Below, one piece after another: positions 1 to 64,000 of a stretch of 64,000 bases of DNA (positions are counted from its first letter, which is position 1; every line of letters begins with the position of its first letter). The notes under the pieces were generated by a model. That model searched no databases. It saw only the letters and a program-made list of their open reading frames with translations, and was not told the DNA's origin. Source of the DNA: Deltaproteobacteria bacterium (GTDB lineage Bacteria; SAR324; JACQKK01); assembly GCA_029858505.1 (NCBI GenBank), contig JAOUEW010000005.1:42880-106879 (forward strand), given 5' to 3'. A program made the translations under genes and the position numbers.

Positions 1-51
1 TCACCACACCCTCGCGTTCAAATCATTCCCCTGGGTTGTTTACACTCCCTC

Positions 52-565
52 CCAACGGCACCCCTCCCCTGCCCTGCGGGCATCCCCTCCCCTTCGTGGA
101 GGGGAAATAACTCGAAGCCGAAGGGTTATTTGCTTGCTTCCGTCCGGCTTCATTCACCAAACAGATTCTATTCTCCACTCTTCGGCCTAAGCCGTATTGT
201 CCCTCTCCGACGGGGAGGGACGGGCGGCGCAGCCGCCAGGGAGGGGTGCTTTAACGGATGAATCGAATCGCCAACAATACCCCTCCCCTGCCCTGCGGGC
301 ATCCCCTCCCCTTCGTGGAGGGGAAATAACTCGAAGCCGAAGGGTTATTTGCTTGCTTCCGTCCGGCTTCATTCACCAAACAGATTCTATTCTCCACTCT
401 TCGGCCTAAGCCGTATTGTCCCTCTCCGATGGGGAGGGACAGGCGGCGCAAGCCGCCAGGGAGGGGTGCTTTAACGGATGAATCGAATCGCCGATGGATT
501 CGAGTAACGGGAGGGGTGCTGTTCGGGGAACAGATCGAAGCCAGCGGGTGATACGCTTGCTTCCT
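52..565. repeat. Tandem array of REP/REPIN-like elements (two units, 219-bp period, plus a partial third)
   Basis: 60-272 is repeated almost exactly at 279-492. Each unit is head A (CACCCCTCCCCTGCCC..GGGCATCCCCTCCCCTTCGTGGAGGGGAAAT), a linker, then an inverted head B (TATTGTCCCTCTCCG..GGGAGGGAC..GGCGGC..GCCGCCAGGGAGGGGTG). Confidence 0.9.
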
Positions 566-1783
566 TTATTTTTTCCCCCCAGCCATGTGGACGGAAAGCA
601 AAAGCACCAAGGCCAGGGCCCCCACCCCGGCCGACATCAGGAACGCCGTTTGGTACCCCCAGCCCTGCCACACTGCCCCAAACAACACGCTGGCGGGCAG
701 GGTGGCCAGCCCCAACACCCCGTGATAGAAGCCAAAGGCGGTGCCCCGCAGCCCGGCTGGCACCATGTCGCTCACCCAGGCCCGCTGGGGGGCCTCGGTC
801 AGACCGAACGACAACCCATAGGCCACAAAGGCCAAGGCTGGCAACCAGGGCCCCTGGCCCAGGGCAAACACCACGAATACACCCACGAACAGCCCCCACC
901 CGGCCAGCACCAGGGGGCGGCGCCCCACCCGGTCCGACAGCGGCCCCAGCCGCCAGCCAGACAGACTGCGGACGGCGTTGTGGGCGGCCCACAGCCCCGC
1001 CACCCAGGCCATGGGCACCCCCAAGTTGCCCAGGTGCAGCAGCAGAAAGACCTCGCTGGCTTCGCCCAGGGTAAACAAAAACAACACCGCCAGAAATTTT
1101 CGGTAATCCGGCCCCAAGGTCCGCCACCCTTCCCTCCAGGTCACCGCCCGCCGCGGGGGAGTATTGGGGGCGGCGGTTTCCACGGGGATTTCTTTCACCC
1201 CCCACACCACCAGCGCCACCACCAGCACCCCTGGCACCAGGGCCAGCAGAAACAAATGGGGCAGAGAGAACCCCAGGGCCAGCAGCCCCGCCGCCACCAG
1301 GGGCCCCAGCACCGCCCCCAGGTTATCCATGGCCCGGTGAAAGCCAAAGGCGGCCCCCCAATGCCGGGAGGGAATGAGATCGGAAATGAGGGCGTCTCGG
1401 GGAGAGGCCCGCATGCCCTTCCCCAGCCGGTCGCCAAAACGCAGCACCAGCGCCATGGGCCAGCTGCCCGCCAGGCCGATAAACGGCTTGCACAGGCTGG
1501 ACAGGGTATAGCCCGCCACCATGAAGGGTTTGCGGCGGCCCGTCCGGTCGGAGAATATCCCCGAGGCCACCTTGAGCAGGCTAGACACCGAATCGGCCAA
1601 GCCTTCGATCAGCCCCAAAGACAATGGCCCAGCCCCCAGGGCCGTGGTGAGAAACACCGGCAGCAGGGGGAAGATCATCTCGCTGGACAAGTCGGTAAAC
1701 AGGCTGACCAAGCCAATGGCCACGATGGAACGCCGGGCCAGCGGAGAAAGGTTCTGCCAGCCCTGCAGCGGAAGGAAGGACAT
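566..1783 (-). CDS. MFS transporter
   Basis: About 12 hydrophobic segments; MFS motif A (GIFSDRTGRRK, GPLSDRVGRR). Start re-chosen at ATG 1783 because the longer ORF overlaps nuoI. Confidence 0.9.
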   Translation of the reverse strand: MSFLPLQGWQNLSPLARRSIVAIGLVSLFTDLSSEMIFPLLPVFLTTALGAGPLSLGLIEGLADSVSSLLKVASGIFSDRTGRRKPFMVAGYTLSSLCKPFIGLAGSWPMALVLRFGDRLGKGMRASPRDALISDLIPSRHWGAAFGFHRAMDNLGAVLGPLVAAGLLALGFSLPHLFLLALVPGVLVVALVVWGVKEIPVETAAPNTPPRRAVTWREGWRTLGPDYRKFLAVLFLFTLGEASEVFLLLHLGNLGVPMAWVAGLWAAHNAVRSLSGWRLGPLSDRVGRRPLVLAGWGLFVGVFVVFALGQGPWLPALAFVAYGLSFGLTEAPQRAWVSDMVPAGLRGTAFGFYHGVLGLATLPASVLFGAVWQGWGYQTAFLMSAGVGALALVLLLSVHMAGGKK

Positions 1784-1809
1784 GCGAAGCGAAAGTAGAG
1801 GGAACCCGC

Positions 1810-2394
1810 TTACCCGGCCAGTTTGGCGGTGGATTGCGGCAGGGCTTCCTCTTGGGTCAGGGGAAGGGGCGTGCTGGGGAATTTGGTCTTGTCGGTTTTG
1901 GCGTGGGCGTCCATCAGCATGTTGCGGGTGTAGTCGAAGGTCACCCGCTCGGTGGAGGCCATGGAGTAAATGCCGGTGTCCATGCGGATGGCGTCTTTGG
2001 GGCAGGCCTCCACGCACAACCCGCAAAACACGCAGCGCAGTTCGTCAATGTCGAACACCACCGGGTATTTTTCCACCGACTTGTCGGGCATTTCTCCCGC
2101 TTCAATGTGAATGCACTTGGCCGGGCACACGGTTTCGCACATGTAGCAGGCCACGCACTTGATGAAGCCGTCCTCTCGCACCGTTAAGCGGTGGCGGCCC
2201 CGCCAGCGGGGAGAAATCCGCCGCTTCTGCTCGGGGTAGGAGATGGTCACCACGTCGGACTGGGTGATGACGTTGCGGAAGAAGTGGCGGAGGGTAATCC
2301 GCAGCCCGCCAATAATGGCCGGCAGGTACAGGTCGATCAAGAACCCGCCTTGACGCTGCACGGTTTTCACGGATGGTTTCTTAGCCGTTTGCAT
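1810..2394 (-). CDS. nuoI: NADH-quinone oxidoreductase subunit I
   Basis: Two 4Fe-4S motifs (CVACYMCETVCP, CVFCGLCVEACP), YPEQKR..RWRGRH, nuo context. Confidence 0.95.
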   Translation of the reverse strand: MQTAKKPSVKTVQRQGGFLIDLYLPAIIGGLRITLRHFFRNVITQSDVVTISYPEQKRRISPRWRGRHRLTVREDGFIKCVACYMCETVCPAKCIHIEAGEMPDKSVEKYPVVFDIDELRCVFCGLCVEACPKDAIRMDTGIYSMASTERVTFDYTRNMLMDAHAKTDKTKFPSTPLPLTQEEALPQSTAKLAG

Positions 2395-2457
2395 GGCGCA
2401 CCGGTTGAATGCTCGTTTTCGAATGGGGAGCGGCTTGGTGCCCGCTCCCTGGAATCT

Positions 2458-3555
2458 CTAGGCCGTCAGCAGCAGCACCAGGGCCGTGACCACAAGGTTG
2501 GCCATGGACAAGGGCAACATTTTTTTCCACCCCAGGTCCATGGTTTGGTCGAAGCGGAACCGGGGCAATGTCCAGCGAATGATGATGATCAGCCAGCAGA
2601 AGATGAGTGTCTTGGTGATAAAGGACCCGGCTTGCAGCAGGGCCACCACCACCGGGGGCAGCGCCAGCGAGTAACCCAGCAGGTGGAAGCCATCCGGGAA
2701 CAGCCAGGGGATTTGATACCCCCCAAAGAACAGGGTCACGGTGATGGCCGACACCGCCACGATGGACACGTACTCCGCCAGCATATAGGCCGAAAACCGG
2801 GCGCCGGAGTATTCCAGGTAATACCCGGCGATAATTTCAGACTCGCCTTCGGGCTGGTCGAAGGGCTGGCGCTTGGCCTCGGCCAGCATGCCGGTAAAGA
2901 ACAAAAAGAACGCCAGGGGCTGGGTGAAAATTCCCCACTTGGGGATCAGGCCGTCGAACCAATAGGTGTTCTGCAACTCCACGATTTTGCTGACTTGCAC
3001 GGTGCCGTACACCATGAAGATGCCGATCAGCGACAGCCCCAAGAAGACCTCGTAAGACAACATTTGAGAGGACGTGCGGATGGCCCCCAGCAAGGCGTAT
3101 TTGTTGTTAGAGGCGTAGCCCCCCAGCACCGCGCCATACACCCCCAGCGAGGTGACCGCGAAGATGAACACCAGCCCGGTGTTGATATCGGTGATTTGAA
3201 AGGTGACCGACCCAATGGGCCCGGCAAAGGGAATGACCGCCCACACCAAAATGGCCGGAAAGTAGCTAAACAGCGGAGCGATGAGATACAAGAAGCGGTC
3301 GGCCCCGGCCGGCACGGTGTCTTCCTTCAGCAGGCTTTTCACCCCGTCGGCGGCAATGTGCAGGGCCCCGTGGCCGGTAAACTTGCCAATGTTGGCGCGG
3401 TTTGGGCCAATGCGGTCCTGCACGGCGCTCATCCATTTGCGTTCCATCAGGGTCAGCACCGTGCCCACGGCCATCACAAACCCCAGCACGAACACCAGGA
3501 TTTTAATGACGGCCTGCACCAGCGGAATGGTTAGAATGTCTAAGATCATGTCCAT
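2458..3555 (-). CDS. nuoH: NADH-quinone oxidoreductase subunit H
   Basis: ERKW..QDRIGPN, ADGVK, SYE, PFDQPEGESE, RWTLPRFRFDQ. Start could instead be 3606. Confidence 0.95.
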   Translation of the reverse strand: MDMILDILTIPLVQAVIKILVFVLGFVMAVGTVLTLMERKWMSAVQDRIGPNRANIGKFTGHGALHIAADGVKSLLKEDTVPAGADRFLYLIAPLFSYFPAILVWAVIPFAGPIGSVTFQITDINTGLVFIFAVTSLGVYGAVLGGYASNNKYALLGAIRTSSQMLSYEVFLGLSLIGIFMVYGTVQVSKIVELQNTYWFDGLIPKWGIFTQPLAFFLFFTGMLAEAKRQPFDQPEGESEIIAGYYLEYSGARFSAYMLAEYVSIVAVSAITVTLFFGGYQIPWLFPDGFHLLGYSLALPPVVVALLQAGSFITKTLIFCWLIIIIRWTLPRFRFDQTMDLGWKKMLPLSMANLVVTALVLLLTA

Positions 3556-3633
3556 GAAAGATTCTCGAAATATATTCGCGCCTGTGTGTTGCCCCCCGTG
3601 GGTCAACGGGGAAAATGCGTGAGCCCTGGTGTT

Positions 3634-4830
3634 CTACCGTTCCAGTTCGCCCCCAATCATGTTGATGGAACCGTAGATGGGGACGATGTCTCCCACATAG
3701 TGGCCAATCAGCATTTCTGGCAGGGCCGACACAAAGTTAAAGCAGGGGGGCCGCACCCGGCACTTGTAGGGCTTGCCAGTGCCGTCCGACACCAAATAGA
3801 AGCCCAACTCTCCGTTGCCGCCCTCGATGGCCTGATAGACCTCTCCCTTGGGGGGGGTGGAACCCTCCATGATGACCTTGAAGTGGTCAATCAACCCCTC
3901 AATGCTGCCATAGACCTCGGTTTTGTCGGGCAGCCAAGCCCGGCGGTCGTGCTGGTAGTGGCCCCCCTTGGGGATTTTGGCCACGGCTTGGCGAATGATG
4001 GAGATGGACTGCAGCATTTCTTCGTGGCGCACCAGGAAGCGGTCGTAGGAGTCGCCCACGGTGCCCACGGGAATCTCAAAGTCTAATTCGTTGTACACCA
4101 AGTAGGGTTCGGCCCGGCGCAGGTCATAGGGTTCGCCGGTGGCCCGCAGCATGGGGCCGGTGAAGCCGTATTCAATGGCCCGCTCGCGGGAGAGCACCCC
4201 CACGTCTTTCACCCGGTCCAAAAAGATTTTATTTTTGAACAGCATTTTCACGCCTTCTTCCAGCACGGCTTCCACTTTTTTCAGCCGTTCTTCCAGCATG
4301 TCGAAGAAGGTGTCGGGCAGGTCGTTGGCGTTGCCGCCAAAACGGGTCCAGTTGTGGGTCAGGCGGGCGCCGGTCACTTCCTCGGTCAGCTCCCACAGGT
4401 ATTCACGGGCCTTCACGTACCACAGAAATACCGTCATGGCGCCCACTTCCATGCCCATGGCCCCGTTGCAGGTCAGGTGGTCGCTGATGCGGCTCAGTTC
4501 TCCCAAAATCACCCGGGCATACTGGGCGCGCTTCGGCACATCCAGCCCAAACAATTTTTCCACCGCCAGGGAATAGCCGATGTTGTTCAAAATGGGCGAC
4601 ACGTAATTCAACCGGTCGGTGTAGGGAATGACCTGCACGTAGGTGGAGTTCTCGCATTCTTTTTCGAAGCCCCGGTGCAGGTAGCCGATTTCCACCTCCA
4701 CCGCCGTCACCACTTCGCCGTCTAGGCGGGTAGACAGGCGGGTGATGCCGTGCATGGCCGGGTGAGAAGGCCCAATCTCAATGTCCATCGGCTCGGCGCC
4801 GAACTCTAAGGGGAGGTTGCTGCGTTTCAT
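3634..4830 (-). CDS. nuoD: NADH-quinone oxidoreductase subunit D
   Basis: GPSHPAMHG, IGYLHRGFEK, DRLNY, C-terminal GELER; no hydrogenase Ni-binding CxxC motifs. Confidence 0.95.
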   Translation of the reverse strand: MKRSNLPLEFGAEPMDIEIGPSHPAMHGITRLSTRLDGEVVTAVEVEIGYLHRGFEKECENSTYVQVIPYTDRLNYVSPILNNIGYSLAVEKLFGLDVPKRAQYARVILGELSRISDHLTCNGAMGMEVGAMTVFLWYVKAREYLWELTEEVTGARLTHNWTRFGGNANDLPDTFFDMLEERLKKVEAVLEEGVKMLFKNKIFLDRVKDVGVLSRERAIEYGFTGPMLRATGEPYDLRRAEPYLVYNELDFEIPVGTVGDSYDRFLVRHEEMLQSISIIRQAVAKIPKGGHYQHDRRAWLPDKTEVYGSIEGLIDHFKVIMEGSTPPKGEVYQAIEGGNGELGFYLVSDGTGKPYKCRVRPPCFNFVSALPEMLIGHYVGDIVPIYGSINMIGGELER

Positions 4831-5399
4831 AGGGGCCGTCGCTCCGTCTCGGATGGGTCGGTGAGGTTACGGTTTTGGTAATCGTAGCGTTCCCGCACCG
4901 GGCGCAGTTCCACCCGGGGCTGCTGCAGGTGGATGTCGTAGTCTTTGCGCAGGGGGTGGCCCACGAAGGATTCATACAGCAGCAGGCGCTTCAGGTTGGG
5001 GTGCCCTTGGAAGCGAATGCCGTACATGTCGAAGCATTCCCGCTCGTACCAGTCGGCGGCCACCCACAGTTTGGAAATGGTGGGCAGGGTACAGGCTTCC
5101 GGGCCGTCTTCGCCCACCCCCACCTTCACCCGCAGGCGGTGGCCCAAAGAAAGGGACTTCAAGTGCACCACCACCTGAAACCGGGGGCTCTGGCCCAGAA
5201 AATCCACCGCCGACAGGTCCACCATTAAGTTAAACTTCAGGGTGGGGTCGTTGCGCAGCAGGGTCATGACCGCCAGGTATTGGTCTTTGGCCACGGTGAT
5301 GGTTTCATCGCCGAATTGCTGGTGGCTGGCGGTCACCGCTCCGGGAAATTTTTCCTCTACCCGCGCGGTGATGGGGGGGGTTTCGGCTGGTGCGGTCAT
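4827..5399 (-). CDS. nuoC: NADH-quinone oxidoreductase subunit C
   Basis: ADWYERECFDMYGIRFQGHPNLKRLL, GHPLRKDY. Confidence 0.95.
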   Translation of the reverse strand: MTAPAETPPITARVEEKFPGAVTASHQQFGDETITVAKDQYLAVMTLLRNDPTLKFNLMVDLSAVDFLGQSPRFQVVVHLKSLSLGHRLRVKVGVGEDGPEACTLPTISKLWVAADWYERECFDMYGIRFQGHPNLKRLLLYESFVGHPLRKDYDIHLQQPRVELRPVRERYDYQNRNLTDPSETERRPL

Positions 5400-5432
5400 G
5401 GGTTCGCCTCGTTCAAATGAAATAGAATGATT

Positions 5433-5972
5433 TTATTGCCGGCTCAGCAGCAGCACTTCTTTGGTCTGACGTGGGTTGATGCCGGTATGACCGGTGGGCC
5501 CGCGGGTTTGAATCAGGTCTTGCAGGGCAATCAGGCCGTCCAGCACCGCCTCGGGGCGGGGGGGGCAGCCCCCGATATACACATCCACCGGAATCACCCG
5601 GTCTAGCCCCTGCACCACCGCGTAGTTTTGATAGAACCCGCCAGAAGAAGCGCAGGCCCCGAAGGCGATCACCCATTTGGGGTGGGCCATTTGCTCGTGC
5701 ACCCGTTTGACGATGGGAGCCATTTTGTGGTTGATCGTGCCCGCCACCCACAGCACGTCCGACTGCCGGGGAGAAAAGCGGGGAATTTCCGCGCCAAAGC
5801 GGGCCTGATCGTAGTGCGACGCCGCCGTGGCCATGAACTCCATGCCGCAGCAAGCCGTGGCGAAGGGGTATTGAAACAGGGAATACTTCCGGGCCCAGTT
5901 CAACACCGCGTCCAACCGGGTGGTAAAGAACGCGCCCTGCTCGATGGCGGGCGCTTTGGTTTTCACTCCCAT
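5433..5972 (-). CDS. nuoB: NADH-quinone oxidoreductase subunit B
   Basis: TACCGMEFM, SPRQSD, GACASSGG, IPVDVYIGGCPPRPE. Start at ATG 5972 overlaps the nuoA end. Confidence 0.95.
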   Translation of the reverse strand: MGVKTKAPAIEQGAFFTTRLDAVLNWARKYSLFQYPFATACCGMEFMATAASHYDQARFGAEIPRFSPRQSDVLWVAGTINHKMAPIVKRVHEQMAHPKWVIAFGACASSGGFYQNYAVVQGLDRVIPVDVYIGGCPPRPEAVLDGLIALQDLIQTRGPTGHTGINPRQTKEVLLLSRQ

Positions 5973-6322
5973 TCCAGGGCTCCTTTCCGCCAGGCGTATA
6001 CCAAACCCAGGACCAAAATAACCATAAAGGTCATCAGCTCCCAGAAACCCATCCACCCCAGTTCGCGGAATTTCACCGCCCAGGGGTAGAAGAAAATCAC
6101 CTCCACGTCGAAAATCAAGAAGATCATGGCCACCATGTAAAACCGCACGCTGTAGCGGCGAAACCCGGTGCCCTGAGACAGATGCCCGGCCTCGAAGGGG
6201 GCTTTCTTCACGGCGGATTTGTCGGTGGGGCCCAGGGCAATGCCCATCACGATAAACTGGCCGCCCACCACCAGGGCCACGCCGATCAGAATGAGAACTG
6301 GAAGATATTGTTCCGCGATCAT
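5963..6322 (-). CDS. nuoA: NADH-quinone oxidoreductase subunit A
   Basis: FLIFDVEVIFFYPWAV, WRKGALEWE; start MIAEQY. Confidence 0.95.
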   Translation of the reverse strand: MIAEQYLPVLILIGVALVVGGQFIVMGIALGPTDKSAVKKAPFEAGHLSQGTGFRRYSVRFYMVAMIFLIFDVEVIFFYPWAVKFRELGWMGFWELMTFMVILVLGLVYAWRKGALEWE

Positions 6323-6731
6323 GAATAGCCGCAAAAGAAAGAGAGACGAGAACGCCGGAGATTCCGGCCGAAATACCACACCTTAACCATGGACGAAGTA
6401 GCCTAAATCAACTCCCCTTTTAATGTCAACGAAAGCCTGAGGAAAACAGAAGGAAATTCGATCTCTTTGATGATACACCATTTTTATTGTGGGTGGATTT
6501 GAAAAAGAGAAACTTTCCCCAGCCAAACACCCGCCCCGCAAGAAGTGTGATCCTTTGGTGGGGGAAATGAGAAAGAAACACGGAGGAAAAGGGGGAGAAA
6601 CCGGGAAGAACGGGGAGGAAAGATTGAAAGATAGAAAGAAACGGGGAAACAATATTGTCCCCCCGGCGGGATTTAGATAGAATGATGAAAAGTATAGACA
6701 GGAAGGACCATACAGGTCTTGCCACCCGTGG

Positions 6732-8090
6732 ATGAACATCACTCACTTTCATTTCCAGCCCTATTCTTTGCAGGTTCACCCCCCCTTGCCCACGGCACGG
6801 GGAGAAGTGACCCACCGCCAAGGATTCTGGATTCGGGTGGCGCGGGACAGCCTGATGGGGTGGGGAGAAGCCGCCCCCTGGCCTGAACTGGGCACCGAAA
6901 CCCTGGCCCACTGCCAGGCCCTGCTGGAAAGCTGGCAGCGCCAAGCGGAACGCGCGGAGAAACGAGGCATTCCGGGGAAGGAACTGCTGGCCCAAGCCCT
7001 GGCCTGCCCGGCAGCCCGGCACGGACTAGACATGGCCCTGGCGGACCTGGCCGCCCAACAGGCCGGGCTGCCCCTGGCCGACTGGTTGCTGAACCAGCCC
7101 CAAGGATCAGAAGACGCGCAAGAAGACCGGGAAGCACGGGAAGCACGAGACATGGCAACCCCCTGGCCCAACGCCGAGCAACAGAAAGCCCGGCTGGAAG
7201 CCAAGGACCGGGTGGCCGTGAATGGGCTGATCGGGGCCCTGGAGGCGGAAGAAGCCGCACAACAGGCCCAGGCATTGGTGGGCCAGGGCTTCCACACCCT
7301 GAAAATTAAATTGCGGGGGGGCCAGGAGCACCAGGCCAGCGACTTGGCCCGGGTGCGGGCGGTTGCGGAAAGGGTTTGTCTGCCCGCCGCCAACCCGGCG
7401 CGCCTGCGGCTGGATGTGAACGGGGCTTGGAATTTACCCCAGGCCAAGGCCATGATGGATCAAATCGTGTTGCAGGGTCAGGCAATGCCAAGGCCTAAGG
7501 ATGCTGTGAAAGAAGGGAATAGGGAAGAAAGTGCCAGGAAAGAAGGGGATATCAAAGAAGGCGATGGGAAAGAATTCCTGAAATACCTGGAGTACGTTGA
7601 ACAGCCCCTGCCCCCCGGTGACCCAGGCTGGGCAGAGCTGGCCCAAGGCTCCCCCCTGCCGCTGGCCCTGGATGAATCCATCCGCCGCCCGGAAGACTTG
7701 GCCTGGGTGCTGGAAACCTTTCAGCGGCCAGGATTTGCCCAGCCCCTGCTGGTGCTGAAACCCATGGTGCTGGGGGGAATCCTCCCCGCCTGGGAGCTGG
7801 CCCGCCAAGCCCTGGCCGTGGGGCTAGACGTGGTGGTGACCACCACCCTGGAAGGGCCCCTGGCCCGGCTGGGGGCCCTGCACTTGGCCGCTGCGGTGGA
7901 AGGCTGGAAAGCGGAACAGAGCAAACAGGACCACAGGCCACGGCAGAGCAGGGCCCACGGCTTGGCCCATGGGCACCTGCTTAGCGAAGAGCTGCCGGAG
8001 GGCTGGACCCAGGCGCCCACCCCCCACCAGGGAGAGATGCGGCTGCCCCACCAGCATGGAAAACGATTGAGCGGCCTGGGGAGGGCCTAA
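6732..8090 (+). CDS. menC: o-succinylbenzoate synthase-like enolase-superfamily protein
   Basis: GWGEAAP, KxK motif (LKIKL), RLDVNGAW, YVEQP, ALDESI, VLKP; two charged insertions. Confidence 0.8.
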   Translation: MNITHFHFQPYSLQVHPPLPTARGEVTHRQGFWIRVARDSLMGWGEAAPWPELGTETLAHCQALLESWQRQAERAEKRGIPGKELLAQALACPAARHGLDMALADLAAQQAGLPLADWLLNQPQGSEDAQEDREAREARDMATPWPNAEQQKARLEAKDRVAVNGLIGALEAEEAAQQAQALVGQGFHTLKIKLRGGQEHQASDLARVRAVAERVCLPAANPARLRLDVNGAWNLPQAKAMMDQIVLQGQAMPRPKDAVKEGNREESARKEGDIKEGDGKEFLKYLEYVEQPLPPGDPGWAELAQGSPLPLALDESIRRPEDLAWVLETFQRPGFAQPLLVLKPMVLGGILPAWELARQALAVGLDVVVTTTLEGPLARLGALHLAAAVEGWKAEQSKQDHRPRQSRAHGLAHGHLLSEELPEGWTQAPTPHQGEMRLPHQHGKRLSGLGRA

Positions 8091-8137
8091 CCCCAAACCA
8101 CCCGCGCGCGTAACTGGCGTATTCACATTTTGAATGG

Positions 8138-9274
8138 ATGGCCATGATCATTGGAATTCCCAAAGAAGACCGGCCCGGTGAAACCCGGGTGGCCCTGGTG
8201 CCGGAAACCGTAAAAGCCCTGGTGAAAGCCGGCCACCAAGTGGTGGTGGAAGCCAGCGCCGGAGAAGCCGCCAGTTACGCCGACCAAGACTACCGCCAGG
8301 CGGGGGCCACCGTGGCCCTTGGCCCCAAGGCCATGGAGGGCGTGCAACTGGTGGCGCGGGTGAACCGGCCGGGGTGGAATGCCTCTCCCCAGGAGGCCGT
8401 GAAGGGCATCCCCCAGGGGGCCGCCCTGGTGAGCTTTCTGCAGCCCTTTCAACAGCGCCCCCTGCTGGAAGCCCTGGCCGCGCGGAACATCACGGCTTTT
8501 TCCATGGAATTGATCCCCCGCATTTCCCGGGCCCAAAGCATGGACGCCCTCTCCTCCCAGGCCACGGTGGCGGGCTACAAAGCCGTGCTGCTGGCGGCCA
8601 ACCGCTACCCCCGGTTTCTGCCCATGTTCATGACCGCCGCGGGCACCATTCAACCGGCCCGGGCGCTGATTTTGGGGGCCGGGGTGGCGGGCCTGCAGGC
8701 CATTGCCACCGCCCGCCGCTTGGGGGCCGTGGTGGAAGCGTTCGACACCCGCCCGGTGGTGAAAGACCAGGTGGAAAGCCTGGGAGCCCGGTTTATTGCC
8801 CTAGACACCCCCCATGAAGACGCCCAAGACGCCGGAGGATACGCCAAGGCCCTGAGCGAAGACCAGCATCAGCGCGAGCTGGAACTGATTGCCCAGCGCA
8901 TTGCCAAGGCCGACCTGGTCATCACCACCGCCCAGATTCCGGGGAAGAAATCTCCCCTGCTGGTCACCCGGGCCATGGTGGAATCCATGCGCCCTGGTTC
9001 GGTGATTGTGGACCTGGCGGCGGAAGGCGGCGGCAACTGTGAACTAACCAAGGCCGACCAAGAGGTGGAGCACCAGGGGGTGCTGCTGCTGGGCCCCACC
9101 AACCTGCCGGCCCACATGCCCTCCGCCGCCAGCTGGATGTACGCCCGCAACCTGGTGAACCTGCTGGGCTTGATGGCGGGACCCCAGGGCCTGAAAGAAG
9201 ACTTGGGGGATGATATTCTGAAAGGGTCCCTGGTCACCCGGGGCGGAAAGATTGTTCACCCGGCCTTGGGGTAA
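8138..9274 (+). CDS. pntAA: NAD(P) transhydrogenase subunit alpha part 1 (domain I)
   Basis: GIPKE..ETRVALVP, RISRAQSMDALSSQ, GAGVAGL, DAGGYAK, GGNCE. Confidence 0.95.
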   Translation: MAMIIGIPKEDRPGETRVALVPETVKALVKAGHQVVVEASAGEAASYADQDYRQAGATVALGPKAMEGVQLVARVNRPGWNASPQEAVKGIPQGAALVSFLQPFQQRPLLEALAARNITAFSMELIPRISRAQSMDALSSQATVAGYKAVLLAANRYPRFLPMFMTAAGTIQPARALILGAGVAGLQAIATARRLGAVVEAFDTRPVVKDQVESLGARFIALDTPHEDAQDAGGYAKALSEDQHQRELELIAQRIAKADLVITTAQIPGKKSPLLVTRAMVESMRPGSVIVDLAAEGGGNCELTKADQEVEHQGVLLLGPTNLPAHMPSAASWMYARNLVNLLGLMAGPQGLKEDLGDDILKGSLVTRGGKIVHPALG

Positions 9275-9303
9275 ATGCACGCACCCGCTGCGGGTGATCT
9301 CCC

Positions 9304-9580
9304 GAAGGGTGGAGATAACATCCGTTCGGTTGGTGAAGTCGGGAAGAAAAGCAAAGACACCAGTTTTTCGGCTTTGAGTGAATCCCGAACGGCACCCCTC
9401 CCTGGCGGCTTACGCCGCCTGTCCCTCCCCGTCGGAGAGGGACAATAATGCTAGGCAGAAGGGTGGAGATAACATCCGTTCGGTTGGTGAAGTCGGGAAG
9501 AAAAGCAAAGACACCAGCCTTTCGGCTTTGAGTGAATCCCCGTTTCAACAGGGGATGCCCGAAGGGGAGGGGTGCTGTTG
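9304..9580. repeat. REP/REPIN-like element with duplicated linker
   Basis: 83-bp direct repeat (9304-9386 / 9458-9540, the family linker in reverse) flanks head B (about 9393-9447); a degenerate inverted head A lies at about 9550-9580. Confidence 0.85.
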
Positions 9581-9648
9581 GGGGGGGAAACCGCCCGCAG
9601 GAGTAGAGGTTGAGAACACGCTCATAAAAAACATTCTCTGGGAAAACC

Positions 9649-9984
9649 ATGGAAGAACTGGCCAAACATTTTAACCTGCCCGTGGAGGGCCTGTCGTTCC
9701 TGCCGATTCTGGTGGGCATGTATGTGTTTCTGCTGGCGGTCATCATCGGCTACTTGGTGATTTCCAAAGTGCCGCCCCTGCTGCACACCCCCCTGATGTC
9801 GGCCACCAACGCCATCTCGGGCATTTCCCTGGTGGCCTCCATCGTCACGGCGGGGTCCGCCAAACCGGTCAGCCAAGTGCTGGGAATGCTGGCCGTGACC
9901 GCCGCCACCATTAACGTGGTGGGGGGCTTTCTCATCACCGACCGCATGCTGCGCATGTTCAAGAAAAAGGACCAGATCCAATGA
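9649..9984 (+). CDS. pntAB: NAD(P) transhydrogenase subunit alpha part 2
   Basis: VPPLLHTPLMSATNAISG, NVVGGFLITDRMLRMFK. Confidence 0.95.
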   Translation: MEELAKHFNLPVEGLSFLPILVGMYVFLLAVIIGYLVISKVPPLLHTPLMSATNAISGISLVASIVTAGSAKPVSQVLGMLAVTAATINVVGGFLITDRMLRMFKKKDQIQ

Positions 9985-11447
9985 CCGGGGTCTTTCTGGC
10001 CAACAAGGCCTATCTGCTTCACGCCACCTACCTCTTGGCCTCTTTGGCCTTTGTGCTGGGCCTGCGAGACATGAACTCGGCCCGCACCGCCCGCCGGGGC
10101 ATGTTCTTGGCCGAGGGCGGCATGTTGCTGGCCATCATCGGCACCCTGCTGCACCAAGAAATCGTCACCTTCGAGTGGATTGCCGCCGGTTTGGTGGTGG
10201 GCTCGCTGGTGGGTATTCCCATGGGGTTGTGGATTCCCATGACCGCCGTTCCCCAGCGGACGGCCCTGTCTCACGCCTTTGGGGCGCTGGCGGTGGCCCT
10301 GGTGGGGGTGGCTCACTTTTACGGGGCTTACGGCCTGGGCGAAGTGCTGGGCCCCTGGTGGCACGGCCTCACCGGGGCCGACCTGACCGTCTTGCCGGTG
10401 GAAGGCCTGACCCTGTTCGAGCGCGCCGCCCTGGGGTTCGAGGTCATCTTGGGTTCCCTCACCTTCACCGGATCGCTGGTGGCGGCTGGCAAGCTGCAGG
10501 GCACCCTGCCGGGCCGGCCCATCACCTACCGGGGGCAGAACATCATCAACATGTTGGTCATTGTGCTGATGGTGGGCTTGTGGGGTTACGTGGTGGCCCA
10601 CCCGGAGCAGTCGCACCTGTTTTACGCCTTGGTGGGGGTTTCCCTGGTGTTTGGGCTGTCGCTGGTGCTGCCCATCGGGTCGGCCGACATGCCGGTGGTC
10701 ATCGCCATCTTAAACTCCTACGGGGGGTTGGCCGCTTCGGCCACGGGCTTTGCCCTGTCAAACAACGTGCTGATTATCGCCGGAGCCCTGGACGGCGGGT
10801 CGGGGCTGATCCTCTCGCTGCTGATGTGCAAAGCCATGAACCGCTCGTGGGGCAACGTGTTGTTTGGGGCCTTTGGCAAGGCGCCTGAAGCGGGCCAAGC
10901 CGCCGACACCGAGGGGCTGGTGGTGAAACCCACCGACCTGGAAGAAGCCCACATGATTCTGGACATGGCCGAATCGGTGATTATCGTTCCAGGATTTGGC
11001 ATGGCCGCCGCCCAGGCCCAGCATGCCCTGCGGGATTTTGCCATTCAGTTGGAAAAAAAGGGGGTGAAGGTGCGCTATGCCATTCACCCAGTGGCCGGGC
11101 GGATGCCAGGGCACATGAACGTGCTGCTGGCCGAGGCCAACGTGCCCTACGACCAATTGTTCGACCTGGATCACATCAACGATGATTTCAAAACCACCAG
11201 CGTGGCCCTGGTGGTGGGGGCCAACGACGTGGTGAACCCCGCCGCCAAAGAAGACCCTTCCAGCCCCATCTTTGGAATGCCCATTCTGAACGTGGACGAG
11301 GCCCGCACGGTCATCATCTTAAAGCGGGGCATGAGCCCAGGGTTTTCCGGGGTGGAAAATTTGCTGTTCTACAAAGACAACGCCCGCATGTTGTTTGGCG
11401 ATGCCAAGGCCTCGTTGGCCACCCTGGCGGCCAAAATGAAAGAATAA
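9981..11447 (+). CDS. pntB: NAD(P) transhydrogenase subunit beta
   Basis: IGSADMPVVI, CKAMNRS, IHPVAGRMPGHMNVLLAEA, GANDVVNP. Confidence 0.97.
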   Translation: MTGVFLANKAYLLHATYLLASLAFVLGLRDMNSARTARRGMFLAEGGMLLAIIGTLLHQEIVTFEWIAAGLVVGSLVGIPMGLWIPMTAVPQRTALSHAFGALAVALVGVAHFYGAYGLGEVLGPWWHGLTGADLTVLPVEGLTLFERAALGFEVILGSLTFTGSLVAAGKLQGTLPGRPITYRGQNIINMLVIVLMVGLWGYVVAHPEQSHLFYALVGVSLVFGLSLVLPIGSADMPVVIAILNSYGGLAASATGFALSNNVLIIAGALDGGSGLILSLLMCKAMNRSWGNVLFGAFGKAPEAGQAADTEGLVVKPTDLEEAHMILDMAESVIIVPGFGMAAAQAQHALRDFAIQLEKKGVKVRYAIHPVAGRMPGHMNVLLAEANVPYDQLFDLDHINDDFKTTSVALVVGANDVVNPAAKEDPSSPIFGMPILNVDEARTVIILKRGMSPGFSGVENLLFYKDNARMLFGDAKASLATLAAKMKE

Positions 11448-11686
11448 ACCAAGTGTACGAAAAGCCATGAAAGAGCAGGGCTTGATGATTGGGCCGTGGG
11501 CCTTGATGATAGGGCCGAAGGCCTAGAACATCGGGCCAAGCCGTTCAAACATATCCATGCTCCGGGGGGAAATCACAGGGCAAAAAAACCGTCTGGCGAA
11601 TTTAAGGTTTCTTTTTTTGCCCGGTTCCGATAGGAAAAAGAAGACAATGTCTTTGTTTTCCTTCACCTCTATTTGAATATTTCCCC

Positions 11687-12868
11687 ATGGCCACCCGGAA
11701 CGACCCCAACGCCAACGCCTTCTTCCGATCCGTCCAAGCGGGAGAAGAAGGCTTTGACTCGGAAAAGTTCCTGCTGGAGGTGAAAAACGCCTTCCAATCG
11801 GAGGAAATTTCTCACGAAGTCCATTGGCGCATCCAAGTCCTCAAAGAAATCTACGAAAACCCCGAATACCAAGACGTGGGCGACGGCCTGAAGGGCCGCC
11901 TGTCCAAAATATTCGCCACCTCTACCGATGAAAACGAAATTCTGCGGCAGCTGAAAGACCTGACCGAAGTAGAGGGAGCCAAGGGGAATAAAATTGACCT
12001 GCGTACCTTCACCAAGCGGGAAAAACGGGTGCTGGGTGAAATGGACTACCGCAAGGTGCTTAACCGAAAATTGGTGAACACCAAAACCCAGGTCGACAAC
12101 CTGCTGCTGTTCTTCCCCGACAAACAAGCCGAGTTGAATAAGTTTACCCAAGAGATCTCCGGCCTGGCCAACCAGGCCAAGGCCCCCGGAACCCCCGTTC
12201 AAGACCTGAAAAAAATTGAAGACAGCTTGCGCAGCGGCCAGTTGTTTAAGGTGTACGAAAACCTGAAAGAACAGTTCCTGCGCCAATGGCTGGAAAAATT
12301 CGGCGGTATGAACAAGTCTCAGGTGGAAGGGATGGACCCCAAGCAGATTCAGCGGATGATTATGGAGCACCAGCGCCACCAGATGACCCAGCTGCTGAAA
12401 ACCCAGATCAAGCCCAACGACACCGACATGTCGGACCATCTGGCCCCCCACGACACCATGGAGTGCAATTACAAAGAGAAAAAATTCTGGGGTGCCGCCA
12501 ACAGCCACGTGAAGGAAGAATTCAAAAAGTGGATCATGTCGGTGATTCAGGCCTTCGGTATTATCAAGGGCCACCGCTACGCTTTCTTTCAAAACGAAAA
12601 AGAGCCGGACCAAATGCTGCTGTTCGGCATTGGGGTCTCTGGGTTTTCTAAAAAAGAAGAAAACATGGTGGACATGGTCCCCTTTATTAAGCCCTTTACC
12701 CGCAAGGCCAACTTTTTGTTAGAAATCCGCCACCGAGAAATTGGCAACGACGACCAATACTTCAGCCAGCTGCGCCACTATGTGCTGCCCTTCGTGTTCG
12801 GTTTCGATTCCATGGAGGGATTCAAAATGCACCAGGACCTGATCCAGTTTTTCACCAGCAAATACTAG
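11687..12868 (+). CDS. Hypothetical protein (Lys/Glu-rich, helical)
   Basis: 393-aa ORF with protein-like composition; no motif recognised. Confidence 0.8.
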   Translation: MATRNDPNANAFFRSVQAGEEGFDSEKFLLEVKNAFQSEEISHEVHWRIQVLKEIYENPEYQDVGDGLKGRLSKIFATSTDENEILRQLKDLTEVEGAKGNKIDLRTFTKREKRVLGEMDYRKVLNRKLVNTKTQVDNLLLFFPDKQAELNKFTQEISGLANQAKAPGTPVQDLKKIEDSLRSGQLFKVYENLKEQFLRQWLEKFGGMNKSQVEGMDPKQIQRMIMEHQRHQMTQLLKTQIKPNDTDMSDHLAPHDTMECNYKEKKFWGAANSHVKEEFKKWIMSVIQAFGIIKGHRYAFFQNEKEPDQMLLFGIGVSGFSKKEENMVDMVPFIKPFTRKANFLLEIRHREIGNDDQYFSQLRHYVLPFVFGFDSMEGFKMHQDLIQFFTSKY

Positions 12869-12897
12869 CCGCCCCCCGATCTCTCCGATCTGCCCCC

Positions 12898-14214
12898 ATG
12901 CCCCCCAGCCCCCTGCTTTCTGCCGCTGAACTGGAACCCTTTCGCCAGCGGGGGGTGATCATCCCCCGCCCGGACCTGGTGGCGGTGGCGAAAGACGTTT
13001 CCCCCGAGGCCTTGGCCCCTGGGGCCGTGCTGCACCCGTTTTGTAGGTTGAGCGGAGCGGCTACCCGGGTGGGGCCCGGCGCGGTGCTGGGAGAAGGCGG
13101 GGCGGTGACCCTGCAAGACGTGTGGGTGGGAGAAGGCGCCAGGGTGGGCACCATGGGGCCGGTGGCCGCCAAAACCTGCGCCATGGGCCCCGGCACCGTG
13201 CTGGGCTCAGGGGCGGTGGAAGACGCGGTGTTCTTGGGCAAAGAAGGCCCCCAGCCAGAGATTACCTGCGGGCTGGGGTTCCGGGTGCGAAAAGGATCGC
13301 TGTACGAGGAAGACGCCTCCTCTGGCCAGCAGACCGACACCAAGATGACCGTGCTGTTCCCCTGGGTCACCCTGGGCAGCAACGTGAACTGGTGCGACCT
13401 GCTGATGGCCGGGGGCACTGGCCCTGGCCTGGGAGACTTCTCCGAGGTGGGCAGCGGAGCGGTGCATTTTAATTACTCCCCCAGGGGAGACAAGGCCACC
13501 GGCAGCCTGCTGGGCCACGTGACGGGGGTGTTCCTGCGCTCGCCCCGGCTGTTTTTGGGGGGCAACCTAAGTTTGCTCGGCCCGGCCCAGGCCGAATTTG
13601 GCGCCGAAACCGGCGCCGGCAACCGGTACGCCAAAAAACTGCGGGCCGGCTGGAACGCCCCCCAGGTACTCCCCAAGGACCGGTCGTTCGATTCGTCTTT
13701 GTATGGGAACCTGTCCTGGGTATGGCAGAGTCAGCTGGATTATTTGGGGCAGTTGGCGGCCCTGATGGCCTGGTACCGCCAGGTGAGAATCCCCCTGGCC
13801 CAGGGCCGGGTGGAACAAGAAACCGTGTACCGGCGGGGGCTGGCGGTGCTGGAACTGAACCGCGCCGAACGCGTTCATCAACTGGCGGGCTGGGCGGCAC
13901 GGGTGGAGCAGGGGCTTTCCCGGCTGGAGGCTGGCCACCCCCAAGACCCCCGCCTGCCCCAGCACCGGGCCCTGGCCCTGGGCTGGCCCCAAGCCGCCCA
14001 GCGGCTGGCCGCCCCCATGGCAGAACCCCCCGCCCCGGCAGACCTGCGCCTGGGGCTAGAAACCTCCGCCGGGCGGCAGACCCCCTGGCGCTACACCAAA
14101 ATCATCCAGGGCCTTACCACCGGGCAAGCCAAGGCCGGGGAGGCTTGGCTGCAATCGGTAGCCCAACAGGCCGTGCCGGAAGACCTGTACCGGCTGGTAC
14201 CCGCCCTCTCTTGA
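12898..14214 (+). CDS. Left-handed beta-helix (hexapeptide repeat) protein, GlmU acetyltransferase-like
   Basis: Hexapeptide-like repeats (RVGPGAVLGEG, WVGEGARVG, AMGPGTVLGSG, SEVGSGAVHFNY); helical C-terminus; no N-terminal pyrophosphorylase motif. Confidence 0.65.
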   Translation: MPPSPLLSAAELEPFRQRGVIIPRPDLVAVAKDVSPEALAPGAVLHPFCRLSGAATRVGPGAVLGEGGAVTLQDVWVGEGARVGTMGPVAAKTCAMGPGTVLGSGAVEDAVFLGKEGPQPEITCGLGFRVRKGSLYEEDASSGQQTDTKMTVLFPWVTLGSNVNWCDLLMAGGTGPGLGDFSEVGSGAVHFNYSPRGDKATGSLLGHVTGVFLRSPRLFLGGNLSLLGPAQAEFGAETGAGNRYAKKLRAGWNAPQVLPKDRSFDSSLYGNLSWVWQSQLDYLGQLAALMAWYRQVRIPLAQGRVEQETVYRRGLAVLELNRAERVHQLAGWAARVEQGLSRLEAGHPQDPRLPQHRALALGWPQAAQRLAAPMAEPPAPADLRLGLETSAGRQTPWRYTKIIQGLTTGQAKAGEAWLQSVAQQAVPEDLYRLVPALS

Positions 14215-14343
14215 CTCGAAGCCAGCAGTTATTCTTTGCAACCGTTCGGAAAACATAGACTGGGCGGAAGCAATCACATCACCCACCGGATTCGATTTAT
14301 TTCCCCTCCACGAAGGGGAGGGGATGCCCCCGACAGGGGGCAG
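14214..14343. repeat. REP/REPIN-like half element (linker plus head A, reverse)
   Basis: 84-bp linker ACTCGAAGCC(14214)...GGATTCGATT(14297), then TTTCCCCTCCACGAAGGGGAGGGGATGCCCCC; sits between convergent genes. Confidence 0.85.
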
Positions 14344-14347
14344 AAAA

Positions 14348-16879
14348 TTAAGATCCGCGCTTTTTCTTCCCTTTCGTTTCCATCATCCGATCCGGCTGGG
14401 GGGTGACCCCCCAAATCTCTTTGGCATAGCGGCGGATGGTGGCATCGGAAGAGAAGCGCCCCATCTTGGCCACGTTGAGGATGGACATCCTCGTCCATTC
14501 ATCGGGCCGGGCGTACGACTCTCCCACCCGGCGCTGGCAGGCCGCGTAGGCGGTGAAATCGGCCAGGGCCATGAAGGGGTCGTTGAACATCAGGTTATCG
14601 GCCAACCCGCTAAAGCGCCCTGGGTCATCGGGGCTGAAGGTTCCGTTGCGCACCGCGTCCAGGGCCATCCGCAGGTGGGGGTCTAAGTTGTAAAACACCT
14701 TGGGGTCATAGCCCTGGCGCTGCAACGCCGCCACCTGTTCCGCCGTCAGCCCAAAGATGAACATGTTTTCCTCCCCCACCGCTTCTTGAATCTCCACATT
14801 GGCGCCATCCAGGGTGCCAATGGTCACGGCCCCGTTCAGGGAAAGTTTCATGTTGCCCGTGCCAGAGGCCTCGGTTCCAGCCAAAGAAATCTGCTCCGAC
14901 ACATCGGCGGCGGGCATGATTTTTTCGGCCAGAGACACGCTGTAGTCGGCCAGGAACACCACTTTCAACAGGCCTTTCATGGCCGGGTCGGCGTTCACCA
15001 CCCGGGCCACCGAGTTGATGAGATGAATGGTGGTCTTGGCGATGTGGTAGGCCGGGGCGGCCTTTCCGGCGAACAAAAACAACCGGGGGGGCGTGCCCGC
15101 CGGGGGCGGGGCGGCTTTGTAAGCCAAGTACAAGCTGATGACATGCAGAATATTCATCGTCTGGCGCTTGTATTCGTGAATGCGCTTCACCTGCACGTCA
15201 AACAACGCGTTGGGGTCCACCGTCACCCCGTATTGGCGCTCGATATACCCCCCCAAGCGGGCTTTGTTCTCCCGCTTCACCCGGCGCCACGCCTCGCGGA
15301 ACGAGGGGTCTTCCGCCAGGGAAACCAGCCCCTCCAACCGGTCCAGGTCCCGCACCCATTCCGGCCCCAGGGCGTGGGTTAGCAACCCCGCCAGCCCAGG
15401 GTTGCATTTCAACAGCCAACGACGGGGGGTAATGCCGTTGGTTTTGTTGTTGAACAACCCAGGGAAGTGCTGGTGAAAATCGGGGAAGACCCGCTCTTTC
15501 AATATTTCGGTGTGCAGGCGCGAAACGCCGTTCACCGAGAAACTGCCCACGATGGCCAAATGGGCCATGCGAACCGAGCGGTTGGGGCCTTCGGCAATCA
15601 GGCTCATGCGGGCCAGCTTGGCGTGGTCATCGGGATACTTGGCGTGGATGTCCTCCATGAACCGCCGGTTGATCTCGTAGATAATTTCCAAATGCCGCGG
15701 CAGCACCCGGCCAATCAGTTCCACCGCCCAGGTTTCCAGGGCCTCTGGCAGCACGGTGTGGTTGGTGTAGGCAAACGACCGCCGGGTCACCTCCCAAGCC
15801 TCTTCCCACTCAAAGTCGTGGGCATCCATCAGCAGGCGCATCAACTCGGCCACGGCAATGGCCGGGTGGGTGTCGTTCAGCTGAAACACGGCGTGGTCGG
15901 GGATTTTGCTCATGTCTCCCCCGGTTAGGGTTGCCACCCTGGCCAGGGCGTCTTGCAGCGAGGCCGACACGAAAAAGTATTCCTGCTTCAGCCGCAGTTC
16001 TTTGCCCGCCTGGGCCGAGTCGTTGGGGTAGAGCACCCGGGTAATGTTTTCGGTGATGTTTTTCTCTTCCACCGCCTGAATGTAATCGCCCCGGTTGAAG
16101 TAAGAAAAGTTGAACTCGCGGGTAGACTTGGCCACCCACAGCCGCAGGGTGTTCACCGTGTCGTTGCGAAAGCCCGCCACGGGCACGTCATGGGCCAGGG
16201 CCATCACTTGCTCTTGGCTTTCCCATTCCCGGTGCACCCGGCCGGTGCTGTCGGTCACCGCCCGCACCGACCCATAGAAATTCACCGGATACAACCGCTC
16301 CGGGCGTTGAATTTCCCAGGGGTTGCCATAGCGCAGCCAGCCGTCGGGGTGTTCCACCTGAATGCCATCTACCAGCACCTGCTTAAAAATGCCGTATTCG
16401 TAGCGAATGCCGTATCCCACCGCCGGAATGCCCAGGGCCGCCATGGAATCTAAAAAACAGGCGGCCAGCCTGCCCAGCCCCCCGTTGCCCAGACCCATGT
16501 CCCACTCCTGGTTCAGCACGCCTCCCAGGTCGGTGTTCAGGCCCGCCATGGCCTCACGGAATTCTTCCAGAATTCCCAGGTTGATCAGGGCGTCTTCCAA
16601 CAAACGCCCGGTGAGAAACTCCAGCGACAGGTAATACACCCATTTTTCCTTTTTCTCGTGATAGGTCTGCTGGGTGCGGTGCCACCGGTCGAACATGCGG
16701 TCACGGGTGGTAAAGGCCGCGCTCTTGAAAAAATCGAGGGGGGTGGCGGTGTATTGATCTTTGCCCTGGGTGAACTCCATGTGATGGAGAAACCCCTGCT
16801 GCAGGGCATCGGAATCCATGGCTAAATTCAGGGAGTCTAAAACGGAAAGTTCTGGTTTGGCGGGTTTTCTGGGGCTCAT
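14348..16879 (-). CDS. glgP: Glycogen/maltodextrin phosphorylase
   Basis: GLGNGGLGRLAACF, QLNDTHP, KRIHEYKRQ, PLP-lysine motif EASGTGNMK; GGAGG RBS before ATG 16879. Confidence 0.97.
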   Translation of the reverse strand: MSPRKPAKPELSVLDSLNLAMDSDALQQGFLHHMEFTQGKDQYTATPLDFFKSAAFTTRDRMFDRWHRTQQTYHEKKEKWVYYLSLEFLTGRLLEDALINLGILEEFREAMAGLNTDLGGVLNQEWDMGLGNGGLGRLAACFLDSMAALGIPAVGYGIRYEYGIFKQVLVDGIQVEHPDGWLRYGNPWEIQRPERLYPVNFYGSVRAVTDSTGRVHREWESQEQVMALAHDVPVAGFRNDTVNTLRLWVAKSTREFNFSYFNRGDYIQAVEEKNITENITRVLYPNDSAQAGKELRLKQEYFFVSASLQDALARVATLTGGDMSKIPDHAVFQLNDTHPAIAVAELMRLLMDAHDFEWEEAWEVTRRSFAYTNHTVLPEALETWAVELIGRVLPRHLEIIYEINRRFMEDIHAKYPDDHAKLARMSLIAEGPNRSVRMAHLAIVGSFSVNGVSRLHTEILKERVFPDFHQHFPGLFNNKTNGITPRRWLLKCNPGLAGLLTHALGPEWVRDLDRLEGLVSLAEDPSFREAWRRVKRENKARLGGYIERQYGVTVDPNALFDVQVKRIHEYKRQTMNILHVISLYLAYKAAPPPAGTPPRLFLFAGKAAPAYHIAKTTIHLINSVARVVNADPAMKGLLKVVFLADYSVSLAEKIMPAADVSEQISLAGTEASGTGNMKLSLNGAVTIGTLDGANVEIQEAVGEENMFIFGLTAEQVAALQRQGYDPKVFYNLDPHLRMALDAVRNGTFSPDDPGRFSGLADNLMFNDPFMALADFTAYAACQRRVGESYARPDEWTRMSILNVAKMGRFSSDATIRRYAKEIWGVTPQPDRMMETKGKKKRGS

Positions 16880-17181
16880 GTCGGCCCTCCTTTCACCGGG
16901 TGGGAACCACAACCGTGGAATGCCTCCCCCATCCTATGAAAAAAACGCCCAAGATGAAAGAACGGGTGAATGAAAGTCCCAACAGGATGATTTCCCCGCA
17001 AAAGGGGGAGATCATTTTCCGGTAGCGGGGGATTGGGTGCACAGCCCCCCAAAAGAATCCCCCTTCCCTCAGGGCAGGAGGCAGGGGGATGGAGAATGGG
17101 AGATGGGAATAAGCAGGTAAAGAAAAAGTTGCGAAATTTTGATGCTTAACATGAGGGGCCGATACTTATGCTCTGCAAAGA

Positions 17182-17760
17182 TTAATGGTGGTCAGGCTCG
17201 TTACGCAGAAAGGGAACAAACCGCAAGGCTGGCAGGTCCAGCAGCAGATGGGTGTAGTGCCCCATCACCGCGGCCACCACGTACATCCAATCGTCTTGCA
17301 GCATGCGCCCCACGTTGGCCCAAGAAAACCCCGACAACCAAGCTTCTTTGGCCCGGAAGTATTCCCACACCACCGCCAACACCGCCGACAACACCCAGGG
17401 AGTTGCCAGGCTGTGGGTCCAGCCCCGGTGGTGGTCCAGCATGGGGGCCAGGGTGGCCAGGGTCACCACGGCAAACAGGTCCATGCGCCCCTGCCAAGCC
17501 AGCCCCACCAGCACAGCCGCCATGGCCCGCAAAAACCAGCGCTGAGGAATGGAGGGGGTGTCTATGTCTGGAAACAGGGCCATGAACACGGCCGTTAAAA
17601 ACATGCCCCCCAGGGTGTAAAAATCTGGTGAAGCAAAGGGAGAATACAGCATTTGGCGCAGGGCGGAGTCATCGAGGGATATGGCCCCCGACACCCCGCC
17701 CAAGGCCACCGCCGCGGCACCCGCCGCCAATCCCCCCCGCATATGCCCCATGAATTGCAT
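17182..17760 (-). CDS. Membrane-bound metal-dependent hydrolase (YdjM/DUF457-like)
   Basis: GH near N-terminus, FPDID, HHRGWTHS, GHYTHLLLD. Confidence 0.85.
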   Translation of the reverse strand: MQFMGHMRGGLAAGAAAVALGGVSGAISLDDSALRQMLYSPFASPDFYTLGGMFLTAVFMALFPDIDTPSIPQRWFLRAMAAVLVGLAWQGRMDLFAVVTLATLAPMLDHHRGWTHSLATPWVLSAVLAVVWEYFRAKEAWLSGFSWANVGRMLQDDWMYVVAAVMGHYTHLLLDLPALRFVPFLRNEPDHH

Positions 17761-17785
17761 CGCTCGTCCTTGAGGGAAAGGGCTT

Positions 17786-18310
17786 CTACCGCCGGAACAC
17801 ATAATGGGCGTAATGACCGCCCACCAATGCCAGCACCATGAACCAATGCACCCGGAAGGTCATCCAGATCACTTCTGGGTTCAGCGCCCGCAGCAGATCA
17901 ATGTTGTTCTGGGTGTAATTCAACAAAATCAGCAGCAGCAAGCCCATCCCCCAGGGGGCCGCCGGGTGGGCCAACAGTCGCCGGTTGGTGATGGCCCCCG
18001 GCACCACCGCCAGAAACGTGATCAGCACAAACAGGTCCAGTCGGCGAACCATCAGCGACAACACCAGCCCCGCTGCCAGCAGCCAGCCTTGAGGGTTTTG
18101 AAAGCCTTCCGGGGTTTCTCCCCCCGCCCAATGGGCCGCCACCACCGCCAGCAGCACCAGGGTCAAAAGCACCATGATTCCCCCCAGGGAAATGTTTTCA
18201 CTGCCAAAACTAGAGGAAGTGAGGCTGACATAGCGCAGCAGCAACGCCGCCACGGCGGCCACCGCACCGGCGGCCAGACCCTGCATCATGGGTGGAGACA
18301 GTTTGTTCAT
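17786..18310 (-). CDS. Membrane protein, degenerate paralog of the adjacent hydrolase
   Basis: Colinear similarity to 17182-17760 (GLAAGA, PQxW, RxDLF, PW, GHYxH) but lacks PDID and HRGxTH. Confidence 0.75.
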   Translation of the reverse strand: MNKLSPPMMQGLAAGAVAAVAALLLRYVSLTSSSFGSENISLGGIMVLLTLVLLAVVAAHWAGGETPEGFQNPQGWLLAAGLVLSLMVRRLDLFVLITFLAVVPGAITNRRLLAHPAAPWGMGLLLLILLNYTQNNIDLLRALNPEVIWMTFRVHWFMVLALVGGHYAHYVFRR

Positions 18311-18623
18311 GGGAACCGGAATGGTTAGAGTGAAAAGTGTAAAATAGATGGGTTAGAGGAAGGGGATGGAAATCACCCCCCATTGAAACGCAAACCGACG
18401 GCAAGAGGCCATGGTCTCTGCTTGCCTAAAGCAAAAACCATCGGCTGAAATAAACGCAGGGCAGTAGAATCACCCTCTTCCAGTTTTCCTGACTCTACCT
18501 TACCCTGGCATGAACCTTTACACGGATGCTCTTTATCCTGGACCTCACCTTTGAAACAAAACCTTACCCTGAAATCCAACCCTTGCCAATCAACCCGGCC
18601 AGGGACAAACGGAACCCCTGAAC

Positions 18624-19139
18624 ATGCCCAACCCCCCAGGTTTTGAAACATCCGGTTTGTTGGTGTTGACCCTGACCGGGCTGGAACACACCCGGCAGGC
18701 AGGAGTGGCCCTGGGCCAAGCGCTGCCCCCCCATGCCGTGGTGCTGCTGACCGGCCCCCTGGGGGCGGGGAAAACCACCCTGGCCAAGGGCATCGCCGAA
18801 GGGTTGGGGGTCAACCCCCAGGTGGTCATCTCCCCCACCTACACCCTGGTGAACGTGTACCCCGGGCGGCAGACCGTGTATCACGTGGATTTGTACCGGT
18901 TGGAACGCCCAGAAGCGCTTCAAGACATGGACCAAGACGACTGGCTGAACCCGGAAGGCCCCACCCTGCTGGAATGGCCCCAGGCGGCCCTGCCCTGGCT
19001 GTCCGGAATCGACTGCCTGGAGATTGAACTGTCCCCGGAAACGGACAACCCCCAGGCCCGCCGCCTACGGGCCAAAGGGCCAGTGGGGTACCAGGGAGCC
19101 TTGGAGGCGTTGGGAGGGCTTTCATGGGGGAAAGAATAG
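18624..19139 (+). CDS. tsaE: tRNA threonylcarbamoyladenosine biosynthesis ATPase TsaE
   Basis: GPLGAGKTT, SPTYTL, HVDLYRL, LLEW. Confidence 0.95.
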   Translation: MPNPPGFETSGLLVLTLTGLEHTRQAGVALGQALPPHAVVLLTGPLGAGKTTLAKGIAEGLGVNPQVVISPTYTLVNVYPGRQTVYHVDLYRLERPEALQDMDQDDWLNPEGPTLLEWPQAALPWLSGIDCLEIELSPETDNPQARRLRAKGPVGYQGALEALGGLSWGKE

Positions 19140-19176
19140 CGGATAGATCCATGTTTCCTGGTTATTCACCCCGCCG

Positions 19177-19385
19177 AACAACACCCCTGCCCCGGGGGCT
19201 TCCCCTCCCCTTCGTGGAGGGGAAATACATTGAAGCCGGTGGGTGATGCGAGGACTTCCGTCCAGTCTATGTTTTCTGAACGGATGATTTGATGTGCCGA
19301 TGACTTCGAGTAACGGGTGCTGTTGGGGAATGATGGGTAATGAATAAATAGCCGTTGGATTCGAGTAACGGGTGCTGTTGGGTTG
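19177..19385. repeat. REP/REPIN-like element (head A, linker, duplicated end)
   Basis: CCCTCCCCTTCGTGGAGGGGAAATA, linker 19228-19311, and TTCGAGTAACGGGTGCTGTTGGG present twice. Confidence 0.8.
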
Positions 19386-19444
19386 ACCTGCCCACCCCAT
19401 GCCAGCTCATTCTAAGAACAGGGATAGACCCCAGAAAGAACGCC

Positions 19445-20119
19445 ATGACCCACGCCCTGGCCCTAGACACTTCCAGCGACGACCTGACCCTGGCCCTGAT
19501 GAAAGATGGCCAGGTGGCCGCCAGCCTGCAGCAGCCCATGGGGCGGCAAATCAACGCCCGCATTTTAGATGAAATCCACCGCCTGCTGACCCAGGAGGGG
19601 CTCACCCCCCGGCAGTTAGACCTGATCGGCGTGTCGGTGGGGCCCGGCTCCTTCACCGGCACACGGGTGGGCATGGCCCTGGCCCTGACCTTTGGGCAAG
19701 TGCTGAACAAACCGGTGATTGGGATCGATACCCTGCGGGTGATGGCCGCCCAAACCACCCCCCGGGCAGAGCCGTTTTTGTGCGTGCTGCATTGCTCGCG
19801 GGATGAAGTGTTCATGGCCCGTTATCAATGGGGGCCAACCGGGTATCCCCAGCGGCTGGATGATATTTCCATGGCTCTGCTGGAGGAATTCCCCGGCCGG
19901 GCCCAGAGCCTGCCCCTGGTCTGGCGCAGCCTCACCCCCCGCTGGGGGGAGGATGTTCCCCCCCAGTTGGCCGGGTTGGAGCGCCTGCCCCTGACCCACC
20001 CCAGGGGCCCCCGGCTGCTGGCCCTGGCCCTGGAAGACCGGCAGAACACCCCCGGCCCCTTTCCCCCGCCCGTTCCCCTGTACATCAAATCGGAGGCCTT
20101 CCGGCAATGGAAACCCTAG
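19445..20119 (+). CDS. tsaB: tRNA threonylcarbamoyladenosine biosynthesis protein TsaB
   Basis: LALDTS, GPGSFTGTRVG, C-terminal PLYIK. Confidence 0.93.
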   Translation: MTHALALDTSSDDLTLALMKDGQVAASLQQPMGRQINARILDEIHRLLTQEGLTPRQLDLIGVSVGPGSFTGTRVGMALALTFGQVLNKPVIGIDTLRVMAAQTTPRAEPFLCVLHCSRDEVFMARYQWGPTGYPQRLDDISMALLEEFPGRAQSLPLVWRSLTPRWGEDVPPQLAGLERLPLTHPRGPRLLALALEDRQNTPGPFPPPVPLYIKSEAFRQWKP

Positions 20120-21129
20120 GCTTGGCCATCGACACCACCTTTGATGACACCTCGGTGGCCCTGCTGCGGGGCACCCGCCAGGTGTTAAGCAACAAAACCC
20201 TGTCTCAGTACAAAGACCACGAGGCCTTTGGAGGGGTGATCCCCGAGCGGGCCAGCCGCCGCCACCTGGAGGTGATTCACCCCCTGATTCAAGACGCCCT
20301 GAAGGAAGGAGGCGCGGCGTTTGACCAGTTAGACTGGATCGCCGTGTCTCACAAACCAGGGCTGCTGGGGTCCATTCTGGTGGGGCTGACCGTGGCCAAA
20401 AGCTTGGCCTTTCTGCTGAACCGCCCCCTCATCGGCATTAACCACATCGAGGCCCACCCCTACGCCAATTTTCTGGGCAACAGCCCCCTGGCCCAGGCCC
20501 TGGCCAATGGCCAAAACCCCTTCCCTCTGCTGCACTTGGTGGCGGCAGGGGGCCACACCCTGCTCATTTATCAGCGCGATCATTTTCAGTGGGAAATCGT
20601 GGGCCGCAGCCTAGACGACGCCGCTGGCGAATGCGTAGACAAAGCCGCCAAGATGTTTGGCCACCCCATGCCTGGGGGGCCGGTGGTGGACCGGCTGGCC
20701 ATGGCCCACCCGCCGGGAGACGTGGCCTTCCCCCGGCCACTGCTGAACGACCCAGGGCTGGATTTCTCCTTTAGCGGGTTGAAGACCGCCCTGCGCTATC
20801 ACCTGGAGGCCCACCCCCAGGCCCCGGAAGGGCCCACCCTGGCCGCCTACTTTCAGGCGGTGTGCGATGTGCTAACGGCCAAAACCCTGCGGGCGGCCCG
20901 GCGGCTGAAGGTGGAGCGAATCACGTTGTCGGGGGGGTTGTGCGCCAGCCAAAAACTGCGGGAGGAATTCCGCCGGGCGGCAGATCAAGAAGGGTTGGAA
21001 TTGTTTGTGCCGCCCCCGGCCCTGTGCACCGACAACGCCGCCATGGTGGCCTGCCTGGGGGCCTTTCGCCACCAAGCGGGGCGGCACGACAGCCTGGCCC
21101 TGGACGGCGAGTCAAATCTGTTGGGATAG
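20107..21129 (+). CDS. tsaD: tRNA N6-adenosine threonylcarbamoyltransferase TsaD
   Basis: GGVIPERASRRH, NHIEAH, GGHT, DDAAGE, FSFSGLKT, CTDNAAM. Confidence 0.93.
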   Translation: METLGLAIDTTFDDTSVALLRGTRQVLSNKTLSQYKDHEAFGGVIPERASRRHLEVIHPLIQDALKEGGAAFDQLDWIAVSHKPGLLGSILVGLTVAKSLAFLLNRPLIGINHIEAHPYANFLGNSPLAQALANGQNPFPLLHLVAAGGHTLLIYQRDHFQWEIVGRSLDDAAGECVDKAAKMFGHPMPGGPVVDRLAMAHPPGDVAFPRPLLNDPGLDFSFSGLKTALRYHLEAHPQAPEGPTLAAYFQAVCDVLTAKTLRAARRLKVERITLSGGLCASQKLREEFRRAADQEGLELFVPPPALCTDNAAMVACLGAFRHQAGRHDSLALDGESNLLG

Positions 21130-21147
21130 ATCAACACACGCCCGGCC

Positions 21148-21512
21148 CACAGCACCCCGCTACTCGAATCCATCGGCTCATTCCGAACAGCACCCCTCCC
21201 TGGCGGCTGCGCCGCCTGTCCCTCCCCATTCGGAGAGGGACAATACGGCTTAGGCCGAGGGGTGGAGATAGAACCCGTTTGGATGAGGGGACTGGAAGGA
21301 TAAAAACAAATCACTTTTCGGATGCGAATGATTTCCCGAACAGCACCCCTCCCTGGCGGCTGCGCCGCCTGTCCCTCCCCATTCGGAGAGGGACAATACG
21401 GCTTAGGCCGAGGGGTGGAGATAGAACCCGTTTGGATGAGGGGACTGGAAGGATAAAAACAGATCACTTTTCGACTTCGATTTACTTTCCCCTCCACGAA
21501 GGGGAGGGGAGG
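21148..21512. repeat. REP/REPIN-like tandem (head B plus linker twice, 153-bp period, then inverted head A)
   Basis: 21183-21320 repeated at 21336-21473; TTTCCCCTCCACGAAGGGGAGGGGA at about 21487-21510; between convergent tsaD and gcvH. Confidence 0.9.
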
Positions 21513-21576
21513 GGTCTTGTTCGGATGCGCGCAGGGGGAAGAAGAGGGATACGGTTAGAAAGAATTGAACCCGGAA

Positions 21577-21963
21577 TTAATGTCCACCCGCGTCGAGATA
21601 GGCTTGATACTGGGCGGCGTCCATCAACTGGTCCAGTTCTTTGGGGTCGCTCAACTCCAGGGCAAAAATCCAGCCCTCGCCAAAGGGGGCTTCGTTCACT
21701 TTTTCCGGGGCCTCGGTAAGGGCGGTGTTGATTTCGGTCACCGTTCCGCTGGCTGGGGCGTACAGGTCCGACACCGACTTCACGCTCTCCAGTTCCGCCG
21801 CCGATTCTCCCGCGGATACTTTTTTGCCCACTTCGGGCAGTTCCACGAACACGATGTCGGTCAATTGTTCTTGGGCGTAATGGGTAATGCCCACCCGGGC
21901 GGTCTTGCCCCCCACCTGGATCCATTCGTGCTGCTTGGTGTATTTCCGATCGTTGGGATTCAT
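21577..21963 (-). CDS. gcvH: Glycine cleavage system H protein (lipoyl carrier)
   Basis: YTKQHEW, VGITHYAQEQL, lipoyl-lysine motif ESVKSVSD, PFGEGWI. Confidence 0.96.
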   Translation of the reverse strand: MNPNDRKYTKQHEWIQVGGKTARVGITHYAQEQLTDIVFVELPEVGKKVSAGESAAELESVKSVSDLYAPASGTVTEINTALTEAPEKVNEAPFGEGWIFALELSDPKELDQLMDAAQYQAYLDAGGH

Positions 21964-22020
21964 GCCCGTGAACGCTCTAAAGAAAGTTTGAAATTCGGGG
22001 TATCCCCCGCCATTACCCGC

Positions 22021-23250
22021 TTACACCCGCTTGAACACCAGGGTGGCGTTGGTTCCACCAAAGCCGAAAGAGTTGCTCATCACCACGTTCAGTTTGCGCT
22101 CTTTGGCCTTGTTGGGGGTCACGTCCAGGTCGCACTCTGGGTCCAGGTTGTCCACGTTGATGGTGGGAGGCACCAGGTTGTGCTGCATCGACTTCAAGCT
22201 GACCACGGCCTCCAGGGCCCCGGCGGCACCCAACAGGTGGCCAGACATCGACTTGGAGGAACTGATGGAGACTTTCTTGGCGGCGTCTCCCATCAGCATT
22301 TTCATGGCCTTCAGTTCGTTGATGTCTCCCACCGGGGTAGACGTGCCATGGGCGTTCACGTAGTCCACCTGGTCCGCGTTCACTCCGGCGTCATCCAGGG
22401 CCATCTTCATGGCCCTCAACGGGCCGTCGGTGGTGGGGGAGGTAATGTGGTTGGCGTCGGAGCTAAAGCCATAGCCCGCCAGTTCTCCGTAAATTTTGGC
22501 CCCACGGGCCTTGGCGAATTCGTATTCTTCCAAAATCAAAATGCCAGCGCCTTCTCCCAGCACAAAGCCGTCGCGGTCGCGGTCGTAGGGGCGGCTGGCT
22601 TTGGCGGGTTCATCGTTGCGTTGAGACAGGGCCTTCATGGCGGAAAACCCGCCAATGGCCAGGGGGCACACCACGGCTTCAGCCCCCCCCACAATCATCA
22701 CGGTGGCGTCGCCCCGCTCGATAATGCGGGCGGCGTCGCCGATGGAGTGGTTGGAGGACGAGCAGGCGCTCACCGTAGAGGTGGTGTAGCCCTTGCAGTT
22801 ATACATGATGGAAATGTAACCAGAGGCCATGTTGGAAATAACCATGGGAATGAAGAACGGGGTGATCCTCCGGGGGCCGCTCTCCAGCAACACGGTGTGA
22901 TATTTCTCGATCGACATCAGCCCGCCGATGCCAATGCCCACGCTCACGCCCACCTTGGGGGCCAATTCATCGGAGATGGTGAGGTTGGCGTCTTTCAGGG
23001 CTTGGTCCGCCGCCACGATGGCGTAATGGATGAACTCATCCATCTTCTTCAATTCCTTGGGGTCAATCACCCCGGTGGTGTCAAATCCCTTCACCTCACC
23101 GGCAATCTGGCTGCGGTAATCGGTGGCATCGAATTTGGTGATGCGGGTGATGCCGCTTTTTCCGTGAGAGATGCCGTCCCAAGTGGCATCCACGGTATTG
23201 CCCAGGGGAGAAATACACCCCAAGCCGGTCACGACGATCCGTTTCTTCAT
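22021..23250 (-). CDS. fabF: Beta-ketoacyl-ACP synthase II
   Basis: SACSS, NAHGTST, GHLLGAAG, NSFGFGGTN. Confidence 0.97.
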   Translation of the reverse strand: MKKRIVVTGLGCISPLGNTVDATWDGISHGKSGITRITKFDATDYRSQIAGEVKGFDTTGVIDPKELKKMDEFIHYAIVAADQALKDANLTISDELAPKVGVSVGIGIGGLMSIEKYHTVLLESGPRRITPFFIPMVISNMASGYISIMYNCKGYTTSTVSACSSSNHSIGDAARIIERGDATVMIVGGAEAVVCPLAIGGFSAMKALSQRNDEPAKASRPYDRDRDGFVLGEGAGILILEEYEFAKARGAKIYGELAGYGFSSDANHITSPTTDGPLRAMKMALDDAGVNADQVDYVNAHGTSTPVGDINELKAMKMLMGDAAKKVSISSSKSMSGHLLGAAGALEAVVSLKSMQHNLVPPTINVDNLDPECDLDVTPNKAKERKLNVVMSNSFGFGGTNATLVFKRV

Positions 23251-23591
23251 GAAAGACCTTATCGGTTGGTATGGAGAAAATTGAGACGGGTGGATGCGGA
23301 AAAACCCGATTGGGGGCGTGCCTGCCGGTCCGTCAGCGTTGGGTTGTCGGCCCTGACCACCGTGTGATGCCTTACACGTTTTCCGTCCTCGCTGTACTGT
23401 GCTTGCCGTGATTGCTTTGCTGGCTCTGCCGAACGTTTCGTTTGAACAGGCTTTCCAAAACTGATTCGCCCGGTTTCCCCTCCCTGGGCCTGTTTTTTCC
23501 AGGAATAGCGGCCCAAGAATGGGCGCCCCCCATCATACCACGGGGGGCCCAGAACGCGGGGCACAGACATGCCAGCCCGGTTGAAAACCGG

Positions 23592-23822
23592 TTAGCGGTT
23601 TTCGTTGATGTAGTCGATGGCCGATTGCACGGTGGTGATTTTTTCGGCTTCGTCATCGGGAATTTCGATGCCAAACTCTTCTTCAAACGCCATCACCAAC
23701 TCCACGGTATCCAGGGAGTCGGCCCCCAGGTCGTCCACAAAATGGGAGGTGTTCTTGATTTCGCCCAATTCCACGTTCAATTGCTCGGCGATGATTTGTT
23801 TGACCTTGGCTTCGATTTCCAT
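23592..23822 (-). CDS. acpP: Acyl carrier protein
   Basis: [20 protein letters not shown]. Confidence 0.98.
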
Positions 23823-23933
23823 GACAAGCTCTCCTTAGGTTGAAAAACACCCGTTTTCCGGGTGGACATTGGCGGTTTTACCAGGCTTTTGTCAAATACG
23901 GGATGGCCCGGCGGATGTCAATAGGGGGATCGG

Positions 23934-24671
23934 TTAGTACATTCCACCATTGATATGCAAGGTGGTGCCGGTAATGTATCCGGCATCCTCACCTGCCAAA
24001 AAGCACACGGCCTTGGCAATTTCTTCGGCCCGGCCCATGCGCCCCAGGGGCACGTTGGCCAAAATGGCCTTGGTCTGCTCTTCGTTCAGTTCGGCGGTCA
24101 TGTCGGTTTCAATAAACCCGGGGGCCACGGCGTTGCAGGTAATGTTGCGCGAACCCACTTCCTTGGCCAAAGACTTGGTGAAACCGGTCATGGCGGCCTT
24201 GGCACTGGCGTAATTCACCTGGCCGGGGTTGCCGGTGTGCCCCACCACCGAGGTGATGTTGATGACCCGTCCCCAGCGTTGCTTCACCATGGTTTTAATC
24301 ACGGCCCGGGTGGTGTGGAACACGCCGTCCAGGTTCACCCCCATCACTTGGCGCCAGTCGTCTTCTTTCATCCGCATAAACAACTGATCGCGGGTAATTC
24401 CGGCGTTGTTCACCAGAATGTGCAGCCCCCCCAGGGTGGCCACGGTTTCCTCCACCGCTTTTTCCATGGCGGCAGGGTCCGACACGTCCGCGGGGAAATA
24501 CAGGCACTTACGGCCGGTTTTTTCCACCTCGGCCTGCACCGCCCGGCCCTGTTCTGGGGTGCGGTTGGTGAACGCCACGTTGGCGCCCGCCTTGGCCAGC
24601 TCCAGCAGAATGGCTTTGCCAATTCCCCGGCCCCCGCCAGTCACGAAGGCCACTTTGTTTTCCAAACTCAT
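23934..24671 (-). CDS. fabG: 3-oxoacyl-ACP reductase
   Basis: TGGGRGIG, NNAGITRD, YASAK, INGGMY; fab context. Confidence 0.96.
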   Translation of the reverse strand: MSLENKVAFVTGGGRGIGKAILLELAKAGANVAFTNRTPEQGRAVQAEVEKTGRKCLYFPADVSDPAAMEKAVEETVATLGGLHILVNNAGITRDQLFMRMKEDDWRQVMGVNLDGVFHTTRAVIKTMVKQRWGRVINITSVVGHTGNPGQVNYASAKAAMTGFTKSLAKEVGSRNITCNAVAPGFIETDMTAELNEEQTKAILANVPLGRMGRAEEIAKAVCFLAGEDAGYITGTTLHINGGMY

Positions 24672-24740
24672 CAGCGATTCGTCCCTTTTGAATGAACAAC
24701 CATCATTTATTCATAGCAATACAAGATATTCAAACCTAAC

Positions 24741-24826
24741 GAGACCTTTGCGTAACCTATTTTTTTCCATCCCCCTGCCCCCAATCCCTCTTTTCACGGC
24801 CAAAACTCTGGTGAGACAAAGGTCTC
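24741..24826. mobile_element. Putative 86-bp MITE or internally deleted IS
   Basis: Perfect 10-bp terminal inverted repeats GAGACCTTTG...CAAAGGTCTC, with AAC on both flanks. Confidence 0.5.
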
Positions 24827-24953
24827 AACTATTCAAAGATACTCATAACCAGCTTCATCTTGGCAAAGCGTGCGGCGGCGTTCGCAACACACCAATCTCT
24901 CGTTCAATCAAAATCCCGGCGCTAGGCAGAAACTTGACGCACGGGTGCATTCG

Positions 24954-25871
24954 CTACGAAAACAACGCCTTCAGCACCGCCTGCAGAGATTCATCATCCC
25001 CCACGTTATAGGTCGTGAGGGATTTGTCAATGCGCTTGTTCAGCCCGGCCAGCACCTTGCCGTGGCCCAGTTCCACCATGGTGGTGATGCCCTGGGCGGC
25101 CATGGCCCGCACCCCCGTGTCCCAGCGCACCGGGCTGGTGATCTGCTTCACCAGGGAGGGGAGGAAATCTCCCGCCCGATTGAGGAGGCGGTTGTCTACG
25201 TTCACCACCACCGGGCACTGGGCGTCTACAAACGAAATCCCCTTCAGCACGGCTTCCATGGCCTGGGCCGCTGGCGCCATGAGGGGCGAATGAAAGGGCG
25301 CGCTGACGGCCAACATTTTACCCTTGGCCCGGGCCAGCACCCGCTCCACCGCTTGGGTGTGCCCGGAAATCACGATTTGTCCGGGAGCGTTGAAGTTGGC
25401 GGGACCCACCACTTGGCCCTTGGCCTCTTCGGCGCACAGGGCTTCCAATTCGGGGCCTTCCATGCCCAACACCGCCGCCATGGCACCCACCCCCACCGGG
25501 GTGGCCTGCTGCATGAATTTCCCCCGTTGATGGACGGCCTTCACCGCGTCGGAGAAGGACAGCACCCCGGCCGCCACCAGGGCGGAGTATTCGCCCAGGC
25601 TGTGGCCCGCCACCATGCGGGGGGCCGCGTTGGCCGATTGGGCCAGCAGGCGCTGGGCAATCACCGACACGGTCAAAATGGCCGGTTGGGCGTTTTGGGT
25701 TAGGCCCAGGGTGTCTTCGGGCCCTTCCAGGCACAGGGTTTTCAGGTCAAACCCCAGGGCATCGTTGGCTTCGGCAAACAGGTCCCGGGCCAGGGGGTGG
25801 GCGTCTACAAACCCCTTGCCCATGCCCACCGCCTGAGAGCCCTGTCCGGGAAAAAGAAAGGCCAGAGTCAC
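24954..25871 (-). CDS. fabD: Malonyl-CoA:ACP transacylase
   Basis: FPGQGSQ, GHSLGEY, VSAPFHS. Confidence 0.97.
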   Translation of the reverse strand: MTLAFLFPGQGSQAVGMGKGFVDAHPLARDLFAEANDALGFDLKTLCLEGPEDTLGLTQNAQPAILTVSVIAQRLLAQSANAAPRMVAGHSLGEYSALVAAGVLSFSDAVKAVHQRGKFMQQATPVGVGAMAAVLGMEGPELEALCAEEAKGQVVGPANFNAPGQIVISGHTQAVERVLARAKGKMLAVSAPFHSPLMAPAAQAMEAVLKGISFVDAQCPVVVNVDNRLLNRAGDFLPSLVKQITSPVRWDTGVRAMAAQGITTMVELGHGKVLAGLNKRIDKSLTTYNVGDDESLQAVLKALFS

Positions 25872-25894
25872 GGGTGTTCCTTATGGGTGGCGGT

Positions 25895-26077
25895 TTAGTA
25901 GTTTTCGACCTGCACCACTTCTTTGCCTTTGAAGTGCCCGCACTTGGGGCACACCCGGTGCAAAAGAATGGCCTCCTGGCAGTTTCCGCACTTCACCAGG
26001 GAAGGCGCCTTTAGGGCGTGGTGGCTGCGGCGGGTGTTTTTCTTGCGCTTTGAAGTTCTATCCTGTGGTACGGCCAT
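25895..26077 (-). CDS. rpmF: 50S ribosomal protein L32 (zinc-ribbon type)
   Basis: MAVP..TSK..RRSH, CGNC, HRVCPKCG. Confidence 0.97.
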   Translation of the reverse strand: MAVPQDRTSKRKKNTRRSHHALKAPSLVKCGNCQEAILLHRVCPKCGHFKGKEVVQVENY

Positions 26078-26118
26078 GGTCCGGCTCCGGTGTGGAATGG
26101 TGAAAAAGAAAGTAAAAA

Positions 26119-26796
26119 CTATTCCGTTGGTTTCAGTAAATCTTTCAGCCCGGCAAAGGGGTGGTGGCTATCCTCGGCGGGGCAGCCGCAGGGGCCTTCG
26201 TTCAGGTTGTGCCCGCAGCGGGGGCAAAGCCCCTGGCAATCCTCACGGCAATGGCGTTGGGGCGGCAGGGCCAGCAGTATTTGCTCTTCCACCAACAGGT
26301 CCAGGTCCACCGTATCGCCAGAGAAAAACACCTGCTCCAGCTCTCCCGTTGTCCATTCGAATCCATCTAAATCTACGTTCAGCCCCCCGCTGGAATCTCC
26401 CCCCTCAAAATCCACGCGCCCCCCGATCACTCCCCCCCCCTTCCATTCTGCCCGGCCATGGTCCCCCAGGCTTGGTTCCCCTTTGGTATTTCCTTTGGCG
26501 TGTCCGGCGGGCCCCGGTTCGTGAATCAGTTCCACCGCCAGGGTGTCGGTCACTTCCACCCTCAAGGGGGCTAGGCAGCGGTCGCACAGGGCGGCGGGCT
26601 TGGCCCCCACGGTTCCTTCGGCGAAGATACGGTCGTCTCGCCGCCATAGGGTCAGGGTGCCCTCGGCTTGGCTGCCGGGCATACCGGCTGCGGGTTGGGG
26701 GCCGGTTAGTTCCACCAGCCGGGCCATAAGGGCTAGGTTAACCTTCACCTGCCAAGTGCGGGGGTCCACCCCAATTTGTGCCACCGGAATCTTCAC
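26119..26796 (-). CDS. yceD: DUF177/YceD family protein
   Basis: CDRCL, EQILLALP, CREDCQGLCPRCG; directly upstream of rpmF. Confidence 0.9.
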   Translation of the reverse strand: MKIPVAQIGVDPRTWQVKVNLALMARLVELTGPQPAAGMPGSQAEGTLTLWRRDDRIFAEGTVGAKPAALCDRCLAPLRVEVTDTLAVELIHEPGPAGHAKGNTKGEPSLGDHGRAEWKGGGVIGGRVDFEGGDSSGGLNVDLDGFEWTTGELEQVFFSGDTVDLDLLVEEQILLALPPQRHCREDCQGLCPRCGHNLNEGPCGCPAEDSHHPFAGLKDLLKPTE

Positions 26797-27047
26797 TGAA
26801 TTTTCACGGTATCTTTATTCCTGATGCGTCATGACAACACCCAGGCACACGACCCGGTTACACTGTAAAAAGTTTTTTTCATTACAGAGTCTTCGCTGTA
26901 ATGTTTTGAGGCTGTTGTTTCGTCACGGCAACCGGCAGGGCTTCACCCCTGATGCCCGTGAAACAGCCAGCAAAACGCTGAAAACACCGGAAACAATCAG
27001 GCTAAATTTTCGGGAGGGTCTTGTCAAGAAATCCTGTGGCTGGCGCT

Positions 27048-27320
27048 TCATGCCCGGACCAGGGTCCAAACCCCCACCGCCACAAACCCCACGCCCGCAA
27101 CCACGTGCAACGCGCGAGGATGCAGCCAGCGGGAAACCAAGTCTCCCGCCAGCACGCCCAGCCCCGCCGCCAACACCAACGCCATGGCGGCGGCTAAAAA
27201 CACCGTAATTTTCCCGTTTTCCTGGTCGGCGGAAAACAACAGGGTGGCCAGTTGGGTTTTATCCCCCAACTCGGCCAAAAACACCGTGGAAAGCACGGTA
27301 AAAAACAGTTTCATATCCAT
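27048..27320 (-). CDS. TMEM165/GDT1 (UPF0016) family half-size cation transporter
   Basis: FLAELGDKTQL motif, three TM segments, 90 aa. Confidence 0.9.
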   Translation of the reverse strand: MDMKLFFTVLSTVFLAELGDKTQLATLLFSADQENGKITVFLAAAMALVLAAGLGVLAGDLVSRWLHPRALHVVAGVGFVAVGVWTLVRA

Positions 27321-27323
27321 AGA

Positions 27324-27608
27324 TTAGTGGCGATTTCCGCGCTCTTGGCCCTTCCCTTTTCCCTTGGCGCCCTTGCCTTGCTTGTCTTCCTTGGCGCCCT
27401 TCTTTTCTTTCATATCCTTATGTTTTTCCTTCTCTTTTTTTCCTTTTTCATGACTATCGTCATCCTCATGATCGTCATGGTCGTCCATTTCTTCATGGGC
27501 GGCTTTGTCGTCGGCCCGCGCAGGAGACACCAGAGGTCCAGCGCCCAAGCCCAACACAAACGCCAGGGCCAAAGCAGAGATCCATTTCAACAGAGATTGA
27601 AGTTTCAT
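27324..27608 (-). CDS. Secreted His/Asp- then Lys-rich low-complexity protein
   Basis: Signal peptide ending PARA-DD; HEEMDDHDDHEDDDSHE tract, then a Lys/Gly tail; GAGG-like RBS. Confidence 0.7.
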   Translation of the reverse strand: MKLQSLLKWISALALAFVLGLGAGPLVSPARADDKAAHEEMDDHDDHEDDDSHEKGKKEKEKHKDMKEKKGAKEDKQGKGAKGKGKGQERGNRH

Positions 27609-27667
27609 ATTCTCGCCTCGGAAAAGGGGTGAACAGCCCAGGGGAAGTCAACATCCTATGTCTCATG

Positions 27668-27701
27668 AAAAAAACCCGGCGGGGTTTCCCTCGCCGGGTT
27701 T
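27668..27701 (-). terminator. Intrinsic terminator
   Basis: Minus strand CCCGGCGAGG-GAAA-CCCCGCCGGG followed by a T-run, just after the 27726 stop. Confidence 0.85.
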
Positions 27702-27725
27702 CTTCAAACACGCCCAAGAAAACTA

Positions 27726-27884
27726 CTACTTGGCGGGAGCGGCAGGAGCGGCAGGAGCGGCGGCAGGAGCGGCTTCTTTCTTAGGAGCGGCTTTCTTGCC
27801 TTTTTTGGCCATGGCGCCAGAGGCCATGGTCAAGCCAAACAGAACGGCGGTCAACAAAGCAACCAGCATGTTGGTGCGTTTCAT
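27726..27884 (-). CDS. Small secreted Lys/Ala/Pro-rich peptide (52 aa)
   Basis: MKRTNMLVALL..GAMA signal peptide, then KKGKKAAPKKEAAPAAAP..; GAGG RBS, double TAG stop, own terminator. Confidence 0.8.
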   Translation of the reverse strand: MKRTNMLVALLTAVLFGLTMASGAMAKKGKKAAPKKEAAPAAAPAAPAAPAK

Positions 27885-28045
27885 GTTTCCTCTTGTAGTG
27901 GAGTGTTGTTGAAAGGGCCCGGGCGAATTGGCCGGGTTAACAGTTATATTACCTATCCCTTCAAAAAAAACCAACGGAATAATTTTGAGGAGATGGTTTT
28001 TTAAACGCCTCGCCCTTGGATAGAGACCCCCCCCTCCATAACAAC

Positions 28046-28086
28046 AAAAAAACCCGGTGTGGTTTCCCACACCGGGTCTTTTTTTT
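28046..28086. terminator. Intrinsic terminator, potentially bidirectional
   Basis: Perfect 10-bp stem CCCGGTGTGG/CCACACCGGG, 4-nt loop, A-run and T-run on the flanks. Confidence 0.88.
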
Positions 28087-28101
28087 GCCCAGCCAAAACA
28101 A

Positions 28102-28290
28102 CTACTTCTTGGCGGGAGCGGCAGCAGGAGCAGCAGCAGGAGCGGCGGCAGGAGCAGCAGCAGGAGCAGCGGCGGCCTTGTCGTCTTTCTTGGCATCTTT
28201 CTTGGCTTTGTCGGCAGCCATGGCGCCAGTAGACAGGGTCAGACCAAACACAACGGCAGTCATCAAAGCAACCAGATTGGTGCGTTTCAT
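28102..28290 (-). CDS. Small secreted Lys/Ala/Pro-rich peptide (62 aa), paralog of 27726-27884
   Basis: MKRTNLVALM..GAMA signal peptide, then ADKAKKDAKKDDK and (AAAP)x5; own terminator. Confidence 0.8.
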   Translation of the reverse strand: MKRTNLVALMTAVVFGLTLSTGAMAADKAKKDAKKDDKAAAAPAAAPAAAPAAAPAAAPAKK

Positions 28291-28391
28291 GTGTATTCCC
28301 TTATGGTTTGATTGTGGTGTTTTTGACAGTTGGCTTCCAGGCGATGATCCGCTGGAGGCCATGGATATAATATCAAGCCCCCATAAAAACG

Positions 28392-29528
28392 CTATAGGTC
28401 ATTATTATGCGACTCTGCTGGCTTGGGAGGGAGGCGTTTTAACCAAGCTTGGAAAAACGTTTCCCAGTCGGCCCCGGTGGTCACGGCCATGTCTAGCACC
28501 CACAATCGCTCTGGCGTTTTCAGGCGTCCCGCCAGTTTCACCCCGTCTTTCTCTGTGGTGAGCCACAGGGGTCCGGTCTCCTCGCCAGGCGGCTCCTGCA
28601 GCCAGCCGTTCAATTGGCTCACCGCCCCCGGTCCGTAGGGGTCATGATCGGGAAAGGCCTCCAGCCGCGCCACCCTGGCCCCCAGGCCTTCCACCGTGCG
28701 GGCAACCCCCTGGGGCTGGGCCAGGGCGCACACCAGGTTCACTTGCCGCCCAGCCAAGCTTTCCGGCGGTCGGGTCTCTTTGCCATCCAGGCGCCGCAGC
28801 TGGAGGGCCTGCCAGCCAAAGGTAAACACCGGCCGCTCCAGCCCCAGCCCCGCCAGCACGGCTTTCACCCGCTTGGCCGTATCTGGGCCGCTTTTGGTGC
28901 ACACAATGGCATCGGCCCGGACCAGGGCCCCCAGGGGTTCCCGCAGCCAGCCGCAGGGCAGCAGGCGCCCGCCGCCAAATTCTCGGCTGCCATCAACCAG
29001 CAGCAGGTTCAGGTCTCGGGCCAGGGCCCGGTGCTGAAAGCCGTCATCTAACAACAGCAGCCCAGGGCGGTCCCACAGCAGGGCCAAGCGCCCGGCCTCT
29101 GCCCGGCGGCTGGAGACATACACGGGCAGGTTGGGGTCCCCCTTGGCCAGCATGGCGGGCTCATCCCCCAGCCGGGCCGGGTCGGCCAGGGCCCCTTCCC
29201 GTTCCAGGGCCCGGCTCACGCGGTCGGCTCCCCGGCGGCGGTACCCCCGGCTGATCACCGCCGACTTGATTCCAAATGCTTCCACAGTGCGGGCCAGGTG
29301 CCGCACCACGGGGGTTTTCCCGGTGCCGCCAGCCGTCAGGTTTCCCACGCTGATCACAGGAACTCCCAGGCGCTCCACGGGCAGCAGCCCGAAAGAGTAC
29401 AGGGCGTTTCGCAGGCGCACCAAACCGCCATACAACACCCCCAGGGGCCACAACATCAGGCAAACAGGGAAAGAAACAGGGGGGGACACCGGGGGAAATG
29501 CAGGGGGCGGAGATTCCGTGGAGACCAT
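28392..29528 (-). CDS. lpxK: Tetraacyldisaccharide 4'-kinase
   Basis: SVGNLTAGGTGKTP, SRGY, GDEP, LLDDGFQH, FPDH, TTEKD. Confidence 0.95.
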   Translation of the reverse strand: MVSTESPPPAFPPVSPPVSFPVCLMLWPLGVLYGGLVRLRNALYSFGLLPVERLGVPVISVGNLTAGGTGKTPVVRHLARTVEAFGIKSAVISRGYRRRGADRVSRALEREGALADPARLGDEPAMLAKGDPNLPVYVSSRRAEAGRLALLWDRPGLLLLDDGFQHRALARDLNLLLVDGSREFGGGRLLPCGWLREPLGALVRADAIVCTKSGPDTAKRVKAVLAGLGLERPVFTFGWQALQLRRLDGKETRPPESLAGRQVNLVCALAQPQGVARTVEGLGARVARLEAFPDHDPYGPGAVSQLNGWLQEPPGEETGPLWLTTEKDGVKLAGRLKTPERLWVLDMAVTTGADWETFFQAWLKRLPPKPAESHNNDL

Positions 29529-29538
29529 GAAATGGGCC

Positions 29539-31113
29539 TTATTGGTCCTGTTGGGCCGACTTGGCATCCAACCGGCTGATGAGCACGGTCACGGCGTGGG
29601 TTAGTTCGGGCATCTTGCGTAAATCCTCCCGAATGTAGGTGATGAGGATGTCGTCACGGCCATCGTTGTTCAGATCCACCACCTCAAAACGCCGGGGCGT
29701 GATGGGGAGAAAATCCCTCAGCAGCCGGTTGTGCTGGGGAGACCACGTGCCCTCTGGGCGCCCCCAGTGAATGCCCATGTTGTCTTTGTCAATCGACAAC
29801 ATCAAATCCGGAAGGTGATCGGCATTCAGGTCTCCAAAGGCCACGATGGGCTGGTGGTCGTAACGCCCCAGGGAGAACTTCACCGAATAGGTTTCCATGG
29901 CGTTGGGCTGCGTGGGATAGCGCTTGTTTTTTCCCATGAAAAAGTAAGAGGCTTCCGCGCTCATGGTGCGGCTGATCAGCCCCTTTACCGCGTTCCAAAA
30001 ACTGATGTCCACGTTCACCACCACCAGGTCCACCAAGCCGTCGGCGTTGTTGTCGTTCAGCAGGGGCAGAGAGAACCCCTCTGACAAAAACACTTGATCG
30101 GGCTTCTGGACAAACTTCAAAGAGGGAGTGTCTCCCGGAGCCGCCTGGCCGTAATACACCAGGGTGCGGGTGTTCGACTTAAACGCCGAATCGGTGGGGG
30201 CCGTTTTGGTAAACACCAGGTCCACCAAGCCGTCTCCGTTCAAGTCACGGGCATCGTGCAGCCACAACGGAGGGTCTAAGGGCTGGTTGCGGTCGAAAGG
30301 CTTGGGCGGAGAAAGGTCCAGGCGGATGGCCGGATTGGCGCGCCCCTGGGGGGTGGGGCCCATCATGTAACCCAGCAACAGGTTGTCGTTAAACACCAAC
30401 ACATCCTTCCAGCCATTTTTATCCAGGTCCACCAAGCGGACATCCGACATATCCCAGGCCAGAATGCGGGAGTTGAACAGGGTCATCACCCAGTTGGTGG
30501 GGTGGGTGGGCAGCCGCGCCTGGGTCATCCACTTTCCATGGGCATCCTGGGCGGCCACCGTGATTTCATCAAACCCAGGAATCAGCAATTCGTCTTGGCC
30601 GTCTCCGTTCAGGTCATACACCCACCGAATTTCAGTTTTCAGTTCTCCCGCCGCCACCGGGAACAGGCTGTTCACCGCCAAGGTTTTTTTGGTTTTTTCA
30701 TCGAAGCGGTCTTTTTCCCAGGGCCAAATTTCTACCCGCCCGGGAACCAGCAGGGCCAGGGCTGCCCCCTGTTTCAGGCGCATCACCCCCACCATCATGG
30801 TTTGAGAGGGAATCCCCACCGATTGGCTGCGTTCAGGAAACCCCCCGGCCGACTGAAACGCCGTCGAGACAAAATAACGGGGCACCCGGCGGGTGCGGTC
30901 GACCTCTACCACCACCAAATCCTTCAGACCGTCCCCCGACACGTCCGCCGCCAGCACCTCGGCCAGTTCCCGCTCGACCGTAAGGGTATACCGAGAAAAC
31001 CCATCGGCCCGTTGGGCCAGGGCCTGCCCCCCACAAAGACATACCCCCCCCACCAGACCCGCCCCCAGGACCAGTCTGTAAAAAATCTGCTTTGGGAGGG
31101 AAATTTCAAACAT
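29539..31113 (-). CDS. Secreted FG-GAP/VCBS repeat protein
   Basis: Signal peptide plus seven DxxxDGxxD-type repeats (DVSGDGLKDL, DLNGDGQDEL, DLNGDGLVDL, DLNNDGRDDI, etc.). Confidence 0.85.
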   Translation of the reverse strand: MFEISLPKQIFYRLVLGAGLVGGVCLCGGQALAQRADGFSRYTLTVERELAEVLAADVSGDGLKDLVVVEVDRTRRVPRYFVSTAFQSAGGFPERSQSVGIPSQTMMVGVMRLKQGAALALLVPGRVEIWPWEKDRFDEKTKKTLAVNSLFPVAAGELKTEIRWVYDLNGDGQDELLIPGFDEITVAAQDAHGKWMTQARLPTHPTNWVMTLFNSRILAWDMSDVRLVDLDKNGWKDVLVFNDNLLLGYMMGPTPQGRANPAIRLDLSPPKPFDRNQPLDPPLWLHDARDLNGDGLVDLVFTKTAPTDSAFKSNTRTLVYYGQAAPGDTPSLKFVQKPDQVFLSEGFSLPLLNDNNADGLVDLVVVNVDISFWNAVKGLISRTMSAEASYFFMGKNKRYPTQPNAMETYSVKFSLGRYDHQPIVAFGDLNADHLPDLMLSIDKDNMGIHWGRPEGTWSPQHNRLLRDFLPITPRRFEVVDLNNDGRDDILITYIREDLRKMPELTHAVTVLISRLDAKSAQQDQ

Positions 31114-31315
31114 GGCCGCCCCGGAGAAGGAACCGTTTCAAACGTTTGTGGTGATTTACTATGGGGATTTGTCCGAAAAATGTAAAGTTTTGGTCGTGCA
31201 CTGGCTAAGAGATCATCCCTTTTTCTTCTGGCACCGCCTTGACGGAACATTGGCCTTTCCCTCATGATGGTTCAACGTGTATTCGCTCTACATCGCCGTC
31301 TTTTCAGGGGTGACC

Positions 31316-32530
31316 ATGACCGCCAAAGGCAGCTCCCGTTTCAAATCTGGTCGGGTTTGGCTGGTCACCTTGGCCGCCCTGCTGGCCCTGGGGGGGTGTG
31401 CCGATAAAACCGGGTGGGTGCCGGTCTCTAACCCCGGCTTGATGGCCTGGAGCGATGACGGAGACCGGGCCGGGCTAGAATTCGCGGTTCTTCAATCTAT
31501 TCAATATTATCGGAAAATCCCCCCTGCCACCAAATTTCAGATTGGCCCAGACACCTACACCGCCGAAGAAATGGCGCTGTCGCTGGAGTTGTTTTTGGCC
31601 ATCCTGAGAGAATCCCCCGACACGGCCACCTTTCAGGCCCGCCTGGGCCAAAAGTTCAAAGTGGTCGAAACCCGCCGGGAAGAAGGCGACAACCTGCTCA
31701 CTGGCTATTACGCGCCATCCATTCCAGGCTCCCGAAAACCCACGGCTGAATTCAACACCCCCCTGCTGGCCCGCCCCGACAACCTGCTGGTGGTTGATTT
31801 GGAAAAGTTTGGGGTGGAAACCACCCCCCGCCGCTCACTGGTGGGGCGGGTGGAGGGCAACCGGATCACCCCCTTTTTCACCCGCAAGGAAATTCAGGAA
31901 AAAAACGTGCTGAAGGACCAAGCCAAGGTGCTGGCCTGGGTCCGCCCCTTGGATTTGTATTTTCTGCAAATCCAAGGATCCGGGGTCATTCAATTCCCCG
32001 ATGGCTCGCGCTTGGTGGCGGGCTACGACGTGAGCAACGGGCACCCCTACCGCAACATCGGACAAGTGTTGATCAACCGAGAGGTCATCACTCGAGAGGA
32101 AATGTCCATGCAGGCCATCCGGGCCTATCTGGAGGCCAACCCCAAACAAATGCACGGCATTCTGAACAAAAACCCCAGCTATGTGTTCTTTCGTGAGTTA
32201 AAGGGAAGCCCCCTGGGCAACATTCAGGTGCCCCTCACCCCCCTGCGCTCGGTGGCCATGGATGACAAACTCATCCCCAAGGGCGCCCTGGTGTACGTGG
32301 ACACCGAAGTTCCCTCGCCCAACGCCCCCGACCAGCGCCCCCGGATGCGCCGCTTCATGCTGATTCAGGATACCGGCGGGGCCATCCGCGGCCATGGCCG
32401 GGCCGATGTGTATTGGGGAGAGGGCGACCAGGCCGAACTGATGGCTGGTCACATGCGGCACCCTGGGCGGCTGTTTGTGGTGGTGGCTCGCCGGGAGTAC
32501 CTCAAACCCTCCGTGGTTCACAATCCTTAA
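31316..32530 (+). CDS. mltA: Membrane-bound lytic murein transglycosylase A (lipoprotein)
   Basis: Lipobox LGGC, TGYY, FLQIQGSG, NPSYVFF, QDTGGAIRG..DVYWG (3D domain). Confidence 0.95.
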   Translation: MTAKGSSRFKSGRVWLVTLAALLALGGCADKTGWVPVSNPGLMAWSDDGDRAGLEFAVLQSIQYYRKIPPATKFQIGPDTYTAEEMALSLELFLAILRESPDTATFQARLGQKFKVVETRREEGDNLLTGYYAPSIPGSRKPTAEFNTPLLARPDNLLVVDLEKFGVETTPRRSLVGRVEGNRITPFFTRKEIQEKNVLKDQAKVLAWVRPLDLYFLQIQGSGVIQFPDGSRLVAGYDVSNGHPYRNIGQVLINREVITREEMSMQAIRAYLEANPKQMHGILNKNPSYVFFRELKGSPLGNIQVPLTPLRSVAMDDKLIPKGALVYVDTEVPSPNAPDQRPRMRRFMLIQDTGGAIRGHGRADVYWGEGDQAELMAGHMRHPGRLFVVVARREYLKPSVVHNP

Positions 32531-32535
32531 CACTC

Positions 32536-32570
32536 AAGGGGGGCTTCGCCCCCCAAGCCCCCCTTATTTT
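32536..32570 (+). terminator. Hairpin terminator after mltA
   Basis: AAGGGGGGCTT / AAGCCCCCCTT 11-bp stem followed by ATTTT. Confidence 0.7.
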
Positions 32571-32875
32571 TCACGGTAAATTCCCAGGTGGTCGGAATGA
32601 TGGAAGTAAAGGTGCTCCCCCGACTTGCCCAATTGTAGCACAACGTCTTGGGGGTCGCCCTGAAGGTTCTTATTTTTTACGGTATTTTGAGCGTGCTGGC
32701 CAGCTGTCGCCGAACGGTGTTCCAGCCCCCGCCCAGGGAATTCCCCCGTGTAGTGGGGGTTCTTCAGCGTGTTCTGAGCGTGTTCGTCCGCAGTTGCTGA
32801 ACGGTGCTCCACCCCCTGGCCGGGGAAGGTGCCGTCGAATATAAAAGGCCGGTAATAAATACCGGCCTTTTTCAA
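32564..32875 (-). pseudogene. Rhs-family protein fragment (pre-core segment ending YFHHSDHLG)
   Basis: EHLYFHHSDHLG matches the YxHxDHLG motif that opens the Rhs-associated core; the frame ends 5 codons later; 236 bp are duplicated at 33709-33944. Confidence 0.65.
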
Positions 32876-33944
32876 TCAAAGTTACTTTGCGATTTCAAAT
32901 TTCAGCCTGACATAACCAGTGCCTTTCACCAGGGTAAGATATAAATAATTTCCATGCACTTCATAGTCAAGGATTTTTACTTTCCCTTTTTCCTTGTGCT
33001 TCCACTCAGTTCTATCGGGGAAATATGATTTATACTCATCCCAGTTCCAATAAAATTTGATCGGTTTTTTATAAGTTTTTGAAAAGGCCGTGCCAAAATA
33101 AAAAACACGGTCACTTTTCATATCTTCAGAAAGATAAATGTCCCGCTTCTCATCGTAATAAGCCAAATTAAAAATGGCTGGCGACTCACTCTTGTCCGAT
33201 TCTCGAAAAAATTTAATGTATACATAATATGAATCTCTGATTACCCTCCTGACTTGCACAGTAATAGTAAATATATCTTTTGAGTAACCACTTGGTTCAT
33301 ACTGCAAATACTCGTTAAATTCCATGTCTGCGAGTTTCCACTTTTTTTCCGTGGCATACCGGTAATAAATTGCGGCTTCTTTTTCATTAAAATACAATAC
33401 GGTCACAGCAACATTAGGGGAAGCACCCTCCCCCAAATCCCATTCATCAACTGTAATTTTATTAAACGTTTCTTTGTATTTCTGTGGGATATCTATTTCC
33501 ACCTCGTCATAATAAAATCGATCCCCTTTTTTTTGAATAGATTTCCCAATTTCATCCTGGCCCCATATAGGGGTGGAAATAAATAGTATGCAAAAAACCA
33601 CTCCCCACATCACTACCGTGCTGGATGTTTTATATTTTTGCATTACTTGACTCCTTTCTTAAATACATTTCCGCCACTTATAACGCCCGTGTCTTTAAAG
33701 CCTTTTATGTCAGAATGGTGGAAGTAGAGGTGCTCCCCCGACTTGCCCAATTGTAGCACAACGTCTTGAGAGTCGCCCTGAAGGTTCTTATTTTTTACGG
33801 TATTTTGAGCGTGCTGGCCAGCTGTCGCCGAACGGTGTTCCAGCCCCCGCCCAGGGAATTCCCCCGTATAGTGGGGGTTCTTCAGCGTGTTCTGAGCGTG
33901 TTCGTCCGCAGTTGCTGAACGGTGCTCCAGGCCTTGGCCGGGGA
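32591..33944. repeat. 236-bp direct repeat pair (32591-32826 and 33709-33944) flanking an AT-rich gene
   Basis: Aligned by eye: 9 mismatches, offset 1118; each copy holds an internal 87-bp duplication. Confidence 0.92.
32882..33643 (-). CDS. AT-rich secreted protein, probable immunity protein
   Basis: Much lower GC than flanks, signal peptide, AGGAG RBS, TAATG overlap with the upstream Rhs fragment. Confidence 0.75.
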   Translation of the reverse strand: MQKYKTSSTVVMWGVVFCILFISTPIWGQDEIGKSIQKKGDRFYYDEVEIDIPQKYKETFNKITVDEWDLGEGASPNVAVTVLYFNEKEAAIYYRYATEKKWKLADMEFNEYLQYEPSGYSKDIFTITVQVRRVIRDSYYVYIKFFRESDKSESPAIFNLAYYDEKRDIYLSEDMKSDRVFYFGTAFSKTYKKPIKFYWNWDEYKSYFPDRTEWKHKEKGKVKILDYEVHGNYLYLTLVKGTGYVRLKFEIAK

Positions 33945-33999
33945 GCGCACCCGTTGCTCCCCCGGCCCCCTTGCCCTTTCCATTGCCCAAACCCTGACC
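33643..33999 (-). pseudogene. Rhs-family fragment fused to a short AT-rich tail (internally deleted toxin gene)
   Basis: Same pre-core segment up to YFHHSD, then unrelated IKGFKDTGVISGGNVFKKGVK; 5' end abuts a REP-like element. Confidence 0.6.
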
Positions 34000-34127
34000 A
34001 TTGGATTCAGGCTGTTTCCCCTCCACGAAGGGGAGGGGATGCCCCGCCAGGGGCAGGGGAGGGGTGTTTTTGCCATTCCCCCATTACTTCGGGAGAGGGA
34101 CAGGCGGCACCGCCGCCGGGGGTGAGG
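34000..34127. repeat. REP-like heads (A reverse plus a B-like variant)
   Basis: TTTCCCCTCCACGAAGGGGAGGGGATGCCCCGCCAGGGGCAGGGGAGGGGTG and GGGAGAGGGACAGGCGGCACCGCCGCC. Confidence 0.85.
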
Positions 34128-34267
34128 TCCTTCTTCGCTTTTCCTTTGTCTGGGTTTGCAGAATACGCCGCCGAGCCCTGGCATTTCCCCCGTGCGTGTT
34201 CGGGTGTATGCTTTGAAGGGCCCACGGGCCCTGAACGCCCTCGCCCACCCTCCATATCAGACCCCCC

Positions 34268-35266
34268 ATGACACCCACCACCAAACCCTTTGGAACCACC
34301 GGCCAGCAAGTATCGTCCATGGGTCTGGGTTGCATGGGCATGAGCGGTACCTACGGCCGCAGCGCCGATGAGGACGCCATCCGCACCCTGCACCGCTCGC
34401 TGGAGATGGGCTGCACCTTTCTGGATACCGCCGACGTGTACGGCAGCGGGCACAACGAACAACTGCTGGGGCGGGCCATTGCGGGCAAACGGTCCCAGGT
34501 GTTTCTGGCCACCAAGTTTGGGTTGAGCGGCATATCCAACAGCCCCGGCCTGCTAACGGTGAACGGCCGTCCGGAATACGCCCAGGCCGCCTGCGAGGCC
34601 AGCCTGAAGCGCCTGCAGGTAGACGTGATTGATCTGTATTACCTGCACCGGCTAGACAAAACCGTGCCCATCGAAGAAACCGTGGGGGCCATGGGCCGCT
34701 TGGTGGAACAGGGCAAGGTTCGCTACCTGGGCCTGTCGGAGGTCTCTGCCGCCACTCTGGAGCGGGCCCACCGCGCCCACCCCATCGCCGCCCTTCAATC
34801 GGAATACTCCCTGTGGTGGACGGAACCTGAAGCGGGTGCGCTGCCCGCCTGCCGCAAACTGGGCGTGGCCTTTGTGGCCTATTCGCCCCTGGGGCGGGGC
34901 ATGCTGGCGGGGAAAATCCAATCCCCCACGGAACTCGACGAAAAAGACTGGCGGCGGGTTGGCCCCCGTTTTCAGGCCGGGGCCTTCGAGCACAACCTTC
35001 AGCTCACCCAAGCCGTCAGCCGCATGGCCGCCCGCAAGGGGGTCTCTCCGGGCCAGATCGCCCTGGCCTGGCTGCTGCACGAAGGCCCAGAGGTGTTCCC
35101 CATTCCCGGCACCAAGCGCATCGCCTACCTGGAAGAAAACTGGCAGGCCCTGAACCTGACCCTAACCCCCGAAGACCGCCAAGAGTTGCGAGACATCATG
35201 GGTGCCGTGGAGATTCAGGGCCACCGTTACCCAGAACGAGCCGCCCAACTGATTGACCAGGGGTAG
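34268..35266 (+). CDS. Aldo/keto reductase
   Basis: GLGCMGMS, DTADVYG, ATKFG, IDLYYLHR, LQSEYSL, YSPLGRG, IPGTKR. Confidence 0.95.
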   Translation: MTPTTKPFGTTGQQVSSMGLGCMGMSGTYGRSADEDAIRTLHRSLEMGCTFLDTADVYGSGHNEQLLGRAIAGKRSQVFLATKFGLSGISNSPGLLTVNGRPEYAQAACEASLKRLQVDVIDLYYLHRLDKTVPIEETVGAMGRLVEQGKVRYLGLSEVSAATLERAHRAHPIAALQSEYSLWWTEPEAGALPACRKLGVAFVAYSPLGRGMLAGKIQSPTELDEKDWRRVGPRFQAGAFEHNLQLTQAVSRMAARKGVSPGQIALAWLLHEGPEVFPIPGTKRIAYLEENWQALNLTLTPEDRQELRDIMGAVEIQGHRYPERAAQLIDQG

Positions 35267-35510
35267 GGGAACAGCGTGTAGCCAAACAGTGACGCGCTTG
35301 CATCCGTTTAGTTTGCGCCAACCGAACGGATGTATTGAATCACCAAAGGATTCGAGCCTTGCCCCTCTCCTTCGGGGAAGGGCAACCGCCCGCAGGGCGG
35401 TGGGGAGGGGTGTTGTAGGGAACAGCGTGAAGCCAAACAGTGACGCGCTTGCATCCGTTTAGTTTGCGCCAACCGAACGGTTGTATTGAATCACCAATGG
35501 ATTCGAGCCT
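35267..35510. repeat. REP/REPIN-like element: 93-bp linker duplicated around a variant head
   Basis: 35267-35359 repeated at 35418-35510 (period 151), both ending GGATTCGAG; the middle head ends GGGGAGGGGTGTTG. Confidence 0.85.
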
Positions 35511-35577
35511 CGCCCATTGGGCGGTGGGGTGTCGTGGGGGGGCCAGGGGGCTTCGCTCCCCATAAAATCATCATCAA

Positions 35578-36534
35578 ATGAACTGGCTAAATCCCATGAA
35601 CTTGGTTTCCCATCGCCATCACCAACTTCACCGCATGATCGCCCTGCTGGCAACCCTGTTGGGCCTGGGAGCTTTCTCTGCCCTGGCGGCGGAACCCCCG
35701 CCCATTCCCGTGCTGGCGTCCATTCCTCCCCTGGCGGCCATGGCGCGGGCGGTGGGTGGCGACCGGGTGACGGTGGAAGTGCTGATTCCTCCTGGGCAAA
35801 ACGACCATACCTATTCCCTCACCCCCGCCCAGGCCCGGCGCTTTTCCTCCGCCCGCATGTTGGCCGCCGTGGGGCTGGGCTACGAATTCTGGGCCCCCCG
35901 CATGGTGGCCAATGCCAACAACCCCCGGCTGGTGGTGGTGTACGCCGGAGAGGGGCTGCCCGGCGGGCCCCAGTCATGGCATCATGAAGAGCACGAGGGA
36001 GAGGCCCACGACGAAGCCGAGGAGGGAGACATCCGCCACAACCCCCATGTGTGGGTAGACCCGGTATGGGCGGGAATCATGGCCGAGCGGATTGCCGATG
36101 GGCTGGCCAAGGCCGACCCCCCCCACGCCCAAGAATACCACCAGCGGCTGCGGGTGTTTCAACAAGAAACCGCCCAGTTGCACCAAGAATACAAACAGGC
36201 CCTGGCCCCCTTGAAGGGGCGTCCCCTGGTGGTGTACCACGCCAGCTTTGCCCACTTGGCCCACCGCTACGGAATGCCTTTGATTGCCGTGGTGGAAGGG
36301 GGCCACGAGCAAGAACCCACCCCCGCCCAAATGGCCCGGGCCATTCAAGCCGGGCGGGCCGCCGGGGTAAAGGCCGTGTTTTCCGAGCCCCAGTTCCCCC
36401 CCCAGGCGGTCCGCCTGCTGGCCAAAGAAATGGGCGCCGAAGTGCTGACCCTGGACGTGCTGGGGGGAGCGGAGGAAACCTACCCCGCCCTGATGCGGAG
36501 AAACCTGGCGGCCATAACGAAAGGACTACGATGA
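35578..36534 (+). CDS. znuA: Zn/Mn ABC transporter substrate-binding protein
   Basis: DHTY, His/Glu-rich loop, NPHVW, YHASF; true start may be 35596 or 35635. Confidence 0.88.
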   Translation: MNWLNPMNLVSHRHHQLHRMIALLATLLGLGAFSALAAEPPPIPVLASIPPLAAMARAVGGDRVTVEVLIPPGQNDHTYSLTPAQARRFSSARMLAAVGLGYEFWAPRMVANANNPRLVVVYAGEGLPGGPQSWHHEEHEGEAHDEAEEGDIRHNPHVWVDPVWAGIMAERIADGLAKADPPHAQEYHQRLRVFQQETAQLHQEYKQALAPLKGRPLVVYHASFAHLAHRYGMPLIAVVEGGHEQEPTPAQMARAIQAGRAAGVKAVFSEPQFPPQAVRLLAKEMGAEVLTLDVLGGAEETYPALMRRNLAAITKGLR

Positions 36535-37307
36535 GCCCCACCGTCACACCGGTAGACATTCGAGACCTGACCGTTACCCTGGGGGGCTTGGCGGTGCTAG
36601 ACAACGTGAGCCTGACCATTGCCCAGGGAGAATTCCTGGCCCTGCTGGGCCCAAACGGCGCGGGAAAGTCTACCCTGCTCAAGGTCATTGGCGGGCTGCT
36701 GACCCCAGACTCCGGGAGCGTGCGGGTGTTTGGCCGAGAACCCGGCCGCCCCGGCACCAACCCCGTGGGCTACATGCCCCAGGCGGGGGCCATCAATCCC
36801 CGCTTTCCCATCTCGGCCAGGGGGGTGGTAATGATGGGCCGCTACCCAGCCCTGGGGCCGGGGCGCTACCCCAGATCCGCCGACCGGGCCGCCGTGGCCC
36901 AGGCCCTCTCCGCCGTGGGGGCCGAAAACCTGGCCACCAAGCCCCTGGCCAAGTTGTCCGGGGGGCAGCGCCAGCGGGTGTTTTTGGCCCGGGCCCTGGT
37001 GAACAACCCGGACCTGCTGCTGCTGGATGAACCCACCGCCGGCATGGACACCCAGGCCGTGGAACAATTCTACTCCCTCATCCGCGGCCTGCGAGACCAG
37101 GGCAAGGCCGTGGTGGTGGTGTCTCACGACATTGGGGTGGTGGCCCCCCAGGTGGACCGGGTGGCCTGCCTGAACCGCCGCTTGGTGGCCCACGGCCTGC
37201 CCGGCCAGGTGCTGGACCAACACGTGTTAGAAAGCATGTACGGCTGCGACGCCATGCTGTTCACCCATGGAGACCACCCCCACATGGTGGTGAACAGGCA
37301 CAAATGA
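36531..37307 (+). CDS. znuC: Zn/Mn ABC transporter ATPase
   Basis: GPNGAGKST, LSGGQRQR, LLLDEPT, VSHD; ATGA overlap with znuA. Confidence 0.92.
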   Translation: MSPTVTPVDIRDLTVTLGGLAVLDNVSLTIAQGEFLALLGPNGAGKSTLLKVIGGLLTPDSGSVRVFGREPGRPGTNPVGYMPQAGAINPRFPISARGVVMMGRYPALGPGRYPRSADRAAVAQALSAVGAENLATKPLAKLSGGQRQRVFLARALVNNPDLLLLDEPTAGMDTQAVEQFYSLIRGLRDQGKAVVVVSHDIGVVAPQVDRVACLNRRLVAHGLPGQVLDQHVLESMYGCDAMLFTHGDHPHMVVNRHK

Positions 37308-38167
37308 CGCCCTCCCTCTCTCTTCCCCTGGCCGCCCTTAATATTGGCCTTCCCGATGTTCTGCAATCGGGCATATTGCAATACGGGTTCATGCAGCGGG
37401 CCATGACCGCCGGGGTGCTCACCGGGGTGCTGTGCGCGGTGGTGGGGGTGTTCGTGGTGCATCGGGGCTTGAGCTTCATGGGGGCGGGCATTTCCCATGC
37501 CAGTTTTGGCGGGGTGGCCCTGGGGGCCTGGCTGGGGGTGAACCCCCTGGCGGGGGCCCTGGTGTTCTGCCTGCTGGTGGCCTGGTCCATTGGCTGGATT
37601 TCGTTGAAAACCCAGGTGCGGGAAGACACCGCCATCGGCATCTTCTTCGCCTCCACCATGGCCCTGGGCATTCTGCTGGTGGGGTACTCCCCCCCCTTGC
37701 AGCGAGAACTGCTGGCTTATTTGTTTGGCTCCATTTTGTCGGTGTCGGTGGACGACCTGGTGTTCATCTCTCTGGCGGGGGGGCTGGTGCTGGCCCTGCT
37801 GGGCTGGTTTGGCAAAGAATTGCTGTTCACCATTTTCGATCCCGACGGCGCGGTGGTGGCGGGCATTCCCGCTAACCGGTATTACTTTCTGCTCATCACC
37901 CTGGTCACCTTCACCCTGGTGATATCCATCAAGGTGGCGGGCATTGTGCTGGTGCCGGCCCTGCTGGTCACTCCCGCCGCCGCCGCCAGCCAGTTGTCGG
38001 AGCGTTTCGGAATCATCTTGTTGTTGTCCACCCTGTTTGGGCTGGCGGCCACCCTGGGGGGGCTGGTGTTGTCGTACCTGTTCAACACCCCCTCCGGCGC
38101 CACCATTGTGCTGCTCATCACGTTTTTGTTCCTGCTGGCCTCGCTCGTAGCCCGGTTACGAAAGTGA
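37304..38167 (+). CDS. znuB: Zn/Mn ABC transporter permease
   Basis: SHASFGG, REDTAIG, YLFGSIL, PSGATIV. Confidence 0.92.
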   Translation: MTPSLSLPLAALNIGLPDVLQSGILQYGFMQRAMTAGVLTGVLCAVVGVFVVHRGLSFMGAGISHASFGGVALGAWLGVNPLAGALVFCLLVAWSIGWISLKTQVREDTAIGIFFASTMALGILLVGYSPPLQRELLAYLFGSILSVSVDDLVFISLAGGLVLALLGWFGKELLFTIFDPDGAVVAGIPANRYYFLLITLVTFTLVISIKVAGIVLVPALLVTPAAAASQLSERFGIILLLSTLFGLAATLGGLVLSYLFNTPSGATIVLLITFLFLLASLVARLRK

Positions 38168-38174
38168 ACCTAGC

Positions 38175-38456
38175 GGAAAAATAAATCGCATCCAAAAAGT
38201 TGGGTGCTTGTTTCCGTCCGGCTTCACTCACTGAACAATTGAAAAGAGTAGCCGGGGGATTTGAGTATTGTCCCTCTCCGACGGGGGGCGCGGTCTAGCG
38301 GGGCACAGCCCCGCTTTTCGCGCCGGGGACAGCCGCCTGAAAGGCGGCAGGGAGGGGTGTTGTTCGGAAACAACTCGAAGCCGGGGGGTTGGGTGCTTGC
38401 TTCCTTCCAATCTATATATTCCGAACGGATGAAAAGAATAACCAATGGCTTCGAGT
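38175..38456. repeat. REP/REPIN-like element: two linkers around an expanded head B
   Basis: Linkers at 38184-38266 and 38373-38456 (the second with perfect ACTCGAAGCC/GGCTTCGAGT ends); head B carries an extra nested hairpin. Confidence 0.85.
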
Positions 38457-38474
38457 CAAGGGGGCGGAGACGCC

Positions 38475-39116
38475 CTACTCCGCTCCCTGCTTCCATTCGG
38501 CGAATTCGGGCATGGCCAGTAGGGTATCTCGATAGGCCTGGGCCAGGGGCCGGGAGGAAAGATCCAACTGGTAGGTGTGAAAGCGGGTAGCCACCGGCAA
38601 AAACATGGCATCGGCCAGGGTGAAGGCCCCAAACAGCCAGGGGCCCTGGTCCAGGTGTTCTTCCCGCAGAGATTGCCACAGGCTGCCCACCCGCTCGATG
38701 TCGGCCCTCACGGCGGCGGCCTTGCCGGGGGGCGGAGGGTCCATGGGGGCTGGTGTGCGGAGGAGTTTCATGGGGCAGGCCCGCCGCAGGGCGGAAAACT
38801 CGGAATGCATTTCAGCCGAGACCGCCCGCACCCTAGCCCGCTGGCCCAAATCCGCCGGCAGCAACACGCCCCCGGCATAGGCCTCGTTCACGTACTCCAT
38901 GATGGCCAGAGAATCCCACACCGCCAGAGGGCCGTCTAGCAGAACCGGCACCTTGCCCGCTTCAGAATATTGCCTAGCCTGGGCTTTAAACTCCGGGTGA
39001 GAGAAATTCAGCAGAACCTCCCGAAACGGCACCCCGGTTTTCTTCAACACCAGCCAGGGCCGCAGGGACCAACTGGAGGTATTTTTGTTTCCAATCACCA
39101 GGGTCAGGTCTGCCAT
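38475..39116 (-). CDS. Glutathione S-transferase family protein
   Basis: IGNKNTSSWSLRPW, GKVPVL, WDSLAI, FTLADAMF. Confidence 0.93.
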   Translation of the reverse strand: MADLTLVIGNKNTSSWSLRPWLVLKKTGVPFREVLLNFSHPEFKAQARQYSEAGKVPVLLDGPLAVWDSLAIMEYVNEAYAGGVLLPADLGQRARVRAVSAEMHSEFSALRRACPMKLLRTPAPMDPPPPGKAAAVRADIERVGSLWQSLREEHLDQGPWLFGAFTLADAMFLPVATRFHTYQLDLSSRPLAQAYRDTLLAMPEFAEWKQGAE

Positions 39117-39119
39117 GGG

Positions 39120-39476
39120 TTAGGCCGCGGTTTGGGTTTCCAGTTTTTTCAGCAGCGTCACAATTTGTTGGCTGATAGGTTCAATGGTGAGAAAATCTTT
39201 CTCTGCTTCGGCCAAGTTTCCCTGGGTTTTCAACTGATAGATGCTTTTCACCGTGGCGTGAAGGGTTTGGTGGATTTTTTCCAGCGCCACCATGTCGGGC
39301 AGGTTTCCATAACGCTCCAGGCCATGGGCGTAAATCCATTTCCCCAAATCGCATTCGGTGTGGGAAGTCGCCTGGGCTTCGGTCAGGGTTTCCCTTCCAT
39401 CTAAGAATCCGCGCAAACGGGTTTTCCAAGACAGATGACGGGTGATGGCCAACATAAAATCCAAGGTAGCACTCAT
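39120..39476 (-). CDS. Stand-alone chemoreceptor zinc-binding (CZB) domain protein
   Basis: HLSWK, HTECDLGKW, HQTLH (3His-1Cys pattern). Confidence 0.88.
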   Translation of the reverse strand: MSATLDFMLAITRHLSWKTRLRGFLDGRETLTEAQATSHTECDLGKWIYAHGLERYGNLPDMVALEKIHQTLHATVKSIYQLKTQGNLAEAEKDFLTIEPISQQIVTLLKKLETQTAA

Positions 39477-39650
39477 GACATTCTCCGGGCAAAAAAGGGG
39501 ACATCTTCCAACGGTTCGTTCCCCCATGCCCCTCTTTCTGGCAGAACGCACTGCAAACTTCGGTGAGATAGTCACGGGGACAAGCCGTTTACTTGTAGGA
39601 CGGAGGTCTTGAGCACGGAAGAAGAGAGCGGAAAGAGAGAACTGCCCCTG

Positions 39651-40688
39651 TCAGGTCAACAGGGGCTTGCGGATGGCGGTGATGGTTTTGATCCAGTCGG
39701 TGCGCTGGCGGTCCCGCTCGGACAGGTCATGAATGCCCTGCAGGGTCAGGTAGTCGTCAATCATGGAAAACGCCTTCTTGCACAGGTTCAGAATGTCATC
39801 CCGCAGGGCCACCCGCTTGTTCTGGTTTTTTTCCCGGGTCAGCAAATCGCCCTTCAGGTGGGCCAGCCAAATGTAGGAGCGCATGTCTTCCGGGTCCCGC
39901 TGAATCAGCTGGTTCAACTCTCTGGCCACCGCCAGGGGAGACTCTCCCTGGCGCAGGCGGTTTTGCAACTGGCGCTTGGCGTAGCGCACCTCCAGCCGCT
40001 GCACCAGCCCCTCCAGTTCACTCAAGTACTCCGCCATTTTTTGCTGGGGGGTCAGCCGCCGCTGGGTGTCTTTGGGGGTCATTTCCGGCGGGGTGCGGTC
40101 GAAATGAAATTCTCCTTGGGCCAGCAGCTCGATAAACGGCTCCACCGTGTTCCGGGTTTCCAGCGAGGCCAGCAGCTTGGCCAGATAGGTCAGGTACAGC
40201 CGCTGCACCAGAATGTCATCGGGCCAGGTTTGGGCCGCGGTGTTCACGGCTAATATTCCCTGGCTCATTCGGTTGCCCGCCTGAATGTAATTCCCTCGGG
40301 CTTCCTCAAATTCTTTTTTGGCCTGGTCCAGGTCGTCGGGGGTCAGGTTGCCTGCCCGGGCCTGAAAGCTCCGCAGCACCCGCTCGCTGGCCCGCACCGT
40401 TTGCAGGGCGGTCATCACTTCGGTGTAGTCGTTTTCCGCCTGGCGGCAAACCTGCTGCACGTTGGCCAGTTCCTCTTCCGGGCAATTGCCGGGGCGGCGT
40501 TTCACCGGGTCTTTGGGGGGAATAAACACCCGTTCCTTGGGATCCGCTTCCCCCACCGTTTCTTTCAACAGGGGTTCTCCCCTCACGGGAACTTCCTCTG
40601 TCACCGTTTCTGCCATGGGTGGCTGCATGGTTCCTCCTTGGGGTGCTTCAGGGGCTTCCCCCTGATCCGTGGGTTTGTTCTCCTTCAT
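39651..40688 (-). CDS. Hypothetical helical protein with TPR-like segments
   Basis: 345 aa; disordered N-terminus, coiled coils, helix-turn segments WPDD.. and RDPED..YIWLA. Confidence 0.8.
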   Translation of the reverse strand: MKENKPTDQGEAPEAPQGGTMQPPMAETVTEEVPVRGEPLLKETVGEADPKERVFIPPKDPVKRRPGNCPEEELANVQQVCRQAENDYTEVMTALQTVRASERVLRSFQARAGNLTPDDLDQAKKEFEEARGNYIQAGNRMSQGILAVNTAAQTWPDDILVQRLYLTYLAKLLASLETRNTVEPFIELLAQGEFHFDRTPPEMTPKDTQRRLTPQQKMAEYLSELEGLVQRLEVRYAKRQLQNRLRQGESPLAVARELNQLIQRDPEDMRSYIWLAHLKGDLLTREKNQNKRVALRDDILNLCKKAFSMIDDYLTLQGIHDLSERDRQRTDWIKTITAIRKPLLT

Positions 40689-41047
40689 GTTTTATCCCCT
40701 TCCCCCATGATTTATCCTATAAATATACTTTACATGACATCTTGTCAAGAAAAGAAAACACAGGGGTTGATGGAATGAAGGGGCCTTGCCCCCACCCTTT
40801 CACCGCAAAAAACCTGAAAATGCCAACGTCTTTGCCTGAATCCGACCCTACCTCTGAAATAGGCTTCCCGTCCAGGAAATCGATGTCTTCTGAGCGGGGT
40901 CTTCCAAAACACATTCCCTGGGGTTCCAGGGCCTGCATCCCTATAAAAAATGGTATATTCCCTTGAATGAAACGATGGCCCTTCCCGGAGGGCTCCCTTT
41001 CTCGCGGTTTTCACCTTCCCTGCCCAGGGATCGCCAAGGATTCGGCC

Positions 41048-43360
41048 ATGCGGGTCAAGTTGATTGCCTTGGGAGACCACCGCCAAGCCTGGGAGGAACG
41101 GCTGGACATGCTGGAGGAAATGCTGCCTTCGGTATCGTTCTGCTCGTACATTTTCGGCGGAAAGGAGGGCCTGACCGAACTGATGGAGGCCTATTTTGCC
41201 CCGCCGTTTTCCACCGAACCCCCAGACCTGATTCTGGCGGCCCTGGACGAGGGCGAGGAACGGGACCGCCAGTTGGCGTTTTTATCCAAAGTGCGGGAGG
41301 CCAACCCCCAAACCGCCCCCGACTTGGTGCTGGCCCTGTTCGGGGTTACCGCTGGGCTGCGGCAGTTGGTTGAAACCGCTGGCCCCGTGCAATTCATGCT
41401 AGAAAACCAATCTCGCTTCAACATCTCCGACCCCGAACTGCTGCTGGAACACTATCCAGAGGAATACCCTCATCCCCGGGTGAACGGCTATTTGCGGGCC
41501 CTGAAGGTTCCCCTGCCGGGGGCGGCCCCCGGCACCGTGGCCTGGGGCGAGGTGGGGCTGATGGACCTGCCCATGGGCACCCTCATCTCCCTGCACCGGG
41601 TGGGGGAAGTCATGGCCATGGACGGCCCCCAAGACCCCCGCCGTTGGCTGAAGAACGTGCTGAAGAAAGAACAGATCACCACCCCCTGGAAGGCCCCGGC
41701 CGCCTTGTACCGGGAACCCAAGGGGTTGTTCTTGTACCCCGGAATTCCCGCCAACCGGGTTCAGGGGGTTGTGGTGAAGGGGGTGGGGTTCTCTGGTCTG
41801 CTGGATACCCGCCGCCTGGGAAACCGCGAGGCCCCGGCCCAACTGGCGGGCGCCCTGGAGGTGATCGCCGACCGCCGCCGCCAAGAATGGCAGGCCGCCG
41901 AAACCCGGCTGCGCACCGCCGAAAACCGGGCCGAGCTGCCGGTGTGGTGCCATGGGCGGCTGCCCACCCTGGAACGCCTGATGGTGCGGGTGCTGCAACG
42001 GTGGGGGTTTGCCCGGGCCGGAATGATTTTGCCCGGAGAGAACCCCTCGGTGGAAGAGCCGGGGCTGGTGCTGGAACTGACCGCGGTGAAACAGCGGGTG
42101 ACCCTGGCCCAGGGGCTAGAGCGTTTGCCCGCGGTGTCGTTGGCCCCAGAACTGCGGGGGAAGCTGGGCTTTCTGGCCCGGGACCGCTCTTGGCACGACC
42201 TGCCCTGGGAGGTCATTGACCGGGTGGGATGGGAAGAACGGGTAGAGGCCGCCCGGGTGGAGGAATGGCGCAAGCGCATGGCCGCCGACATCCGCGCCGC
42301 CCGCAAACAGGCCGCGGGAGAACACCGCCGCCAAATTTTGCTGGGCCAAGAAGAATCGGTACTGGAGCGGGCCCGGGAGAACCTGGGGGATTTTCTGCTG
42401 CGGGGCGGGCGGGTGCGGTTGTGGGAGGGCGCGGCACCTCCGGCCATCTCCAAGGCCCTGGTGCTGACCCACGACCGGGAAGAAGCGGAAATAATGCTGG
42501 CGGACATGCCCCACGTTTCGAAAAAACGCTGGCTGGACCTGTCGCCCTTCCGCTCGCCGGAAAGCCTGCAAGCCAGCCAGCGAGAAACCCTGAACCACTA
42601 CCTGGACGGCGGGGCGGTGTTCATTACCCCAGGGGCCCTGCGGCGGGTCACCCACATTCACGATACCCTGTCTCGTCAGTTGGTCGAAGCCAGAGAATCC
42701 CTCGACACCAGCCGGGCCGAACACCAAACCCAAACCGCCACAGAAGCCCGGGCCAAAGAGACCTCCCAGCGGCTGGCCCTGCAATACGCCGGGGTGGTGC
42801 TGAACGACTGGGTGGCGGCCCGAGAACCCGCCCTGACCGCGCGGCTGGCCGCCCTGCGCCGCCGCCAAGAGCAAGACTGGTTCACCCCGGCCCTGGTCAC
42901 CTCCTGCGCCATTGTGGGCAACAGTGACGACAGCCGCCAGGGGCTCACCGCCGCCGCCCAGCGGCTGTTCCCTGGGATGAAACCCGCCCGGCTGCGGGTG
43001 CTGCCCTATCAGTTCGACCCCCCCGACAACCCCCGCCAACGGCGGGAGATGCTGGAAGACTATCTGCGGGTGGTGGAAAACGAACTCAACTTTCAGCCCG
43101 ACTGGAGCATGATTCTGCTGGAAGACGAACCGGCCACGGCCTTTCCGCTGCTGGAACGCATCCGGGCCGCCAAGCCGCCCCTCAGCCGGGCCCCAGTGGT
43201 TCTGCTACTCACCCGCCCCTGGCTGCCGGAAGAGCACGCCCCCCTGCCCTGGCGGCGGGTGCGGGTGATTCCCCGCTTTCACACCAAGGGCCCTGGCCCA
43301 GATCAATACATCGATATGATCGAAAGCCTGTTCCAGGAACCCGCAGAGGACACCCCGTGA
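41048..43360 (+). CDS. Large hypothetical protein, possible terminal receiver-like domains and coiled coils
   Basis: 770-aa ORF from ATG 41048; GTGA overlap with mutS2. Confidence 0.8.
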   Translation: MRVKLIALGDHRQAWEERLDMLEEMLPSVSFCSYIFGGKEGLTELMEAYFAPPFSTEPPDLILAALDEGEERDRQLAFLSKVREANPQTAPDLVLALFGVTAGLRQLVETAGPVQFMLENQSRFNISDPELLLEHYPEEYPHPRVNGYLRALKVPLPGAAPGTVAWGEVGLMDLPMGTLISLHRVGEVMAMDGPQDPRRWLKNVLKKEQITTPWKAPAALYREPKGLFLYPGIPANRVQGVVVKGVGFSGLLDTRRLGNREAPAQLAGALEVIADRRRQEWQAAETRLRTAENRAELPVWCHGRLPTLERLMVRVLQRWGFARAGMILPGENPSVEEPGLVLELTAVKQRVTLAQGLERLPAVSLAPELRGKLGFLARDRSWHDLPWEVIDRVGWEERVEAARVEEWRKRMAADIRAARKQAAGEHRRQILLGQEESVLERARENLGDFLLRGGRVRLWEGAAPPAISKALVLTHDREEAEIMLADMPHVSKKRWLDLSPFRSPESLQASQRETLNHYLDGGAVFITPGALRRVTHIHDTLSRQLVEARESLDTSRAEHQTQTATEARAKETSQRLALQYAGVVLNDWVAAREPALTARLAALRRRQEQDWFTPALVTSCAIVGNSDDSRQGLTAAAQRLFPGMKPARLRVLPYQFDPPDNPRQRREMLEDYLRVVENELNFQPDWSMILLEDEPATAFPLLERIRAAKPPLSRAPVVLLLTRPWLPEEHAPLPWRRVRVIPRFHTKGPGPDQYIDMIESLFQEPAEDTP

Positions 43361-45894
43361 GCGCGTTGAATTCCGTAAACCCCGCTTCCCACCCGGACCT
43401 TCAGGGCCAGGCCCAAACCCTGGCCGCCCTGGAATGGCCCCGGCTGCTGGCCGCCCTGGGCCAACGGCTGGCCACCCCCCTGGGGGCGGCCGCCCTGGAG
43501 CGGATGCCCTTTCACCGCCGGGCCAAAGACGCGGCGGAGGCCATGGCCCGGGTGGAGGAAATGACCCGCCTGCTTGGCGCCCAGGGGGGGCTTCCCCTGG
43601 CCGGTGAACCGGCGGTGGAAGAACTGGCCCTGCTGGCGGCCAAGGGCGGGCGGCTGGAAGGCAGCGACCTGCTGGCGGTGGCGCGGGCCCAACGGGCCGC
43701 CGAAGACACCGCCCGCATGCTGCGCCGCCCAGAGCGCTACCCCCGCTTGGCCGCCCTGGCCGAAGGGGTGCTGCCCCTGCCCGAACTGCGGGCCCGGCTG
43801 GAACAGGCCATTACCCCCCGGGGCGCCCTCAACGAATCGGCCTTTCCAGAATTAGGGAAGATTGCCCGTGAACTGGCGGGCAAACGGGATGACATCGTGA
43901 AACGGCTGACCGGCTGGATTCAGTCGGGCCGCTGGGGAGACGCCCTGCAAGAGCCGCTGTACACCCTGCGGGGCAACCGCCACGTGGTGCCAGTGAAGGC
44001 CGACTTCAAGGGCCGGGTGGGGGGCATTGTCCACGACGTATCTTCCAGTGGCGCCACCTTGTTTGTGGAACCCACGGAACTGGTGGAGCCGGGCAACGAA
44101 CTGGCCATGATTCAGCGGCGGCTGGCCCAGGAAACCGACCGCATTCTGCGGGAGTTGTCGGCCCTGGTGGGGGAACATGCTCCGGCTCTGGGGGCCAACC
44201 TGGGCTGGTTGGGCCAAGCCGACCTGCTCCAAGCCCAGGGGCGGCTGGCCGAGGCCTGGGGGGCGGTGTGCCCCCAGGTGGGAGACGAGGGGGTGATGGA
44301 ACTGAAGGGCGTGGTGCACCCCCTGATGGCCCTGAATACCCCCCCGCCGGTGGCCAACGATCTTTCCCTGGGGCGTAACATCCGCTGCCTGATCTTGTCT
44401 GGGGCCAACACCGGCGGCAAGACCGTGCTGCTGAAAACCGTGGGGCTGTGCGCCCTGCTGGTGGCAGCGGGCATGCCCATCCCGGCCCGCGCTGGTTCCC
44501 GGTTCGACCTGTTTCCCCAGGTCTGGGCCGACATCGGGGACCGGCAAGACTTGGCCCACGCCCTTTCCACCTTCTCAGCCCAGTTGGGGGCCCTGGGGAG
44601 CCTGCTGGGCTGGGCCGGTCCCGGCACCCTGGTGCTGCTGGATGAAGTGCTGCACGGCACCGACCCTGACCAGGGCAGCGCCCTGGCCCAGGCCGTGCTA
44701 GAAGAACTGGCCCGCCGGGGGGCGGTGACCCTGGTGACCACCCACTACGGGCGGCTGAAGGGGCTGGCTGGGGAGGCCGCCATGGGCAACGCTTCGGTGG
44801 CCTTCGACCCCGCCACCCTGGCCCCCACCTATCGGCTGATTCCAGGGCTGCCCGGCGGCAGCCAGGGCTTTCACACCGCCCGCCGCCTGGGCCTGGGCGA
44901 TGCCCTGGTGGCCCGGGCCGAGCAGTTGGCCGCTGGCGAAGCCGCCCCCCTGGAACCCCTGATGGAGAAGTTGAGATCCCTGGAACACCAACTGGCCCAA
45001 CAGGAAGCCGCCTTGGTTCAACAGCGGGAGCACCACGCCCGGCAGAGCGAAGCCCTGACTGCCCGGGAAAACGAATTGGCCCTGCGAGAAGCCGAGGTGC
45101 GCCGCATGGAGCGGGGGCGGTTGTCGGGGGCCTTGGCCCAGGCACGGGAGCGGGTGGCCCGGCTGGAAACCTTTTTGACCGGCCAAGAGACCCAAGCCGA
45201 AGCTCTGGCCCAGGCCCAAGCCCTGGCGGCGGCGGCCCGCCAAGAACTGCGAGACACCCAGGCCCAAGCCACCCAAGCCCTGCAAGACCAATCTCCTGAA
45301 TTGCCCGCCATGGATTGGAACTTGGCCCGCCCCGGTCTGGCGGTGTATCTGCCGGGGCTGGGACAAGCCGGACGGTTGGAGAACATCCCCGACATGACCC
45401 ACCCCGCCGGGAAGCGGGTCTCGGTGCGGCTGGGGGGGCTGGTGCTGGAACTGCCCGCGGAAGAAATTACCCCCCTGCCCAAGGGCATGGCCCAGCCCCC
45501 CAAAGCCCCAGACCAGCGGCCACCCACAGGATTAGCCGCTGGAAAGCCCGCCAAAAAACCGGGCGGGAAAAGCAGCCCTGGGGCCAGCACCTCTCAGCCC
45601 GCCCCTGACCAACGCCTGGCCCCAGAGATTCCCCCGGTGATGCAGCGCGCCGACAACACCGTGACCCTGCTGGGCCTGCGGGCCGAAGAAGCCCTAGACG
45701 CCATGAACGCTTTTCTGGACCAAGCCGTTCGGGCGGGCACGGGAACGGTGGTGATCGTCCATGGGTTTGGCACCGGTGCCCTGCGTAACGCCGTGCGTAA
45801 GGCCCTGAAAGACAACCCCTACGTGGCAGGCTTCCGCCCCGGCGGCGAGGGCGAAGGCCGAGACGGCGTGACCGTGGCGGCGCTGAAAGATTAA
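43357..45894 (+). CDS. mutS2: MutS2 family ATPase/endonuclease with Smr domain
   Basis: GIVHDVSSSGATLFVEP, SGANTGGKT, LSTFS, LLDE, TTHY, C-terminal IVHGFGTGALR..GVTV. Confidence 0.95.
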   Translation: MSALNSVNPASHPDLQGQAQTLAALEWPRLLAALGQRLATPLGAAALERMPFHRRAKDAAEAMARVEEMTRLLGAQGGLPLAGEPAVEELALLAAKGGRLEGSDLLAVARAQRAAEDTARMLRRPERYPRLAALAEGVLPLPELRARLEQAITPRGALNESAFPELGKIARELAGKRDDIVKRLTGWIQSGRWGDALQEPLYTLRGNRHVVPVKADFKGRVGGIVHDVSSSGATLFVEPTELVEPGNELAMIQRRLAQETDRILRELSALVGEHAPALGANLGWLGQADLLQAQGRLAEAWGAVCPQVGDEGVMELKGVVHPLMALNTPPPVANDLSLGRNIRCLILSGANTGGKTVLLKTVGLCALLVAAGMPIPARAGSRFDLFPQVWADIGDRQDLAHALSTFSAQLGALGSLLGWAGPGTLVLLDEVLHGTDPDQGSALAQAVLEELARRGAVTLVTTHYGRLKGLAGEAAMGNASVAFDPATLAPTYRLIPGLPGGSQGFHTARRLGLGDALVARAEQLAAGEAAPLEPLMEKLRSLEHQLAQQEAALVQQREHHARQSEALTARENELALREAEVRRMERGRLSGALAQARERVARLETFLTGQETQAEALAQAQALAAAARQELRDTQAQATQALQDQSPELPAMDWNLARPGLAVYLPGLGQAGRLENIPDMTHPAGKRVSVRLGGLVLELPAEEITPLPKGMAQPPKAPDQRPPTGLAAGKPAKKPGGKSSPGASTSQPAPDQRLAPEIPPVMQRADNTVTLLGLRAEEALDAMNAFLDQAVRAGTGTVVIVHGFGTGALRNAVRKALKDNPYVAGFRPGGEGEGRDGVTVAALKD

Positions 45895-46044
45895 CAATGC
45901 CCGCAACGGCAGGCCTCTTCTGTTCCTCAAATTATCCACTCTTTTCAAAAAACTGAAAAACAGATTACAGTAGAAAACTTGTGGGCTCACCCCCTGGCTC
46001 TTGATACTCTCCCCCACTCTCCCTTTCTCACGGCTAAAATTCGG

Positions 46045-46509
46045 ATGACGCGCGAGTCTCAAGATCACGATCGGGTTGTCGTTCAGGTGCAGTGCCACTA
46101 CCCCGGCATGGAGCTGCCCCGCCAAGGCCACCCCAACGACGCGGGCTATGACCTGACCGCCATGGCGGTGGAACCCCTGCGGGAAGGGGTGTTCGCCTTC
46201 GACACCGGCATTTCGGTGGCCCCAGCCCCCGGTTATTATTGCGAGGTGGTCCCCCGCAGCAGTATCATGAAAAGCGATTTCATCATGGCCAACAGCGTGG
46301 GAATCATTGACCCCGACTACCGGGGGCGCATCCGGGTGGTGCTGAGATACCTGGGGGCGGGGCACCCCGCTCAGTCCGCAGAAGCCCTGGCCGGCACCCG
46401 CATTGCCCAGCTCATCGTGCGGCGGAGAGAAAACGCCGTGCTGCAAGCGGCGGACAACCTGGACGACACCGCCCGGGGCTCTGGCGGATTCGGCTCGACG
46501 GGGAAATAA
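46045..46509 (+). CDS. dut: dUTP diphosphatase
   Basis: AGYDL, PRSS, GIIDPDYRG, RIAQL, RGSGGFGSTG. Confidence 0.96.
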   Translation: MTRESQDHDRVVVQVQCHYPGMELPRQGHPNDAGYDLTAMAVEPLREGVFAFDTGISVAPAPGYYCEVVPRSSIMKSDFIMANSVGIIDPDYRGRIRVVLRYLGAGHPAQSAEALAGTRIAQLIVRRRENAVLQAADNLDDTARGSGGFGSTGK

Positions 46510-46805
46510 TGCTGATCAAAGACCTGAAACAAGACTGCCCCCGCTGCCAGACCACCGGAAAGGTGGCGGCTTTTAGCCAGTGGGGCATCCAGCAAACCAA
46601 CATCGGGGGCACCTGCCCAGACTGCAAGGGGCGGGGGTACCTGCCCAGCCTCCTGGGGCAAGACGTGCTACACTTTCTGAACGACCAAACCCTGGACAAG
46701 CACGCCGCACGGTTGAAGGAACTGGAAGACCGCTTGGCCGCCGCCCAGCAACAGTTGGAATCCATTAACCAGCACCTGACCAAGCTGGAAAAACCCAGCC
46801 GCTAG
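46509..46805 (+). CDS. DnaJ-type zinc-finger protein resembling anti-TRAP, with coiled-coil tail
   Basis: DL..CPRCQTTG...CPDCKGRG....GQDVLHFL; TAATG overlap with dut. Confidence 0.7.
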   Translation: MLIKDLKQDCPRCQTTGKVAAFSQWGIQQTNIGGTCPDCKGRGYLPSLLGQDVLHFLNDQTLDKHAARLKELEDRLAAAQQQLESINQHLTKLEKPSR

Positions 46806-46838
46806 TTTCACCCCCCTTACGTTTTTACGTTTCAGCCT

Positions 46839-47645
46839 ATGGCCCCCAAACAACCCCTCACCTCCGGCACCGTGGTCGCCCAGGCCTTTCGGGTGTACCT
46901 GGACCACATTGCCACCCTGGTCACGGCGGCGTTGTTCCCCCTGGCGGCTTTGTTTTTGGTGGAAATGACCTTGGCGGGTTCGGGCATGAAACCCAACGAA
47001 CAAATGCTGTCCATTCTGCCCCTGGCCCTGCTGGTGAACGCCTGCCTAGATGCCATGGCAGCCTTTGCCGCCCAAGAAGCCCGAGAGGGAACCGAACCCA
47101 AGGCTGGCCTGTTGTTCCGCCGGGTGTGGCTGACCGGCTTCGCCCCCTTGACCCTGGGTTATACCCTGGCTGGCATGGTGATGATGGTGGGGTTTCTCCC
47201 CATGCTTATCCCCATGGCCATGGCCGGGGCCAACACCCCCCCCAGCCCATTGGTGCTGGTGCTGCTGCCCCTGTGCATGGCTCCGGGGCTAATCGTGGGG
47301 GGGATGATGTCGCTGGTTATTCCGCTGATTGCTTTGGAGCGGATGCCCCCTTTGCAGGCCCTGCGGGTGTCTTACCAGGTCATGCGTAAACAAGCCGCCC
47401 TGGGCATGGGGGTATTTGGATTTGGCCTGCTGGCAGGGTCCATGGTTCCCATGCTGCTGGTGATGATGGCCGGGGAGGGGCCCCTTTCTCCCTTGTTGTT
47501 TCTGTTGCTGATGGGATTGACCGCTCCCCTGGCCTGCCTAGGAAAAAGTTTGTTGTACTTTAACCTGAAGGAGCGGGGAGAACTGTCGCCTTTCATCCCG
47601 CCCATTTCTCCCCCCACCCCCCCCTCATCCACACCGGGCGCTTAA
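46839..47645 (+). CDS. Hypothetical multi-pass membrane protein
   Basis: About six hydrophobic segments; LERMPPLQALRVS loop. Confidence 0.75.
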   Translation: MAPKQPLTSGTVVAQAFRVYLDHIATLVTAALFPLAALFLVEMTLAGSGMKPNEQMLSILPLALLVNACLDAMAAFAAQEAREGTEPKAGLLFRRVWLTGFAPLTLGYTLAGMVMMVGFLPMLIPMAMAGANTPPSPLVLVLLPLCMAPGLIVGGMMSLVIPLIALERMPPLQALRVSYQVMRKQAALGMGVFGFGLLAGSMVPMLLVMMAGEGPLSPLLFLLLMGLTAPLACLGKSLLYFNLKERGELSPFIPPISPPTPPSSTPGA

Positions 47646-47874
47646 ATCACTCCCGATTTTTTGGGTCAAAAACAACAAAAAATCACCTGTATTTTTCATT
47701 TTGTTTAAAAATTTATTCTGTAAATTATCAGATAGATATCTTCGTATTTGAGCGGTATGGCCGCCCTCCACACTCCTTCGTTTCACGTTCGTGTCACGCA
47801 CCCTGTGGTAGATTGACTCCCGCCTGGAAGTTCGTAAAACACCCAAATTTTTCCAGGACATAAATCAACTCACC

Positions 47875-48384
47875 ATGGAGATCATCATGACCCCTTTTCG
47901 TTCCATGCTGTTCAATCGTATTTTCCCCCTGGCCGCTTTGGCTGGGCTGATCCTTTCCGGTTGTTCCGCCGGATTTGTGGCCAAATCCAACTACATTGAC
48001 AAAACCGTGAAAGCCTTCGTTTACAAAATGCCAGCCAAGGACCTGCAACCCAAAGTGAAAGACCTCATGCATGCCCGCCTCTATTTGGTGGAACAACAGG
48101 ATGGATTTGTAACCTTAGGCAAGCAAAAAAGCCTTGAGGAAGATAGCGCCGACCCGACCCACCAAAAACCCGCGGAGTTCAAGGAGAGGGCCATGTGTCA
48201 GGTGTTTGAGGTCGATAAAAACTCCAGCCGAGTGGAGTGCTACCAATGGACCATTCCCTTGGAAAAAAAAGGTCGAAGCTTATTTCTGGAATATCAGTTG
48301 GTAAAAATGGTGGACCCGAAAGCCTATGACAAAATTGAAGCGGATGGCGATCAGGCCGCCAAGGACGCTGAAGCTAAAAAATAA
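47875..48384 (+). CDS. Hypothetical lipoprotein
   Basis: Lipobox LSGC after a hydrophobic stretch; lower GC; AT-rich upstream region. Confidence 0.75.
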   Translation: MEIIMTPFRSMLFNRIFPLAALAGLILSGCSAGFVAKSNYIDKTVKAFVYKMPAKDLQPKVKDLMHARLYLVEQQDGFVTLGKQKSLEEDSADPTHQKPAEFKERAMCQVFEVDKNSSRVECYQWTIPLEKKGRSLFLEYQLVKMVDPKAYDKIEADGDQAAKDAEAKK

Positions 48385-48401
48385 CCGCGGACTGTATCCT
48401 G

Positions 48402-48430
48402 GGAGAGAGAGCCCTGGGGGCTCTCTCTCC
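48402..48430. terminator. Strong hairpin after the lipoprotein gene
   Basis: 13-bp perfect stem GGAGAGAGAGCCC/GGGCTCTCTCTCC; no T-tract. Confidence 0.45.
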
Positions 48431-48524
48431 TCCCCCCCTACACATCCCCCGCTAATCGTTGTATTCTTTTGAAGATCGTTAAATCACTCCAAAATCATCC
48501 CATCGTCTGCGTATCCCTCTGCCC

Positions 48525-49745
48525 ATGAAACCCTTTCATTCGCTGATGGCCCTGCTGTTGGCCGCCACGGGAGCTTCCTCGGAATGGGCCCTGGCCAAAA
48601 CCCCCGACCGCCCCGCCCATCACGATCCATCGGGGGGGTTTCTCAACACCTATCCCACCCCCAGCCATGGCATGCCCCAGTTCCTTAAATGGCGCTGGCA
48701 GCACTGGTGGGGCATTAACCACACCGAGGACCAGGTGGAACTGCCCCCGGACCCCCCCGGCACCACCGGAGACGTGGAGCACCCCCTGGAACCCTTCCCC
48801 TTAACCCCCGTGGACCCAGCCTGCTTGGCCGCCAACACCCGCCACCCAACCTACACCTGGATTGGCCACTCCACGTTTCTATTGCAGGTAGACGGGGTGA
48901 ACCTGCTGGCCGACCCGTATTTTTCCGACCGGGCTTCGCCCTTGACCTTCATGGGGCCCAAGCGGGTGGTGCCCCCGGCCCTGGCCATGGACCAGCTTCC
49001 GCCCATCCACGTGGTGCTGATTTCTCACAACCATTACGACCATATGGACCTGGCGGCCCTGCGGGCCCTGAACGAGCGGGCCAAAACCAACACCCCTGGC
49101 CGCCAGCCCATCCTTCTGGTGCCCCTGGGAGTAAAGGCTTATTTGAGAGGCAAGGGGATCTTCAACGTGGAGGAGTTTGACTGGTGGGACAGCCAAGTGG
49201 CCGGAACAGAAGGCTACCGGGCAAAGGGTCAGACGCTGGCAGAAAAGAAAAGCGGCAGCACCATCGAGGCGGTGTTTGTGCCAGCCCAACACTTTACCGC
49301 CCGGGGGGCGGGTGACCTGAACAAAACCCTGTGGGGGGGATGGGTGGTGAAGGGGAAAACCTTCCGGTTTTACTACGCGGGAGACACCGGTTATGCCCCC
49401 ATTTTTCAAGACATCGGCCAACGGCTGGGGCCCTTTGACCTGGCCGCCATTCCCATTGGGGCCTATAACCCCCGCTGGATGATGGGCCCGGTGCACGTGA
49501 ACCCAGAGGATGCCGTGAAGATTCACCAAGACATCCGTGCCCGGCAGTCGGTGGGGGTGCACTGGGGAACCCTCTCCCAAACCGATGAACCCCTGAGCGA
49601 ACCGCCTCGCCGATTGGTGCAGGCCCGCCAAACGGCTGGGCTGGCCCCGGACCGCTTTCTGGTCGTCCGCCATGGGGCCACCCTGTGGTCGCCAGAAGGC
49701 CCCCAGGGGGCACGCCCGCCCCTGCGGGAGGGCTGCCCCCGTTAG
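48525..49745 (+). CDS. MBL-fold metallo-hydrolase, NAPE-PLD/RomA-like, secreted
   Basis: WIGHST, SHNHYDHMD, PAQHF, AGDTGY, PIGAY, HWGT. Confidence 0.9.
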   Translation: MKPFHSLMALLLAATGASSEWALAKTPDRPAHHDPSGGFLNTYPTPSHGMPQFLKWRWQHWWGINHTEDQVELPPDPPGTTGDVEHPLEPFPLTPVDPACLAANTRHPTYTWIGHSTFLLQVDGVNLLADPYFSDRASPLTFMGPKRVVPPALAMDQLPPIHVVLISHNHYDHMDLAALRALNERAKTNTPGRQPILLVPLGVKAYLRGKGIFNVEEFDWWDSQVAGTEGYRAKGQTLAEKKSGSTIEAVFVPAQHFTARGAGDLNKTLWGGWVVKGKTFRFYYAGDTGYAPIFQDIGQRLGPFDLAAIPIGAYNPRWMMGPVHVNPEDAVKIHQDIRARQSVGVHWGTLSQTDEPLSEPPRRLVQARQTAGLAPDRFLVVRHGATLWSPEGPQGARPPLREGCPR

Positions 49746-50074
49746 CCTGCCATGCGCTGCTGGGCCGCCATCAGGTTCAGGGGCACTTCCACATAGCGGG
49801 TTTCTGCCGCCAGGCCGCGCTCCAACAGCAGCAGCTCCGCCTCGGCGGCTTCCCGCAGCACTTGCTCCAGGGTGCCCTTGGCCAGGCAGGCTTCCAGGTG
49901 CTTCTTCATGGCCCGCACCAGGGCCGCTTCGGCAACCTGCTCCGTCTTGCCCATGGCCTCTACCCCCAACAAATCACAGGCCGCCGCAATGCCTTTTCCC
50001 GCCCCGCTGGCCTTTCCCACCGCAATGGGAAAACGGAACGTCATGTAAATTTCTTGATGATTGGCTTGATCCAT
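49742..50074 (-). CDS. HicB-like antitoxin-fold protein (orphan)
   Basis: AACDLLGVEAMGKTEQVAEAALVRAMKKHLE..GTLEQVL resembles the HicB core; GGAGGA RBS. Confidence 0.55.
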   Translation of the reverse strand: MDQANHQEIYMTFRFPIAVGKASGAGKGIAAACDLLGVEAMGKTEQVAEAALVRAMKKHLEACLAKGTLEQVLREAAEAELLLLERGLAAETRYVEVPLNLMAAQQRMAG

Positions 50075-50268
50075 CGCTCGTCCTCCATGGATGACATTGG
50101 AATACACCGGGCCGCCGGAATGCCAGGCAGCACACGGCCGCACAATACCCATGGGGGTTAAAGCAAGGATCGGGCCACTCTATCTCTCCCGGAATTGCCC
50201 CGGTTTCTGCTTGCCTTTGAACATGCTAAGATGGCGGAAACGCGCATATCTCCATCGGAGTTTCCGCC

Positions 50269-50499
50269 ATGCAAATCACTACCAGCAAAATCACCAAGCA
50301 TTTTCAGGCCACCATCCCCGAACCGGTGCGGAAGGCCCTGAACCTCCACGCTGGGGAAGCCATCGCCTTCGACATCGAGGGCGGGGAAATTCGCCTGCGT
50401 AAGGCCGAGGCCATGGACATGGAATGGCCCCAAGCCCTGGAACCCACCCTGAGCGAATGGGCGGGGGAAGCCGATGAAGAGGCCTACCGTGACCTATAA
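50269..50499 (+). CDS. AbrB/MazE/SpoVT family antitoxin
   Basis: SKITKHFQATIPEPVRKALNL..G..IAF; acidic tail SEW..ADEEAYRDL. Confidence 0.88.
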   Translation: MQITTSKITKHFQATIPEPVRKALNLHAGEAIAFDIEGGEIRLRKAEAMDMEWPQALEPTLSEWAGEADEEAYRDL

Positions 50500-50593
50500 T
50501 GCTTTTGACGTGGTGGTGGTTCCCTTCCCGTTCACCGACCGCATGGCGGTAAAGAAACTCCCCGCCATTCTGGGCGGCAACATGATAGGGTAA
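50489..50593 (+). pseudogene. Truncated PemK/MazF toxin
   Basis: GTG overlapping the antitoxin end reads MTYNAFDVVVVPFPFTDRMAVKKLPAIL.., then TAA after 34 codons. Confidence 0.75.
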
Positions 50594-50659
50594 GGGGCGA
50601 AGACCACCTTCAAGGCCGTCGGCAAGACATTGCAGCGCATGGGACTACGGGAGACCCGC

Positions 50660-51091
50660 ATGACTATTTTTTTGACGGCCCTGGGCATGGTTGCCCTGAC
50701 GGGTGTGATTTATTTTCTGCGGGCCAAGGCCAGGACCGCCGCGGGATTGGTTGGCCCCATGCTGAAAGAAGCCGAGGGCTGGCTGACCAAGAACAACCTG
50801 ACCTCTGACGCGGTGTGGTACACGGCTTACAGTGCCCCAGGCATGGCCCGCACCCTGGGCGCCACGGTGATGGTGGGAACCAGCCAAGACCACAAGGGCC
50901 AGCCGGTGGGCTTCGCGCTAGAGGTGCTGCCGGGGCGGGGAGTGATGGCGGGGGTGATGCTGGCCCCCTACAACATCGTGGCCCACCACGAGGAGGCTTC
51001 GTTTCGGGCCAGGCAGTCGGGCCAGCCCCTGCTGGATGTGTTTCAGGTGATGGCGGCTCGCTTTCGCGCGGGTTTGGCCAACACCCCGTAA
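50660..51091 (+). CDS. Hypothetical protein with N-terminal TM anchor
   Basis: GGAG RBS, hydrophobic N-terminus, 143 aa. Confidence 0.65.
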   Translation: MTIFLTALGMVALTGVIYFLRAKARTAAGLVGPMLKEAEGWLTKNNLTSDAVWYTAYSAPGMARTLGATVMVGTSQDHKGQPVGFALEVLPGRGVMAGVMLAPYNIVAHHEEASFRARQSGQPLLDVFQVMAARFRAGLANTP

Positions 51092-51107
51092 CCCCGCCAA
51101 ATCCTCC

Positions 51108-52172
51108 TCACAATCTTTCCAGCACCAAGTCCAACACTTGTTCGGGGGTCACCAACTCCAGGCATTCTTTGTTCACCGCCCGTTTGCAGCGGCCCTTGCC
51201 GTTTTTAGAGCATGGGCGGCAGGGGAGGTTCACCTCGGCCACGACACTGCCGGGCCTGACGGGAAAATAGCCCAGGTGGCGGGTGGTGGGGCCGAACAGG
51301 GCCACCACCGGGCGGCCCACCGCCTCGGCGATGTGGCTCATGCCGGTGTCGTTGGCCACCATCACCTGGGTTTGGGCGGCCCACCAGGCGCTTTCCAGCA
51401 GGGTGGTCTTCCCCGACAGATCCATCACCCGGTCTTCCAGCCCCTGGCTTTTCAACTGCCGGGCCAAGGCTTGAACATTCCGGTCTTCATTCCCGCCAAA
51501 CAACATCACCCCCCCTTTCGTGCGCGCAAGAAACAGCTCTACCAACCGGCTGACATGATGCTCTGGCCAGCGTTTCAACTCCCAGGCCGCCACCGGGGCC
51601 AGCCCCAGCACGGGCCGCCCGGCTTTTTTCCATCCCTCCAACTGGGCCCGCTCTGGGCGGAATTTCTCCGTCCAGCCGGGCGGCTCCAATTCTCCCAGGT
51701 GAATCTCTGTTCCCCCGCCGTCATCCGTTACCCCCCAGGGGGCCAGGGCGGCCAGAAAATCTTGTTCTTTTCCGGGGGTCGTGGCGTAGGTGTTCCAGCC
51801 AAACCACAGCAGCAGCACCCGCTGCAGGGTGCGCTTGGAGTATGCCGTGACTGGGGCCCCCGTCAGCCGAGAGAGCAGGCGGCTGCGGAGGGATTGATGC
51901 ACGTCCACCACCAAGTCAAACTTTTCCCGGCGGAGTTCCCCCGCCAGCTTGAGCAGCCCCCCCAGCCCCGTGGTCCGGGCAAACCCCAGGGCCTGGTGCA
52001 GGTGGGGGTTGCCCCGCACCAGCGGCAGAAACGTATCGGAAGTTAGAAAGGTGATGCGGGCCTGGGGGTAGCGGGAGCGGATTTGCCGGGGCAGACCCGT
52101 GCACTTCACCACGTCACCCAACGAAGAGAACCGGATGATGAGAATACGGGGCTGGGGGGGCAGGGATTTCAT
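51108..52172 (-). CDS. Glycosyltransferase family 9 (LPS heptosyltransferase, WaaF-like)
   Basis: ILIIRFSSLGDVV, KRWP, NDTGMSHIA, LFGPT, CRPC. Confidence 0.92.
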   Translation of the reverse strand: MKSLPPQPRILIIRFSSLGDVVKCTGLPRQIRSRYPQARITFLTSDTFLPLVRGNPHLHQALGFARTTGLGGLLKLAGELRREKFDLVVDVHQSLRSRLLSRLTGAPVTAYSKRTLQRVLLLWFGWNTYATTPGKEQDFLAALAPWGVTDDGGGTEIHLGELEPPGWTEKFRPERAQLEGWKKAGRPVLGLAPVAAWELKRWPEHHVSRLVELFLARTKGGVMLFGGNEDRNVQALARQLKSQGLEDRVMDLSGKTTLLESAWWAAQTQVMVANDTGMSHIAEAVGRPVVALFGPTTRHLGYFPVRPGSVVAEVNLPCRPCSKNGKGRCKRAVNKECLELVTPEQVLDLVLERL

Positions 52173-52182
52173 GGGCCTCTCT

Positions 52183-53163
52183 TCACGTGTCCACTTGGGC
52201 ATCGGCCAAGGTGAGGTGATAGTGAAGGTAATAATACAACCCCACGGCGGTGGTGGGGGCCCATTGGCCCAACAAGAACAACATGGAAGACGCCAGAGCC
52301 GTTTCCCGGGCCACCCCAAAGGGCAGCAGAGAAAACACGAACGTGGCCTGCATCACCCCAAAGAACCCCGGCGGGCCAGGCAGGCTCACCGCCAAGGCCG
52401 ACACGGCAATCACAATCATGGCCGCTCCAAAGCCGATGGGCTGCCCAAAGGCCTGCAAAGACAGCATGACCATCACGCCGCTGAAACCCCACCGCACCAC
52501 CGAATGGAACAGCATGGGGGCCAACAACCCTGGAGAGGTGAGGGAGGACAACCCCTGGGCCATGGCATGCACCAAGGCCCCGCCTTTTTCGCGGGGCCCC
52601 GCGGGCAGCCACGCGGCCAGGGCGTTCCACAGGGCTTCCACCTGGTGGGGCCAGCCGGCAAACCACACCAGCCCGGCCAACACCCCGGCCATCAATACCG
52701 CCACGGTGTGGGCCCCGGCCTGAATGTCTTGGGGAAAGGGAGAAATCGTGGCCACGGCGGCCAGGTAAAACGCGAAGATGGCGGCCACGTCCAACACCCG
52801 CTCCACCACCAGGGTCATCAGCACCCCGCTTTTGGTCAGCCCCTGCTGGCGGGCAAACACCACCGCCCGCAGAATTTCTCCCAGCCGGGCTGGCAGCAGG
52901 TTGTTCCCGCCAAAGCCAATCATCATGGCCGGAAAAACCTGGCCTGTGGTGTAGCGACCCAGGGGGCGGAGAATCCACCGCCAGCGCAGGGCCGCCAGCC
53001 AATGATAAACAGCCAAGCACGCCATGAAGGGCGCCAGCACCCAGTAACTTCCCCCGGCCAGCAGGCGGCCCAACTGGGGCCAGTCTACCCCCCAAAAGGC
53101 GTACACCACCAAAGCGGCGGTGAACGCCAGCATCAACCCCAGGGAAGCAAGCCGCTTGGCCAA
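52183..53163 (-). CDS. Lysylphosphatidylglycerol synthase TM-domain (UPF0104) flippase-like protein
   Basis: LRWRWIL, NNLLPARLGEILR, VERVLD, PGFFG. Confidence 0.88.
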   Translation of the reverse strand: MAKRLASLGLMLAFTAALVVYAFWGVDWPQLGRLLAGGSYWVLAPFMACLAVYHWLAALRWRWILRPLGRYTTGQVFPAMMIGFGGNNLLPARLGEILRAVVFARQQGLTKSGVLMTLVVERVLDVAAIFAFYLAAVATISPFPQDIQAGAHTVAVLMAGVLAGLVWFAGWPHQVEALWNALAAWLPAGPREKGGALVHAMAQGLSSLTSPGLLAPMLFHSVVRWGFSGVMVMLSLQAFGQPIGFGAAMIVIAVSALAVSLPGPPGFFGVMQATFVFSLLPFGVARETALASSMLFLLGQWAPTTAVGLYYYLHYHLTLADAQVDT

Positions 53164-53197
53164 AACATCACTCCATTGGACATCACTTCGTTGGGGA

Positions 53198-54592
53198 TCA
53201 CCCCCGGCCCATCAGGAAACGGTGAATGGAGCGGGCGGCTTGGCGCCCCTCCCAAATGGCCCACACCACCAAAGACTGCCCCCGGCCCATGTCTCCGGCC
53301 ACGAACACTTTGTCCACGCTGGTGCGGTGGGCGGCGTCGTGCTTCACGGTGCCCCGCTCAGAGAACGCCACCCCCAGTTGGGTCAGCAGGCCTTCCTTCA
53401 CCGGGCCAGTGAAGCCCATGGCCAGCAGCACCAGGTCGGCCTTCAGGGTAAATTCGGTGCCCTTCAGTTCCACCATGGTGGGCCGTCCGCCGTTGTTGGC
53501 GGGCTCCCAAGCCACTTTCACGCCGTGCAGTTCCTTCACCCGGCCCTGGGCATCGGCCGAGAAGCGCTTGGTCAACACGCTCCACATCCGCTCGCCGCCT
53601 TCCTCGTGAGAGGTCGACACCTTGGGGCTGGGGGGTTTGGGCAATATTTCCAGTTGGGTGACCTGGGCGGCCCCTTGGCGGTGGCTGGTGCCCACGCAGT
53701 CGGCCCCGGTGTCGCCCCCGCCAATCACCACCACGTGCTTTTTGGTGGCCAGCAGGGCGGTGTCAGGGTCCAGGGTATCGCCCTGAATGCGGCGGTTCTG
53801 TTGAGACAAAAACTCCATGGCAAAGTGCACGCCTTTCAGGCCGCTGCCCTCCACCCCCTCCAGCCCCCGGGGGGTTTGGGCGCCGCCCGCCAGCAGCACC
53901 GCGTCGAATCCGCTCAGCAATTCCTTGGCGGGCAGGTCCTTCCCCACCTGGCAGTTCATTTGGAACACCACGCCTTCTTCCCGCAGTTGTTCCACCCGGC
54001 GGAAGATCAGGTGTTTTTCCAGTTTGAAATCGGGAATGCCATAGGTCAGCAGCCCGCCGGGGCGGTCGTCTTTTTCAAACACGGTGACCTGGTGCCCCAT
54101 GCGGGCCAGTTCTTGGGCGGCCGCCAGGCCCGCCGGGCCCGACCCCACCACCGCCACCCGCTTCCAGGTTTGGGTGGGGGGCAGCACCGGTTTCACCCAT
54201 TCTTCTTTCCAACCCCGCTCGATGATCGCTTTCTCGATGACCTTGATGGCCACCGGGTCGGCGTTGATGCCCAACACGCAGCTGGTCTCGCAGGGCGCCG
54301 GGCACACCCGGCCGGTCACTTCGGGAAAGTTGTTGGTGCGGTGGAGTTCGTCCAACGCCTGGCGCCACTGGCCCCGGTACACCAGGTCGTTCCAGTCGGG
54401 GATTAAATTGCCCAGGGGGCAGCCTTGATGACAGGTGGGCACCCCGCAGTCCATGCAGCGGGCCCCCTGCACCTGCAGGTTTTCCTCTGGCCAAGCAATC
54501 TCAAACTCATGATAATGCTTCACCCGTTCCGCCACGGGGCGGTTGGGGGGAATCTGCCGTTCAAACTCCAAAAATCCCGTGGGTTTTCCCAT
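53198..54592 (-). CDS. gltD: Glutamate synthase small subunit
   Basis: [44 protein letters not shown]. Confidence 0.97.
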
Positions 54593-54593
54593 A

Positions 54594-57500
54594 TCAGGCA
54601 ATCTCCTTCTCTTGGCGAACCTTGCCGTCCCACTGCATCACCCGTTTGTATTCCACCGGCATCACCTTCACGATTTTGGCCAGGGCGGCCTCCCAATGGG
54701 CCAGCAGGCGTTTGGCTTTGGGGCTGTGGGTGAGGGCCACGTGGCGCTCCAGCAGGTCCTGCAAAAACGTTTTGTCGTCGGCCTCCAGGGGTTCCAGGGC
54801 CACCATTTCGGTATTGCAGCGGGTGTGGAATTTACCGTCTTCATCCAGCACATAGGCAATGCCGCCCGACATGCCCGCCGCGAAGTTCAGCCCGGTGGGG
54901 CCCAGCACCACCACCCGCCCGCCAGTCATGTACTCACATCCGTGGTCGCCCACCCCCTCCACCACCGTGGTGGCGCCAGAGTTACGCACGCAGAAGCGTT
55001 CACCCCCCAGGCCGTTGAAGAAGGCCTCTCCCCGGGTGGCGCCGTACAGCACCACGTTGCCCACGATCATGTTGTTTTCCGGCACCAGGGTGGCGCCCTC
55101 CGGCGGCCGCACAATCACCCGCCCGCCAGACAACCCCTTGCCCACATAGTCGTTGGCCTCTCCCTGAAGGGTGAGGGTGATGCCCTGGGGCAGGAACGCG
55201 CCAAAACTTTGGCCGGCGGTGCCCTGAAAGTTGATTTGAATGGTGCCGTCGGGCAGGCCGTTGGCGCCATATTTGCGGCTGACCCGACTGCCCAGCATGG
55301 TGCCGGTGGACAGGTTCAAGTTGCGGATGGGCAGGTCCATCTTGACCGGCTTGCCGTGTTCCAGAGCGTCCTTGGCCCGCTCGATCAGGGTGTGGTCCAA
55401 CACACCGGCAATGCCGTGGTCTTGTTCCTCGGATTTTCTCACCCGCACCTCCGGCCCCACCGGGGGCCGGTACAGCAGGGGGGTCAAGTCCAGACCATGG
55501 GCCTTCCAATGGGTTTCGGCCCGCTTGTATTCCAGCAAGTCGGCTCGGCCAATCATCTCATCCATGGTGCGGAAGCCCAGTTGGGCCATCCACCGCCGGA
55601 CGTCTTCGGCAATAAAGGTGAAAAAGTTCACCAGGTGTTCCGGCTGGCCGGTAAATTTCTTGCGCAGGCGTTTGTCTTGGGTGGCCACCCCCACCGGGCA
55701 GGTGTTCAGGTGGCACACCCGCATCATGATGCACCCCTGGGTGATGAGAGCCGTGGTGGAAAAGCCGAATTCCTCGGCCCCCAGCAGGGCGGCCACCGCC
55801 ACGTCGCGGCCGGTTTTCAACTGGCCGTCGGTCTGCACCCGAATCCTACCGCGAAGGTTGTTCATCACCAGGGTCTGGTGGGTTTCCGCCAAGCCCAGTT
55901 CCCAGGGGGCCCCGGCAAACTGAATGGAACTGAGGGGAGAAGCCCCGGTTCCCCCGTCGTGGCCAGAGATCAGCACCTTGTCGGCCTTGGCCTTGGCCAC
56001 CCCCGCCGCCACGGTACCCACGCCGGTTTCGCTCACCAGCTTCACGCTGATGATGGCTTCTGGGTTGGCGTTCTTCAAATCGAAGATCAACTGTTTCAGA
56101 TCTTCGATGGAGTAAATATCGTGATGGGGCGGGGGAGAAATCAACCCCACGCCGGGGGTGGTGAAGCGGATGGAACCGATGTAGGAATCCACCTTGTGGC
56201 CAGGAAGCTGGCCGCCCTCACCGGGCTTGGCCCCCTGGGCGATTTTGATTTGAATCTCTTTGGCGTTCACCAGGTAATGGCTGTTCACCCCAAAGCGTCC
56301 GCTGGCCACCTGCTTGATGGCGCTGTTGCGGCTGTCTCCGTTCGGCATGGGGGCAAACCGGGTGGGGTCTTCCCCCCCCTCGCCAGAGTTGGAGCGCCCG
56401 CCAATGCGGTTCATGGCGATGGCCAGGTTCTCGTGGGCTTCGCGGCTGATGGAGCCCAGGCTCATGGCGCCGGTGGCAAACCGCTTCATGATCTCGCTGG
56501 CGGGTTCCACCTGTTCCAGCGGAATGGGGGTTCCCGGCTTGAAGCGGAACAACCCCCGCAGGGTGGCCATTTTTTCGCTTTGGTCGTTCACCAGCTCGGC
56601 ATAGCGCTGATAGGTTTCCCAATCGTTTTCCCGCACGGCCTTTTGCAGGGCGTGAATCATGGCCGGGTTGATCTGGTGAAACTCACCCTCCCGCCGCCAC
56701 TTGTACACCCCACCCACGTCCAGCACAAAGTTATGGCCCTCATCCTCGGCATAGGCCATGCGGTGGCGGCGCAGGGTTTCTTGGGCAATTTCCTCCAACC
56801 CCACCCCTTCAATGCGGGTGTGGGTTCCGGTGAAGCAGGTATCCACCAACTCTCGTTTCAGCCCCAGCACCTCGAAAATCTGGGCGCCATGGTAACTTTG
56901 CAGGGTAGAAATGCCCATTTTGGAGAAAATCTTGAGCAGGGATTTTTTCACCGCCTTGATGTAATTCTTCACCGCCGGGGGGGTGTCGGCATCGGGAGAA
57001 TCCTTCAGGGGGGTGAATTCATCCACCAGGGTTTCAAAGGCCAGGTAGGGGTTCACCGCGGTGGCCCCATAGCCCAGCAGCAGGGCAAAGTGGTGCCCTT
57101 CCCGGGCTTCGCCGGTTTCTAAAATCAACCCCACGTTGTTGCGGGTGCCCTCGCGGATGAGGTGATGATGCACGCTGGCGGTAGCCAGCAGGCTGGGAAT
57201 GGGGGCCAGTTGGGAGCTCATCCCCCGGTCGGTGAGAATGATGAGGCTGTAACCCGCCCGCACGGCGGCATCGGCCTCCCGGTTCAACCGCTCCAGGGCT
57301 TGGCCCAACCCCTTGGGGCCGTCTTCCGCCCGGAACAACATGGAAAGGGTTTTGGCCTGAAAATCGCCCACGGTCACGTGGCGCAGCCGCTCCAAGTCGT
57401 AGTTGGTCAGGATGGGGTGAGGAATGTTCAACACATGGGCGTTGCGGGGGGCTTCGTCCATCAAGTTCCCCTCTTTCCCCACAAAGGCCACCAAACTCAT

Positions 57501-59111
57501 CACCATGGCTTCCCGAATGGGGTCTATGGGAGGGTTGGTCACCTGAGCAAAGTTCTGCTTGAAGTAATCGAACAGCAGCCGGGGGCGGTTGCTCAACACC
57601 GCCAGAGGAATATCGGCCCCCATGGAACCGATGGGTTCCTCGCCCTTTTCGGCCATGGAAGCCAAAATGATCTTCAGATCTTCTTTGGTGTAGCCAAAGG
57701 CCTGCTGGCGCCGCAGCACCGTGGAGTGATCTGGCTGATGCACGTGGGGCGGCTGGGGCAGGTCGTCCAGGTGAATGATGTTCTTGGCAATCCATTCCCG
57801 ATAGGGATGCTGGGCCACCACCTGGGCCTTCATTTCCTCGTCTTCAATCACCCGCCCCAGGGTGGTGTCCACCACAAAGATGCGCCCCGGCCGCAAGCGG
57901 GTCTTGCGCTCCACGTTGGCCGGGGGAATATCCAGCACACCGGCTTCGCTGGCCATGATGACCAGGCCGTCTTTGGTGATGGTGATGCGGGCCGGGCGCA
58001 AACCGTTTCGGTCCAGGGTGGCCCCCACCATGCGGCCATCGGAAAAGGCGATGGCGGCCGGGCCGTCCCAGGGTTCCATCAGGTTGGCGTGGTAGGCATA
58101 GAAGGCCTTGCGGTCTTCGTCCATGTGGTCGTTGTTGTCCCAGGCCTCGGGAATCATCATCATCATGGCGTGGGGCAACTTCCGCCCGGTCATCACCAAA
58201 AACTCCAGCACGTTGTCGAACATGGAGGAATCGGAACCCCGGGCGTTGATGACCGGCACCACTTTATCTAAACCACCACCAAACAGCGGCGAACTCAGGT
58301 TTTTCTCCCGCGAACCCATCCAGTTGATGTTGCCCCGCAGGGTATTGATTTCCCCGTTGTGGGCCATCATGCGGAAGGGGTGGGCCAGCTCCCAAGAAGG
58401 AAAGGTGTTGGTGGAGTAACGGGCGTGCACCAACGAAATGGCCGTGGTCATGGTTTCATCCGTCAAATCCGGATAAAACTTCTCCACCTGTTGGGGGGTA
58501 AGCATGCCCTTGTACACCATGGTGGCGCACGAAAAGCTGGGCACCGAGAAATGGTGCAGCCCCTGGGCCCACACGGATTTCTCCATGGCCCGCCGGGCGG
58601 TGTACAACCGGCGCTCGAAGGCGGTTTCATCCAAGCCCGCGGGCCGGTCAATGAACACTTGGCGCACAAACGGCCGGGAATCTTGGGCCGCTTTTCCCAA
58701 GGAGGCCGGATCGGTGGGCACGTCTCTCCAGCCCAGCACCGTCAGGTTTTCGCCCTTCAAAGCCTGGTCCACCAGGGCCTGGGCCTGGGCCCGTTCCTGG
58801 GGGTCCAGGGGGAAAAACATCATCCCCGCCCCGTAACTGCCGGGGGAGGGCAGAGCAATCTTCAGCTTGGCCGCCTGGGCCGCCAGAAATTCGTGGGGAA
58901 TTTGCATCAAAATCCCGGCGCCGTCACCCTCATCGGGGTCGGAACCCCGGGCCCCCCGGTGATCTAAGTTCACCAGAATTTCCAGCCCCTGGCGCACCAG
59001 GTTGTGGCTCTTCTTCCCGTGGATGTCCACGATAAAACCAACGCCGCAGCTGTCTTTTTCCAGGGAGGGGTCGTACAGCCCCTGGCGCGGGGGGAAGAGA
59101 GGATGACTCAT
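54594..59111 (-). CDS. gltB: Glutamate synthase large subunit
   Basis: [43 protein letters not shown] domain. Confidence 0.98.
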
Positions 59112-59391
59112 GGACGTAGGTGCTCCTGAGGGCGCGGCCCGGTTGGGCGGTTTGGGCGCCGGGGTTGGGGTGATGGGTTGGGCCGGGCGTCTCCCTCCGC
59201 CGCAGGAACCTAAGGTCCCGGCGGAATCGCCTGGTTTTGGTTTGGGAAAGGGACTTCCCCGGCCCGCTTGGGAGGAGAACCAGCCCAGAGAGGCAAACTT
59301 ACCCCTGGGTCCGGCTTTGCGCGGAACACCTTCAACACACGGCCTATTCTAATCGAATTTTGAGGAATTTCCCAGGAACTGTCAAGGCAGA

Positions 59392-59642
59392 GAACAACAA
59401 CACCCCTCCCCTGCCCCCTAACGGGGGCATCCCCTCCCCTTCGTGGAGGGGAAATAAATCGAAGCCGAAAAGTGATCTGCTTGCTTCCTTCCAGTCTATA
59501 TTTTTCCGAACGGTTGAAAAGAATAGCCGGTGGATTCGAGTATTGTCCCTCCACGAGTGGGAGGGACAGGCGGCGTAGCCGCCAGGGAGGGGTGTTGTTG
59601 GGAGAAACTCGAATCCGACAAGAGAAGCACTTGCTTCTTTCC
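59392..59642. repeat. Complete REPIN-like unit (head A, linker, inverted head B) plus partial linker
   Basis: Outer inverted ends CAACAACACCCCTCCC / GGGAGGGGTGTTGTTG; linker 59457-59541. Confidence 0.9.
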
Positions 59643-59646
59643 GAAG

Positions 59647-60678
59647 TTACTTTCGCCAACTGCGCACCAGGGTGGTAAGGCCCTGGGCCTTCAGGCGGGC
59701 GGCGGCCCGCTGGGCTTCATCGGGGGAGTTGAAGGGCCCATGCACCACGGAATAATTGCCGCCGGGGGGGTTGTCTAGCCACAGGCGGGTATTCCCTGCC
59801 CGGGCCTGGGCGTTGGCCATTTTTACCCTGGCGGCGTCTGGGTCGGCGGCCCCGGCCACCTGCACCACAAACTGGGTATAGGCCCGCAGGCCCAGGCGGC
59901 GGTCTAGGCCGGGGGGCCAAGCCGTCACCTGAATGCGCACGGGGGTTGTGCCCCCGCCCACCATGCCCAGTCGGCGGGCCGCCGCCAGCGACAGGTCAAT
60001 CACCCGGCCCTTGGCATAGGGCCCCCGGTCGTTCACCCGCACTTCCACCACCCGCCCGTTCACCTGGTTCACCACCCGCACCCGGGTGCCCAGGGGCAGC
60101 ATGGGGTGGGCGGCTGTAAAGCCGTATTGATCGTAGGTCTCTCCGTTGGCGGTGGGCTTGCCGTGAAAATCTGGCCCATACCAAGAGGCCATGCCCTCCA
60201 GCCAGGGGCGCACGGGCGATAGATCCAACCCATCGCCGTCCTTCCCCTCCTGCCGGGGGGTGGGGTCCACCGCCCCCAGCAGCGTGGCTGGCACCGTCAC
60301 GCCTTCTTTGCCCACGGCTGGCTCGGCGTAGCCCTGGCCCCTGGCCTCGGCTGGCTGCCAACCCATGGGGGGAAGAGACACCGGCCCCTCGGCTATGTCT
60401 TCGTCTTCTGTGGAATCCTGTGGCAGGGCCCCGGCTGGCTGCGTGGCGGTTTGCTGCACGGGCGCTTGGGCGGCTGGCTGTGCGGTTTTAAGCGCACGGC
60501 CCCCACGGTGAACCGTGGAAGGAGCAGAGGCCGAACAGCCCGCCAGCACCAGCAGGGCCAGCACCACCGGTGCCAGGGCCGCCGATAGGGGTTTAAAACC
60601 CCGGCCGCCCGCCCCGCCCCCCTCCAGGCATTCAGGCACCCCGGCTTGGTTCGTTTGATTGGAAGAATTGGAGATCAT
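59647..60678 (-). CDS. rlpA: Septal ring lytic transglycosylase RlpA (lipoprotein, SPOR domain)
   Basis: LAGC lipobox, GMASWYG, TAAHPMLP, VRVNDRGP, IDLS; C-terminal SPOR-like domain; start uncertain. Confidence 0.93.
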   Translation of the reverse strand: MISNSSNQTNQAGVPECLEGGGAGGRGFKPLSAALAPVVLALLVLAGCSASAPSTVHRGGRALKTAQPAAQAPVQQTATQPAGALPQDSTEDEDIAEGPVSLPPMGWQPAEARGQGYAEPAVGKEGVTVPATLLGAVDPTPRQEGKDGDGLDLSPVRPWLEGMASWYGPDFHGKPTANGETYDQYGFTAAHPMLPLGTRVRVVNQVNGRVVEVRVNDRGPYAKGRVIDLSLAAARRLGMVGGGTTPVRIQVTAWPPGLDRRLGLRAYTQFVVQVAGAADPDAARVKMANAQARAGNTRLWLDNPPGGNYSVVHGPFNSPDEAQRAAARLKAQGLTTLVRSWRK

Positions 60679-60753
60679 GGTTGGGTTCGTTCATGCACAA
60701 ACCCGGCCACAATTTTAAGAACAGGGGAGTTTAAGAACAGGGGAGGTTAGCGG

Positions 60754-61059
60754 TTATAACTCATATACCCTCTGGGCCTCCCTCAGCACACGCTCCTTGG
60801 CCCGTTTGCCTAAAAACCCCGGCGTCCGCAAGTCCGTTTCCCGGTGAAACAGGTCTCCCAACTCATACCGCATTTCCGAAAGCCCAAACAGCCCCACCCG
60901 CGTGCCGGGCTCGAATTCCACCAGCACGTCCACGTCGCTGTCCGGGCCAAAGTCTTCCCGCAGCACGCTGCCGAACAGGCTCAGCTTGCGAATGTGGTGC
61001 TTGCGGCAGAACGCCGCGATGGCCTCGGTGGGGATGGGGATTTTGAGGGTGGGGGTCAT
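60754..61059 (-). CDS. Minimal nucleotidyltransferase (MNT antitoxin family)
   Basis: [20 protein letters not shown]; ATGA overlap with the upstream gene. Confidence 0.9.
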
Positions 61060-61544
61060 GGGGTTTCCCAAGGCTTATATTTTGCCATGAATTGAAAGGT
61101 TCTTAATAACGGCCACTTTTCTGGCACAGCATTATTCAATATATCCATTGGAGATATTTTTTCATAAATTTGACTGGCTAAGTCTGCACCTAACATGATT
61201 TTACCCCCACCAATTTCCGTGTGGTTTTTTTTGCTCCCAATTACAAAAACCGCAAACTGTTCTATCTCCCCTTCAATTTTTAGACCGGTAAAAAGGTTTG
61301 GGATATATTTTTTCCCCAGGTCAAACTTTTTTTTGTACCTTTCCTCACGCCTTTCCCAACTGTCTGCATCCATAGAAGGTTCTAGATGAACCAACTTTTT
61401 ATCTATGGGATGATAGGCAACGATATCCAATTCCATTTCATGGCCACCCTCCGCCCTTTTGCCTACCCGAATATTTTGCAACACAAAATATCCTTGAAAT
61501 TCATACCATTCCTTCAGTAATTGCTCTAAAAAGTTTTGCGCCAT
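61056..61544 (-). CDS. AT-rich PD-(D/E)XK-like nuclease-fold protein
   Basis: [15 protein letters not shown]...ELDIVA....LVHLE pattern; GAGGG RBS; low GC. Confidence 0.65.
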
Positions 61545-61630
61545 GGTTCCCTCCCTTTTATGATTGGTTTTTTTAAAACCCAAACATACCCCTACCACCC
61601 TCCCCTGCCAGCAACAAGTTTTTGCCGACG

Positions 61631-62611
61631 CTACTTCTCTCCCCTCAACTTCTTGGCCACCCGTTTGGCAAAATAGGTTAAGATCACATCGGCCCCTGCG
61701 CGGCGGATGCCGATGAGGGACTCCATCATCACCCGGTCTAAATCGAGCCAGCCTTTTTGGTGAGCGGCCCACATCATGGAATACTCCCCGCTGACCTGAT
61801 AGGCCGCCACGGGGATGTTGGTGGCGGCTTTCACCTGGTGGATGATGTCGAGGTAGGGCATGGCGGGCTTCACCATCACGATGTCGGCGGATTCGGCCAC
61901 GTCTTGCAGCACTTCCCGCAGGGCTTCCCTGGCGTTGGCGGGGTCCATTTGGTAGCCCGCGCGGTCGCCGAACTGGGGGGCGCTTTGGGCGGCCTCGCGG
62001 AAGGGGCCGTAGAAGCCGGAAGCGTATTTGGCCGAGTAGGCCATGATGGGCAGATGAGAAAACCCCCCGGCGTCCAGTTCTCGGCGGATGGCCGCCACCC
62101 GCCCGTCCATCATGTCGGAGGGGCTCACCATGTCTACCCCGGCTTTGGCGTGGGCCATGGCCATGGATGCCAGCACCGGCAGGGTTTCGTCGTTCAGAAT
62201 GGCGCCGTCTTTCACCAGCCCGCAATGGCCGTGCTCCAGCCAGTCGCACAGGCACACGTCGGTCATCACCAGCAGGCCCGGCACGGCTTTTTTCACGGCG
62301 CGGATGGCTTGGGGAATGAGCCCGTCCGGGTCGGCGGCCAGCTTGCCGGTGAGGTCTTTTTTGTCGGGCACCCCAAACAGGTTAATCATGGAAATACCCA
62401 GGTCGTGGGCTTGCTGGGCCTCCTTCACCAGTTCATCCACCGACAATTGAAACACCTCCGGCATGGAGCTCACGGGGTTTCGCACCCCCTTGCCTGGGGC
62501 CACGAACAGCGGGTAGATCAGGCTTTCCACCGGCAGGCGGGTTTCGGTCACCATGTGGCGCAGGGCGGGGCTGCCCCGCAGGCGCCGGGAGCGGGTTTGG
62601 GGGAAGGGCAT
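61631..62611 (-). CDS. hemB: Porphobilinogen synthase (Zn type)
   Basis: DVCLC..HGHCG, SPSDMMDGRV, YSAKY..FYGPFR, MVKP, YQVSGEY. Confidence 0.98.
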   Translation of the reverse strand: MPFPQTRSRRLRGSPALRHMVTETRLPVESLIYPLFVAPGKGVRNPVSSMPEVFQLSVDELVKEAQQAHDLGISMINLFGVPDKKDLTGKLAADPDGLIPQAIRAVKKAVPGLLVMTDVCLCDWLEHGHCGLVKDGAILNDETLPVLASMAMAHAKAGVDMVSPSDMMDGRVAAIRRELDAGGFSHLPIMAYSAKYASGFYGPFREAAQSAPQFGDRAGYQMDPANAREALREVLQDVAESADIVMVKPAMPYLDIIHQVKAATNIPVAAYQVSGEYSMMWAAHQKGWLDLDRVMMESLIGIRRAGADVILTYFAKRVAKKLRGEK

Positions 62612-62687
62612 GGGTTCTCCTTAGCATAACGGTGCCAGACGGAAGGTGAGATAAAAATCGGAAACCTTTACAAAAAACTGGGGCTGT

Positions 62688-63587
62688 CTAACTGGCCGGT
62701 TTGATGGTCACCCGCACCGGCTCGCCCCCCCGCAGGCCCTGGGCATCGCGCAGGCTTTCCGAGTACACCGCCAGCTCCAGCACGCCATCGCTGTTAAACA
62801 GGGCCCCCACGGTTTCTTCTGGGGGCAGCCAAGATTCTCCCGGTTTTTTGGCGGGGGGTTCAGAGAGTTCCGCCAGGGGGATGTCTTCATAGGTCTCGCA
62901 AAACACGGCTTCCACCACCCGGGTGCTTTCGCGCAGGCCCCACACGGCGGCCATGGGACCCAGTTCCACCCGCACCACCCGGTGGCCCTCCAGCATTTCA
63001 CGGCTGATGTTGGTGACGGCGTTGCCGAACCGGTCGAAGAACAACACCCGGCCCAGCACCTCTCCCCCGCGAATCCAGGGGGCTTCTTCCTCCAGGGGCA
63101 GCATGTCCTCCCCAGGTTCGCCCAGGGCGGCGGGGGATTCTCCCCGGGCCAGCCAGGCCGCCAGGGGAGAAAACAACGTCAGGCCGTCGAAGGTGGCACT
63201 TTTCTGGGGCTCATCCCAGCCCGAGGCCGCCAGAGATTCTGGCGTGATCCGCCAGATGCGTTGAATGCCCGCATCTTGGGCGGCCAAATGCAGCAAGCCG
63301 TTGTCCGGCCCCACCAGCCAGTTCCGGCGGGTTTGCACCACCAGGGCATCTCGGCTGGTGCCCACGCCGGGGTCCACCACCGCCAAGTGAATGGTCCCTT
63401 GAGGAAACTGAGCCGCCGCCCGGCGCAGGCACCAGGCCCCCTGCACCACCGACTGGGGGGGAATGTCGTGGGAGATATCCACCAGCCGGGCCTGGGGCAA
63501 CAGCGAGAGGATCCGGCCCTTCATGGCCCCCACATAGCCGTCCATGGTGCCAAAGTCGGTGGTGAGGGTAATGATGGGTGAGTCCAT
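62688..63587 (-). CDS. DUF62 / SAM hydrolase-halogenase family protein
   Basis: ITLTTDFG, VDISHDI, VVDPGVGTSR, GPDNGLL, DRFGNAVTNI, LELAV; start could be 63596. Confidence 0.9.
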   Translation of the reverse strand: MDSPIITLTTDFGTMDGYVGAMKGRILSLLPQARLVDISHDIPPQSVVQGAWCLRRAAAQFPQGTIHLAVVDPGVGTSRDALVVQTRRNWLVGPDNGLLHLAAQDAGIQRIWRITPESLAASGWDEPQKSATFDGLTLFSPLAAWLARGESPAALGEPGEDMLPLEEEAPWIRGGEVLGRVLFFDRFGNAVTNISREMLEGHRVVRVELGPMAAVWGLRESTRVVEAVFCETYEDIPLAELSEPPAKKPGESWLPPEETVGALFNSDGVLELAVYSESLRDAQGLRGGEPVRVTIKPAS

Positions 63588-63672
63588 GACGGCCATGCCC
63601 CCAAGAAGAGAGGATTTGTTGGATGTGGTATCCCTGCCCAATCCATTTGCGGGTCCCTGCCGACCCTTTGTC

Positions 63673-64000
63673 TTAACCACCGGTCGAATTCCCCGCCGGC
63701 TGCCCGGCAGATTCACCGGCATTGAGGGGCCGGGCCCACACCACCCCCTGGGCGGCATCGGCAAAATACGGGGCGAAACCCTCGGTGGGGGCAAACCCCA
63801 GGGCCTTCAAGAAATCTTTCCCGGCTTGGTTTTCGTTTTCCATGGGGGCATCCAGCCCCACAAAGTTATATCCACGGGCCACCCGCAGGGCGTGGTCCAT
63901 CAGCCGCCGGCCCAGCCCTTTGCGCCGGAAGGGGGGGTCCACCATCAGGGTCAGCACCGTCAGGCGGCGCTTCCAGGTGTCTCCCTTCACCATCAGGGCC
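63673..64000 (-). CDS. GNAT family acetyltransferase (5' part outside the window)
   Basis: LMVDPPFRRKGLGRRL, N..G..FLKALGF. Confidence 0.85.
   Translation of the reverse strand, partial: ALMVKGDTWKRRLTVLTLMVDPPFRRKGLGRRLMDHALRVARGYNFVGLDAPMENENQAGKDFLKALGFAPTEGFAPYFADAAQGVVWARPLNAGESAGQPAGNSTGG

Follow-up and report, generated by a model that had tools for sequence, protein, structure and literature searches.

A likely decayed orphan Rhs C-terminal module that retains a candidate immunity gene

Orphan rhs-CT/rhsI modules and the C-terminal displacement of Rhs genes were reportedly described by Jackson et al. in 2009. Both are also treated by Poole et al. 2011 (PMC3150448). Orphan immunity genes and arrays arising from sequential effector displacement are reported for Vibrio cholerae (PMC5361080), the Serratia Rhs NADase immunity proteins (PMC10539506), and gut Bacteroidales (PMC12247911). 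In Salmonella, internal promoters are reported to let Rhs-CT/RhsI pairs work as type II toxin-antitoxin modules (PMC7043789).

Here we analyzed one locus in a window of 64,000 nucleotides (the whole stretch of DNA under study), which belongs to a metagenome bin of 2.79 Mb that is 97.4% complete. The minus strand of the locus holds three ORFs, 34026..33643, 33643..32882, and one ending at 32564, flanked by a convergent mltA and a divergent aldo/keto reductase gene. Among relatives, mltA is found in 15 of 20 and an FG-GAP gene upstream of mltA is syntenic in 8 of the 11 loci examined, with the aldo/keto reductase absent from the ~1.5 kb downstream in the relatives' mltA loci examined. We consider the locus likely to be a decayed orphan Rhs C-terminal (rhs-CT/rhsI-type) module in which a candidate immunity gene has been retained. 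Its features, in the direction of the minus strand, are as follows.

34027..34072, minus strand: REP-like dispersed element directly adjoining the GTG of the 127-aa ORF, with copies found by blastn-short
33643..34026, minus strand: truncated Rhs fragment, a 127-aa ORF made of 27 codons, the arm, and a 21-codon tail, without core or toxin domain
33709..33944, minus strand: upstream 236-bp homology arm, a predicted pre-core Rhs loop with a duplicated PGxGLEHRS..HAQNT unit, ending ..GEHLYFHHSD
33643..33708, minus strand: AT-rich tail of 21 codons plus TAA (IKGFKDTGVISGGNVFKKGVK, then stop), GC 0.364, its junction with the arm visible in the alignment
32882..33643, minus strand: 253-aa ORFan from the ORF list, candidate orphan immunity protein, GC 0.362, with no homologue or family match
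32843..32871, minus strand: intrinsic terminator of the 253-aa gene, a hairpin then UUUUAUAUU, found by RNA folding and as an inverted repeat, terminator-like on both strands
32591..32826, minus strand: downstream 236-bp homology arm from repeat search and alignments, read as the putative remnant of a displaced module
32564..32590, minus strand: 3' end of the downstream-arm ORF, HLG then IYREK and stop, taken from the sequence

The original prediction placed 236-bp direct repeats around an AT-rich 253-aa gene, and a repeat search with pairwise alignment recovered the same coordinates, 32591-32826 and 33709-33944. The two 236-nt copies share 96% identity at a spacing of 1118 nt. Their nine mismatches agree with the earlier count, but six of these had been called synonymous where a scripted count in the minus-strand frame gives seven, with two non-synonymous changes (L/V and S/P). 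The other two frames have one and two synonymous differences, and seven of nine corresponds to a binomial P of 0.0009 given an expected synonymous fraction of 0.234. The anticipated 29-aa internal duplication is present in both arm translations (PGQGLEHRSATADEHAQNTLKNPHYTGEF / PGRGLEHRSATAGQHAQNTVKNKNLQGD(S/P)). The nucleotide states at the arm mismatches are common to other paralogues, and both arms are mosaic, resembling full genes at the 5' side and orphan fragments at the 3' side; this mosaicism and the synonymous differences together point to probable recombination among modules. At 0.576 and 0.589, the GC content of the arms is far from that of the tail and the 253-aa gene and closer to that of the window (0.608). 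The arm ends are also as first described. The downstream copy continues into DHLG and then stops, while the upstream copy breaks off after HSD and runs through 21 AT-rich codons to a TAA that overlaps the next ATG. The downstream-arm ORF ends in HSDHLGIYREK, four codons past DHLG, with its last codons and stop inside the T-run of the convergent mltA terminator; a terminator scan places a terminator-like site at 32536-32565 on the plus strand.

An Rhs origin of the arms had been proposed from the sequence, and it is borne out by two paralogues of 407 and 390 aa on contig C4 of the same genome. In both, this same arm leads via HSDHLGS into the Rhs-associated core (TIGR03696 Rhs_assc_core; 67.7 and 67.1 bits, cut-off 32.5). 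The order in these intact paralogues is arm, core with DPxG..DPxG cleavage motifs, variable C-terminal toxin, and AT-rich downstream ORF, of 207 aa for the 407-aa paralogue and 192 aa for the 390-aa one. Their residues ~97-223 match the C-terminal cage ends of solved structures of TccC3, YenC2, Rhs proteins, Tse5, and teneurins. A full-length Rhs with the arm motif was found outside the genome, in the YD-shell Rhs of locus L019 (Gammaproteobacteria MAG, JAOUNS010000025.1), and all copies within the genome itself are shell-less modules. Paralogue residues 58-241 are covered by an alignment with the L019 Rhs (212 aa, 47% identity, E 3e-63). In it, a single arm-motif unit, NPGQGLLHRSDRANxVSQNTVKNKNLGGDP, lies in a low-complexity pre-core loop just ahead of the core, before RFLYFYHTDHLGS, and the EHRS..HAQNT unit of the arms is a duplicated version of this motif. 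The suggestion that the EHRSATA..HAQNT repeat marks an undescribed Rhs subfamily is therefore not upheld, since the repeat is a duplicated single motif from an otherwise ordinary YD-shell Rhs of one Gammaproteobacteria MAG. These alignments with L019 and the core-bearing paralogues show the Rhs ancestry of the arms, which are copies of the segment immediately upstream of the Rhs-associated core, and identify the arm-containing ORF as a partial rhs coding sequence. We set aside several weaker matches. The arm peptide hit 2 of 40 related genomes at E 0.0013 and 0.007 with TGA stops inside both, and two metagenome loci (L027 and L028) gave 37% identity over 45 aa, L027 having oxidoreductase and peptidase genes and no Rhs; the two genome hits and L027 were treated as noise.

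Residues 1-113/114 of the 127-aa ORF are 86% and 82% identical to the two full paralogues. It matches no Pfam family and no NCBIfam model at or near any curated cut-off. The NCBIfam search found TIGR03696 in neither arm ORF of the window, as the domain would start only beyond HSD or HSDHLG, where the arms end. Set against the two paralogues, the window copy is without the core and all but 21 toxin codons, so the description of a collapsed cassette, in which the core and most of the toxin had been deleted, is right. This comparison shows the loss of core and toxin from the window module. Where a variable C-terminal toxin domain would follow the core, only 21 AT-rich codons follow the arm, and the module is therefore better read as a decayed derivative than as an intact orphan module. 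The tail is presumed to be the 3' end of a lost toxin gene, whose product would end in ..GVISGGNVFKKGVK. It also carries a strong ribosome-binding site, AAGGAG, 7 nt before the ATG of the 253-aa gene (upstream sequence GAAAGGAGTCAAGTAATG). At the other end of the fragment, the REP-like element marks the 5' truncation point. Its copies are numerous and in both orientations, with 50 blastn-short matches at E<=1e-3 on nine contigs, three of them on the duplicate contig C6. The 5' ends of the genome's Rhs modules likewise adjoin this dispersed element. The GTG of the 127-aa ORF is placed in the REP-like element and has no Shine-Dalgarno sequence ahead of it.

Directly downstream is a small, compositionally deviant ORF of 253 aa (GC 0.362 versus 0.608), whose start ATG overlaps the TAA of the 127-aa ORF. 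The N-terminus of the protein is a hydrophobic, signal-like segment (MQKYKTSSTVVMWGVVFCILFISTPIWG/QDE). RNA folding of 32822-32892 on the minus strand gave -24.4 kcal/mol (z = -4.64), with 0 of 200 shuffles as stable. The hairpin at 32843-32871 was missed by a simple terminator scan and picked up by the RNA fold, and the sole Rfam match over 32000-36000 was a sub-threshold sRNA on this hairpin (23 bits versus 50). The 253-aa protein has no homologue in 40 relatives or in G041, the Rhs-bearing genome holding L019. It found only itself among 78 word-sharing candidates from a collection of 5.8e9 clusters and in an exhaustive phmmer search of 1.84e9 representatives. The sole Pfam match was YccJ (E 0.091, below that family's cut-off), NCBIfam and PADLOC gave none, and profiles of known immunity protein families (Pfam Imm/Tsi-type and others) did not match. 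Against PDB sequences the best E was 0.016, with no stretch passing alone, which is chance level. A single-sequence AF2 model had a pLDDT of 41.9 and no usable fold, and a protein-language and Atlas look-up gave no lead (model pLDDT 0.46, best feature score 0.82, TM <=0.37). The gene is intact and unique. Because no homologue is detectable, its candidate immunity role is argued from position, composition, and analogy, by which the protein is probably an antidote or immunity protein; because none occurs in any collection searched, its association with a toxin is observed only once. The toxin beside it has been cut down to 21 residues.

The same genome carries seven such modules: the one in the window, C4:649270-650493, C4:665408-666580, C4:546107-546409, C4:544643-545215, C5:367xxx, and C5:483xxx. 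The downstream ORF is intact in all seven, and an intact core and toxin occur in two. Six of the downstream ORFs have a GC content of 0.31-0.36; the remaining one, at C4:544643-545215, is fused to the arm in one ORF with an overall GC of 0.47. The modules break within or before the core at several points, after GKSGE, HHS, HHSD, HLG, TNAE, and GETWL. The C5:367 module duplicates, at 93% identity, the immunity gene of paralogue A together with the core remnant downstream of it, and has no toxin. At the paralogue-A locus itself, a strain-variant contig (L023) differs in both the toxin and the downstream gene. A peptidoglycan-hydrolase assignment for the C-terminus of the 390-aa paralogue, based on an HxxxxD-type motif, found no support in Pfam or PDB and was dropped. 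Ten candidates were scored for RHS_repeat (PF05593) across the entire 2.79-Mb genome, and none matched at E<=1. A tblastn search of the genome with the L019 shell aligned only query residues >=636 and >=404, which are loop and core. The arm is also absent from proteins of 714-2035 aa among 164 candidates, a weak indication. PAAR_motif, Phage_GPD (VgrG), and VipB (T6SS sheath) have no match in the genome. It thus carries shell-less orphan modules only, with no YD shell or T6SS gene. No main rhs gene was found in the genome, so the window module does not lie downstream of one. Such a gene could exist unseen, since Rhs genes frequently drop out during assembly or binning and the metagenome bin is 97.4% complete.

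In the history we propose, the ..FHHSD end of the upstream arm would have been fused directly to the 21 codons that closed an AT-rich toxin gene. The downstream arm would be what remains of an earlier module that C-terminal displacement moved downstream and that was later truncated four codons beyond DHLG. Successive displacement with two deletions could have produced this arrangement, as could the integration, through a single crossover, of an excised circle of arm and cassette. This history calls for either an undocumented pair of separate truncations near one HSD(HLG) position or an equally undocumented donor that was already degenerate, which counts against it. The arms may have been, and may still be, substrates for RecA-type recombination that brings in, moves, and excises cassettes. 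The toxin part would have decayed as undeliverable, and the 253-aa gene may have been kept because its product, an immunity protein working in the periplasm or cell envelope, would protect a non-attacking host against the Rhs toxin of its neighbors.

As one clear stage in a seven-module series in a small genome, two with toxin and five without, the locus has value beyond itself, and the series suggests that, in a bacterium unable to attack, selection has favored immunity and worked against toxins that it cannot deliver. A broader reading can be offered only tentatively: that this T6SS-less, shell-less lineage keeps dispersed, REP-bounded Rhs arms as landing pads that capture the toxin/immunity cassettes of neighbors, with the toxins decaying and immunity staying, and that the window is a late stage, with its 253-aa ORFan serving as antidote against a periplasm-acting Rhs toxin. 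If true, this would be an immunity-capture defense repertoire made from the attackers' own conserved sequence. If the selection suggested by the series is confirmed, the orphan-immunity literature would gain an environmental case that lacks a T6SS, and the 253-aa protein would be an unstudied immunity candidate without relatives. The pre-core loop motif could also serve as a handle for locating the attacking Rhs lineage in the same habitat type.

A duplication in a metagenome bin with at least seven arm copies could be an assembly artefact, in which paralogous arms belonging to different loci or strains were, for instance, collapsed or joined into a chimera, and the bin does include a redundant contig (C6, repeating the first 103.9 kb of C11) and shows inflated depth of unitigs inside the arms. 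The assembly was checked against Logan contigs of run X1, which come from a second assembler and probably from the source sample, and so are not independent data. One record (961 nt) spans 32782-33742 with zero differences and therefore bridges both cassette junctions; another (8922 nt) covers 32300-32612, the junction between the mltA terminator and the downstream arm. Word depth is even, at ~140-165 over the unique parts of the locus. Since the arms differ at nine positions, each junction is anchored in copy-specific sequence; no single contig bridges the interior of either arm. The misassembly raised as a concern in the original prediction is, on this contig-level evidence, highly improbable. 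No arm-to-arm joint is listed in the Logan contigs, which drop rare variants. The one listed joint connects 33777 with 33874, putting 9 other letters in place of 96 skipped nt, and is consistent with a paralogous arm in which the repeat unit occurs once.

Alternatively, the arms could be Rhs-derived and the 253-aa gene between the two Rhs fragments could be cargo of unrelated origin, gained by horizontal transfer and encoding, for example, a secreted or envelope protein of another function. The protein lacks a homologue, family, or confident fold, it is unlike the other six downstream ORFs of the genome and those of L019 and L023, and it is the longest of the seven. However, the overlap of its ATG with the stop of the AT-rich remnant, itself an in-frame fusion to the Rhs arm, the shared GC content of tail and gene, and a position exactly like that of the downstream genes in the other six modules all argue against cargo. 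Signal-like hydrophobic N-termini are also seen, by reading, in at least four other downstream ORFs (192, 237, and 139 aa and the fused one), and mutual unrelatedness is typical of immunity proteins (PMC3150448). We regard cargo as unlikely. Less probable still, and by a clear step, is that the shell-less modules are active intracellular toxin/antidote systems (type II TA-like addiction modules), of which the one in the window has lost its toxin. Two modules do have uninterrupted frames of 407 and 390 aa with core, toxin, and downstream gene, and PMC7043789 describes main and orphan Rhs-CTs that are expressed internally and act as TA modules. These frames, however, are preceded by no ATG or ribosome-binding site, the 407-aa protein has no Met before residue ~198, the window module has no toxin, and the signal-like N-terminus of its downstream protein is ill-suited to a cytoplasmic antitoxin.

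The decayed orphan module remains our preferred reading, and several described systems resemble it. Like the orphan rhs-CT/rhsI modules in PMC3150448, it has a partial, shell-less rhs with an unclear translation start, then a C-terminus that varies across the series, then a small unrelated gene. Leftovers of older modules are found farther downstream, immunity genes would still be expressible, and orphan C-termini are related to the C-termini or cores of full-length Rhs in other bacteria. Unlike in that account, the orphans here have no main rhs gene ahead of them and the modules occupy at least five separate loci. Their shared arm is positioned before the core and not only before DPxGL, the window toxin is cut to 21 codons, and there are several break points within or before the core. 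The orphan immunity arrays reported in PMC5361080, PMC10539506, and PMC12247911 likewise hold immunity without a cognate effector, presumably against non-self effectors, gained by recombination at conserved effector sequence. Those arrays adjoin a T6SS or effector locus or sit on dedicated mobile islands, whereas here genes for a T6SS sheath, VgrG, and PAAR are absent from the host, whose immunity candidate is an ORFan. With the Salmonella TA modules (PMC7043789), the locus shares shell-less Rhs C-terminal modules that could in principle be expressed without delivery, and it differs in that the window module is toxin-less and its downstream protein looks exported. The L019 Rhs has the pre-core motif (PGQGLLHRS..QNTVKNKNLGGDP), the core of the paralogues including EKYLP..LPGMGGV and DPxG, and the same layout of toxin, small ORF, and orphan. 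It differs in having a YD-repeat shell, a genome with four VipB matches, and the motif as a single unit inside a long T/G/S/N-rich loop. By these comparisons, the locus is a relic of a well-known kind.

The 253-aa gene lies between two arms, the copies of a 236-nt direct repeat, within the following layout.

Features of the window locus (coordinates, strand, description)
34027-34072: REP-like dispersed element of 46 nt, directly 5' of the GTG, from short-blast matches
34026..33643, minus: 127-aa ORF, a truncated Rhs fragment with the upstream arm; GTG start, TAA stop
33643..32882, minus: 253-aa ORF; ATG overlapping the TAA of the 127-aa ORF
about 32843-32871, minus: strong hairpin and U-run; fold -24.4 kcal/mol, z = -4.64, 0/200 shuffles equally stable
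end at 32564, minus: second open frame, with the downstream arm
32591-32826 (downstream arm) and 33709-33944 (upstream arm), minus: 236-nt direct repeat, 96% identity, from repeat search and pairwise alignment

The bracketing of an AT-rich gene by repeats, as put forward in the original prediction, was confirmed by repeat search, alignment and GC values (253-aa gene, 0.362; arms, 0.576 and 0.589; window, 0.608). The 236-bp length and nine differing positions also stood, but seven rather than six of these are synonymous in the coding frame, whereas the two alternative frames make only 1 and 2 of them synonymous (expected fraction 0.234, binomial P = 0.0009). Past ..GEHLYFHHSD the upstream arm loses homology and continues into a tail of 21 AT-rich codons (IKGFKDTGVISGGNVFKKGVK and a stop; GC 0.364), the presumed end of a lost toxin gene. 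The downstream arm keeps HLG and then reads IYREK and a stop, its final codons sitting inside the T-run of the convergent mltA terminator. An AAGGAG lies 7 nt 5' of the 253-aa gene's ATG; inspection of the sequence upstream of the 127-aa ORF's GTG revealed no comparable ribosome-binding site.

Next to the locus, MltA (31277-32530, plus strand) stands beside a 524-aa FG-GAP/VCBS-like repeat protein (29539-31113, minus strand), assigned by sequence reading. Of 11 relatives' loci inspected, 8 again place the FG-GAP-like gene beside mltA; the gene on the downstream side of mltA shows no such conservation. At 27726-28362 (minus strand) are two adjacent small ORFs for signal-peptide proteins with Lys-rich and Ala/Pro-repeat tails (..KKGKKAAPKKEAAPAAAPAAPAAPAK and ..AAAPAAAPAAAPAAAPAAAPAKK), which look like tandem paralogues.

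In the 2.79-Mb genome, the 127-aa ORF is matched at 11 sites once those on contig C6 are included. C6 (105,880 nt) is an identical duplicate of the initial ~103.9 kb of the window's contig C11 (126,351 nt); owing to this redundancy, own-genome matches in the region appear twice. Two of the matches sit in long frames on contig C4. Using ORF maps, tblastn and blastn of the genome, we defined seven modules.

Modules in the genome
(a) C4:649270-650493, 407-aa gene, then 207-aa ORF (GC 0.31), then core remnant at C4:648402-648578
(b) C4:665408-666580 (within frame 665408-666859), 390-aa gene (P0003), then 192-aa ORF (GC 0.32, signal-like N-terminus), then arm remnant at C4:664589-664660, ending after HHS
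(c) C4:546107-546409, arm and core start to FGETWL, 54 unrelated residues, 237-aa ORF (GC 0.35)
(d) C4:544643-545215, arm and core start to TVTNAE, straight into an ORF with a signal-like start; fused ORF GC 0.47 overall
(e) window locus
(f) C5:367322-367957, 211-aa ORF, 93% identical to the 207-aa ORF
(g) C5:483515-484118, ..LHLGKSGE, 19 codons, 139-aa ORF (GC 0.31), core remnant

The 407-aa and 390-aa paralogues, for which loci L003, L004, L021 and L022 are listed, share the window ORF's starting sequence and pass via ..HLYFHHSDHLGSVSTVTN.. into the Rhs-associated core TIGR03696 (67.7 and 67.1 bits, cut-off 32.5). Their C-terminal domains after the core are unrelated. A comparison of the 390-aa protein with solved structures matched its residues ~97-223 to the cage C-terminal end of TccC3, YenC2, several Rhs proteins, Tse5, Tse15 and teneurins, and its first ~96 residues to no structure at all. 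These genes show the arm to be what immediately precedes an Rhs core; in the window copy, the core and nearly all of the toxin have been lost. The order of arm, core, C-terminal domain and AT-rich ORF therefore upholds the central idea of the original prediction, in which the arms were of Rhs origin and the core and most of the toxin had been deleted.

The downstream ORF is intact in all seven modules, and core and toxin are kept only in (a) and (b). Module (f) repeats the 207-aa gene without a toxin, and its 93% homology to (a) extends over 832 nt, beginning just past the stop of the toxin and taking in the core remnant downstream; on its 5' side is a degenerate arm end (..VVRKGKSGEHL and a stop), recognised by eye and unscored. 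Locus L023, on an 8,528-nt metagenome contig whose record-name prefix is shared with C4, agrees with (a) in its upstream neighbour gene and has a different C-terminal domain, a different downstream ORF (94 aa, membrane-like) and again a core remnant after it; its predicted protein extends upstream across REP-derived sequence. L023 and (a) represent cassette polymorphism at one locus, L023 being a strain variant.

The 46-nt element is GC-rich and partly palindromic (..CCCCTCCCCTGCCCCTGGCGGGGCATCCCCTCCCC..) and, besides its window copy, recurs at about 47 genomic sites (50 short-blast matches, 3 on the duplicate C6, and further matches, in both orientations). It directly adjoins each of the three "headed" Rhs modules on the 5' side, and similar REP-like sequence cuts the arm remnant of (b) at C4:664589. 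The GTG GAG GGG start of the 127-aa ORF looks like a piece of the element's hairpin and this 5' end is common to the window ORF and both C4 paralogues, so the "start" of these Rhs genes is probably fortuitous. Such a start fits orphan modules, in which translation signals are generally lacking; Poole et al. 2011 (PMC3150448) state this for orphan cdiA-CT and also describe orphan rhs-CT/rhsI modules. Elsewhere in the window, two 98-nt direct repeats (35267-35364 and 35418-35515, 96% identical) lie between aldo/keto reductase and znuA-like genes. With 18 further weaker copies on other contigs (73-84% identity) and no Rfam family match, the 98-nt repeat looks like a second small dispersed element.

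Misassembly, raised as a concern in the original prediction, is argued against by the Logan contigs of X1, the one public run containing the stretch. This sediment metagenome is probably the source sample, and hence provides a second assembly of the same data rather than independent data. Contig 2 (961 nt) spans 32782-33742 with zero differences, linking the downstream arm's copy-specific 5' edge, hairpin, gene, tail and the upstream arm's 3' edge; contig 1 (8922 nt) spans 32300-32612. Depth is 132-165 across unique parts, and the arm interiors form short unitigs of high depth, as expected of multi-copy sequence. No arm-to-arm joint is among the X1 contig joints listed, where rare excision products would be invisible.

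An alignment of all arm copies showed that both window arms are mosaic. Their 5' two-thirds resemble the full genes of (a) and (b), one short stretch excepted, and the 3' third (GD.QDVVLQLGKSGEHLYFHHSD) has the orphan-fragment variant. The nine arm-to-arm differences are mostly states found in other paralogues too, one example being the 98.6% match of the upstream arm with fragment (d) across 69 nt. They are thus inherited polymorphism or gene conversion among modules rather than fresh mutations after in-place duplication, which also accounts for the synonymous excess. Two routes fit the present structure. A new module may have recombined in upstream of a resident one (successive displacement), with two truncations afterwards, or an excised circle of arm, tail, gene and terminator (1118 bp) may have entered a resident truncated arm by a single crossover.

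The 253-aa ORF is a real gene on the internal grounds of its open frame, ribosome-binding site, N-terminus and terminator. In 36% GC DNA, where random stops make up about 7% of codons, the chance of an open run of 253 codons is of the order of 1e-8 by hand arithmetic. On inspection, a K-rich stretch at the N-terminus leads into a hydrophobic segment of 18 residues (the model has a helix at 8-22). The protein retrieved only itself among 78 candidates from a word-indexed search of a 5.8e9-cluster collection and in an exhaustive phmmer search of 1.84e9 representatives. There were no homologues in 40 relatives or in G041, a Rhs-bearing Gammaproteobacteria genome, no Pfam, NCBIfam or PADLOC family, no PDB sequence match, and no relation to the other modules' downstream proteins; no usable structure model was obtained. 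Its position, a GC content like that of the toxin remnant and the arrangement of the six sister modules point to a candidate immunity protein against a periplasm- or envelope-acting toxin.

The arm itself is rare. Proteins carrying it were limited to the two paralogues and the 467-aa P0004 among 118 candidates of 223-713 aa; none of 164 candidates of 714-2035 aa had it, which is weak evidence, and the 40 relatives gave just two weak matches, both with internal stops. Across 185,579 species genomes, a pattern scan picked up two loci (L019 and L020), both in one Gammaproteobacteria MAG, so that by this pattern-limited method the Rhs lineage with the motif occurs in one other species genome only. 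L019, the one of the two that was examined, contains a pair of full-length YD-repeat Rhs genes; small ORFs lie downstream of these genes and an orphan fragment sits between them. The genome with L019 has four matches to VipB (T6SS sheath). Residues 58 to 241 of the 407-aa paralogue are 47% identical to the L019 Rhs (E 3e-63). Both L019 proteins have a long T/G/S/N-rich loop ahead of RFLYFYHTDHLGS that includes ..GNGKGKGK..NPGQGLLHRSDRANxVSQNTVKNKNLGGDP.., a single unit of the motif duplicated in the window arms. The EHRSATA..HAQNT repeat, taken originally as a possible mark of an undescribed Rhs subfamily, is therefore a lineage-specific duplication within the low-complexity loop that precedes the core, in an Rhs lineage that is ordinary in other respects.

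A full-length Rhs with a single unit of the arm motif exists in the Gammaproteobacteria MAG. The window's own genome has shell-less modules only: there the RHS_repeat profile had no match at E<=1 and tblastn of the L019 proteins reached the loop and core alone (residues at least 636 and at least 404). VipB, PAAR and Phage_GPD profiles also had no matches there. Marker genes put the completeness of this genome at 97.4%, and a main rhs gene may therefore still be missing from it. Among 40 relatives, VipB was found in 1 and TIGR03696 in 5 (same family 1/18, same order 4/22). The open frame around the only Rhs core in the 18 same-family genomes (G005:C186:1967-2215) is no longer than 441 aa, and this core may belong to a further shell-less module. 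Shell-less modules could instead act as internal toxin-antitoxin pairs, as described in PMC7043789, a reading that could apply to (a) and (b) but not to the window module, because it is toxin-less.

The candidate immunity function apart, the main line is supported, with arms derived from Rhs, a cassette that has collapsed and a downstream gene left as an orphan, and the locus is a further instance of the known orphan-module type. The "acquired interbacterial defence" islands of Bacteroidales are a further analogue. The locus behaves like the enterobacterial orphan rhs-CT/rhsI modules described in PMC3150448 and is similar to orphan-immunity arrays that arise from effector displacement, as described in PMC5361080, PMC10539506 and PMC12247911. 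Unlike these modules and arrays, it sits in a genome without a main rhs gene or T6SS, the modules are dispersed and REP-bounded, the homology arm is upstream of the core, and breaks occur within the core or ahead of it instead of at DPxGL. The more interesting part is that toxins are decaying and downstream genes are kept in a genome without delivery machinery.
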